In this document: in pieces, positions 1 to 64,000 of the stretch | How positions within the stretch are numbered: the stretch's first letter is position 1 | Layout: the number at the start of each line of letters is the position of its first letter | Origin: Haliotis cracherodii | Taxonomy: Eukaryota | Assembly: GCF_022045235.1 (NCBI RefSeq) | Contig: NW_027266264.1 | Coordinates: 21,576,001-21,640,000 of the forward strand | Length of the DNA: 64,000 bases | Direction of reading: 5' to 3' | Made by a program: the position numbers and the translations under genes | Notes under the pieces: generated by a model | What the model was told of the DNA's origin: nothing | Database searches by the model: none | Seen by the model: only the letters and a program-made list of their open reading frames with translations

Positions 1-2094
1 AGGTATAAGTATTCATTTGTATTAGTAAGAATTTTTTTAATTTTCTTGCGCCTGTTGTACATTACATTTACTGTCGTAGTTTGTTTCTGACTTTGCTAAC
101 GATATTAGGCTGAGACCCCAGAAATGTTTTAAACATTTGATTGCATTTTAAGCAATTTCGTACCGTTTGGACAATATTCATAACAACAAATCTAACAGTG
201 GCAAAAGTCAAATAAACAAAGATGGCGGATGCATTAAAATGTGAGAGTTAAATTAGTACTTTTAAAAAATCGGGGACAGCTTCCGCGCACCCGGCCACAT
301 GGGTTCCAGACATTAATGCCTACGTCCACTTTTGCCTACAGTCACTATTGCCTAGAAAAAAAATAAAGCAGTGTGGAATAATGCCTACACAATGAAAAAA
401 ACATACCCATGCTAGGAATGAACTCCTCCAATATATGATTTCCTTGAAATCATCAAATATCTGCTGGTGTATACTATAAGAACTAATGCAATGATGCAGA
501 AATCATAAATTATTACTGTTAGTGTTATGGCAATGTGAAATAAAAAGTGACTTCATACAATTTTCTGTCTTTTGTCGCCTATCGCCATTATTCCACTAAA
601 GTGGACTTGTCCAGTTAGAGTTTGGGTAGCACTAATAGCGGGCTCTGATCGAAAAGAGGACAATCCGCCACGGTTGTCCGGCAACACGCTATTTTCGGAG
701 TATTTTAAAAAAATCTTTGATTATATTTTGAAGACTGGAGGAACTTTCCAAGGACTGCCCTTTTTTAAAAACGTGATTTTCCGCGTTCCGCCGACATTTG
801 ACATTATAACAATGTATACCCTACAATTAAACCGACAGCTAAGAACAAACTAAATTCAACACTTTTAAGTAATGATAAAATGAAATAGTTTTCATCCTCT
901 GTGTAATCCACTCTGGTGGCTAATCTGCTATGTGCACGAGAGCATGTTACAAATCACATCGCGGCCTCCCCGTACAAACGAATCCAAGCTCAGCACAAAT
1001 CGATTTCAACACTTTCAACATAGAAGTCACCGCCAATGCAATCACCCCCAACAGCTAATCCTCTCAGTGCATTTGATCATAACGTCTACTCACATACCAA
1101 GCACCGCGCCAGGAAAAGTAGCAGACGCCTCAATCGCTTAACCATCAATATCATTGCAGGGAGAGTATGTACTCCCGCTAAGAGTGTGGAGTACTAATTA
1201 AACATTCCAGTAATGTTACACGCCACTATATCATTTTTTGGAACTTGCTCATACTAGTTTACACATACAAAGCAATTATAGAACAATACATAGCAATTGT
1301 CCCCCCTTTACCAACATACACAAAGAAACACTTCATTTTGCACATATATAACAATTATACACGAATACGTAACAATTATCTCCCTTTACCAATATATACA
1401 AAGAAAACAGATTTGGATACATTATATATACAAAATTTTATATTTTTGTATATGTCATATATACAAACTTGTATATTTTTGTATATATCATCATTCCAAT
1501 CTTGTATATGCTTTGGAAATATCATCATTCCAAAGCATATACAAGCTTGTATAGATGGATTTTTTTTGCAGTGCAAGTTTGTGAAAATAATATCTCGCTC
1601 TAGATTACTCATGATGCTTAGAGCGTATGTGGGATCGTTTGACAGATAACTGACCTTATATTCTAGTTAACCGGTTATAGTCTAACTTGTCATCTGATAA
1701 CATTGTCAAGTACCCGTTGAGTACTATAATGCCTGAAAATGCTTTACTTTGGGATAGTCTTTGATCGAAAATGAACTGTTGACACTGCTTGTACTGTGTA
1801 TGAAATGATATTTTAGCTTCGGTAAAAGGCTCACATTCACATGTTAGAAGGCACATCCTTAAACTCTCAAATCTATCGACATATATTTGATATTCACTTT
1901 ACACTTGATAATTGTTACAGGTAAACACGGCTTTTTCAAGTCCATAATTATAAATCTGGCTAAACTACTGGACCTTTAGGGTCCCGTATATAACATAATA
2001 CCTCGTCATTTAAAGTGGATATTGTGTTTGCCATGCATTTGCGTCCTGATGCATGGAACTGATAATGCATATACTTCGTTATATTATTTATTAC

Positions 2095-5000
2095 CTGATA
2101 CAATCCACCGCCTATCGCAGGCCCTGCCATAAAGCCCAAGCCAACCGCCGTCTCAAAAATACCCTGAAACAGAGGTAGTTGCTACACGATACACAAATAT
2201 CAATATCAAATTATATTCATGCCCCAAGTGAAATATTTGTTTCTGTCTTTAAAGTCTAATTATAGTTGTAGGTCAAAGCTAAAATGTTCCTGGACATAAC
2301 CACAACGGAAGTCGTTGATGGCATGGTTCATTGAAATATTGATACTCAACTCAACTTTATTTGGAGGTCACCGAGAGAGTTTGTTGAAAATGTGGAGTCT
2401 GTTATTGAGGGCAGGGAATTGGTATTAGAAAAGATATATGGTCAGCTACAGCTGCAAAACCGTATATTTTATTCCAACAATATGAAGCATAACTATTTCT
2501 TCAAGAATGTTCTGGGACAATTTATTTTTTTTAATGGTCGGCCCGTAACAAGATACCGAAGGTACTATGGTCGTTTCAGTTTTCATTTCCAGCGTGAAAA
2601 ACGCAGATCGAAATATGCTGAAATGACTGTAAGGAAAGCGGTCTTATAAAGGTCAAGGTTCACAATCGAATGCCAAGCATGACAGAGAAGTGATATGCGC
2701 TAACCCTGCAAATATACGAAATGTATGCACAAATTTTATATCAGCGGTAATAATAAAGCATACGTCATACATGTACTAAACTTGTCGTACATATTCACCA
2801 TATCAACAGTTTCACAGTAAATCAAAAGATTTGTCTCTGATACTATTTACGAAGTCTTACATATATCGACCCTATGTTATCTGGATAGTTTTGGCTGGCG
2901 ATCAGGAAGGATGAAGATATCAATGAAGATACTCCCGTTGCTTCGATCATCCTGACAGCAAAGCAGGTAACGATGAAGGGAAGGCCAGGCGAAGACATGT
3001 CCAAAGTCCTGAAGTTCAGAAAGGCAACAGTACATAAATATGCTCCACATGGAGTCTTAACTAGAACTATACTCTTTTCGCAAACACCTGATGTCATAAC
3101 TGATTTTTAGTGATCCATTCATACAATTTTCAACTTTAATTTGCCTTTTACACCCTGTGGGATATGTTTTGGCAGATAATCGTGGGTGGTTATTCTCTGG
3201 CGTTTTACGTATATTATCTCATTAGAACCTAATCAGCATGTATAATGTTGATCCCTATAGTTTTGTGACAATCATTACTTTTACGACCACTACATACAGT
3301 ACACTACGTAACTATCAGTCGAAATACAGTTTAGTTTGTGACGTCGAAGTTAGAAACTGCACGTTCACTGTTACGACTTTATGTTATGAGTACGTGAGTG
3401 AGTATGGTTTTACGCCGAATTTAGCAATATTCCACCAATATCACGGCGGGGGACACCAGAAATGGGCTTCACATATCGTACCTATGTGGGGAATTAAACC
3501 CGGCCTTCGGCTAAACGAGAGAACGCTTTAACCACTAGACTACCCCACAGCCCCTGACATCATGATATGAATCAACGAAAAGCCTGAAACGTTGACAGTG
3601 AAAACGCATTCCACAGTTGCATAATATGTTATGCCGTGTAATTCTTACAACTATATCAGTTTGACGTTAATGTGTACATTTTTATTACTTGTTAGTGCGG
3701 TTGATTACTGTTTTATGCCTTCATATTTCATATATACAGTAAGGTAGAATTTTCCATGTATCACATAAAAAACGCTGGAATTCAGCAGGAATGTCTCTAG
3801 CCCCGCATATAGTCAATGTAAGAGCTTTTCAACACTACACTACATCAATGCCCTCTTGTATATTATTGGCCTCCATAGCCGGATAAAAGGGGTAGCCTAT
3901 TGATTAAGGCGTTAAGGCGTCTCACCCAAAGAGAATCGTTGTCGAACCAATTATCAATATTCCGGTAATGTAGAAGAAACGTGGACTGGCTGTAGATATC
4001 TGAAATAACAAACAATGTTTAGAACATCCACCGTTACTTATACATGTCTGAGATGATGCAAATGCGCAAAAGTCAAGTAATATACTACCTGGCAAAAGAC
4101 TCCCGTGGCTAAACATGAAACAAACAAGAAATGGATATTCAATGATGATGTGAAGATTACATCAGCTGGTATCTCACAACAGGTGACGTGCACATAACGC
4201 CGAATTGGACATGGGCACAGTATGTGCAGAGTAAAGCAGGTTTTGTCATGATCAGTTTGAGGTTGGTCACATATACCAGACATTCTCAATCGCGAATATG
4301 ACGAGCACAAGCACCAATGCACGCTTGTCGTCCCATCGATGTCGTCAGCTGCCTGTTGACGTCATTGGAAATCCGCAGACATTCGCCCCTCAGTGCGGCT
4401 GTCAGCTGTTGGCTGTACTGTGGTGGATTAGCTAGGACTTCTTCTGATCAGACCATCAAGATGATCCCACAAGTCGGTTAACTATGGGGTACGAGCTGGC
4501 CACTGAAGAACTGGTCCCGGTTGATGTACATGTTGGAGAATGAATCATGGTGTGATAGTGCTAACATTTGCTTAAAACTTCATGTCAAATATGAACATAA
4601 AAATCACAGTTTATAAAGTTCACACATGCATCTTTGCAGTGAATCCTCGGATATCTGACATATCTGACATTTAGGCTGTAACGACATGTCACCAGACATG
4701 AATTAGACAATAGATGCCTGTTTGCGTTGCAGTCACCGGCTGCATGTCATTTCCAGATTGCCAAGTTGACCGTCGGAGGTCAAACTGATATGCTGTTGGC
4801 GCTACTAAACGTCAGCCTTTGTTTTTTAAGTACCATAATCCGCTTATAGGTAGACAAAAGTTGGTAACTTGTTTTAGAAAACTACGATAATGCGCAAACC
4901 TGTACTACCGTAATTCGTCTTTAAATATGTCCATCATAAATGTTGCATCATTTCAAGCTGACGGGTCATTGTGAATTTGAAATTATTTTGTTTTTGTATC

Positions 5001-8000
5001 GTTTTAAGGTTAAAACAAGTTCCAGTTTGAAATTATTTCTGTATAAATATATAATGTTCAAAACATTATTCTATTCAGCTCATCAAAAATATAGTAATGT
5101 CTTGAAACCAAATCATCTGCAATAATGTAATTTATGAGTATTCATATGTTTATGTAATTAATTACATTAAAATGTTTCTTGGTTATTGATTGTTTAGCAC
5201 ATTGCATCTGAATCAATCTTGGAACTCTGATGTCATCATTTATCCATTCATATATTCTATTTTAAGGCAAGATTACCGAGAGACCGTTCTCATTGGTAAC
5301 ACCACGGGTTGAAGAACGACATTCCTACATATCTGGTCGTTGATGTTGCCACGGACAATAAGTACCGTCCGTTGGTTACCACATATTTTCTCCCCAAACC
5401 ATCACCCCTCTGCTACATGTACATGCACTTCCTGAATGCATCCTGGCATTCCCCTTGCGCCGAAAAGCCCGAATACGGCCATCATTATTGAATAAGCAGA
5501 AGCTTCTTTTGTCAGTAATAACACTCTCTGTTAGTCACGGATCTGCCGGCGTTGTTCTAACCTCACCGAATGCCGACCCTTTTCGACGTCAATGTTCAGT
5601 GGTCAAGGCCATATTCCACGTATGAGGCGGTAGACTCCAGTTTCTGCGACTCGGAGATGTCTTAGCACAGAGCGTCGTCTGATGCGGTGTTCTAACGCTG
5701 TTGCTGCCGTTTCTGCTTTTGTGACGAAACTGTTGCGCAATGTGTTGAGGTACCTGGCATCATGTGACGTCGTCATGTGTGGTCTACCCGTCTGTTTGTT
5801 ATTATGAGGATGGAACAAGGTTACACATGAACAATTGGAGTTTCTTGCAATTGGTGGTGCTTGGCACCATTCTGCTCATTTCTGCTCATTTCAAACACGC
5901 CCTCTCTCTGTGTTGTGCAGCTTTAGGTGACATATTGTTTGTGCATTTATATAACCTGTGATGGTTTGGCAGTGAACTATTGCATTTTGTACCATTTCTG
6001 CACGTACAGTTTTACGGGTACCTGAAAAAGGTATTTGGTGAGTTTTCGCAGCTGCACTTGAATCTTCCAAACTAACTGGTTCTGTTTTGGACTTTAAGCG
6101 TAACGTTTTCAGTCTTGTCACGTTTTGATAACGTTTATATTTTTTGTCAGGCAGATCATATCAGTTACGGGACGGTGGAGTAGCCTAGTGGTTACAGCGT
6201 TCGCTCCTCACGCCGAATACCAGGGTACGATTCCCCACAAGAGTACAATGTGTGAAGCAAATTGCTGGTGTCTCCCGCCGTGATATTGCTGGAATATTGA
6301 TAAAAGTGGCATATAACCTTACCCACCTACTCACTACTGTTATCAGTAACAGCGGTGCCACATCAATTTGACTTCAGGAATTGTTTACTACTAATCGAAC
6401 TACCTGTGCTGGCGGGCGATAAACAGTGATACATATTTTAGCCATATGACAATGTATGTACTATAGCATGTTCTTACCCAAACCGTCAGTGTGGTGTGTA
6501 AGCCGGAAGTGGTCATAAAATTATCTAGAAGCATGGGCTTTTTCTTTCAAAGATGTTCTGCATTTGGGGCTGTGTGGGGTCGTACCGGCATTATTTCGGC
6601 CATATAGCGAAGAGTCACCTGATGTGGCAAGGTCAAATGTGGATGGGTCTGCTCCTATTTGTGCATTTAATGTGAACACATTTCAAGGCAGCATACCATT
6701 CAATGTTAGATTGGTATACAATATAAGTGTGAGCTAGCAGATAACCAAAGTGGTTCATGAACGAATTGAATGACACTTGCAGAAAGCCCCCTTCATCTCA
6801 TTATTGTCTTTTTATTCCAATTAGATCCTTGAGCCAAGACGAATAGAGAGTATTTTATACTCTGCCAATATAATGTAGGCAGTCTGTAATGCTTTTTTAT
6901 GCGTGGTTTAATATTCATAGGGCAACCATGTCAAAGATGATGAACCCGATCTATCTGAAGAATCTTCTGTTTGTAGCATTACGAGAATAAGGTCTTACGT
7001 GCCGAGGTGAATGTTTGTTGTAAAAAGAAAATTTCGGAGAGGGTCATCAGACGCACAAAAATCCAGTAGCAGAAGGTTATTAAAGTCGATCTATCATCGT
7101 TATTGAGCAGCCTTATCTAGATAGTTACTAAAGTGTAAGACATTTGACTTACCAAAATTCCAAATAGCGGGGACACCAAGAAGATCACTAATTCTGAGCT
7201 ACTGTAGATTAACCCAATGAGGGTTTCCCCCAATCCTTTCTTTTTTGCCTGGAAAGAAACAGGTAGTTTACCATAAGACAAGATGACAAGTTATTATCCC
7301 GAGGGAAATTTGGGTTACAAGATCTCAGCTTATTAATGAGCACACATATACTCAACAACAACAGTTCCTGTGACACCAATATTTTAGTGTACTTTTCAAA
7401 CAAGTAAAGTTTGGTTTTCAATATTGTAGTACATGTATGGAATCAAGTCACAACAACGCACCTGCTACAGAACAGCATGCATTCCATACAAAAGTTGACT
7501 TTTATGCTAGCCCCATGCATTTCACTACCCAAGAATGGGTATAAAACATGTGCGTTAACGGGATTCCCTATGCATTGTTTAGCATCATGCTGACAACAAC
7601 CACTCAGAAAAACAACAAAATTACGCAATTATTCAACATTATGAAAAGCCACGCCTGTCCGAAAATGAGCGTCTGCGAGCCATTGGTATGCTTGAAGCAG
7701 GATCGGGTCAACGTGATGTTGCAAGACAATATAACGTCCACAGAAACACCAGTTGGTGTTTACGGCAACGTTGGCAACAGACGAATGCAGTCAGAGACCA
7801 TCCTCTGAGTAGCAGGCCACGCTTAACCAATAATCGACAAGACAACTGGATTCGAACAACACACCTACGAAATCGATTCCAGCCAGCAACAGTGACTGCA
7901 AGAAGCCTCCCTGGCCTTCGAAGAATATCTTCACAAATCGTACGTCGTCGCCTCAGATGTGCAGGGATTGTCGCCAGAAGACCCGCCAGACGTCCCATTT

Positions 8001-10435
8001 TACCGTCAACCACCGTCAAGCACGTCTACAGTGGTGCAGACAGCCTCTACGCTGGTCGGCCATGCAATGGGGACAAGTTCTATTCACTCACCTCAGCCAC
8101 AGCGATGGACCGGTTCGAGTGTACCGACGTCAAGGTGAACGTTACGTCAATCATTGTGTCATGGAAGAAGATCGGTTCAGGGGCGGCAGCGTTATGGCAT
8201 GGGTTGGGATTACAGCAAGACAGAGGACTTTTGAAAGTGTTATCTCTTATCAGGGAAATCTCAATGGACAGTGCTACCGCGACGAGATCATCAGCCCTGT
8301 TTTTCTTCCGTTTTTGCGTCCTCCTGGCCCAGGCATTACCTTTCAACATGACAACGCCCGGCCTCATATTGCTCGACTTGTCGGGCTTCTCTTCAAAAAC
8401 GTGAATGTCATCCCCTAGGCCTGGCCGGCTCGCTCCCCTGAACCCACACCAATCGAGCACATGTGGGATGAGATGGATCGGCGCCTTTGACGTCAACCAC
8501 GTGATCCACAGACACTCCAGGAACTTCGAAACATGCTCCAGCAGATATGGACAGATATCCCACAGGACTTTATGGGACGCCTGGTCCATTCCATGAGACG
8601 AAGATGTGTTGCTTGCATCGCAACCAGAGGTGGACACACACGCGATTGATTTGCAAATTGACATTTTGGCATGTTCATGTTTTTTTATATGAAATCACTC
8701 ATTTTCTGAAGTCAGTATGGCAAATTAAACCATTTGAAGACTTACAGAAGTCTTTTATCTGTTGCAAACCGAAACTGTTTCAGATTTGGTAAAAAACATT
8801 TAATCTTATTCAATGTCACAGGAACTTTTGTTGTTCAGTATACAAATAAATAAGAGCACTCAAACGTAATCAACATTAAATCTGGCACAAGCAAACAAAT
8901 GCTAAACAATGATTTATCACAAAACCCATTATGAAACCTGATACCAGCTGGTATGAATGAATTCCGGGCCCTGTTTGTTGTCAACATCGGCATTCGTATT
9001 CGGCGGCCAGAAGGAAGAAGTTGATACTCCGAATATAAAACATGCGAGATAAGCTTAAAAATTTATTTACTTTATTAACTTTTGCTGTGTATAAATACTA
9101 CCGATGTCTTGGAGAGATGGCAATGGTGTTATTCTCCATGTTACAGATTTTGCACAGGTTTCAGAACCAGCTTGAGAAGCTAAAAGTCAGACTTCATAAA
9201 TGTTATATAAAAACGATGACATGATATATATATATATAAATACAGCTCCTAAAAGACTAATCGTCATTATCCGACGGATAATTGCATGTATGTGCTTATT
9301 CATGATATGTCATTGTTCTATTTTTTGTTTGTTTCTACGTTTGTTTGTTGTTTAACGCCGCACTCAGCAATAGTCAAGCTATATGAGGTTTTCTTTTATA
9401 TTAAACGCCGCACTCAAAAATATTTTAGCTGAGTTCGGCATGTAAATAATCCAGTCGGGACCAGGTAATCCAGTGATTGACATTATGAGCATCGACCCCA
9501 ACTCTACGATGACACGCTACTGACAAAGTCACCGTGGCTGACCGTCTGATCATCAAGTGACCTCCCATAGTGAGTGAGTGAGTGAGTGAGTGAGTTGGGT
9601 TTAACGCCGCTTTTAACATTATTCCAGTTATATCACGGCGTGTCAGCTTAATGTGGGAGGAAAGCCCGAAGTGATACAGGTCTCAGACGTTTACCACTTC
9701 GGTGAAACCCCCGAGCACGGGTATGGTGCTGACAAACCTAGAAACATAATCGGGGTGAACCGGGATTCGAACCCACAATCATAGGTTTCTGGCGTGTCCA
9801 AGGGACGCAACTCTGCACAGCGAATCGCGGCGCCTTAGACGACTGGGCCACCTGTGCCCCCTCTGACCTCCCATAACATGCATGGGTTGATTTGTGCATT
9901 CACTGATCCGGAATACCCACGTGGTCAGTAATATACAGGTGCATTAGTGGAGAGAAACATATCTTTGATGTGCCAGTAAGCCGCGTGGTACGCTCAAATC
10001 TCAGATTATTCGTATGTAATCACCATGTCTCACTACAACGCAGAAGATTATCGTGGTTTGCCTTTAAAGTACGAATACGACTGGGTGCGAATAACCCGCG
10101 TATTCCTGCATAACGTAATGTAATGTTTTATTTCCCTCATTCGGGGTTGTTTGGGACGCAAATATGCCACACAAAAATAACTATGGAGTTCTACGATGCC
10201 CAAGAGGGAATTTGACGAAATAGTGGGCTGCAGTGTAAGCTCATCTGACTCGCCTGTTCAGTTCTATACATACCTCGATTGGAAAAAATGGGTCCATCAA
10301 CGATAAACTTGTCCATGCAATAAAGTTTGATATGACCATCGCGGAGATAATACACTTCTTCCTGATACTCTCCTTCGCGTCCCTTTTTGGCAAAAGAGCT
10401 TGTCCATCTGATTTGGTGGAGCCTGTCACTTCCAT
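2095..10435 (-). CDS. SLC18B1: SLC18B1-like MFS vesicular amine/polyamine transporter, paralog A (5' part; continues beyond left edge of window)
   Basis: Five GT-AG exons in consistent phase: 10435-10274 (MEVTG...SLMDPFFPIE), 7248-7153 (AKKKGLGETLIGLIYSSSELVIFLVSPLFGIL), 3999-3926 (ISTASPRFFYITGILIIGSTTILFG), 3008-2861 (TLDMSSPGLPFIVTCFAVRMIEATG...YPDNIGSIY), 2163-2095 (GIFETAVGLGFMAGPAIGGGLYQ). Motifs PFFPxEA.KKG and G..ET..GLG...GP..GG.LYQ match SLC18B1. Exon 2-5 lengths (96/74/148/69) equal those of paralog B. Confidence 0.9.
3387..3554 (-). mobile_element. tRNA-derived SINE family A
   Basis: Reverse-complement homolog of 6169-6335. Confidence 0.85.
4280..5900 (-). mobile_element. Older, fragmented Tc1-like transposase remnant (interrupted at about 4545-5290)
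   Basis: Minus-strand pieces: GRPHMTT..D.RYL..LRN.FVT (5600-5820) and VLQWPARTP..LWDHLD...SM.RQACI (4280-4520). Confidence 0.65.
6169..6335 (+). mobile_element. tRNA-derived SINE family A
   Basis: A box tagcctagtggtt, B-box-like ggtacgattccc, LINE-like tail ccgtgatattgctggaatattg...(actc)n. Confidence 0.85.
7349..8840 (+). mobile_element. Tc1-family DNA transposon, full length, inactivated
   Basis: TIRs tactcaacaacaacagttcctgtgaca / rc tactgaacaacaaaagttcctgtgaca, TA on both sides. Transposase about 7646-8650 (PRLSENERLRAIGMLEAG...RRRLR...GGSVMAW...FQHDNARPH...IEHMWD) has frameshifts, a lost ATG and a deleted first catalytic D. Confidence 0.92.
9570..9863 (-). mobile_element. tRNA-derived SINE family C (V-SINE-like body) with 12-bp TSD
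   Basis: A box tggcccagtcg, B box ggttcgaatcc, (actc)n tail; TSD tgacctcccata at 9558-9569 and 9864-9875. Confidence 0.88.
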
Positions 10436-11055
10436 GGCTCGTCTCCAGTTACTCTCCTAGATTTGTAATTGTTCGTATCTGAATGGCAACAAAATGTATT
10501 GTTTGGTATTAAACGTTCCAAAAGATTGGTAGATTGTATCACTCGGAGTTTGTGGCATTCGTTACAAAATAAAAAGCTTTAGAATGAATTTGATAGAAAA
10601 TAATGATTGATGTTTTGTGTTTAAAATAATGTATAAACAGGGCATATAGCTGAGGACTCAAATTTATGTTCTTTATTGATACTCTTGCTACAGGCAGGCC
10701 GTAGCCGTTGCCATAATCGTCGAGGCAATGAGTAGGTTTTATGCCACTCTTTACAGACTTCAAACCCGGAATGGGCATTGCATTAATTAATTTGGACATG
10801 GAATTTCAACCCGGATTACAGGCGATGCTTTAACCCTGATCGTTGATGTTCTGTGTCGGATGTGGCGATGTCCATGTAACAACAGCGCGTTTAAATGTTT
10901 TCAGTTATGCAAGGAGTTGTCTCAGCTCAACGGTTAAACCTCGAATCAATAAAGGTCAGACATGCTTACAACATTCAGCAGAGACACTGGAAACATTCTG
11001 TGGTTCACAGAATTGGTACGGCGATCAGCCTCGTATTATCATATGCTCAGTATTG

Positions 11056-11057
<2 letters not shown>

Positions 11058-11106
<49 letters not shown>

Positions 11107-11110
11107 TTAC
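11058..11110 (+). repeat. (TAA)n microsatellite
   Basis: About 15 ATA units. Confidence 0.95.
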
Positions 11111-11111
11111 A

Positions 11112-11470
11112 ACAATAAATACAAAAGTCTTTGGAATAGTCCCGTACAGAGCATCAGACCTATCCAGGCCTACAAACCTGATATTGTCCTTTTTTTAATA
11201 AATCCAATGAAATCATTTGTACCATTGAAGTTTCTGTCCCGTTTGACACTAATGTGATTGACAAGATTCAGGCAAAAACATGGCAAATATGCAGACATCG
11301 TTTTCGAAATGTCACGCTTGCATTCCAAGTACCCAGTTGTCCGCCTCCCCATTGTTCTCGGTTCCTTAGGTTTGGTTCCTCCCAATCTGTTGACTGACAA
11401 TGGGAGAGTACCCGGGTTTTCGACACAGCAAACCTGACATAAATCATGCATAGGGATACGGTTATTGAAA
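11112..11470 (+). mobile_element. R4/Dong-clade (RLE) non-LTR retrotransposon 3' fragment
   Basis: KPDIVLFNK..IICTIEVSVPFDTNVIDK...KYADIVFEM.RL...PIVLGSLG (PD..E restriction-like endonuclease), directly after a (TAA)n array. Confidence 0.75.
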
Positions 11471-12094
11471 GTTACAGCGTAAAACTTCAGCTAGATCCCT
11501 TGCTAACAGATAAGATTTCTCGACTCCACATAACACCAAGGAAAATATGCACAAAACAAATCTTACCTTGTAGCGCTTAAACCCAAAGCAAATAGGCTAG
11601 CATACAACCATATCATAGTTCTATCTGCTTGCGCTTCACTTCCAGTTGCAATATAAGATATTTCTACGTATACATATTTTACCTGGACATAAGTTCCCGA
11701 GACAGTTGTAAAATGTCACTTTGTCTGTTATAGAATCATAGCCCCAGTCGCCAAACTTCAAGAATCAATATCTCCAATAGACGTTGTAGGACGTATTAAT
11801 TAGTTGAAAACTGGGACATCATTGTTGGGATATCACAATATGCTATAGGAAATACAGCACCATGAAATTGCATCATGTTGTCATGTAAAGCTCTTGATGC
11901 CCCTCAAATGGGAATAATACACTGACAGCCGGAGCATAAAACAATAAGCAATGTTCGGGAATATCATTGCATGAGTAATGATACAATGGATATGGTTAAT
12001 GGAATCATTAGAGCGTAATTATGTTCATTCTGCTGAGAAACAAAATTAATTTATAATTAACAACGACAATGTACATTTCCGTTTGTTCTATGCA

Positions 12095-12350
12095 GGTCTT
12101 TCCTAGCTGTACTCGTGTTTCAGCTTATAGAAATGATTGCTTTATACATTATCTTACACGTTTTCTATTTAAATAAATATGTTGAATATGTTTAGAACAT
12201 TAATCATAGTCCTCAGTTACATGTATATGTCCTGTGTTCATAAGGCGTCACACGACTCTTGCTCAAAAGTTGTTTGATCAAGGTTACAACAGTCAAGGCC
12301 TCGGTAAAGCTTTCAAAACGTTTAATGGAAGACATGTGGATGACATTTCT
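12095..12350 (+). mobile_element. Penelope-like RT thumb fragment
   Basis: RHTTLAQKLFDQGY...LGKAFKTFNGRH; similar to 33220-33320. Confidence 0.55.
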
Positions 12351-12409
12351 AATTTTGACAAAAATTATGTCCGATGCAATTCACTTTTTTAACCCGTGTT
12401 TTTTTTCAG

Positions 12410-12572
12410 GTGAACAATTGTATGCTTTTCCGCCGCTTCTAGCAGTATTCCAGCAATATTATGGCAGGGGCCGCCAGAAATGGGCTTCACGAATTGTACA
12501 CATGTGGAGAATCGAACCCGGGTCTTCGGCATGACTAACGAACGCTAAAGCAATATGCTACCCCACCAACCC
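12410..12572 (-). mobile_element. tRNA-derived SINE family A
   Basis: rc contains gccgaagacccgggttcgattc and the shared tail. Confidence 0.8.
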
Positions 12573-13206
12573 TTGCTTAACATAACATTATTTGTTTTGA
12601 GGGTTAGGTTTGTCTACAGTTCAATCGTCCTCTAACATATCGCGGAATGTTCCACAAAGGGAATGTGGTCAAGGCATATATATCTATTATGAAAACAGAA
12701 ATGTCAATAATTTGGTTACAGAGAAAATATCACCCGGTGAGACGGAGGATTGGACCAGGAACATAAAGCTTGGTCTCGCTTGAGGGCCAATTATAATGGA
12801 GGATTCTGTAATCATTTTTGTAATTGTAAAATGACTATCCATCCTTTCTTTACGTATGTGAGGTTTTAGTTTGGTTTATAAAATCAAAATGAATTCTCGT
12901 TGTTTTATATACATGGTAAAAATTATTTCGTGGATATCCCTAGCGGGATGACCTTTATCCATTCAACCCTGTACCACATATATTTTGTACGAATTTATTG
13001 TCTCACAACATGTGGTTAATAAACGATTGTTGTTTGGTCTTCGGCGTGAAAAGCGAACGATTAAACTACTAGGCTACCCCACCGCCCCTACCAGTTTTGA
13101 ACTTGGATTCGAAAATGTAGGTAGAAGAACTAGAAGACAAATGCTGAATGGTAATGGAAGATGTGACAAGATCAGCAGACCTTCATTTTTTTCTGGTGAA
13201 CTTCAG

Positions 13207-13313
13207 GGCCCCGTTCCACAAAGCGATCTTAGTGCTACGTTGATCGTAAGCCAATGATAAAGTATGGGAGTTACGACCAACTTAGCACTAAGATCGCTTT
13301 GTGGAACGGGGCT
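13207..13313. mobile_element. 107-bp palindromic MITE (PIF/Harbinger-like, CAG TSD)
   Basis: ggccccgttccacaaagcgatcttagtgcta...tagcactaagatcgctttgtggaacggggct flanked by cag on both sides. Confidence 0.8.
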
Positions 13314-16300
13314 CAGGACATGTTGGGTAATTTGTTCTCGAGACACAGAAATCAGATACGCTGCTCCGAATGCTTCGGACGGTCTACAGATAATTTAGAA
13401 ATGTGATATGTGAGAAACCACAGCCCACATGGAGAGTGTGTTAGATTTTGACAGAGATGTATCGAATTGGAGCAAAGGATGTTATTTTGATTAGATTGAA
13501 CCATATAAATCTAAGTTAAGAAGTCACATGAAACTATTTATCTTGGTTTCTATTTTTTCGTCTGAAACGAATGATGCATTAAAAAAATCAAATTCATTGT
13601 TTTAATTTAAATATTAATTCAAGTGATTCTGTAACGGAGAGATCGGATCCATACGGGTTGTTGCTGCACCATCTTGAATCTCCTAATTGTCATTCATACG
13701 CACAATGTTTCTGTCATCGTATCCAAATTGCGGGATCGATGCGCATGGTATCAATCACTTGAGTGTCTGGTCCAGACTCGATTATTTACATACCACCGTC
13801 CTATAACTGGAACATTGCTGAGTGCGGCGTTAAACATCAAACAAACAAACAAACCTGTTTACTAAGGTGAGATGCTTTTGTGGAAAAGAGGAATATGAAT
13901 GAAAGTTGAGTTTTTTTGTTGAATGTCAATAGAATCACAATGTCAGATGAACAAGCTACATTTGAATCATGGCATCGTTCAATATTAACACGCATGCAGA
14001 ATTGCAGCTTCATTTGTGTATCATCTTCAAAGCAAAGGGATGCATTTTAAGAGAACTTAAAATGGCGGCCATTTTGGACATCAGAGAGCAAGCATGTGAA
14101 GTACATGTTTCAATGGTCCTGCGTTTTCTCAGGAGAAGTTAGTTCTTTTCGGATCACAAGCAGGCGACAACATAAGCTCACCAGAGCTAATTATGGATGC
14201 ATTACTCTACATTATCATTTTATCCTAAATTCAAATTCTGGAACTTACATTGCAAGAACTGTATTTTAATGAATCCTTCGAGATTGTAGGTAGAATCGTG
14301 CGTCCTTGGGCGAATGTTATAGTTTTCCTATAATTAATACAGTGTTAAACCAACCTTATTAATTGAAATGAATGCATCATTTACCGGATTGTACACCCTG
14401 TTAAGCTTTAATTAACACTTTTCATACACAGTGTTGAGTAAGAATACTCCAAAAACCGATAATCTGAAAGGAATTCGAGAATAAGCTTTAAAATCGCTAT
14501 GTACTTGTCATTCTGTGTGCAGGGAACATGCCTTATTGCAAGTTGTATATGTACATTTACGGATCAATTTCTGATATGTTTTGCTGCATCTTAATTATAA
14601 CTATTTGCAGCCGAAATGTTTGTGCTGATTTTAGGCATAAATCAAGAATCAAGAGAACAAGAACTTTTTCCAAGATTGCGAAAGTTTGGTTTGTAAGTTT
14701 GTTGCCTAAAGCCACACGCCAGGACCTGTGTATAATCGAATTTTGTTGCAAGTTCGCCTCAGTTTGTTCATCGTTTAACGCCACAATCAGCAACAATCCA
14801 GCTACTGGTATATGCCGGCTGCCTGTATCTTTCATAAACATTATGAACACATTGTGCTGATGGTTTTGACCTAACGTTCGTCTGTACGTTGCCCCAGTTT
14901 TCTTTGTTTTGTTGTTTAAAGCTGCTCTCAGCAATATTTCAACTATATATCTGTAGTCTGTAAATAATCGAAAATGTATTGTTGAGAAATCATACAAAAT
15001 GTATACACACACATACATACGCTGTTACCACCAAATGTACCACCAAATTAAAGTGTAATTAATACAGGGTGGATTCTCAAACAAGGATTTGCTTGCATTT
15101 ATGCAGTCTTATAAAGGAATCCAGTTCAATTCTGACGAAACATTTAATTTTTCAATTTTGTACACCACTATCGCACTACGACTTCATTCCTTGGTCGATT
15201 GGGCATTTGTCATGACACGTTGTGAAAACAGCAGTTTTGTTTTTTCATTCCCCTCCAATGATTTTTTTCTGTTAATAAAAAGTGTTTTGTTTATGACATC
15301 CATTGAAACGTCCTCTTGGTAACGCTTCATACGTTCATATGGCTACCGTCGGGCTACTGTGTGTGGTTATTGTGTGTGAATTGCATAGATGCTCTGATTA
15401 CTTTGGTAATTAGATAAATCGATGCAGTGGTGAATTCTACAAATATACATACATATACTTGCATTAGTGAGTGAGTGAGTTAAATTTTTAAGTCACATCG
15501 GCAATATTTCAGACATATCGTGACTATCAATAGTTAAACATAATACATATATTGAAACTTGTATAAAAACCTGTCAACGAAGGACAGTAAAATTACTAGA
15601 TTCATCGCAGAAAAATATATAGAACTAGTACGGAATTATAACAGAGAATAGCACTATATAAATATACTTTGAAAGACGTGGTCTTACATACCCTCTCAGG
15701 GGGGCAATAATTTTACACTACTTCAACCCCCTTCGAGGATACAGCCACTAACAATCTCAGTTATCAAATTTATTTTACCAATTATAAAAACTATATTATA
15801 TACAAAACATATCAATCAAAATTTAAGTAACAATTCAATTTCTTTTAAAAAGTCAATAATTAAATGAGCACTGATATTAAAAAAGATCCTTTAAGGATGA
15901 AACTTTGAAATATTTATCCCTTGTGATGGAAAAATCAACACAATCAAGCAGGACATGCTTGACGGTGATTCTTTCATCACAAGGGATACAAAATGGAGGA
16001 TCTTCACCTTTCAACAAATATTCGTGATTATATCGACTATGGCCAATAACGACATCGTTGTAAAATGACCTCTTCAAATCTGGACTGACAGCCAAAGTAG
16101 GTGTAACCAATATTTGGTTTAATTTCATGTAATTTATTGATATCTACTTGGGTGTCCCACTTCTTTTGAATCAGATCACGGATGAAAGATCTAATTATAG
16201 TTTTATAATCACTGTATGGGATAAGAAGTGGTGTCATAGATTTGGTGAGAGCTGCCTTAGCAGCAGCATCGGCCATTGCGTTACCAGTGATACCGACATG

Positions 16301-16457
16301 GCTTGGTAACCAACAAAAGACGATATCATACTGGCCAGTAGCAAGATCATTATGTAGTTCTATTATTTCACGTAAAAGTGAATGTTTACAAAATATATTT
16401 TTAATTGCCTGAAGACAGGAAAGTGAATCAGAAAAGTTAATGAACCATTTATGTTAA

Positions 16458-16668
16458 TGTTATAACCTAGCCCTCAGACTAGAGACAAAACCAGAGGCGT
16501 TGGGGACAGACTTTTATTTTCCAGCCACATGGCCGGTCCATACGTCATAGCCGAGTGACAGCACGTGCGGATTACCTTCATAGGCACGTGAGGTATTCAT
16601 ACGCGTTACTCTCACAGTACATAGTTCTAGGGTACGTCAGGTAATATAGTACTTATCAAGATATTACA
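16458..16668 (-). repeat. Gypsy 3' LTR (211 bp)
   Basis: Direct repeat of 20878-21080 with 8 substitutions; TG...CA ends; adjacent PPT. Confidence 0.93.
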
Positions 16669-17262
16669 TTCCTCCCTCTTTAGATGGAAACAGTTCTAAA
16701 CAAAACATATCTACATTAAAGGTGCCAAGGTGCTTCTCAACATTTGTACACAAAGAAAGCTATAGACAAAAATCATTCTCTAGATTTAGTAGGTATCTGC
16801 CATAAGAGAAATATGTTAACATCTACTGTTCAAGTAAACTTTACCTTAACCCAAAATAACATATGAGTTCACTTCAATCTCATTAACCAATTACTTCCTA
16901 ACAAAGTCCTCAAAATATCTTGGTTCCCGTCGAGTCCTCTTAGAAGATCTACTCAGAACGGGAGATTTAACATTGCTATTGTCTGTTGATAGTACAATCT
17001 CTGAAGCAGGATCTTGTATCCTCTCTGACACGTGATCCTTCTCTGGATAGTCATTGATAGCAGGTATCTCGACATCGTGCGTCTCTGGTAGAGCAGATTC
17101 TACCTGTTTATCTGAATGAGAGTCAGTATTGCCTCCGGGTACTTGGGTTTCTCGAGTACGCACATGATCCTGATGGCGCCTCACATTTCGACCATCAGAC
17201 AGTTCTACCTCAAACGATACTTGACCTGTCCTGTTCGAGACTGAACCCGGAAACCATTTCAG

Positions 17263-18552
17263 TCAATTTCCAAAGTTCTTAACATACACAGTGTCTTGTT
17301 CCTTCATACTTCTGTCCTTCACATGTAGGTCATGTTGAATATTCTGTCTCCATTGACTCTTCTTTACTGTCTGCTGTTCAGAAGGATGAGTCAAGTCTAG
17401 ATGTGTTCGTAGTCTCCAGTTCACCAGAAGTTCGGCTGGTGTTTGTCCAGTAGTTGTCTGGGGTGTTGTTCTATAGAGGAACAAGAATCTGTCGAGACGA
17501 GTCTGAATATCCGGACCTTGTACCTTCTTTATCCCCTCCTTGAATGTCCTTACTGACCTTTCAGCGAGACCATTGGACGATGGTTGATATGGAGCTGTCT
17601 GCACATGGTGAATACCATTCTTTTCCATGAATGCTTTGAATTCCTCACTAGTGAAACAGGTACCGTTGTCACTCACTAACATCTCGGGTAATCCATGGGT
17701 TGTGAACACTCTACAAAGGACTGCCACTGTAGCTGAAGATGTAGCTGAGTGCACAACAACAACATCTGTCCATTTACTATATGCATCCACAATCACCAAG
17801 AACATTTGACCAAGGAATGGTCCGGCATAATCAATATGCACACGAGACCATGGTCGCTCAGGCCACTCCCACGGGTGTAGGGGTGCCTTAGCTGGTATCT
17901 GCTGCATTTGCTGACACACCTCACACTTTTTCACTGTTGACTCCAGAATTGAATCCATGCTAGGCCACCACACATAGCTACGAGCAAGTGCCTTCATCCT
18001 ACTGATTCCAGGATGTGCCTCATGAAGTTCACGAACAATCCTATCCCGACCTGGCGGGGGAATCACTACACGGTTACCCCACAACACACAGCCATCCTGT
18101 ACTGTCAGCTCATCACGGCGACAGTAGTATGGCTTCATTTCTGGGTTTTCACAGAAATTAGGCCATCCACACTGCACATATCTCAACACTGTTGACAACA
18201 CAGGATCCTGGCGCGTCCATGAACGAATATGTTTGGAGGTCACATGTGTAGTATCCATCAGTTCCAGAAGCATGATGTATTCCGGAGGTACAGGTGTTTC
18301 TTGAATACTTGGTTTTTCTTTCACAGGAAGTTGGCTCAGACAATCCGCATTGGCGATCTGTGATCCTGGTCTGTAGACAAGTTCATACTCATAAGCAGGC
18401 AATGTTAGTGCCCACCTCTGAATCCGTGCTGATGCCATCATTGGTATCGCTTTGGTCTCAGCAAATAATCCTAACAACGGTTTGTGATCAGTCTCTATAG
18501 TGAAATGATTTTCTGCCAGGTACTGATGAAATTTCTTCACACCAAACAGCAT
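17263..18552 (-). pseudogene. Gypsy RNase H C-terminus + integrase reading frame (429 aa open segment of broken pol)
   Basis: TDHKPL, HPGISRMKALARSYVWWP, CEVC, WSRVHIDYAGPF, SDNGTCFTS, PYQPSSNGLAER. Confidence 0.9.
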
Positions 18553-19358
18553 TGCTAAGCCTTCCTTTTCCAGTTGTGAATAGTTTTTTTCAGCGGAGTT
18601 TAGGGAGCGTGATGAATATCCAATGGGACGATCGCCTCCCTCTTCAGTACGATGAGACAGTACCGCACCAACTCAGTAGGGCGATGCATCACAACAGAGA
18701 ATGAGTTCGTTCTTCGCATCATAATGAACGAGAACTTTATCAGAACATAGCAGTGACTTGGATTTCTCAAAAGCTGACTGTTGTTGGCTTGTCCACTTCC
18801 TTGGTACTTCTTTCTGTAACAGTTTGTGTAACGGTGCCAGAGCAGTGGAAAGGTTTGGCATGAACCTTCCATAATAGTTCAGCATACCCAAATAGCTTTT
18901 CAGTTCTGTCACATTCCGCGGAGGTGACGCTTCCTTGATGACCTCGACCTTTTCAGCGACTGGTTGGGGACCCTCTCTATCCAGACGGTATCCAAGATGC
19001 ACAACTTCTGTTGCCATGAAGCTGCACTTTTTTTCCTTACGAACTCTCAGACCTGCTGCCGCTAGTCTCCTCAGAACTTCATCTAAGAGTGTCAAGTGTT
19101 AATGCCTCGAACGGCCACCAATCAGAATATCATCAATCCTGACCAGAACTTGTTCAAGACCTTGTAGGGTATTCTCCATGATGCGCTGAAATATACCAGG
19201 AGCTGATGACAAATGGCAGACGGTTATACCGAAAGAGTCCTTTATGATTATTTATTGTGACGTACTGCTTGGAATGTTCTTCCAACAAGACCTGCTGGTA
19301 AGCTTGACTTAGGTCCAACTTAGAATAGAACTTTTCTCCTCCTAATGTTGCGAACAGG

Positions 19359-20624
19359 TCATCTGTCTTTGGACACTTTGTTCACAGTCACTTTATAGTC
19401 ACCACAGATTCTAATACTCGAATGGGACTTCAACACAGGTACTATTGGTGCTGCCCATTCAGAAAACTCTACAGCTTCTATTGTACCATTACTCTGTAGG
19501 CGATCAAGCTCCTGTTCAATCTTCTGCTTCAATGTATATGGGACTGGTCTTGCTTTATGGAAGATCGGTTGGGCATTCTTGTCAACATATATCTTTGCTT
19601 TCGTTCCTTTGAACGTACCCAAACCATCCTTGAACACTTCAGGATGCTTATCCAACACAGTTCTCAAACTGCTTTGCGAATCCTTAGCAGTCACATGTTT
19701 GATTATATTCCAATCAACATCAAACACATCAATCCAGTTACGTTCAAACAGACTAGCACGGTTCCCTCGGGCAACTAATAGGGGCAGACTCGCAGTCACT
19801 CCTTGAAAACCAACCTCCACCATCACCTGTCCCGCAAGATCAAGCTTATTTCCGGTGTATCCAAGGTATAATTTAGTCGTAGGTGTCACAGTCAAGTTCT
19901 CTACACACTGTTGAAGATGTGACAAAGTCTTTTCACTCACAATGGATACCGCAGCCCCAGTGTCAAATTCCATCTTCAACTCTTGACCGTTGACTTGTAC
20001 TGGTACATAAACTGGTTTGTTCACTGAACCAGAAACCATGAACATCTCATATGCTTCACTCACATCCACGACCTCGACTCTGTCTCCCACCACGATGTGA
20101 AACTCTCCTCTGACCATTTCCCCTCCTGTTGAGACATTCTGTGATAAATGTCCAACAAGTCCACAAGAGTAACACTCCTGATCTTTAAAACGGCATGTTG
20201 AAGGGTCATGTCTTCCGCCACAACGAAAACATGAAGAACTGTAGTTACCTCCCCTGGTTGGTTTGTTCGTAATAAAGTTGATGACACCAGTGTCACTGGA
20301 TATTGCAGTTTGTTTCTGAAGATCAACAGAATTTTTGTCAGCCGCTTCCATTGATCTTGCTATGGCAACGGCTTTGATGAATGTCAAATCATCTTCTGAC
20401 AGTAACCTGGATAACATTTTCTGTTTGTTTATACCGCAAACGAATCTGTCCCTCAGCATGTCGTCAAGGAATGCTTCATAATCACAAAATTCAGTCAGTT
20501 TTCTCAATACAGCAACAAACTCACTGATGGTCTCGTTGGGCTTCCGTACTCTCGTGTTGAAGTTGTAGCGGTGCACAATCTTCGACGGTTGAGGGTTGTA
20601 ATGGTCTTTCAACAAGTTCCTCAA
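19359..20624 (-). pseudogene. Gypsy gag-protease-RT N-terminal reading frame
   Basis: LRDRFVCGIN, zinc knuckles, FDTGAAVS, WAAPIVPVLK, IRICGDYKVTVN. Confidence 0.88.
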
Positions 20625-20877
20625 AACTTTTTGACGTCAGGCTTTTCGGGGCGAAGTAAGTCTCTTATTAATCCATAAGTTTTACCTCCCACGGAACTGG
20701 GAGGTCTGACTTTTGCGTTCAGTTATGGAATTCGCCTCGAAAAAGATCTCGGCTCGCTCCGCATATTGGCTCCAATCTTCGACTGTTTCGTTAAACTCGC
20801 CAAGATTCCCGTATACAGACGATGCTATCTCGACTGCGCTTCCAAACTTCGCAAAACTTCAGGTTTATACCTCGGCG

Positions 20878-21080
20878 CCTAGCCCTCAGACTAAAGACAA
20901 AACCAGAGGCGTTGGGGAGAGACTTTTATTTTCCAGCCACATGGCCGGTCCATACGTCATAGCCGAGAGACAGCACGTGCGGACTACCTTCACAGGCACG
21001 TGAGGTATTCAAACGCGTTACTCTCACAGTACATAGTTCTAGGGCACGTCGGGTAATATAGTACTTATCAAGATATTACA
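20878..21080 (-). repeat. Gypsy 5' LTR (inner end deleted)
   Basis: Matches 16466-16668; the terminal tgttataa and the start of the PBS are missing. Confidence 0.9.
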
Positions 21081-24000
21081 GTTTAGATTGAGTATTTATA
21101 TATTTTAGAGCAGTTAATATTGCCTGTGATTCTTCTGAAAAAATGGAACCGTCATTCGGTAATCTTGATGATAATGGTTCTGGATCCAATGACAGTGGTG
21201 CTGGCAACAGCGCCACCATCCTTGGATCCATCTGTGATTATGGACTTGTAAGTATCATAAGTGTTCCTTAATTCATTATATTGTTGTTGATAAATTAGTT
21301 GATTTGTTTCAGATTTTTTTAATTTGGTTAATGCGAGATCGACCTCTGGCCTTACCATTTGCCAAGGAGGTGATGAAAATATCTTGCAGTTTAATATTAG
21401 CGGCAGACATGGCAGACTGGATTTCGATTCCAAGTGGTGGAACAAGAGACGATTTTTTATTATAAATATCTTGGTAAAGAGGATTAAAGACGCAATTAAA
21501 AGCTGGATTTGACGGATTAGAATATCATTTAGTGACATATTGTAACGATAATTTCAGACGGCGTTGTTTAAGAGGAGGTTCATCCGCTTCTACATACAGA
21601 CTGTGAATTGGAGACGTCCTAAAGGCTCCATGGCAAAGCCTCAGGCCCTGATGATGGATAGTATCCAGTTTTTGTAAGTTACTTTTGCAGGCTCCACCAT
21701 AGACGATGGAGCCATAATCGAGTTTTGAACGGATCAATGACCTGTTCAAGTGTAAGAGGGTTGTTTGATCCCCTTCCCACTTAGAATTAGAAACTACTTT
21801 CAACAAATCGAGTGCCTTCAGGCATTAAGCTTTAAGGTAATTAATATGCGGAAGGAAAGTTAAATGACTATAAAAAATAAGGCCCAAGAACTTGGCCTCT
21901 TTTTGCAATTTTGATAGGGGTGCCATCTAAATATAGTTCAGGGTCCTTATGCGGCTTATATTTTCTGCAGAAATGTATACAGTTGGTTTTTGATTTCAAA
22001 AATTTAAACCCGTTTTCGAAGACAGATTTGTAACTGCCTCTCTATTGTATGCATATTTTTTCCACGACAAGAAACATTAAAATCATCCACGAAAAGTGAT
22101 CCATCTACTGAATCACTTAAACCTTTGAAAGACTATTTATTTTTATACTAAATAAAGTGACAGACTAAATACTGCCTTTTTAGGACATCCTGATCATGAT
22201 GATAATGATCAGACAGGGTAGAAACCATGCGGATCTGAAATTGTCTGTCTGTTAAACACTTGGATATAAATTCAGGCAAACGGTCTCTCAATCCAAAATC
22301 ATGTAAATACTTGAAAATACCGTGTTTCCACGTTGTGTCATACGCTTTTTCTAAATCGAAAAAGATAGACACTGCAAGCTAGTTATTAATGATTGCAATT
22401 TTCACAAATGATTCTAACCGTACTAAACGGTCAACGGTACTGCGATTCTTTAGAAAGCCACACTGAATATTTGTAATTAAATTATTTGATTCCAAGTACT
22501 ATGTTAATCAATTGTTGACCATGCGTTCCATGGTTTTGCAACGCAACTGGTGAATGAAATTGGTCTATAATTCTATGGATCACTGTGATCCCGTCCAGGT
22601 TTCGGTATGGGTATAACTATGGCATCACGCCAGGAAGAAGGAAACTTACCTGATGTCCATATATCATCAAAAATTAACAAAAGGGTTTCTAAACACGGTT
22701 CTGGTAAGTGCTTCAGGAGTTGATAGTGTACATTATCAGCTCATGTAGCAGTATCATGAGCTTGTCCAAGAGCTGCATGAAGTTCATGGATCAAAAATAT
22801 TTCATTATAATCTTCCCCATTATCTGATTTAAATTTAAAGTTTTCTTTTCCTGCTGTTTTTGAATTTTTGGGAATTCAGGGACATAATTTGAGGAAGAAG
22901 AATGTTTAGCTAACGTTTCACCTAGTTTAATTGCAATAACCAATTTATTAGTTAATAGTTCATCCCCATTCTTAAGATGGTTAACGCTACATTTAGAACC
23001 CTTTCCTTTAATTTTCTGTATCATGTTCCATACCTTGGACATGGGCGTTCGTGAGTTTATCTTGGAAACATAATGTTGCCAAGATTGGCGTTTATTTTGT
23101 TTAAACGTACGCCTGGCATTAGCATTTAAGATTTTATATTTATTCAAATTATGGACCATGGGATGGCGATGGAAATAGTGTTCAGTCTTTTCCCATGCCT
23201 TCCTAGCTTGTTTGCAGTCTTAGGAATACATTCATCTGCTATTTTGTTTAATTCATCTGAAAATAATTGTACAGGATCAGTTGCGTCAATAAATAGATCA
23301 GGTTTTAATTTATTGGATGCAAGCATTTCAAAGAAGTTCCTTCTTGTTAAAGGAGGAACATCTGAAGGTAAGACAGGTTTTAAAATAGTTGGGAAATGAT
23401 CACTGCCACAGAGGTCTTCGTTGACGGACCATTCAAATTCGTATAATAAATCAGAGTGAGTGAGTGATAAATCCAGAGCAGAGTAGGTACCTGTGCCGGG
23501 ATGTAGATATGTGTTTGAGCCATCGTTATAGATACATAAGTCATTGTTGGAAATGAAATCTTCCTAAAGTTTCCCCTTATTATTTGTCTGAACACTTCCC
23601 CAAATCGGATTGTGCCCATTTAGATCACCAATAATGATACAGGGCTTTGGAAGTTGATCATAGAGAGCTTGAAGTTCAGACTGTCGGAGAGAAGAAGATG
23701 GTGGGATATAAAGCAAGCACAATGTAAAAACAATGTGCAAAGTAAACACGGATTGCAACAGCCTGAAGGGGAGTAGTAAGTTGAACGGGGCTAAGGATGA
23801 CGCCGTGTTTCATTAGAATTGAAGGACCTCCAGTGGCTTTAGCACCAGGAGGTGAAAAGACTTTGTTGGAGGTATAACCTCTAATATCAAATTTGTCAGT
23901 ATCCTTATAATATGTTTCCTGTAAACATATGGCAGATGTCTTAAAATCCTGAATTAAGAGTTGTAACTCATTATAATTATTCCTAAGTCCTCTACAGTTC

Positions 24001-24492
24001 CATTGAATTAAATTTGATGAGTGAGTCATGGTGGTTCAATTGGTGATCTCTCACCGGAACTTGAGTAAGATGAACTCCTATCGCTACTGCCTGACGATAG
24101 AGTTACCTCCATGTCTAAAGCACTAAAGGAGTTGTGAAGAGATACTTCCGAAGAAGAGGGGGTGCTAGGTGATTGTTTCCTGTTTAACCTTTGTCTTTGC
24201 TTTTTTGATAATTTACGTTCCTGAACAGATGCTTGTTCAGGAGATGCCTCAGATGAGGTCTGAGTCTCAGCCTGAACACAACATGGTGGTGATGCAGATT
24301 TACTGTCAGAGATTGGAAGATCAATGACAGAAGCACTTGCAACAGGTCAGTCAGAATTGATAATAAAAGTTTGAAAATAAATGAATCTACATCACAATAC
24401 CTTTATGTAACATGAATAATCAACTGCGCGTTGAAGTGCCCGAAATGGAACAGTTATAATGAATTCTAATAATGTCGTATCAATTGTTTTGA

Positions 24493-24910
24493 TTTTTCAT
24501 TCCCATCCAATGATTTTTTTCTGTTATTAAAAAGTGTTTTGTTTATGACATCCATTGAAACGTCCTCTTGGTAACGCTTCATACGTTCATATGGCTACCG
24601 TTGGGCTACTGTGTGTGGTTATTGTGTGTGAATTGCATAGATGCTCTGATTACTTTGGTAATTAGATAAATTGATGGAGTGGTGAATTCTACAAATATTC
24701 ATACCTATACTTGCATTAGTGAGTGAGTGAGTTAAATTTTTAAGTCACATCGGCAATATTTCAGCCATATTGTGACTATTAATAGTTAAACATAATACAT
24801 ATATTGAAACTTGTATAAAAACCTGTCAACGAAGGACAGTAAAATTACTAGATTCATCGCAGAAAAATATATAGAACTAGTACGGAATTATAACAGAGAA
24901 TAGCACTATA
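24493..24910 (+). repeat. Duplicate of 15241-15660 (host flank + LINE 3' tail)
   Basis: About 420-bp near-identical direct repeat spanning the LINE 3' junction. Confidence 0.92.
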
Positions 24911-25012
24911 CATAACGATACAAGATACAAACAGGCTATAGATCGCCAGCAGCTGAAGGTAGACCACCATGCTAGGGTCCATGGGGACTTACAGTACTTT
25001 TGCTACCTGCAT

Positions 25013-25212
25013 GGTGCTAGGTGATTGTTTCCTATTTAACCCAATGCCTTTGCTTTTTTGACAATTTACGTTCCTGAACAGATGGTTCTTCAGGAGATGC
25101 CTCAGATGAAGTCTGAGTCTCATCCTGAACACAACATGGTGGTGATGCGGATTTACTGTCAGAGACTGGAAGATCAATGACAGAAGCACTTGCAACAGGT
25201 CGGTCAGAATTG
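25013..25212 (+). repeat. Duplicate of 24161-24360 (LINE ORF1 C-terminus)
   Basis: 200-bp direct repeat with roughly 13 differences. Confidence 0.9.
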
Positions 25213-26717
25213 ACCCATGTAATATCGGTTTGACACAGAACCGATGAAAAGTTTTTAGCAGATTTGGTCACTGCAGCAGAATAATTTAGTGTTGAAGGAG
25301 TTGTTGATTGACTGGCAACAAGCTTCCTAGCGTCTGCAAAAGAGATGTTTTTTTCACATTTTAGATTCAGTATTTTGGTCTCGGTTTGAAATACTGGGCA
25401 GGATTTGGAAGAGGCCATGTGTTGGCCTTCACAGTTGGCACATTTGAGATCTTGAGTACAATCCGCACTGTCATGGTTGTCACCACAACCATGACAAACA
25501 ACAGGGCGTCTACAGGTTTTCGAACCGTGACCAAACTTTTGACATTTAGTGCATCGGAGTGGATTGGGGACATACACCTCCACTCCGATGTTGACATAAC
25601 CTGCTCTATTTGAGTTTGGAACCGATGGCCGAGCAAAAGTGAACAAATATGTGTTCGTTAGGACAATATTTGATTTGTCATCCTTTCGGGTGAAACGTTT
25701 GACGGCTTGTACTCCTTGAGTTCAGAAACAATTTCATCTTCCGTCATGTCTGAAAGGGAACATGTCCTGTCACGAACAATGCCACGACAAGAGTTCAACG
25801 TCCTATGCTTAGAAACAGTAACCTCAATATTAGCAAAGTGTTTGATAGATAATAAATTGAGAGATTGTTGTTTCCTCGAACATTCCACCAGAAGAGATCC
25901 AGTACGCAATCGTGTGACATTTTTTACTTCTCCACAATATCCATGAATGGCTTTGGATATAGCAAAGGGATTCAACTTTAGCGGTTCATGATCTGTGGCT
26001 TCGATCACAAGGAATTGGGCCCAGGAATCAGGAGGAAGAGTATCAGCTTCATCAGAAGAACTTGAGTCTTACTGACGTCTTTTTGAACCAGAGTGTGAGT
26101 TAGCCATGATTATGTTGAAGTGATTCAGCAACCCTGCTCCCCACCCACCATGGAGTATCATAATAGACAGTGTTGTAATGCACCGGATCTCCAAGGTGCA
26201 AACACCAGGGCTACAGGGTTGTTATACTCCAGAAAATATGACACAAACAGCAAAATTTGTATATCAAAATAAGTGCCAGGCTGGTTCTGCCCATGACAAG
26301 AAATTGAATACATATTGAGTTTGGAGGTCAACATTACCAGATTGGCCCATGAGCCACCGCCCTCTGGCATGGGACATGCAATTTTGTACATATAATTTTT
26401 AATGAGAACATTCATTTACAGCATTCAAACATACAGAACATACTTAACATGAATGTTTTCCATACACAGGGCATGACATGACCAGCCGATTGATTTGAAC
26501 CGGGCCAATTCTACCACCCGTCTAGTTGAAGTAAGGGTCAAAGTGGTGTGTTGGGCAAAGGAACACTGTTCCTGGCTCCAGTGCCCTCAACCACCAGAAT
26601 TCCGTCCTCCACCCACACAGGGCCGCAACCTACGACAAACAGGTTCCCCAATTCGGTCGCTTTGTACGACCAGCAGTGGGGTGCTTTGGACATATTCTAC
26701 CCCGGGTCCTCACGGGG

Positions 26718-26775
26718 GAAGAGCTATAAGCGTTATCCAGCACTCACCACGGGGAGGTTGCTCTTCACGAGTGCC
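26718..26775 (-). ncRNA. HDV-like (nested double-pseudoknot) self-cleaving ribozyme at the LINE 5' terminus
   Basis: Minus-strand RNA GGCACUC GU GAAGAGC A ACC UCCCCGU GGU GAGUGCU GG AUAACG CUUAU A GCUCUUC. P1 GGCACUC/GAGUGCU with G1.U wobble, P2 GAAGAGC/GCUCUUC, P3 ACC/GGU, 7-nt L3, P1.1 CC/GG, catalytic C in J4/2. G1 directly abuts the TSD. Confidence 0.8.
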
Positions 26776-27519
26776 TATATACTTGCATTAAGGGTCATAT
26801 TTCGCGTGTGGTCTTCAAAATGGCACAATGTGTATCCGTGAAGCAAAAACTTCACGTATATGCTTTATATCAGGTCGGTGGAAGCTTATGTTAATCTTCG
26901 GAGTGATTGCAGTATCAAACTAATTTGCTTGGTGTTGCCTGTCACTCTTACCACCGTTTTCCCATTGGAGGTAAGACTGAATTTTAAACTAAACTAATAA
27001 AACATGACAGAACGCCTACTTTAAGAGTCTTCTATACAAATATAATTACAAATGCTGTAACAATATGTGGGCCACAAATGCAACAAAAAGTAAATGCTTC
27101 GTGGGCATTGGTGCCTCACTTCAAATGCTGCACGTCACTAACTTTTATTACGATTACAGACATTTGAAATTTCCTACGTAAAATGAAGCATTTGCTGACG
27201 TATCAAAGAGCCGAGATCAACACGTGCCCATTTCTGACTGTTCATATTCCAGGCCTATCAAAGAAAACCAGCACTCTGGAACAACCAAGCTATGTGTCCT
27301 ATTTAACTATTCAGAGCAATCAATAAGTATTTTAGATTACATACTCAAGATATGTCTTAGTGATGACCATGATGTTCTATTGTGGACGGTTCTGTTGTGG
27401 TCAGAATGCGTGTTGTTTGAGACGATTGACAGCCTGTGTGAAGACGTGTAGGTTCCATTATAAATCTATTGCAACATTTGCTGATAGTATTGCATGTATC
27501 TTGCTATCTATCACGTGAG

Positions 27520-27649
27520 AGGGAGCGTTTTGGGTAGCCTAGTGTTTAAGGCGTTCGCTCGTCACGCATGTTTTTGGCGTCACCTCCCGTGATATTGCTG
27601 GAATATTGCTAAGAGCGACGTAAAATCATACTCAATCACTCACTCACTC
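27520..27649 (+). mobile_element. tRNA-derived SINE family A (internally deleted)
   Basis: gggtagcctagtg..gcgttcgctcgtcacgc joined to ccgtgatattgctggaatattgct...(actc)n. Confidence 0.8.
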
Positions 27650-28487
27650 TCATGTGAGAGGTACTACTATCAAGCGAGACCTGTTGAGAGGTGTTATATT
27701 TCAAGTATAAGACCTGCTTGGAGGTTTCCCTGTTGAATTGTATATAAATAAATGAATAAATAAATCCTTTCCACATTCATACGAAATCTCTGCTAAAAGT
27801 CGATTCTACCATTCCAACTATATCATGAGCATGCGTTTATGAATCACCATCAAATAGTTGTGATACTAGGTGTTCGCATTCTGCGCCTAAGGTGACACCC
27901 GTCACAAACTGGCTCTTAATTTGGATCTAATACTGATTTTTGACTGGTTAACCTGCAACCTAAAATATCATGTCTAGTATAATTGTAACCCACTGTTTTC
28001 CCAGTGAGCCACCAGGGCAGGTGATGAAAGGGTGTTCAATCTTACAATTAGTATAGTTGTCTGCAAGCTGCACATGGTCTCTCCAGCCTGCTGTTATCAA
28101 ATCCTTTTGTACCATGACTGCTGTATTGTTTCACTTTAAGGTAACCTGATGTTTTCTTATTCTTTCAGGTATTTCTTTCAAATACAATGCTCTTGGCCTT
28201 TGGCATTGCTCGTCATTCCACCTGAAGAGATAACCCAAGCTGTGTCATGTTGGTGGTTGCTGGGTATCGGGTGTGAATTCTCCGCCCGAGAACTTCCCAC
28301 TTATGTTCTGTTAGGGTCATGACAGGTGACGTATCTGACAAGTCCAATGTCCGAATGCCTTCTCGTGGGGTATAATCGCTGTCGACCTAGAAACAATGTG
28401 GACTGGCATTGTCATCTTGCACTTCAAAATTTTGGCCGATAATTTGACCGAAAGGATCAAGGACAGGACGCAAAATTTGGTCAACAT

Positions 28488-28920
28488 ACGAGGGGCGTTC
28501 AATAGGTTTTGCAACTTGGGCATTTGTGTTTACACAAACTATGTCAACTTGTGGCAGGTGTGACACTAGTCATAACATCAGGTTGACACGTGTCATAGCA
28601 AGTTCCAGACACAACATTAAGTTAGATGTGATGGCTTCATTCACCTAATGGTGGTCACACTCATCGATTCTCTCAAACATGAACAACACACTGTAATAAA
28701 GTTCCTTACCAAGGTGGGATGCAAAGCAAAAGAAATCCACGGTCGCATGTGTAAAGTGATGGGTGAGGATGCTCCTGCCTATTCCACAGTTTGACGTTGG
28801 TCTCTACAGTTTAAAAGGGGTAGGGAGTCCATAGACGATGACCCAAGGTCAGGCAGGCCTTCAGAAGCCACCCAACCGGAAACCATTGCTGCTATAGAAA
28901 GCCTTCAGATGACACCCACC
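28488..28920 (+). mobile_element. Mariner (SETMAR/Hsmar-type) 5' fragment
   Basis: TIR-like start tacgaggggcgttcaata; VIKFLTKVGCKAKEIHGRMCKVMGEDAPAYSTV*RW...DDDPRSGRP. Confidence 0.8.
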
Positions 28921-30559
28921 GGGAAGAATTTTGTCGGACCGACGAGTGAAAGGATCAGAACTTTCTAGGGAATTCCAAATATCAGTTGGAACTGTTGTAA
29001 CCAGCGGATAAGGGTACAATATGAAGACATAACACGAGCAATGATTAAGGTCAAGGTCCTGAGAACTCCATATCTCGGTAGTGTCTTCTCTCTGACGTTT
29101 CCTGCCCATGAGAGTATGGACCACTGCCGAATTTGAGGGCGACATGAGGACCTTACATTGTCGTTCAATAGCAATGTTGCTGTTACATCTGCTGTATGCG
29201 ATCTATCACTGTCGAGCCTTTCATCAAATTGTTCTGCCAGTGTATCCGCCCACATCATTATGTTGCCAAGGCAAAATTTGCCCTTCAAGTTCCTACGTTA
29301 TGGTACACACTGGTCGCTGAAATTGTTAATTTCTCCATTAGAAATTGGACTATCGCAGTTGACGATGTTGTTGTCTGGCAGGCTGTCCGTCTGTGTGGCC
29401 TGATTCACAAAGGCAGTTCCTGGTCATACATCCTTCACCATCCTAGAATTGTTGTTGTTATAGACCTCTGGTGCCGTTTGAAGCTGCCCTGGACAACTAT
29501 TGTAACAGTCAATCAGACCTGGGCCGGTTACGTGACGTTCTACGCTGTTTGTAGCGATATCTTAATCCAGAGACTACGGTGTTCTCCTGACACTCGTTCG
29601 ACGACGTTGTGCAGATGTACCCGTGTGATATCATTTTCTGTATTGTTATTATCGGCTATAAAGCGTTTGGTCGTTGCTGCGTTTTGATGATTCCAACAAT
29701 GACATTAATCGGCTGCCTACTTCGCATCACGACAAACACATCCAGCAGCATCTAAGGGAAAATCCTTACAGTTGGATGTGATTTGGTTTGGTTTGTTTGT
29801 TTGTTATTTAACGCGGCGCTCAGTAATATTCCAGCTACATGACGGCGGTATGTATATAATCGAGTATGGACCAGACAATCAGTGATTGACATTATGAGCA
29901 TCGTTCGACGCATTTGGGACACGATGACATGCATTAACCAACAGATTATTGAAAATTGGTACATCGAGAAAATGTGAAAATGTGAGTTTTCTGATGTCAT
30001 ACGGAAACATCAGCTAAGATACATGTGTACTCTTCTTTTTGAACAACATCACATTAATCCGTCACGAACAATGGATGACGTCATTTTCAATTATTTGCGA
30101 CAGTACGTTCATATAAGAAATCTATGGGCCTTTCGATAACCATAATAAATAAATAAATTGTACAATTCTGATGAAAGCATGACCAGAAAAATATAACCAC
30201 ATTTACTGACCATGTCAGAGAGGAAGTTCATTTGCTTTTTCCAAAGTGACATATACAGAGGTTATCACGCGAGTAAATATCCTGTATTAGAAATAAACAC
30301 TATGTATTTATGAATACAATGATTCCCAATACAGTATATTAACCATCCCCAAACACACAAGCGTGATAACTTCTTTATCATACAATGTCATTCATCAATG
30401 CTGTGCTCGAAAATCGCTTTCCATCTCTCACAAGCATTACATAAACGTTGCAACTGGAGTGTGCGCATTAATATATATTACGCCAGGGGGTAAGTGATGT
30501 GTCAGTCGGACACACATATTGTTTTAAGTTGCCTTTCGCGGCAATCCATCGGTCTAACG

Positions 30560-30945
30560 GAAAGAGTAATTGCCCTTTATCAAAGGGAAGCTCCTCTCAC
30601 TCTAGCAGACGGCCTGTCCTGTCATAACGTTAGGAAATGTAATCGGATGTACATACAGCGACAAAACGAAACAAGGTAACATATTTCGGCCAAATCAAAC
30701 TGTTTTATTTTGTGAAGAAGGTCCAAGCCGTAGAGGCCTATAAGCACTGATATGAAAAGTGATCCTCGCAAAGTTGTTTCGCAATTTATACCTCCAAAGT
30801 TGCCCAAACTTGTAAAATGCCTTAGCTACGTCACTGGTTTTCAGTGTATTGGAACTATTCTTTTGATAACGATTACGATAGTTTCTCAAGATTCTCGATG
30901 GTTAATTTTGACTTGATCGCCGAATGACAAGGACGACGCCATGTT
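30560..30945 (-). mobile_element. Possible Crypton-like remnant
   Basis: Broken frame MASS...KNSSNTLKTSDVAKAFYKF resembles Crypton/DUF3504-associated N-termini; recognition only. Confidence 0.3.
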
Positions 30946-31342
30946 TGTTTCTAAACAGTGAAACTAGTACCTACTTGACAATTGGTATTTGTATATCTAT
31001 CCGAATATAACCCCAACGGATATCGTTTTTATCCGTATGCGTTATCCTCCTGAGAAACCCAACCATTGTATGAGAAAAACGAATATATGCATATCCCCCA
31101 TGTTTTCGCGTTTAGGTCTACTGCAGGTTTTAAAAAGCATGACGCTCAAGACAAACTTGCTTTCGTGCCTTCTTACTTTCACGGTTAATTTACTGTTGGT
31201 ATTTGTTTAGCATGATATGCGAAACGTATTCCGTACAGCCTTTTTCGTAATGCGGAAACTGGTTCTATTATCAAGCAGATAATATTAATGCCGAACCCAT
31301 TCAATATGTATGTACCTTATTTTATTCAATCTGAACATAAAA

Positions 31343-31680
31343 TGTGACCCACCTGGAGAAAAGGGACCTTATGGGTGCTAGGATCCATATTGTTCTTTGA
31401 CGTAAACTTCCGTAAAGACCGCTTCCGTGCGGACTGTAAAACAATCTTATTATTCTTTCGTTGGTTCGTAATGTAATAAAACATTATTTCAAAGCAGTTC
31501 AACATACATAGCTCCTTTCAATTAATCAGACATTATATCTAAAAACTGCAGTTATTGCATAAACGGTAAAAGCTTATCTATTGTATTTTTGTGGTCCTCA
31601 GATACTGTAGTTTTAAAACATAATAAGACGTCAAAATGTGATTTTCACCCATAAGGTCCCTTATTTAATGGTTTGTCACA
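31343..31680. mobile_element. Unclassified MITE
   Basis: Inverted ends tgtgac...aagggaccttatgggtg / cacccataaggtccctt...gtcaca. Confidence 0.65.
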
Positions 31681-32289
31681 AATAATGATTTCAGATCGAA
31701 AACGAAAAACCGGTAGCCGCTCGCGGAGAACCGCCATATTGTCTTCCTAAACATCTACCCGTGTTTTTTCAAACCTTAATGCTTAAGTTGACACGCATAG
31801 TAAATTTTATAACGTATTTGGAGGTAGATGATGGAGGAATGGATACAGTAAACACACCTATGCTGATATCTATTTCAAGATATAGACAAGAACAGGAATT
31901 AGTTCTTCATGAAAGTTTGAAGACATTTGCTACTGGAGTGGATGGTTAACTTAGCATATTGTTTTTGTTATATTAATACAAGATTGGTCTAAATATTTAT
32001 GAATATTTTTAATTACCTTTACCCCCATTGGGACAGGGGTGGGAATAGGTTCCCAGTACGCCTTTGTTGGTCGTAAGGGAAAATAGAATGGATCGGGTGG
32101 TAATCCTCAATGCCTTTGTTATTTGTATGTCATCGTCACCTGACGGCTTTGAACGTTGCTAATAATATCAACCAATGGGTTGTCTGGCCCTGACTAGATT
32201 CTTTCCAGCCTGACTACAGAGAGAAACATGCCAAAACAATTTACACTGATTAATACATTTTCCTTAATCCATAACCCTTAATACAATCA

Positions 32290-33360
32290 AGGAAGAACTT
32301 TCCGTATTTTCACAGAAAGTATCTGAGTCAAGTGGAATTAATATCATGTGGATTCTTAAAAACGCAGAGGATTTGCTTGAATTATTTTGTACTTCACTGG
32401 AGGAACTTGAGGAAAACCTTCATTCTGTGATCGTTGGGGCATGGTTACCACATATACAGTTACTTATCCAACTTCAGAGGTTCAGGACAAGTTGTCAAAT
32501 CAGAAAGCAAATGCCCTCTGAAGTTTGCTGAGAAAAAATATTTGAAATGCTCGACCCTCTTTGATAACATTTATGTGCAACTTGGGGGTAAGACATTCAG
32601 ACAAGCATTGTCAGGAAACTTGTCCTTTAAATACATGAGTCCATCAGAGGGTGCACAACCTGCAAAGCCGCTGTCCAATGGTCGAGACCCGACTAATACA
32701 AAGCGTTGTCCTCAGGTGCCAATCACAGTAAGGCTGCCACGTGCTGCATGTGCGACACATGTTTGGTCAACCTTCAGTATGCAACACAATCAATCACAAT
32801 GTCATGCTTCAGTGGCCAACCGGCAAAAGTTGGCATCCCCATGGGTATCAGTTGTTCATTGTCCTCCCCGTCTTGCTCATCTGTTTCTTTATGTATACAA
32901 ATTGGAATTTGTGCTCGGATTGGAAAAGACGAAACAAGGGAAGCTTAACATAAGCTTCAGGTATATCGATGATCTAATATCATTCATTACCAGTCAAATA
33001 GCCAAATACCTTCCACTACTTTACACACCTGAACTCGAAATAGAAGAGATCAGTGAGGCCGCATTATCTGTTTAATGTTTAGATCTCTTCATAAAGAGTC
33101 ATGGTGACAAAAACTTTCCCTGTGTGTTAACAATATTCCAGCAGCTTCAGCATTTGGCGTCTACATTTCACAACGTGTGAGATATAATTCAGCATGTTCT
33201 TTCTGCAAAGTGTTCGAAGAGCATCATACTACATCAGCTGAATAGTTGTTTGATCAAGGATACAAAATTCGAGGCCCCGGTGAAGCTTTCAAAAATGTAA
33301 TAATGGACATGTGGACATTTGACGCACCAGTGACAAAAATGATGTCCGATCTTATTTCCC
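32290..33360 (+). mobile_element. Penelope-like retroelement RT remnant (possibly Naiad-type)
   Basis: MWILKNAEDLLE, LFDNIYVQLGGKTFRQ, VGIPMG, LAHLFLY, FRYIDDLIS, NIPAASAFGVYISQ, LFDQGY; unrelated insert at about 32610-32825. Confidence 0.75.
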
Positions 33361-34539
33361 CTTTGACTTGTACTATATTTTCTTATCATGACTATTTGAT
33401 AGTTATTCATAAACATGCTCATGACATAGTCGGTATTGTACAATCGACAGCTTTAAGCAGATATTAATTATTGAATATGGAAGCTTTTTTTCGCTTCTGT
33501 TTACATATAACAGACCCATGATGTACCGTTGTTGCTAGTATCATTGATAATAATCCCTTAATCAGTTCCAATGTATTTAGATGTAAATGTTTAACATAAA
33601 TATCAAATACTGTCAATATATTCAATATCGTTATTCCGTTTTGGTTGATGCTATTTAATGATTTAGTGATGATAACATGAGAAAACAGAGGCGATGTCAT
33701 CTCCGAAACACTTCTGTTATATTTGACAGAGATGCAAATGTGAAGCCACTTGTGAGTGTTCAACATTGCTGTACTAGTCGTGCACGAGGCTTTAGAATAC
33801 ACATGACTGAAAAATAACGCTATAAATGAAGGACCGACAGTTTTGGATGCTAACATTTTTGTTAACACGAAAACATTCGCCCCAGGTATAAACTCTATCC
33901 ATCGCCCATCTTGCAAACTAAACATATGATATAATCGATACAAATACTCCCATATATGCCGTTCAGAAAGATGCATATTAACTTAGCATGTATCGACCAA
34001 ACCCACATTGAAAATGATGTATGTACGTAATGTAAAAAACACACAACTCATTGGCTGAGTGAATGAGGTTATGGAAATGTTTAATATTATACAAATAATT
34101 AGATCAGATTAAGTTAATTGTTGAAACAAATACCCTTTTAATAATGTTAAAATAATTTTGACATATTATGGTAATACAAGTTCGGCTTAAATACTATTCA
34201 TAATTGAACATATACTTCTCAAGAAATAAACAGTAAAAACAAAATGGTACATGTATGTAGGGGAGACTTTGAAGCCGAAGGGGCTAGGAATGTATCCACA
34301 GGGGAGGAAGAGTTACATCTTAGTACATACTCTCCGGAGGACATTGGAAATAGATATCATTGTTAGGGACTACTACTCCTAAGGAATCAATGTCCTTGCC
34401 CAGGGACTAATATTATATCAAAGTCAGTTTGATTTAATGCCGCGACACCGGCTCCAAATTACATGGAGATGTGAGGAAATATATTTCAGAAAATCTGAAA
34501 TAAGTCTGCTTGGCGAGGAGCTCAGGTTATCATGGAGTG

Positions 34540-37500
34540 TCACTGATCGCTGTTCGTTGTATTTAGACCTTCTATTGTTGTATAATTCTTGTTATATAGA
34601 GTTGGCAGTTTGGACCGATTCCACCTTCTGAAGCACAGCAATGGACCAAACAAGAGTAACTGAAAGAAAGAGTGGGAGGAGTATACCAGTAAATGATGGG
34701 CAAAGGCAAATCATGTGAATCGCATAACAAATGTTATATTTGGGAAAACACTTTCTAGATCTGAGTATAGTACAGATTCCGGAGTGGGGCACCTAATCGC
34801 CAGCACACAAAGTCAGCGATCTGACCCGCCAGCACACAAAGTCAGCGATCTAACCCGCCTCCACAAAAATGAATGTCCGATAACTTGTAGTCTAGATCAC
34901 GTACTTTGTGTACCCCTCTGACATGTGTAGATTGACACGGCTCCCTTGGCCGAAAGCTACGAAGACACAATGCCATTTATAAAGTGTCAAATGTAACAAA
35001 TGCTATTTTGGGTTGAGTCCGGTCCGGGTGGGGCACCTAATCTCCAGTACACAAAGTCAGCGATCTGACCCACTCATGTGAATCTTGCATTTATCAGCTA
35101 CTTTCAAACTTATTTCTCACTGACTCACTGATGTATTATTTTGTTAATTTCTAAAATGTGTCCCTCGTGTCAAAACCCCTTTAAATGGTTCAGCATTAAT
35201 TTAACGATAAAACGATTCTTACCGGAAGCAAGAGGACAGGAACACAAGATGTCATTGCCCAGGCGAATCCGAAGTGTTCTGTGATAATACCGCCTACGAG
35301 AGGCCCAGTGAAAGTCCTTGAAAGGAATGCAATTTGTGAGAAATATGTGAACAGACATATTGGTGCACATTTACAACACTTTTTGTATGTTTGTAAACAT
35401 TCTAAAATGTGGAAGTCTGAACATATACATATGTTACATATGTCTTCCTTGTGGTCAATGACTTGCTAAACACACGGAGTCGATTCCTCACATGGATGCA
35501 ATGTTCAAACCCCAATCTTACTATCCCTCGCAGTAATAAAGCGTGCATATTGCTAAATTGATGCCGGAAACAGACCATAGCAATGTGTGTTTTCATGATC
35601 CGACAAGTTAACTATATACACCTTCATATTGAGAATGTGCGTACCAACAATTTACAAATGGGTTTTGAGGAGGCACGATCGTGTACATTATTCATTGTCA
35701 TTATCGGAATTTAAATTATTATTGATTATTTCTGAAAAATATATACGTACCCTAAATAGTTAGCTGACTGAATTATGCCCGATATTAGCCCGAAAGTAGC
35801 ATTGCTATCACTGTATCCCAGTTCTCTAAAACAAGAAAGTTACTTCATATACTCATCCAAAGACATGGTATTATTCTTATGTTCAGGTTGTGTATTAATT
35901 CAAATAAAATGATTCGAGAAACCATAAATCAAAATCACGAAATAATGGTGTGTATACATTGGTATATCTGGTATTATTGTGTCTCACCTTGCTTGTTCGA
36001 AGATGTATTTGATGGAACTAACAACCATTGGAGCAGTGCAGAATCCAACCAGCCCTACAGTCAGTATACTCAACCACAATGTGCTGTTCAAGTAGAAAAT
36101 TCATATTATTTTCTTCTTCATCACCTTTTGATATTCAGCCAATTAATCGTTATTCACCAAACTGCACACTTATGAGAGGTAATGCTGGTTGTAAGAACTA
36201 ACAAATGTGAAACCAGAACCGGAATCGGGCAATATAATAAATTGTCGGTATTCATGTGAAGCAACGTGTTTGTGAGGACTTGCTGAAACAAAATCAGCCC
36301 ATTCTTTGTCATCTCATAGATGGCTTCCTTAATACTTGCATACTCTCGTGCACGTCTCTTCGGTTTGGTGAAACACAATAACCTCAAACCAGAATGAACT
36401 ACTTTGCTTTTTAGATTACGTAATGGAGGAACCTCTATGCATTTCCGTCCTAATAACATCACTTGCAGTATAATTAATATCTTCAAATATAGAAAGTTCC
36501 ATGCGTCTGCCTAGCTTCTCAAGACAGAAGTACTCCTTTTGATGGTATCACTCCTAGTCTGGGAAAAACACATGTCTATCATATATGCAGCACATTTTAA
36601 CTAGTTGGTGCACTTCAAGTGTAATGACCTTAACCCTTAGTTTTAACCAATCGTAAATTCTAACTAAATTTTCACGTGTTTGATTTGTTCTACATTTGCA
36701 AGTAAACATGCAAATGACGGTGGTCATATTTACAGAAATGGGCATTTTTGTGAAAATGGCAATACAGTTTACGAATGACCTTAATTCGTGACCTTTTGTC
36801 TTTCTCATCCTAGGTAAATGGTTCTCGAGTGCTCAGGCTATGCACTTGAGGACGACCTTGACCCAGACTGATCAATGTGTCCCTAAAGTGTTCGAGGGAT
36901 AAATTGGACATATTCGTGAGATGATATCCCTGAGCCTTCCAAGCACAGCGTGGATTCAACAACCATGGTGGAAGGAGCCACCTTCTGACTTAACAATGGG
37001 ACTGCTCGAACGTTTTGCTTTGACCATCATACCAGTTTCTTCAACTTACGTTGGTACACACGATATGAAGGGAGCTGGTCCTAGAAACAAAAAGACAGTT
37101 GCTCCACAACACATGCCAGCAATTGTCACTGGAACGACTGGCAGCTGAAAGGTGAAGAACGAATACAACATTATTGCATACTTGATCGTAGAACATACGA
37201 GTTCAGCTGAGATGTTGAGGATTGAGTGAGTGAGTGAGGTGCGTTACGCCCCTTTGCTATAGTGAGGGAATGGTCTGTCAGCAATAATCACTATAAGAAA
37301 ACTATATGTTCCGAGTCTTGGCTAGCAGCGATCCATGGAATCGGCTGACGCTGAAACACAATTATCAAAGTCACCTAGTCTGACCTTCTTTAAATAATCT
37401 CTACGACTAGTAAGGCAAACCCTGAATACCCATGGGGGCGCAAATGAACAATCTTTAGCTTGTCCAAGCTGAACTCATCTTGGCAAATATGAACTATAAT

Positions 37501-40500
37501 AATAAACGTGAAACAAGTAAGGAATTCACAATGTATGAATCAGATAATATAATTGTTTAAACTATGTTAAGGTCGAGATGCCCGCTGACAAGAGTAAACC
37601 GGTCTTTCAGATTTACTGTGTTGTAACAAGAAATACCTGTCAATTTCATGTAATCCGACTGTGGCCAATAAGATATACTTACAATCAAGGTAAGTATAAG
37701 TGGTGTTGGATTAAATTCGCAATGTATACAGATGCCTAATTAGGTTTATATATACTTTTTACTATTGGTTTAAGATTATTGTATTGGAGAAGAAATTTCT
37801 CTCCCCACAACACTCCCGATCCCTTGTCGGACGAGGTGATCGGATGGTCAGGCTCTCTTACTTGGTTGATGCTAATGATCATATCCCATTCGTATTCAAT
37901 AATTTACAGACCACCGTTATATAGCTGGTATTGATGGGTGCGACGTTAGTAAATAAACAAATCGTATTGTTCACAACTACAATTTGGTTGCTTGCATTGT
38001 TCATTTGTGCCTCAGGATTCGTGGTCAAGGGTTACGCAGTTCGAGAAAATATAGCTTAAATTTGAGTACCTATTATAAAAATCAGATTATGAGAATTAGT
38101 CATAAAAAAATCATTAATTCTTCATTAAAACTCGTGTATGATTTAAGTCACTTTCGGACTCATATCAATCATATTTTTTAAATTATTACTCATAAGAAAA
38201 ATATCGTTCAGTATTGTATATATTTCTCCCATCTCGTTAAGAGTTGGTATTCTCAGACCTGGTAGAGATAAATTCATTATGGATAGCGCCAGTACTGTTT
38301 TTGGCCGTGTGTTACATACACTTTGCACAAAGTTGCAGCTTCTCTCAAATGTACGTACACTCTTTTCCAGAAGAAATCCACAGGACACTGACGCAATTGA
38401 AAAGGCAGCCGGGTTTGCCACAAAAATAAAGCCAATCACACTTTGGGAAAGGTTGAACTGAAAAAAGAATTAGTAATTCGTTGAGTAATCTTCGTTTATA
38501 TCGACAACCTGCTTTCACGTAGCATATTTTGAAATGTAAGGTTTACATAGATATGATATGCATCTGTCTTTAGTTTACCTGCACAAGATGCTCAGCATAC
38601 ACAGGGTGCATGACAACAGTAGCATAGAGAGCAACAAATATACTGAAGATTCCAAACCAAACTTCAGGCGAACGTAGAAGCGTCAAATTCGAGGGGCTCT
38701 TCGTTGATTGAATATCTACAAATATATGGCAGTATACGTTAATCATCCCGTCAAGCGGGGGAGCACTTTTTAAATTGTGCACTTGTAATTTGTAGATATG
38801 GGATCACCAATATTGTAATATTGCCACAGGAATAGAAGTATGTTATAATCAAACGGTTCATATACTAGCACATTTTGAGTGAATTGAGAGACACTGTTTG
38901 AATGATGACACATAAGTACACTTTCAAATAGTCTATGAACGACATCAGGTTATTTGCTAAAATATTTAGGTGGTAGTTGTTTAAGGGAAGGGCTACATTA
39001 ACATTACTTCTAACATTTTGGAGCTCACATCTATAATAACAATAACAATAATGATAATAATAATACACTCCCCACTCGAAACCGTCAATGTGTGATTTTG
39101 CATCAAAATGTTAATATGAAATGTAGATTATGCAATAAATTGAATGAGACTGTCCAATACATTGTCAGTGGATGCCCCGCTTTGGTACAAACACAGTATC
39201 TTAAGTGACATGATAAAGTGGCTCGATCATTTTAATACCGTCTTCGCCATGCAAAGGTCCATCCAGAATATGTAGAGGGCATCATGGAAAATGATGAATG
39301 AAAAATTCTTTCGAATATGCCCGTGTCCAGCCTCAGGCCAACAATCCTGATCTTGTAACGTTCTTTTTCATAAATCCAATGAAATAAATTATGTAATTGA
39401 ATTTTCTGTCCCTTTTGACACCAATGTGATTGACAAGATTGAGGAAAAACCTCGATTTTAAAATGTCACGTTTGCATCCCAAGTACCAAGTTGTCCCGAC
39501 TCCCCATTGTTATTCCCCGCCCCAAAGAAGTTGGCGGGGGATATAGAAATGGGTTCCGTCCGTTTTACGTTTCCATGGCAACAAGTTGGACTTAGTCTTT
39601 ATAAGGGTGCTGTTCGTTTCCGGAGCGTAACTCAAAAACCGTTAAATAATTTCTGACAAAACTTTGCATGTTAACCATGGTGTCTAGCCGGGAGCGCCAC
39701 ATTTCAGAAATGGCTATTGCCGGTAGAGCCACATTTTCAGCTGAGTGCATTTCACCTATTCTAGCGGGTAATTAATTAATCCGATTACCGATACCTTTAA
39801 ATGAGTGTCCCACATTTAAATTACTAAGCGTGGTGTTCTTTAGAGATACCTTTAAATGAGTGTCCCACATTTGAGTGTCCCACATTTAAATTACTAAGCG
39901 TGGTGTTCTTTAGAGATACCTTTAAATGAGTGTCCCACATTTAAATTACTAAGCGTGGTGTTACTTACTTACTTACTTTGGAGATTTAACGTGCGCTTTC
40001 CGACTGATGCGTATTTCGCACACGGGCCCGGCCAGGCCATTTAATGTGTTTCCGAAAGGGGCGAAAGTGGTGTGTGCAACCCAAGAGGGGGCTTTAGGGG
40101 TTGCTTATATAGAATTTGGGAATTTTGAGATTTGGAATAGATGCTGATGGGGTTGGGGAGGAGAACTAAGGGAGCTGGGTATGGTGGATGATTGTTTGTT
40201 TATGTGATTTTGATTTGGTAGGTTATTATGGTTTTAGAGGCGTTTCATTAGTTCCGTTTTGATTAAGAATACGCCTAAGGCCTTGAAGTTTTCTAGTTTA
40301 TTTTGTGGGTTTAGTATTGCTTCTAGAGTGAGAGCCTTGTTTAGATTGAGGGTGGTTTGTAAATGCAGTTCGATGTGTTAGGTAGTGTGTGCAGTGGATG
40401 AGTGCGTGTTCTGGGGTTTCTGGTTGTTTGCAGTGTGGGCAGTTACCTGTAGTGTGTTTTTTAATTTTTTTTATGTGGTTATTTAGGTTGGTGTGTCCTG

Positions 40501-43500
40501 TTTGGAGTTTAGTGATTACTCTGTCGATTTTTTTTGATGGATGGAGAATTTTTGGTTTGGTTAGTGGTTTGCTGAGCACTCTTTTGATTTGGCTATTTGA
40601 GTTTAGATATAGGTTATGCCATTTTGTTTTGATTTTTTTGTTTGTTTACACTTTTAATTTCTGATTTTGAGATGGGTAAGTTTAAGCTTATTTCTGGGAT
40701 TTTGAGGGATAGTTTAGCTGCTTTATCGGCGTTTTTATTACCGTATATTCCTACGTGGGCGGGTATCCACAAGAAGGTTATTTGTCTGCCTGCCTTAGTT
40801 AGGTCGTTGGAGCTTTTAAGTATTTGATTTATTAATTTAGGTCGGTTTTTGGTATTTTTGTTTTGGAGGGCTTGTAGTCCACTTAGGGAGTCAGTAAGTA
40901 TTAGGATTTTTTGGTGGTTTTTGGATTCTTGATTGTGGAGGGCTGAGGCCATGCCCATTAGTTCTGCCGTGAATATTGATTGGTTATTTGGGAGTCGGAA
41001 GGATTGTGTGGTTTTAGTTGGTTGTGTGGTATGGACTCCGAAACCCGTGTATGTATGCTAGTGTGGTAGTTTTAGCTATGTTTGGGTCGGTTTGTTTATT
41101 TATTTGGCTAGCTAGTGTTGTGTCTATTTTGGGTATTTTAAGTTTAGGGGTGAAGATATTTGATTGTTTGCAGTTTTGTTTAAGATTTCTAATTTGGTGT
41201 TCATTTAGGTAGTTTGTTCTTTGGGATATTGGGGTAAGTAAGGGGTGTTTATGAGCTACAGCTTGGTTTTTAGGGCTGATGTTTTGGTTTATTAAGTTTT
41301 GGATGAGAGGGTTTGATTGGGACGCGGCCCAGAAATTTAAGCTTAGCTGTTCCCTGCGTAGACTTAGTGGCATTTCTCCTGTTAAGGCCTGAAGTGAGGT
41401 GTTTAGGTCTTTACTGCATTTAGTTGTTAGGTTTTGGATGTGAGCATCCCAGGTGAGATGTTCATCGAAAATAAGTCCTAAGAATTTGGTTTGTTTTTGA
41501 AATTTGATTGTTTGATTGTTTAGCTGGAGGATTGGGGAGACGGGTTTCATGTTTTTATGTTTGAATACTATTCCTGTTGTTTTTTCTGAGTTAAGGGAGA
41601 AGCCCCATTTGTCAGCCCATTGTTGTATTTTATTAAGAGATTTTTGGAGTAGATATTCAACAAGATAAAGAAACTTGCCAAGAAGTGCCACCCGAACATC
41701 TACGAGGTAGTGAAGCTATTTCAGCGAGAACAGTCACTCAAAGAGGTTGCAGTCCTGAGACTCTCTCACCAGTGGTCAGAACCTTCACGAAGAAAGAAGT
41801 ACAAGGCAATCGATGCACGTATTGCGTCCCTCAAGATCCAGCTCCTGAACCAACACCTGAGTGAGATGGAATATGCTGACCACGTGGGCGACCTCCTTCA
41901 TCTGCAGTTATGATCCATTATGATATTCATATGCTATTCATATTCATCAATGTAAAGTTCTGATGAATATGTTATCCTTGTTTAATAAGAAATGAGAAAA
42001 CAAGACTTGTTTTGTTATATACGGTAACCTGTTAGAATCACAAAGCATGTTTTGACAGCATAGCCGTGAGAGCCACATTATACAATCACGCAACCATAAC
42101 CATTGCCGCGAGAGCCACATCAATTTGGGCTATCTATTTTCGAAATGTGGCTTTGCCGGCCTGTAACCTTTACCATACATATACTGAACTGGTGCCTTTT
42201 GCTATTTAGGAATTTTATAAAAAAAATTATTTTTTACGTTTCCATTGCAACAAGTTGAACTTAGGTTCTATAAGGGTGGTATTCGTTTCCGGAGCGTAAC
42301 TCAAAAACCGTTATATACTTTCTTACAAAACTCTGCATGTTTACCAGACACATACTGAACTGGTGCCTTTTGCTATTTAGGAGTTTTATAAATGTTTATG
42401 TTTTACGTTTCCATGGCAACAAGTTGGACTTAGGTTCTATAAGAGTGGTGTTCGTTTCCGGAGCATAACTAAAAAAAATATTAAATACTTTCTCACAAAA
42501 CTTTGCATGTCTACTAGGCACATACTGAAATGATGCCTTTTTGCTATTTAGGAATTTTATACATTTTTATTTTTTACGTTTCCATTGCAACAAGTTGGAC
42601 TTAGGTTCTATAGGGTAGAGTTTGTTTCCGGAGCGTAACTCAAAAACCGTTAAATACTTTCTTACAAAACTTTGCATGTTTACCAGACACATACTGAACT
42701 GGTGCCTTTTGCTTTTTAGGAGTTTTATAATTTTTTATGTTTTACATTTCCTTAGGTTTGGTACATCCCAATCTGTTGACTGACACTGGGAGAGTACCCG
42801 GGTTTGCTACCACGAATACAGCCCTTCTGACAATCTGGGTAATGTGGAAGGCTGCCGTGTTGGGGAGTCTTCATACTCTCTGAAAAGTTCTGCAGCGCTT
42901 CCTGGGAGAAGTCCCATTCGCTGTCTCGGCCACGTATTGAGTGGGCAAGGGATCTGAGCCGATGATGAGCCGAACCAGCCTGACTGCCATGATCACCCAA
43001 ACTCTCTTTGCTGCAGTTTTATTTTAATTTGTACATAATAATAACAACAACCATGAATGAACGTGATTTTCTTTTCAGAAAACCTTCATAAACAAAGATA
43101 AGTAATATACGTTTGTACAGAACAGAACGATACGGGAGGCAAATTACATGTTGATATATTTTAGCTTGACTGGGTAGAAGGTTAAACGTATATTTTCAAC
43201 ATCATTGCCCCACAATCTTTGTTGTAAATGAAGGTCAGAAGTCATTTTTTCCATGTTTCAAAAAAATATAGACTTAAAATATGATATTGATATAAGCAGA
43301 ACTTGAAAAGTTGTTAGGAACTTTGATATATCATGATATGCATGTACACAACTTTCAAGTTTTATGTACCCTTACAACATTCCAGCTTCATGAACCCCTA
43401 CATAATTGCACATTTATGAGCAAAGTTGACATCTTAAATATGTTGCCATGACAACCACATGTTAGATCGGATATCATGATATACAAGAACACAACATTCC

Positions 43501-45932
43501 AGTTTCACGAACCCAAACACCAATCCAGTTTCATGAACCCATACGACATTCCAGCTTCATCAACCCAAACACCAATCCAGTTTCATGAACCCATATGGCA
43601 TCCCAGCTTCATCAACCCAAACACCAATCCAGTTTCATGGACCCATACGACATCCCAGCTTCATCAACCGAAACAACAATCCAGTTTCATGAACACATAT
43701 TTTTTCAGTATTGATAGCGTTAACATCTAGGAATACCATTCTAACACACCAGATGTTTTACTCCAATTCGATGCCTCTCATTGTGAAGATGTGGAAAACC
43801 GTCCATACGAGGAACCGACTGGAATCAACTAGAATAGTTTTTGCGCAGATTATTGTATATTTGGTATAATAGTGGTATTTTGTTCGGTTTTTTAAAAAAA
43901 ATATATTTCCTCTAAATACTGATGTTCACGGCAAAGCAGTCTGTCACTTCTTGCCAAGTTTCCTCCTTTTAGATGGTCTTAGGTCCATGCTCATATGACA
44001 GACCCCTTCTCCCCTCAATATGGTAACAGACTGGGTGCATATAACCGCTAAACTACGATGCGTCAAGGAACTCCTCTGGTTAATATTTCTAGTAGATAAC
44101 ATATTTCAGGTAAACGATAGCAAGACCCTTGATAATGCACGTATTTCCCATTCGCTTACTAATAAGCCTCATTGTTATATCACAACGTGATTACAAATAG
44201 AGAACAACTAATGTTGGCAGTGTCTCAATGAAAACAATATATCTGTATGGTGTATATGTGTCTTGTGTAGGCTAAAACTGAATGTTACCCTTGGCGTGAA
44301 CAATTTCTAGAATTGATGCTTTGCATCACCAATTGGTGTTACATACGGTCCAGGCGAGGGAGTAGAGCATAGGAGACACACCCAAAGATAACTGTACAGG
44401 CACCCATCGCCCAGAAGGGAAGTCCATACCCTCCAATCTGCAAGACGAAAGCAAGTAACACTTTATTATTAAGATTTCATTGTTTCATTTACGTTAAATG
44501 TATATCTTTCATAACATATGCATGAAAACGGTTATGTCGCCTTAATTTGGAATTCCTAAACTGATACCTGATAGAGTCCTCCTCCTATTGCTGGTCCAGC
44601 CATAAACCCGAGGCTAACCACCGTCTCCAGTATACCCTGTGAAGATTAGGTTAGAAAATGCATATTTTTCAGAATACAAAATGCATGTTAACCCACGGCG
44701 CTGATACCCATTATACATGTATGTGTAAGAATTGGGGAAAGCTGTAGGGATATATTTTACGTTCAGATGTTGTCCCAATCACGATAATTGATGATAAAAT
44801 TGCAAAAAATGCGAATAATCATGCAAACATGAAATATCCCTTAATGCGTATTTAAGTGGAACGTGAATCGCTTTGACTGAAATATTTATTTCGTGAATGA
44901 CAGTATATGAAGATATTCTCAGGGCTTTATATTTTGTGTTTTGTGATAATTTCAATTAGTGTGTCAGCAAACAGCTTTTGTGAATCTGATTATGATACTG
45001 CGATGCTCATGCAGTAACTGACAGACACATTGATAAGTGTGTAATTATAATCCCACCCATATGAAGACCAGCATAATGCAACAGGCACAGGTAAACTGAA
45101 AGGATAGTATCAGAGATTCAAACTAAAACCTCTCTAGACATCAATATGAAAAACATGTAGTTAATATGAAAAAAATGTAGTTAACATAGATATTCTCAAT
45201 ATATTAAACAAATCAATTTCTTTCAGATATTGCAAAATCAAATGGCTGCTTACAGTGGTTAAATGCTTTGCCGATATATAACTGCTGGAGGGATGTTTTT
45301 AAAAACTTCTTCTTCATAAAGTTTAGGCACAGTTTCAGGAGTAAACCTATTGTCAATACGCCATTATCGCAATACAACCTCATCATGCCTTCGCGAAAGA
45401 GCAAACTAGATATGACCTATGATTAGCCCACGTTCATTCAGTTTCTTGACATCTACATACCTCTGGCTGTTCCACGTCTTCTGCAAACGACCCGGTATGT
45501 ATGACGTGTTTACAGTATCAGAAGAAGAGACTTATAATGTAGTGGAATCAGTATGTTTAGCATCATTTACGAATGACTGAAAATATCCGATACAATGGTT
45601 AGTCATATATCAGATGGCAAATTAATGGGTTGTCTCTATTAATGGTCAGTAAAACATGGCTTACATATACGGTAACAACGGTTTGGGGAAACGTTTGTCC
45701 AACAATAGCAAAACTAGAGGTCAGTACTGCTGCTGTTCCCAAGGCTTCTACTATTCTGAGAATAAGACATGGAACGACAAACAGCGGACCTGCAGGAAGG
45801 CAATTCATCCATCTGGAAATACAGAATGGTACATGGGTAAAAATTGGTGTTATGCATGTAAGGATTAGTTTCATAGTCAGACTCGACATCTCGACAGACG
45901 TGATTACGCATCAACACGGATCCAAATTTCGA

Positions 45933-45985
<53 letters not shown>

Positions 45986-48900
45986 GGTGAGGTGTGTGTG
46001 GTAAATAAATGTCACTGAACCCTTTCTGTAATCATAAAACCTATCTGCTGAAACCCTAGTCCATTGTTCAGTTCCAAACATATCTACTGAGTATATATAT
46101 GTTCGGCATTGAACAAAATGTTTTTATTTACCTTATGGGACTATTGATGTGGTGCAGTCGTCAGTTCGTTCGATTCATACCTTACTAATTGCATGTACAA
46201 AGCTTCCTCGCCTCTTTGGCATTATGCATGGTCTAGTCTGGCCTGATCAGTCAAGGTTTCAGCTATGACTGATTTTGTTTCCCAGTGTAATTTTGCTCCC
46301 GGGTTGCTTACTTAACGCGAAAGTTGTATTTCAGGTTTAACCAGGACATTAAAATTCATGCACATGCTTGAGTGTTTCCATTGCAAACATGGTCGCTAGC
46401 ATCTCATAAACACAGAGGGTAAGTTAAGTAGACAAAGAAGCATAACTACCTCCTGAATAATCATTTTAGTGAGCACGTACTTCAAAATGGTTGCGGAAAA
46501 CCTTTTCTATTATATGCCCTATCTTAAGCATGATACACAAACATATGCTTCTCACTGAAAGTTGATCATCATGAACAAATAACATGTACCACTAGTGTCA
46601 TTAGATTTTCATCACTTGTCACTCAAAAGTATTCCAACAATAGACCCACTTCATACATTTTAAAGTGTGCAGAAATAGTCACGTTTGTGACAGTCAAAGC
46701 AGCAAATTAAAGTAACATTTAAGGTGTTTAACAGGTAGCATTACAGTTATGTCGAGTTGTGTCCCATATAAGAACATTTGTTGTACGCTTCATAGATTTA
46801 TCTGTGTACTGTTCACAACTGGAAGATAAAGTAATTGCATTTTGATTTGTACTTTGGGCCATTTGGTCTTTATACTGAAAACATGTATGTATGTCTGTCT
46901 CTCTGTCATATGTTAAGTTTTCTCCAGGCTGTGATCACCTCGAGGATGACCTTGATCCTTGACTTAACTGCACAATGTGTAAAATATACTCACAGGGTTG
47001 TAAAGGAGATATATATAATTATTATTTTTATTAATATATATATTCTACAGTCATGGAATAAATGTGGAATATATATCTACAAGCCAGCTCTAGCCAGCTC
47101 ACAAATCACACAATCAGGAAAATTATTTGTTTTCATTCAGAGGAGAGAAATGTATTGTGTAATAAAATATTTCACGCACTTTATGTGTTTTGAATGAACA
47201 TGTGTTTTGCATGAACACATTGATGTAATTGGATGTAAGTTGGCAAGTGAACCTAGTGGTGCTAGCTTTACAAAGGGAATATTCTGTAAATAAACAAAAC
47301 TCAGAAATAATAAATGATGCTTCAGACATACATTTGTTAACTGCATTCCACATTACCTCAGGTATTAAAGGCACATGGACTTACAAAATACCCCTTTAAA
47401 ATAGACTCCACCAAATGGAAGATTATATACTCCAAAAACATTTCCTTTCATTATTATTTGGCTGGCCTCCAAACACTTCAATTTCAAATAATAATAATAA
47501 TACATATCCTATGTTTAACCATGAAAATGCACCCCAAATATACCAAATGACAAGCGCATTATTTTTCCCTCCATAAAAATGGACTCTTCCAAAGTTCACA
47601 AATATGGAGAAAATATGGTTTGAAACACTGATATGTCTCGTTACCGGTTTTATAATCATACTCAACACATTATATGTCTTTTACAGCATAATACCCCCTA
47701 AAGTGCTCCTGTATATTGTGCTAAACATGAGTTGATAATTGCCCCGTCCACGAAAACATGAAGAAAATCCCTATGACCATATTACCAGAAATTACACCAA
47801 CCAAATTCATGGTAATTCTCACACATTATTAGTGGGAAATATTCAACTTATAACTATCGTACCTGAAAAGTGAATTCTCCGCAAACAAACTTTCATAAAG
47901 AATGACATTGGAGAGCGCAGCGTGCGACAGACAAAAATACTAGTTTTTTAAAGGGCGATCACTCCTGCCTTTTAAAAACAATGCACACCCCATATAAAAT
48001 AACGGTTGCAGAAAATAGTCATGATAGTTTTCAACATAATATGTTAGTGTAGTCATTGTGCTGCATGATTTCAAAAACAGTGCGGCGGTGTATGTACGGC
48101 GGCTGTCAAATTCAGACAAAACCTTAAAGCATCCTCATTTACAAGGGCTATATCATAAATGTAGCCACCATCTGTTCAAAACGCAGTGTCATGTTCGTAA
48201 TAACTGTGAAACTATTTTCCTTGATTCAGAGTAACATGAAAACGTTGCCGCCGGATACGCTACAATGACACGACCCCGTTACAGACGCAAGTTTGTGTTG
48301 CCCTCAGGAAGATATTTCTGATTGTTGAACTAAATAGCTACATATGCCACGCTTAACGTAAATCGAGCGTGAAGACGATGTAACATCCCCCCACCCCCCG
48401 CACACACAAACACACACACACACACCTATGGGCGACCAGACCTGTTCCCAGGTCAACAATCCATCCTTTAAGTTAGTTGTTTTACACCGCACACAGCAAT
48501 ATTCCGGCAATGGTCCAGATGATCAAGTGACCAATATCATGTTCAATGATCCACACCGTGTGACCTAGTCTGATTACCTGTCTGTTAAGTGGCTTCTTTT
48601 GAAAGGCAAGAGGTCCAATTCTCACATTCAGGGCTATATAAGGTGTTGCCATATTATAGTTTGTCTTCAGTCTCATGCTGAGGCGCATGTCATACAATAA
48701 TAATCATATGGAAGCAACACAAAATAAAAACCAGCACTAATTTTACCCGAACAGTACTTCACAGGTGCCAAACATCCACAGCCCAGCAATATAGAAAGAG
48801 CGTGGACTAAACTTGGACAGCTGAAGAAAATAATGTTAATGGCTATTAGACAGATGCCGTTGTCAACACATCTTTATATTGAAAAGTAACCAGTTGATTT

Positions 48901-50208
48901 TGTGCTTTAAAGAGATTATGAATTAGCATCATGTTATTGATATTATTGTAAATGTTAATATAATACTAGTGTCATTAAAAAACGAACGATGACAATGTTT
49001 ATTAACTTCATTTTCTTCTTTTAAAAGTTATACTTATATAAAAAAAAAAACCTACCAAGTGTCCAATAATAGGCGATGTCAGAAAAATGACAAATTCAGA
49101 GCAACCATAGATGATTCCTGTGACAGTGTCACCCACGCCCTTTTTTGCAGCCTGGAAAAATAGATGATTTATGTAGAGCATCCAATCAAGTTTTGTGTTC
49201 CGGGCCAGGGAAGGCATCCTGCACCATATTCTTGTCACAACAGCAGACTTGAATGAGGATATCGGATATTAAAGCTGTCTGACCTGTATGCATGTTAATC
49301 ATCGTATCCGACCGATTCGAATGTTCCTAATACTATATCAACATAGGTTGCGCATGGTCACTACTGGACTATTTATACGCCGTCGTGATACAGCTGGAGT
49401 ACAGTGTCTGACGCCTAAAACAACATTATATCTCCACGGTAATATTCTCTGATTTATCGGGGTTTGAGCTGAGGTGAGGTGAAATGGGGTTTTACATCGC
49501 GTTCATGACTATTGCACATACACATGTCCCACTCCGGACTACTGCCGATTTATAATACTAGCCTACTTAGGTACCATGCCACAATTTAACATGAATACCC
49601 CACTCAAACACAGTAGGATGACTCCGGGCCGACCAGTCCTGATGCCGAGAGCCAGGCAGGGTAACAAGTTCCATCTTTTAACGTCTTTTGGTATAACGCG
49701 GTCCGCTCTCCAGGCGGACGTCCTACCACTTGACCACGGAGGCAGTCTCGTGGTTTGAGAGCTGTTACAAACAAACTGTTCGTCAGACACGTCCTATTAT
49801 ATATTTCTTCCAGATACCCTCATGATGTCAGAAGATTGTTTTATACATTTCGGAATATTATCAGTATTATTGTAAATTATAATCCTACTGTGACTCTGCA
49901 AATAATTCTGGTTGAGCAGTGAAAGGGTTGACAATGACAATATCTCTCACTGACACAGCTGCCATAATGACCGTATCAACGCGGATCAGGTATATAAATG
50001 TATTCCCTTTGAATAAATATAAGAATGTGTCAAGTGATTAAACATTTACTATATTTAGTACCTCTATTGCGTAGAACGGTGCAATGAGAGAGACACAGCA
50101 CAGTACGAAGAAGTTTGATGTCGCGATCACTCCCAAAAGAAGCCTAGGCCTTTTCTTTGTTTTTCCGTTACTGATGGACTGATCCTCTGTTGTGATTGGC
50201 TCTGCCAT
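34540..50208 (-). CDS. SLC18B1: SLC18B1-like MFS transporter, paralog B, complete, 13 coding exons, 446 aa
   Basis: Exons 50208-50062, 49151-49056, 48820-48747, 45812-45665, 44636-44568, 44437-44347, 38715-38579, 38457-38359, 37144-37050, 36083-35988, 35825-35751, 35316-35223, 34659-34540. All are GT-AG with compatible phases and total 1341 nt with no internal stop. Translation: MAEPITTEDQ...LIAPFYAIE|AAKKG...|GILETVVSLGFMAGPAIGGGLYQ|IGGYGLPF...|...LFLGPAPF...|...FGLISGII...|TFTGPLVGG...FGFAWAM...|LLLFGPLLCFRRW...NSDQ*. This is a 12-TM SLC18B1-type architecture. Confidence 0.92.
39790..39962 (+). repeat. 55-bp tandem triplication
   Basis: gatacctttaaatgagtgtcccacatttaaattactaagcgtggtgttctttaga x3; the middle unit has an extra tgagtgtcccacatt. 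Confidence 0.9.
39961..41655 (-). mobile_element. 5'-truncated I-group LINE (RT end, RNase H, zinc finger)
   Basis: LQKSLNKIQQWADKWGFSLN..KT, KFLGLIFDEHLTW, TDSLSGLQAL, WIPAHVGIYGN..AD.AAK, CPHC..PETPEH.LIHC; (AAGT)n tail at 39961-39978. Confidence 0.88.
43490..43696 (+). repeat. 52-bp minisatellite (dimer of 26-mers)
   Basis: atacgacattccagcttcatcaaccc|aaacaccaatccagtttcatgaaccc, about 4 copies. Confidence 0.9.
45934..45983 (+). repeat. (TG)n microsatellite
   Basis: About 25 TG units. Confidence 0.97.
49560..49748 (-). mobile_element. tRNA-derived SINE family D (Meta-like core)
   Basis: rc: ctccgtggtcaagtggtagg...ataccaaaagacgttaaaagatgg...aggactggtcggcccgg. Confidence 0.6.
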
Positions 50209-50759
50209 TGCTGGATATCAGTCACTGGCCAAATCCTATGAAGTGCCACGTTGTTAGCTGCGAATAAATGGCAAACGTGCAACATCAGGCAGTATACTAA
50301 AATGATTTATAATTTGTGTGGAATTTATTTATTTTTTTAACACAGAATTTATGTTACTAATATTAATGCCATTTCGCTTACAATGTAAAACGGAACTAAA
50401 TTGCTTTTCATTGCGTGAATAAACCAATACGAATAATTACATGTCTATGAAAACGCACTGGTGTCATCACCAGTTCAAGCTGTAATGTTCGAGTTGTAAT
50501 GTTATTTCAGAGTTTACATATTTCCTGTCTGTGTTGGTATTACATTCACAATTTGCCGCAGTGTGTTACAATTTGTCGTACCTGCCTCTCAATAGAAATG
50601 ATAGAAATTGAAACAAAATCGCTTTCATATATCATTTTATATGCTGGAGGTTGGAATCGATCATGTTAAGATCAAACACTGGAACTCGAATTATGTGTGG
50701 GGTAAATAAAAACATTAAAAATTTAATGTTTAGCAGCAAATGAATAATATTTTATTACA

Positions 50760-50950
50760 ATAAAATAAAAAATCGACTCTGGACCAGACAATCCAGTGAT
50801 AGTCCGCGCTTTTGGGATACAGTGACATGCATCAACCAAGCCAGCGAGCCTGACCACCCGATCCCGGCCCCATCTTACGACAAACACAGTCGCCTTATAC
50901 GGCAATCATGGGTTGCTGAAGACCTATTCTACCCCGGATCTTCACGGGTC
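50760..50950 (-). mobile_element. Family B element
   Basis: rc gacccgtgaagatccggggtagaataggtcttcagcaacccatg... Confidence 0.8.
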
Positions 50951-53880
50951 CCCCCAAGTGTGACCCCAAGCCGACACACTTGTCATTTTGCGACTGTGTA
51001 TATTGTCTGTCTACTGTATGTATGTGGTTTTGCATTTGGTTACTTTTGAAATGTATATGTATATGTGTATCTACATGTTTATAGCTAGTATGTATTTATC
51101 TAAAAGTATATAAACACTGACCACCATAGCCAGTGCATTCACAACAATGCTACCTAATGTGTTAGTACGCGTATGAATTGGGTGTATTTGTTTGAAATGT
51201 TATATTGTATACCCGATTGTTTCAGGGTCTTTACTTTCAATACCATGTGGAATACAATTATTAGCCATCGAAGAACACAGTAGCTTCTGTTGTCTGTGTG
51301 GGTTGGACATAGTCCTACTACATGTTCGCTTGAACAAACAAGGGAATATATGGTGGAAGTCAAAATAAAAATTGCATTGGACATATTTTGATGCGGCAAA
51401 TTTCGTAATTTCCTCCACGTATCTACCTTATAACCTTTCAACATCTTTACTGGGGCCACTACTCATGATCATGCGTCACTGTCGAATATCTATAAAACTC
51501 GCCTGAATACTGTTTCAATCTGGCAGGAATTCGGTATTTTCAGGTAGGTATCCAATCCGCACAAGGCAAGTAGATTAAATTAAAATGAGGGTGTAACATG
51601 GATTTTTATATAGATAGAGCCAGCCATCTAGAAACTGTCTCAAACCGACACTTCGCAGACGACCAAATCTACCATGTTTGTTCAAATCATCCAAGGCGAT
51701 AACTATAAAATACACCTACTCTTCCAACATATACATTCTGTAGTAGTGATAAGAGCATGCATTCTCAGCATGAACTTCAAATATAATTAGACATATGCAT
51801 TGAGGACACTAGGATTTAATCATTATTTTGATATCTGCACAATCTGCACCATTACTGGCAATTATTAATAGGCAAATCTTGAGTAAAATATAAACTCAAA
51901 CTAACCCATTTATGTGTGTTGAGATATCTATAACCCGTACATTCTTTATGTACATTTCATATCTTAACCATTGTCATCACGGATTTGATTGAATTGGTTC
52001 AAGTGTACACTCTATTGCACTTAAAACTAATTAAACTGAAGGCAAACTGTACTGTAGGCAAAGCGAGATTGAACCCCTACCAGTTAGAAGACCCAATTAT
52101 CCTGACAGCTATACCGCTGTGTTTGAATCACCACGGACAATTGGGTTAAAGTGGTAAACGCCGGAGGTTTGCAAAACCTCGGACGTTCCTCTCAAATCAA
52201 GCTGAGACGCTGGGATATAACCGAAATACTCACTCGCTGCACAGTGACAGGTGCATCCTTATCATTAACACATCGTACAGGATAACAACCTATTTAAAAC
52301 AGAATGGGGCTCATTAACATACGAGGTAAGCCAGTAAAACAACGTTTTGTATAACTATGGCCCTACATTCCTAACAATTATGGGACGTAATAGTATCATA
52401 CAGACACTGTCCTATTAAGATTAAGACATTCGTGACCAACTCGTGTTATTCCGGGAGCGACTCGTGCCCCTCTCCTGGCCATTTTCTCGACCGTGTTCCG
52501 TCTTAGCGCAAACGGGCATACCTAAAACAATTGTCAACTCGTTGCGTAATGGTTCACATATATTTCCCCATACATTATATACATTTCAGATGCAATTTAA
52601 ACCACATCGGGAAGTGCGGAATTATACAGTATGATTGAACACATCTAACTGTGTCTTGGGTACAGTTTTAGATGCAAGACATATGTAAAATCAAAACTTA
52701 TTTCTGAAGGGTTCTTTGACGAAGAACTTGAGATTATACGAGCATTTTGATTGGTTTGTCGTATTTTCGCACATAACATTCATCGATAAGGGGGAAGAGT
52801 CTTCTTGCAGGTTACGGAAAGGGGCGACTGGTGACGAATGAGATTAAGACTGCCATGTTCGTAAAAAACAAGGGGCGGATAATTCTAATTCCACTCGTTG
52901 CCGACCACAGCACTCTACAATTTCAAAGTACTTCAACCATTGTCACTGACAAGTATTGCAAACAAATACATGTACTGCCGTCTCTACTGTTACGTAACAC
53001 ATTGTAAGGAATACAACAACTGCAGTTCGATTTACTTTGTGACCGTTAACTAAGGGAATGATCATGTGTTTCATGGAAAAAGTCATCACACTTACATTCC
53101 AAATGTTCAAAGGCATCACAAGCAATCTATGAGTCATCATTGCAAACGTAACAAAGCCATAACAATATGGAATATAAAATAAATGATTAAGCTTTGCGAG
53201 GAGAGCATGCGTATTACCTGAATAATAAGGAGGTCAGTTGTGTTAAACAAGCCACTTCATCGGCACTAATGGTTTCAATAGGATACCACCAGCGGCAGCA
53301 CTACAGGTATCTATATGTCAATATACTTGACACTAACTAACCGCCCAATCCACAACGTTTTAGCTTTTGGGGTCGGTTTTGGCAGATATTCGAGATTGCT
53401 GAAAACGGTTTAGGTTCACGAAATATACAATGCACTGACCTTACTTCATAGATATATTACCAAGATTACCATAAAATGTGTGATGATATATTTCCAATCA
53501 TCCACTATACCCTTTACCATTTAGATTAAAACGACATTAATGCGCGCATTAAACAATGCATGTGACACGGTACCCATCTCATCGTGACTATACTTAATTA
53601 TATAATATTCACTCAGTGAAAGTAATGGTTATAGATTAACATTTTATTGGCATGTACAAAACGAATATGCTCTCATATTAACAGTAATGTTCATTATTTG
53701 GTCTTGTATTTCTGGTAATTTGCAACGATGATTCCCTGAGGAGTCAGTTGGCAATTTATGCATGTCAATATGGACAGGTTTCATCTGATCTCCTACACAT
53801 TCTCCCTATAGTTTTAGGCACACTGCGTGGGTACCTTTAATGTTTCTAAGGGTCTTGCAGCAGGTGCAGGTCCATCTTTG

Positions 53881-53943
53881 ATGGCTGTTTCTGTTATGTG
53901 TTTGCTGATCTTGTGCCTGGTTGGGACCAGCTATGGAATGCAA
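53881..53943 (+). pseudogene. Candidate signal-peptide (first coding) exon remnant of the temptin/monooxygenase gene
   Basis: MAVSVMCLLILCLVGTSYG reads as a classical signal peptide and lies downstream of a pyrimidine-rich AG (tctccctatag, about 53811). The expected IPNG...GVGH...NPFG temptin segment does not follow; repeat-like sequence follows instead. Confidence 0.35.
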
Positions 53944-54439
53944 ACTCCGCACAAAACAGCAAACATAGGTCTTCCACCTCCAACAAGGCACTTTAAAATT
54001 CCACATCTGACAGTGGCAAAGGTTCCACATAATACACCAAAACCAAATATATTTTTGGGACAAATATGTTGGAGATACATCAGATTCAAAAATATATTTT
54101 GTGAGAATCTAATAACAGGGGCAAAATGCAATGGTCAAATGGGGGACACAATTGAACATATGTCTTCAAAACCGCTAACAACTACACTTGCACCAATTTT
54201 ATATAATTTCATATCATTTTGATCAATTGGTAATATGTTGTTCAATATGCCAATTGCTTTGGGGTGAATTGTGTTCGCTAAAATGAATAATAAGTCCTTG
54301 TATTGGCTGTTTATTTACATATTATACACGATATTGACACCATCTCTCAAATATTTGACCCCAATTTGAAGGCCGATGGGTGTGTTTCAGCTCATGTTTT
54401 ATACATTCAAAAGACAAAGCTCTACTCCATTTAGTATCT

Positions 54440-55830
54440 GTGTCAACTAATAGTTACACAATGGTAGTCATTAGCTCCGTTGTTCCTTTGTTTTTGGCTC
54501 ACCGTCCCACTGACCAATGATCCAGATATATGAGAGCGGCCTGTAAATAAGTAATACTGCTTGAAAACTGAAGCTATCATGAAGATAGTGACCCATGAAA
54601 GTACCAGTAATATCACAAGTGACATCATTCTTATTTGAGCACAAGAAGGAAATATACTTTGAAATTCTATCCTGAAGAGATTCAGTGCTCTCTGTGGTGC
54701 TTTGCTCAATGCTAAAACACCAATAAGCAAGTCAATGCCTGGAAATGGGAGAGTTTTCTTGACACCAACATGGTGATGTATCACCTTAATGTAACGCATA
54801 ACCCTTGGAAACAAAAGGCAAAAGCTCGCCCTAACAGCAGCAAACTTTCGTAACTGAACGCCACCTCATACTCATACTCAGTTTTAATGACATCAGATAT
54901 AAGCTTGACATTTACAATAGCATGGGGACAGTTCTGGCCCTCAGTATTCAACACTATGAAATAACATAGCATGGAATGTGATAACATCTACAGCTTTCTC
55001 TCGACGACCAACCCGAATTCTTTTTCGAACCACATGGGGTATCTGATTTCTTAGGGAATAATCTACCCGACTTAATAGGATTTGAACCCGTCTGAACAGA
55101 AGTGGTCGACATTTCCTGACCTGAATTCCCCGACTTACCTGTTGTGAAAGTACCCAGACCATTTCTGAGAGAGTAACCACACTGCCTGACATTATCCTTG
55201 TGAGTAACCGAGTAATCATCTTCCAAGGTAATTCTTTCGACTGCCTGAACTATGAATATATGCCTCAGGGACCAAATCATTAGCCTTTAAAATAGCCCTT
55301 GTCACTTCATCATATTGTGGACATCACATTTTGCAACCTTCTCAAAGTACAAGAAAACGTTGTGAACTTCCTTTTCTTGAAAATGAGGCACCAAACAGAT
55401 ATTTCTTGTCACATCAAAGTAACTGTGATCACATTTATTTTCAAATTTGTTTTTCAATTCCAATTTCCTTATTTTGAAATCTCTCTCCTCCAATTCTCTT
55501 CTCTCTTACCCCTCTGAATGTTTCCACTCTCCTCTTTTTCTTTTTCATTCTGAAATTATAATTCTGTCTTTAAAATATCTGACTCTTCCTCAATCAACAA
55601 CGTCAAAGCTCAGCCGCCCATACGTTCCTACTCAACAAAATATTCCAGAAATAGTTTCACTCTATTTTTATTGAAGGCGTGGCATCAAGACTATAACCGT
55701 TAGCTACAACTAACCATTCTGATTTCTCCAAAACCCTAATTTTCTCCTCACATGAAAAACAAATGTCTTAACCTTATATTGTTATTGTTATTGATTTTAC
55801 GACACATATCCCAGACGGACATAACCACAC
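54440..55830 (-). mobile_element. Degenerate Gypsy (Gmr1-like gag) remnant
   Basis: FDVTRNICLVPHFQEKEVHNVFLYFEKVA (gag), decayed zinc knuckle, VGVKKTLPFPGIDLLIG (protease end); PBS-like tggttatgtccgtctgggat at about 55826-55809. Confidence 0.65.
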
Positions 55831-56639
55831 AAATTCAATAAATAGTAATGTTATTTTGAAATACATAGGGTTAAGTTTTTACGCGCTACGTTCTCAAAGG
55901 AAACAGGAAGCAGTCACGCTTTCAGATAGTCATCCCTCCCGCTCTTGGCACGTTTATAGTCACTAGTCAAAAAGTTGAATCCCCTCGTCTTGTTCTAAAA
56001 ACGTACATCGGGAAAGCCTTTACCCAGATAGTATGTCCAGGAAGTGAATCAACGTCTGTAAATAAGCCCCTCACAGCGGAGATTTACTGGAAGCATAACG
56101 AAGGTATCGAGCGGTAGGGTTGTGCTTACATTGTAAACAACTAAGGAAGGTCACTCTAGATTACCAGGGAACACAGATAACACCAACGCCCGAAACTTGG
56201 ACATAGCCTTTATGTTTTAAGGCAATGTCCCAAAAGCCCGGAGGATGGACGTAGGCTTTATGTTAGTCTGTGGATACCCAGGAAACCGACGCCATTACTT
56301 CGCCATCGGATATAACAGACTTTCCCTTCTGCAGACATTAGATGTTTTCACTGCTTTGCCTGTTGTTTAGTTTCTGGTTGATAGTAATGAACCTAAGTCT
56401 CATTTATGAACCAATTGCCCAACAAAATCGGCTTGGTGTGCTTCAGGACGGCGTAAATTCTTACCATAAATGATGAATCTGGAGCGTTTACGATCAGCAG
56501 AAGCATTGGAACCCAACTAAAACTCTTGTCTTGTCAAAATCATTCCTCAGAATGTTCTCAGCTCACTCACGAGACTGGCGTCACGTAGCTGGAATACTGC
56601 TGAGTGCGGCGTTAAACAACAAACAAACGAAACAAGATG

Positions 56640-56756
56640 CCTACGGTATTGGCTATGTGACGTGTGATAAGTCGTCGATCGTCTATGGCCATATCATATA
56701 TTTTATCTACATTTTCCTTAGTCATGGCAGTTGAAGGTCTTCCTGATCTTGGATAT
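56640..56756 (-). mobile_element. Mariner transposase fragment
   Basis: PRSGRPSTAMTKENVDKIYDMAIDDRRLITRHIANTVGI. Confidence 0.75.
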
Positions 56757-56759
56757 TCC

Positions 56760-57268
56760 CCTCTTAAACTCCTCGGCACACCTCTTAAAAGACAAATGGA
56801 CAAGCTACAGCATGTACAATATTCAGTTGCCAGACTCGTCACACGATGTAGAATGCGCGACTATATAACACCAGTCCTCAAAGAACCGCATTGGTAACCA
56901 GTGAGATAGATGTGTGTTCAAGCTGCTAGTATTTGTCTACAAATCAGTCAATGTTCTTGCCCCAGTGTACCTACAAGAAGTCACTAAAAGTACCAACCTA
57001 AACGGGCGTTACGATCTGCAGATGGTGGTGCCTTCAGCCCGGACAACGACACATGGGAACATGACCTGTAGCAGAGCTGGCGCTGTTCATAGAGTGAGTT
57101 CCCAGTGGATGTCAGAAGAGTCAAGGATATCAGCAGCTTCCGGTCAACCCTCAAGACTATCCACTTCAAATGAGCATATGCCTGAGTGCTCTTGAGAAGG
57201 GACTGTCTGTATGAGATGCGTTGTATTAATCAATAATCTATAATTTAGTAGTAGTGGTACTAGTAGTG
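56760..57268 (+). mobile_element. CR1/L2-type LINE 3' fragment
   Basis: KLQHVQYSVARLVT...ITPVLKEPHW.PV...FKLLVFVYKSVN.LAPVYL; short (TAG)n tail. Confidence 0.8.
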
Positions 57269-57915
57269 ATGCAAAGGATAGAGCACCATCCTCTAAAGTT
57301 TACACAATGTCCGCATGGATGGCTGTTGGAGTTCCTTCAGTTAGAGATATTTGATGACAGTGTAGTAGCCAATCTTGTTAATTTTCAGCTGTCATCCCTG
57401 TCATCCCTGTCATGCCATATTGTTGAACGTTGGTTTACACCTGAGAAAGCAATACTCTAGATATAGGGCGGTGACCTGTAAACAGGCGAGTCAGATGCCT
57501 GCAAACCAGGGGCACACAGTTAATGTATTAGCAACTATGAAACGAAATAAAATAATTTTGTTCTCTGTCAGACTCTAACTGGGGGATTCCTAGAGACACT
57601 GAAAAAGATGAGTGGTCGCTTTTGTGAGTTCGCTGATTGGGTGTATTCGAACCCAATGTCATGGATCGCTGCTCGTGCTTGTAGTGACTGTTCTGTCCGT
57701 GATAGTAGTTCTTGATATCATTGACTATGGCGTTAAACGACACTCATTCTTTTATAAGGTCACGTAGGGGTTATCCATCAGTGCCATTTAACACTCAGCA
57801 ATACAGAGGTTAAGGTCATTTACATTTCACAAGGTGATCGAAATTCAGGGCTCACGATTACTTCATCGCGGCCTGCATAATAAAGCATTTGAAATGTTAT
57901 GGATGTTTTCTGCAG

Positions 57916-60900
57916 TGGACATCAGAACTGTGTCGTATAGACTCAGACAATGACGGATTGACCAATGGACAGGAACTTGGAGATCCGGACTGTGTGCGGA
58001 CTCCGGGTAATCTACCGCCCAGGACTACAGGCATCACATCCCCTGGTGAGATGCAGTATATCTACCAAACAGGTACCTTAGAACAGTTACTCATCAGGAA
58101 TGGATCGAGTAAGCAAGCCTGGTGAATTGTTTGATGTTGTGGATCGTGATTTCAACAGTAATTTGCCAGGTCCAGACCTATGTGTTGGCATGCTGAGGCT
58201 GGAATGTCAGCCACTCACGCACTTCAAACTACTGCTAAGCATAACATTGTAGTGTCGAGTAACGTTTTATTAATTTGATCCCCAGCAACCCATGCTTGTA
58301 GAACGAGGCGACTAAATGAACTGGATGGTTGATTGCGTCTCAATCGTACCCCGACGGCAGGGTTAAACAACATGTAATCAAATATATATGCTCATGCACA
58401 CGTATTCATTTAGTTTTTCACGGATGCCCAGTCGCTCCAAACGCTACAATAAGCTTGCAGAGTTGCGTCACTCAATCCTACATTAGCTTGTTAGCACCGT
58501 AAGAATGTCAAACCATCTAAGCCCTGCAACAACGCTGACACGTCGTGATAAAACTGAAAAATGTTTAAAGTGTCATTAAACCCAACTCATCCACTGTTTA
58601 ACTGTCTGGGTGTTTCTTCAGGTGTATGATCCGTGGCGCGATGCAAAATGTCAGGAAGCAAACAAAGACATAAGCTGTGCCATGGGAGAGTTTAAATATG
58701 AGGGCATCAACGGTGAAGGTAAGTTGATATACACAATGACGGAAAGTTGATATACATATCTATATGTAATATATATAAGCTCCAGATTGTAATTACCTCC
58801 CTTTCATGACATGTACCACCCATAATGCGGTGAGAGATACTAATCAGATAGTACCAGGTCAGGAAAGCATGGGGCATAGGGAAGTAATCCACATTTTGCC
58901 GCTGCAGTCACTGCCACTTCTGACACCATTTCTTTAAAGTTGAATATGAAGGACAGTCTTCCCGAAGTGTGCTTCTCAAATATTCGTGTATTTTCTCTGG
59001 TGACGTGCCTTGTTTATGCGGGTACTTTTTCGCAGTTGTTTGCTTAGTTTTTCCATTGTTGTGGTTACTCTCTAGTTGACTTCTCATAAACAGATGCAGT
59101 TATCAGTAAGTACCTTGAAATCAGTGCACACTTTTATTCTTCTTCTTGCCGACTTCGAGATTTTGTCTGACATGTTGGCTTTGCTATATGATACTGCGAG
59201 GTTGTGCTGGATGTAAATAATAACGTAGCTGTAGTTACGAAATATAATCCAGTAATTAAACACTTACAGAACAATACTTATCTTTAATGTCAATTATATA
59301 CTGTATGTTTTTTTCTTTTTTCTTTCAATACATTCTAATTTGTATATGTATCATGTTTGGGAGAAACATTCAGATAAGCAAAATTTGCTTGTTTGCCAAT
59401 TCCTCCACTTTATGAAAATAAATATGTTTATATCACCTCCGTCTTTTGTAATCCAAGAGTAATATTCTTCATACAAATGTTCAAACCTCACTCAGACAAT
59501 CGATGTATAACGCCAGAAGCATTCCGATTATTCCTCGTATTCCATGTGGTGTTTTCATGGCGTATGTTCATCATTATCTCTTGGCTGTTCAATGATATTA
59601 TTTATATCCATGACACCTAAGCAATGTGGTGTAGCCTGGTGATTAGAGCGTTCACTCATCACGCCGAAGACCCGGGCTCGATTCCCTACATGAGTACAAT
59701 GTGTGAAGCTCATGTCTGGTGTCCCCTGCCGTGATATTGCTGGGATATTGCTGAAAGCGGCGTAAAGCGATACTAACTCATTCACTCACAAAATTGTTTT
59801 TAATTAATATTGTTTCAGAAGTGTTTAATATTACACTGAGGTTTCCCCCGACTTCATTCCCTGCCAAGGAAACCACCTACATGTGTTTTATATTTGAGTT
59901 GTCCATGTTAGAACCTGATGTTGAGTACCATACGATAGCAACACAACCTTTGAAAGACAACGCTAATGTGATGCATCATACGACCATTGCTGGCTGTGAT
60001 GTAACGAGTAAGTGTACTGTTTGTGCGTTTGTGTATTGCCGCACTCAGCAATGAATATAGCTAAATGACCCCGGCCCGTAAATAATCGAGTCTTGTCAAC
60101 ACAAACCAGTGATCGATGTTATGAGCAACAATCCATACCGTCGGGGTGCAATGATATACAATCAACCAAGTCGTCAGCCTGACCTACCGACCCTTTAAGG
60201 CACGTGCCTTCTTGTTTTAGAGATGTATTGTATTCAAAAGGTTTATGTGGTCGAGAACATGAGACCTCTCTGCATAACTTGGGATGATGTGGAAATGTGT
60301 CAGTTTGATGGATCATAGCTGTACAGATGTGACTTTGGAATGCTCTTCAACAAAACGCATCCCGTTTGAGTCGGATTATTCACCAAGGTATCGAATCCGA
60401 AATACTATGTTATCATGAGACACGAAGGTATCTATTTAGAAATAAGATGTTATTATGATACAGCATTGTTTCCGTTAGGGGATAAACATTATCCTATTTC
60501 AGACATCCTGAGGTTGTTTATGAGTATTTGAAGCCTGGGGAAAGTTATCAGCATTCTCCATACACTCACTCACTGTTCCAGGTGATTGACAACTGCAGTC
60601 CGTGTCCTCCAGCTCTAACTGCAGTCAGGGCACTTCCATGTTTCCACGACAAACTCAGGAGTTTCACGACATCATCCATTGGCACATTCGCATCCCTCGC
60701 GGATGTCAAGTTCCTGGCTGCGATGCGCTCATTTGAGTGTCCAGCTGACACAAGTCCCCCTATTTATCCAACCAGTGGAGGTCCCAGAAGCCAGCAATCA
60801 CTTGGATGGTGTTGCTCCTTCTTGGTCTTGCATCTCTTATACCTTGATGCACATGCATGTAAAGTCCAGACAAACAAATCTGTCAGACCCGCTGCCATTG

Positions 60901-60923
60901 ATACTGATTTAAACGTAGGTTGA
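57916..60923 (+). pseudogene. Temptin-domain / copper type II (DBH/TBH/MOXD-like) monooxygenase gene, disrupted
   Basis: Exon 57916-58045: WTSELCRIDSDNDGLTNGQELGDPDCVRTPG...ITSPG (temptin C-terminal half). Exon 58622-58718 is 97 nt, out of phase, with TGA at 58627-58629. Exon 59819-60007: EVFNITLRFPPT.FPAKETTYMC...DNANVMHH...GC (Cu monooxygenase N-domain, HH copper motif). Probable terminal exon from 60582 (NCSPC...PCF...hydrophobic tail). Exons for the C-terminal copper domain are absent. Confidence 0.8.
59622..59789 (+). mobile_element. tRNA-derived SINE family A
   Basis: gtagcctggtgattagagcg...gacccgggctcgattccc...ccgtgatattgctgggatattgctgaaagcggcgtaaa. Confidence 0.85.
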
Positions 60924-61151
60924 TTATCTTTGCTAAAGTCTTGCTAAGGCATGTGTATTGAATTTGCTCTTCAATATCCCCAGAAAGGATCGGGTATGAT
61001 AAGGGCCCAAATGTTGGATGATTTAAGAAATATCTATGATAGATCAAACGAGTTAATAAAAATGTGCATTGTAACTTTGTCTTTTCATCATTCGCAAGGT
61101 TACCGGATATCAGAATTGAAAGTTCTGAAAAGTATTCCAGTTTTATCACTG

Positions 61152-61371
61152 CGTGTCAGCTAAATGTGTGAGGAAATATAGAAGTGATGCAGGTCGCAGA
61201 CGTTTACAACCTCGGTGAAACCCATGAGCAGGTGTATGGCTCTGACAAACCTAGAATATAATCGAGGCAAACCAGGATTCGAAGCCACAATCAGAGGTTT
61301 CTTGCGTGCCCAAGGGATGGAACTGCACAGCGAATTACGACGCCTTAGACGTCTGAGCCAGCCGTGCCCCC
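61152..61371 (-). mobile_element. SINE family C, second copy
   Basis: Collinear with 9640-9860. Confidence 0.8.
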
Positions 61372-61808
61372 AGGGAGGCATCAGCAGCTTCTTAAAGCGT
61401 ATATTCAATATTGAAGTCCTTTTTTGTTTGTTTGCGTACGAATGTGACTGAAGGCTTGATCACCGTCACATGCCGTCCGAGTACGAAGCCACACAAGTTA
61501 ACAGGTCACAGAGCCTGATCCCCCGATCCCTATTTCGGACGTCGTATGACAAGAATGAGACACTAATGATCCCTTCTACCCCGGAGGCCCCAAATTGACC
61601 CAAAATGTTTTTCTTAAGCGATGAAAATATGAGAATCTGGTGATTACATTTTGCATTATTCAGTCATTCAGTCTTTCACTCAATTTATATGTAGTCATAC
61701 CTTTGTAAATGAGAAGCATTTAGGTCAGTTGTCCCATACTGGTGCTACCTTATTAATTCTTTCCAAAATAAAAAAGTTGGGTGTGGGTAAGTGTCCTACT
61801 TTAAGTTG

Positions 61809-61884
61809 GGAATTGTCCTGTGGGCAAATGTCCATGTAGCAAATGTCCTGTGGAGAAATGTCCTGTGGAGAAATGTCCATGTGG
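61809..61884 (+). repeat. 15-bp tandem repeat
   Basis: (aaatgtcctgtggag)-like units, about 5 copies. Confidence 0.7.
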
Positions 61885-62039
61885 TCTGTCCGGACCCCAT
61901 GAATTCCTATATACGCACCACAAATTCAAATATATTACCTGTGTGAAGCATTAGGAAGCTGAGAACTGAGGAGGCAAGTATTACTCGAATTCACAAACAA
62001 ATTATTGTAGATATAGTTGAACGTCAGTTGTGGATGGGG

Positions 62040-62133
62040 TCATTGACGTGTGAACGATTTAAAAACGCTGGTAAAAACTGTGAGAACATCGGAGCTTCAC
62101 CAGCGCTTTTAAATCGTTCACACACTTCAATGA
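62040..62133. repeat. Long inverted repeat (about 33-bp arms)
   Basis: tcattgacgtgtgaacgatttaaaaacgctggt ... accagcgcttttaaatcgttcacacacttcaatga. Confidence 0.8.
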
Positions 62134-62530
62134 ACTAATCCAAAATAAAGTTCTGGTATATCAGTATTATATCTTAACAATAATTGCTTACATTGAAGTT
62201 CTCTGGGTTCACCAAACAACATTGCAACAATGTTACTTTGTCGCTATATTACGGCTCTCGATCACATACCCTTCCCTACTCATACTTAGTTACGCAAAGA
62301 AAAATAGTTCTTTGAATATATGCAACATAAGCTGAAAATATATCAATATCAACATAATTTTATTCTCTAGACAAACTGACAAATAGGTTTTGAGCTTCAT
62401 CTAATCTTCTACATTGGTAACAGGAAAGCAAACAAAGATATAAACATGACTCGATGCATTGAGGCAAGGTAAACCTTCAAGTGCGGATTTATATATAATG
62501 TCACAGACGTTTGTAAAGAGGTGTAGTTCG

Positions 62531-62799
62531 TTGGTTGGTTGGTTTGTTGTTTAACGCAATATCAACGCAATATTCCAGCGATATGACGACTGTCTGTAAA
62601 TAATCGGGTCTGGGCCAGACAATCCAGTGATTGATATCATGAGCATTGATCCACGCAATAAGGATCGATGACATGCATCAACCAAGTCAGCGAGCCTGAC
62701 CACTCGATCCCGTTAGTCGCCTCTTGCGACAAGCATAGTCGACTTTTACGGCAAACATGGATTGCTGAAGACCTATTCTACCCCAGATCTTCACGGGTC
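62531..62799 (-). mobile_element. Non-autonomous retroelement family B (LINE-like 5' end + LINE-like 3' end), full-length copy
   Basis: rc starts gacccgtgaagatctggggtagaataggtcttc and ends cgctggaatattgcg...ttaaacaacaaacc. Partial or decayed copies at about 9330-9560, 13700-13855, 29781-29945, 32022-32220, 37815-37960, 50760-50950, 56570-56632, 60020-60195, 63555-63670. Confidence 0.85.
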
Positions 62800-64000
62800 A
62801 GTCGTATTTCGAGTTGAACGGGAGCATGAGGATGAAATTTATACTTACTGCTGTTCAAAGTTGAGTTTATGGAACAGTTGTGGAAAATACCCCCATGCAT
62901 GAACCTTCCCATGGAACTAGCAGGTTGTGAATACGACATATTTATGAAGGTATTGCTTGTGTTTGGAAAATCGCAAACCAATACGAACGATGTGGATTTG
63001 ACTGGTGGTGAATGAACGGATTGCTCTGAAACTTGTGTGTTTTGTGTTTAAACGATAGGGTGACTTATGTTTGGAGTTTGGGATTTGTCATGTGTGTTGT
63101 AATACTTTGCTTCCTGGTGTTTCTTGTCACCTGAGATGGACCTACTGTGTGACCTGTTGTTAGCTTCATTTATGTGCCGTGTCCTTCCTCACGTGCAACC
63201 GCTTATCGGCCTAGAATGCACGGAGAAGGTCGGCACACTCAGAAACCGGAATAGTAATCCATTCTACGGAAATATTTCTCGTCTCCGATGACCAATCTGT
63301 AATAGAGGTGGGCATGTTTTTATTTATTTATTTGGTTTCCTTTCTTTCAGTTTAATACCTTTTGTGGCCGATTAATCAGTTTTCATGAAAACTCGTCGAC
63401 AATTCGTCCACGACATTACGGGAAAACAAGTGTGAGGTTAATCAGTATGTAACAGGAAAACAGCCTTTGTCCGGTATAAATAACTGTGGACTGTTATGTC
63501 AATGTAACTAGCAGCGAAAGAAATAAGTGTTGTCTAAGCGTGTCATTAATTGTCCGATTTGCGTGGATTGATGCTCATGATGTCAATCACTGGATTGTCT
63601 GGTCCAGACTCGATAATGTACATCATATAGCTGGAATATTGCTGAGTGCGGTGTTAAACAACAAACAAACACGAACAGTGTTGTCTGAGACTATCAGAGA
63701 TCAGATTCAATCCTCATGATCACAACTATGACAATCCATCTTCAACAGCTACATGTTTTCGTATTCGAGTCTCAATCACCTTGTAAGAGAGCCAATGATG
63801 TCTGTCCCATGTGTTCCTCCACCTGATGTATCTGTATAAGCACCAACGATATCATGTCTATGCGTCCACATTCTGTGACACTGACCTAATAGTCAGCAAA
63901 GCATACACTCGAATGCAGTGACCGAAATCTCAAGATAAAGACACAGGTTGTCATTAAAGTAAACTTTATTTATACCTATCCCAGGATTTGGCAATAATAT

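Follow-up and report, generated by a model that had tools for sequence, protein, structure and literature searches.

A candidate P4-less HDV-like ribozyme at the 5′ end of an I-like LINE family in the abalone Haliotis cracherodii

A LINE on the minus strand of the window (by which we mean the whole 64-kb stretch of Haliotis cracherodii DNA that was analysed) begins with 58 nt that were read in an initial annotation as a compact HDV-like ribozyme. In R2, RTE, baggins and L1Tc elements, 5′ ends are known to be processed by HDV-like ribozymes (PMC6765202), and the locus raises the question of whether an RNA that is so short, and that appears to have dispensed with the P4 helix, could define the exact 5′ end of the transposed RNA of an abalone retrotransposon family. 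We approached this question through the anatomy of the window copy, the 5′ ends and conservation of its sister copies, and a comparison with related LINEs from metagenome contigs.

Anatomy of the 58-nt candidate and its host LINE

The 58-nt sequence as spelled out in the initial annotation is present on the minus strand, where it runs from 26775 to 26718, so that nucleotide n of the RNA has the window coordinate 26776-n. A covariance model that was built from abalone copies (R1) has exactly one match in the 64-kb window, and this match coincides with the candidate. The features of the candidate, its flanking target-site duplications (TSDs) and the LINE copy to which it belongs are as follows.

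26718..26775, minus strand: whole candidate minimal HDV-like ribozyme, 58 nt (R1 match of 89.6 bits)
26775, minus strand: G1, the predicted first nucleotide 3′ of the cleavage site
26769..26775, minus strand: 5′ strand of P1, GGCACUC, pairing 7/7 with 26739-26745
26767-26768, minus strand: J1/2, GU
26760..26766, minus strand: 5′ strand of P2, GAAGAGC
26759, minus strand: A17
26756..26758, minus strand: 5′ strand of P3, ACC (Rfam alignments put P3 at the same place)
26749..26755, minus strand: L3, UCCCCGU, which contains U21, C22, C23 and G26
26746..26748, minus strand: 3′ strand of P3, GGU
26739..26745, minus strand: 3′ strand of P1, GAGUGCU, with U37 opposite G1
26737..26738, minus strand: G38 and G39, the P1.1 partners of C23 and C22
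26731..26736, minus strand: 6-nt linker AUAACG, where P4 would be
26725..26730, minus strand: J4/2, CUUAUA (CUAAUA in the family)
26718..26724, minus strand: 3′ strand of P2, GCUCUUC
26776..26790, minus strand: 5′ TSD, TAATGCAAGTATAT(A), which adjoins G1 directly
15452..15466, minus strand: 3′ TSD, after the (ACTC)n tail, with 1 mismatch to the 5′ TSD
24704..24718, minus strand: second copy of the TSD, within a duplicated 3′-junction block
15467..26775, minus strand: the LINE copy, which reaches both ends of the family element but is dead, with broken ORFs

As had been proposed from the letters of the window, the helices follow one another in the order seen in HDV, and every pair can form in P1 (positions 1-7/31-37, 7/7), P2 (10-16/52-58, 7/7) and P3 (18-20/28-30, 3/3). 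The wobble expected in P1 is G1.U37, and the CC/GG partners of P1.1 are present as C22 and C23 of L3 and as G38 and G39. Two further nucleotides of L3, U21 and G26, correspond to U20 and G25 of HDV. The reduction of P4 was also borne out: only six nucleotides lead from G39 to C46 (26730), the predicted catalytic cytosine, and they contain no P4 helix. At position 24 of L3 the window copy has C and most copies have U, and the linker reads GUAACG or GUAGCG in most copies. Across the junction the family sequence CUGG-GUAAC matches CUGG-GCAAC of HDV, and the L3 sequence UCCUCGU and the J4/2 sequence CUAA match HDV as well.

The initial annotation had further suggested that the window copy is decayed from a form with CNRA in J4/2, and it pointed to two deviations, of which one stands. 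CUUA is indeed a private change of this copy (A48U, at 26728), its segmental duplicate L002 reading CUAA. The A17.A51 apposition, in contrast, is no sign of decay, A.A being the majority state of the family and being found also in a relative from a metagenome collection (L075, described below). We take A48 to be the equivalent of A77 of HDV. A nucleotide at a position of the A77 type makes A-minor contacts with P3, and A48U is predicted by this analogy probably to impair the ribozyme of the window copy. Judged by A48U and by the rearranged element with its broken ORFs, the copy in the window has undergone decay.

Searches with general models gave a mixed picture. At gathering thresholds (37-50 bits) the Rfam models RF00094, RF02682 and RF01787 yielded no match. 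When the scan was run at permissive E-values, RF02682 (the HDV ribozyme of F. prausnitzii) aligned with the window copy at 26686-26775, starting at G1, with 23 bits, and a majority-type copy scored 26.1 bits (E=0.01) with RF02682, 21.3 bits with RF00094 and 15.9 bits with RF01787 (drz-agam-1). All three HDV-class models converged on the same bases of the majority-type copy. The Rfam alignments retain P1, P3, L3, GG and GCUAA and score P4 as a deletion, and it is because P4 is missing that the scores fall below threshold. We also applied a strict HDV descriptor (G1, P1 7/7 ending in U, P3 3/3, L3 of the form UCCNCGN, GG, CNRA and P2 of at least 6 bp), which is satisfied by the abalone sequences and by L075 and which had 0 matches in 40 Mb of random sequence of window composition. 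The stability of the minimum free energy (MFE) fold is unremarkable (z = -0.13), a measure that is uninformative here because nested folding cannot score pseudoknots.

The family element to which the candidate belongs is ~6.2 kb in length (about 6.17 kb), with a 5′UTR of about 490 nt and the (ACTC)n tail. ORF1 is 474 aa long, and its alignment contains three C..C..H..C (CCHC) motifs; ORF2, which is 1232 aa long in the intact copy L031, carries an RNase H domain beside APE and RT domains, in agreement with the earlier description of an RNase H-bearing LINE. Because of the APE-RT-RNase H architecture and the CCHC-containing ORF1 we classify the element as I-like, an assignment that rests on domain architecture and under which Nimb stays a candidate label from the initial annotation.

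In the window copy, nt 1-1611 of the element are found at 26775-25178, the LINE resumes at 24193-21081, and the 3′ part is found at 16455-15467. An LTR-type retroelement is nested in ORF2 (16456-21080, minus strand), with 203-bp direct repeats (16466-16668 and 20878-21080, 96% identical) and ORF fragments that match aspartyl-protease and RT_RNaseH_2. Meanwhile, a 425-bp block inside the ORF1 region (24486-24910) is a duplicate (97%) of 15234-15658, which comprises the 3′ end, the TSD and the downstream flank, and 201 bp of ORF1 are likewise duplicated (24161-24360 versus 25013-25213, 93.5%). These duplications look like a scar of rearrangement or unequal recombination. Two matches to a Tetrahymena C/D snoRNA model (25157-25209 and 24304-24356, minus strand) lie within the duplicated ORF1 segment and, at ~23 bits where the threshold is 75, were taken as chance. 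On a larger scale, the contig has three copies of this insertion, all with one and the same upstream flank (G000:C1 21602775, 21511690 and 21430397; L001-L003), at a spacing of 81-91 kb and an identity of 94-99%; they represent a large duplication, segmental or tandem, of which the window is a part.

The 5′ end and its conservation in the abalone genome

The family is abundant, its copies in the genome of Haliotis cracherodii numbering from hundreds to thousands: a genome-wide search with the covariance model placed at least 131 of 150 scored candidates at the maximal score of 93.6 bits, and BLAST with the first 216 nt returned 1779 candidates in the genome. The abalone loci whose letters were read are L001-L056, and all sequences cited here are natural copies, none of them a consensus or a repaired element.

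In the window copy G1 lies directly against the TSD, as had been noted, with no base between 26775 and 26776. The initial annotation had raised the possibility that other full-length copies start at unrelated positions. Instead, G1 is the first base, and GGCACUC the start, of all 46 independent copies, the upstream flanks of which are unrelated to one another. TSDs of 12-13 bp adjoin G1, with no extra base, in five of the six full-length copies examined. Because the 46 copies share this start and the TSDs adjoin G1, the transposed RNA starts at G1. So exact a start fits cleavage by a ribozyme, and it is predicted equally well by a fixed start of transcription.

Within the 58 nt, the nucleotides of the predicted core hardly vary. 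J4/2 reads CUAA, in keeping with CNRA, in 45 of the 46 copies (the exception being the window copy), C46 is unchanged in 46 of 46, and U21, C22, C23 and G26 of L3 are essentially invariant, with single private changes only. Pairwise identity amounts to 96.6% over nt 1-58, to 92-93% over nt 59-300 and to about 67-71% in the distal 5′UTR and ORF1, and abalone subfamilies that have diverged in ORF1 to a DNA identity of about 70% still have an unchanged core in the candidate. The result was identical for 20 loci that had been picked by ORF1 similarity and not by their 5′ end. Variants common to at least three independent copies are confined to columns 24, 40, 43 and 51 of the 58, which represent the N of L3 (24), the linker (40 and 43) and the nucleotide opposite A17 (51), all of them unpaired and outside the core; the linker positions vary freely and without covariation. 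By our own arithmetic, the four variable columns would all coincide with unconstrained positions by chance with a probability of about 0.009; the estimate assumes, by our own count, some 19 of 58 positions that the HDV model leaves unconstrained.

The pairing of P1, P2 and P3, on which the earlier proposal depended, is kept in the other copies as well. The only helix changes in abalone are C7U and A14G, each of them single and each preserving its pair as a wobble; otherwise the helices are invariant across the 46 copies. There is consequently no covariation to be seen inside the abalone genome, and the evidence for structure comes from comparison across families.

Nor is the conservation specific to a ribozyme, since it stays high as far as nt ~300, and over nt 59-300 it could reflect a promoter or some other function of the 5′UTR. 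This pattern bears on an alternative explanation, which is that the 58 nt are an internal promoter or 5′ head and that the 5′ end is a start of transcription rather than a product of cleavage. The exact and invariant 5′ end would suit a fixed start site, the strong conservation extends far past the ribozyme, and a promoter role has been given to a conserved ~70-bp head of Haliotis SINEs and Nimb LINEs (PMC4758252), although that role was assigned from position alone.

Relatives that retain P4

A search of metagenome contigs with an ORF1 profile yielded 80 related loci. Among these 80, R1, which encodes only the P1 and P3 pairs, found a single match, at L075:63 (26.8 bits, E=2.7e-5), on the metagenome-collection contig JAAUYE010073327.1. 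The segments of this sequence are, in order, GGGGUGU, A, GAGAGC, A, GCC, UCCACGU, GGC, GCACCCU and GG, then a P4 of 44 nt, then CGAAA and GCUCUC. It is like the abalone ribozyme in its short J1/2, its A.A junction and its P2, which is of nearly the same sequence and one bp shorter, whereas it differs in having P4 and in the sequences of P1 and P3. The latter differences from abalone include double compensatory changes, four in P1 and one in P3, that keep the pairing.

Because R1 matched only L075, a second family required a model of its own. This model, R2, identified canonical ribozymes with P4 in 11 contigs at 63-137 bits (L086, L087, L096, L101, L104, L108, L114, L115, L119, L125 and L128), of which four were outside the training set. 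The ribozymes lie 450-900 nt upstream of ORF1. Repeat homology begins at N1, and one contig starts 2 nt inside the ribozyme; as the copies share no sequence upstream of N1, the ribozyme marks the 5′ end of the second-family element. P1 consists of G/A-CCCCCC with GGGGGG-U/C, or of a 6-bp version, and the variants of P3 (GCC/GGC, ACG/CGU and GCG/CGC) and of P2 (CCUACU/AGUAGG, CCUACA/UGUAGG and CCUCC/GGAGG) all pair. J4/2 reads CUAA, CAGA or CUGA.

The second family and L075 thus resemble abalone in the 5′-terminal position of the ribozyme and in its core (an L3 of the UCCNNGN type, GG and CNRA). The second family differs from abalone in the sequences of P1, P2 and P3, and the P4 of the relatives measures from 44 to ~90 nt. 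ORF2 of L075 is 49% and that of L087 47% identical to abalone ORF2 along its entire length, and the APE-RT-RNase H domains agree; for this reason we regard both as LINEs of the same clade. The clade accordingly presents a natural P4 series, from ~80-90 nt through 44 nt to none, which is useful for gauging what P4 contributes.

When all types are considered together, both-sided changes that preserve pairing are found at six of the seven positions of P1, all seven of P2 and two of the three of P3, and none of these positions has a non-canonical pair in any type; the count is partly circular, because several of the sequences were found with a descriptor that demands pairing. Cleaner evidence of covariation comes from L075 and the L104 group, which were found by covariance models without P2 pairs. 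Helices were tabulated by script from a separate parse of each ribozyme, since a cross-family MAFFT alignment gapped P1 and mis-registered P2, as did alignment to a covariance model.

Descriptor matches in L091, L110/L112, L124 and L128:1792 and on the minus strand were rejected as false positives, with a P1 of 6/7 and an atypical L3. Among second-family copies, the cleavage-site pair is G.U, A-U or G-C (L119:3068-3212, L128:658, L087:1070, L125:819 and L101:701), the A1-U37 state recurring in two contigs, and in L119 U replaces the catalytic C (GGUUAAG). Copies with such variants of the cleavage-site pair or the catalytic C are probably decayed, although the recurrence of A1-U37 qualifies this.

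Taken together, the anatomy of the core, its invariance in abalone and the covarying ribozymes with P4 in LINEs of the same clade support the original HDV-like reading, and the comparative evidence is in favour of an HDV-like ribozyme that is under selection. A promoter head offers no reason for P1, P2 and P3 to remain complementary when their sequences have been replaced, as they have in L075 and the second family, and it leaves the HDV identity of L3, GG and the cytosine of J4/2 unexplained. We therefore consider it unlikely that the 58 nt are a promoter head instead of a ribozyme; by analogy with Pr77 of L1Tc, it is possible that a promoter head coexists with ribozyme activity.

The abalone ribozyme appears, from these comparisons, to be derived from LINE ribozymes with P4 of the L075 and L087 type. 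Its linker, GUAAC-G, resembles both HDV's CUGGGCAAC and the sequence GCAAC...GG that flanks P4 in the relatives, which suggests that the abalone form arose by a clean deletion of the P4 hairpin. Such a loss might in principle have inactivated the ribozyme and left a remnant of the fold in some other RNA role, such as binding of ORF1p or RT, translation or stability. P4 is absent from every abalone copy and kept in the same-clade relatives, and the Rfam scores are all sub-threshold, as would be expected of a remnant. However, 46 copies from different subfamilies show no or almost no variation in C46, G1.U37, the P1.1 partners, U21 and G26, features that a dead ribozyme would hardly retain, and naturally occurring, minimal delta-like ribozymes without P4 are catalytically active (PMC10879173). 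An inactive remnant is, in our judgment, quite improbable. Finally, the possibility that an unrelated LINE 5′ end resembles the HDV fold by coincidence, with which the MFE z value and Rfam E-values near 0.01-1 would accord, can be set aside as exceedingly improbable, given that the strict descriptor drew a blank in random sequence, that three HDV models converge on a fold starting at the first nucleotide of the element, that LINEs of the same clade have homologous ribozymes and that nested MFE folding is blind to pseudoknots.

Proposed cleavage at G1 and relation to known systems

On the strength of these sequence comparisons, we think it likely that the 58 nt form a minimal HDV-like ribozyme that cleaves 5′ of G1 during transcription and so defines the 5′ end of the template. 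A copy could be transcribed from any upstream promoter, and the nascent RNA would fold into a nested double pseudoknot, with P1 on P1.1 and P2 on P3. C46 in J4/2, the equivalent of C75 of HDV, would then catalyse scission 5′ of G1, and the element RNA would be freed with a 5′-OH and would start exactly at G1. It is this RNA that would serve as the template to be copied into new insertions. We infer the catalysis, the 5′-OH end and the dependence on read-through transcription.

The proposed ribozyme is like the HDV-like ribozymes at other LINE 5′ ends (PMC6765202, PMC3185411, PMC3774820) in its position at the first nucleotide of the element and in its double-pseudoknot layout, G1 site and J4/2 cytosine, which in abalone are predicted. 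It would also share with the ribozymes of R2, RTE, baggins and L1Tc-ingi elements their presumed role, which is to free the element RNA from a co-transcript. Unlike them, it has no P4, is only 58 nt long and resides in a gastropod I-like LINE. The initial annotation had supposed it to be undescribed in this clade, and indeed we found no report of HDV-like ribozymes in molluscs, Haliotis, Nimb or I-like LINEs in the open-access literature.

Absence of P4 has precedents of another kind. The drz-Mtgn and theta ribozymes, like the abalone candidate, have no P4, are about 50-60 nt long and bridge P1.1 and J4/2 with a short linker, and nearly 99% of P4-less delta-like ribozymes are found in Caudoviricetes phages, often after tRNA genes (PMC10879173). 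The abalone ribozyme differs from the theta ribozymes in its setting, which is the 5′ end of a eukaryotic LINE flanked by a TSD and not the 3′ end of a phage tRNA. Thus, the 5′-processing job, the HDV fold and natural variants without P4 were known already, and what is new is a P4-less candidate in the LINE 5′-processing class, in an I-like LINE of abalone.

Should cleavage occur, this RNA would rank with the smallest HDV-like ribozymes found in nature and would constitute a minimal ribozyme inside a highly successful eukaryotic retrotransposon. Ribozyme-defined 5′ ends would then extend to molluscan RNase H-bearing I-like LINEs and, via the relatives, to the LINEs of the same clade on the metagenome contigs. 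A practical use lies in annotation, where the 58-mer gives a precise mark of full-length 5′ ends in a genome.

The candidate may also explain a 5′ head module that was described in 2016 and was then presumed to be a promoter. This head of ~70 bp is found in Nimb-17_LMi, I-3_DR and RTE-9_CPB and in the LP-SINEs of molluscs, Haliotis among them (Matetovici et al. 2016; PMC4758252), a study in which the L1Tc ribozyme is mentioned only as an analogy for the LP head. The LP head resembles the abalone 58-mer in its extreme 5′ position, to which its conservation among Nimb-clade LINEs and SINEs is limited, and that the two are the same module is an idea we hold tentatively and with some doubt. The LP head is distributed over Nimb LINEs of insects and fish, a turtle RTE and SINEs of abalone, periwinkles, oysters and scallops. 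Were the identity true, it would mean that LINE and SINE families of different animal phyla have repeatedly exchanged a minimal, portable, self-cleaving cassette whose job is to give those families a defined 5′ end, and the minimal delta-like ribozymes would gain a large eukaryotic reservoir.

Lastly, we note a second conserved RNA module directly 3′ of the ribozyme (window ~26640-26717, minus strand; L031:186-265), which contains two conserved hairpins, GUCGUAAAAGGCGAC and GGGCAACCUGUUUGCC. It is present in relatives at L057:9-87, L063:56-132 and L064:1311-1387. L063 and L064 have no recognisable ribozyme upstream of the module, an observation that weighs against the ribozyme reading; L057 and L060 share the module on contigs that begin at or within it, and what lies upstream is not judgeable there. 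A different abalone repeat (L018:~1195-1330) has a divergent module, with the stem AAGAUC/GGUCUU, and is without a ribozyme. The stem of the downstream module covaries, taking the forms GUGGAC/GUCCAC, GUGGAA/UUCCAC and, in L057, GGGGCC/GGCCCC.
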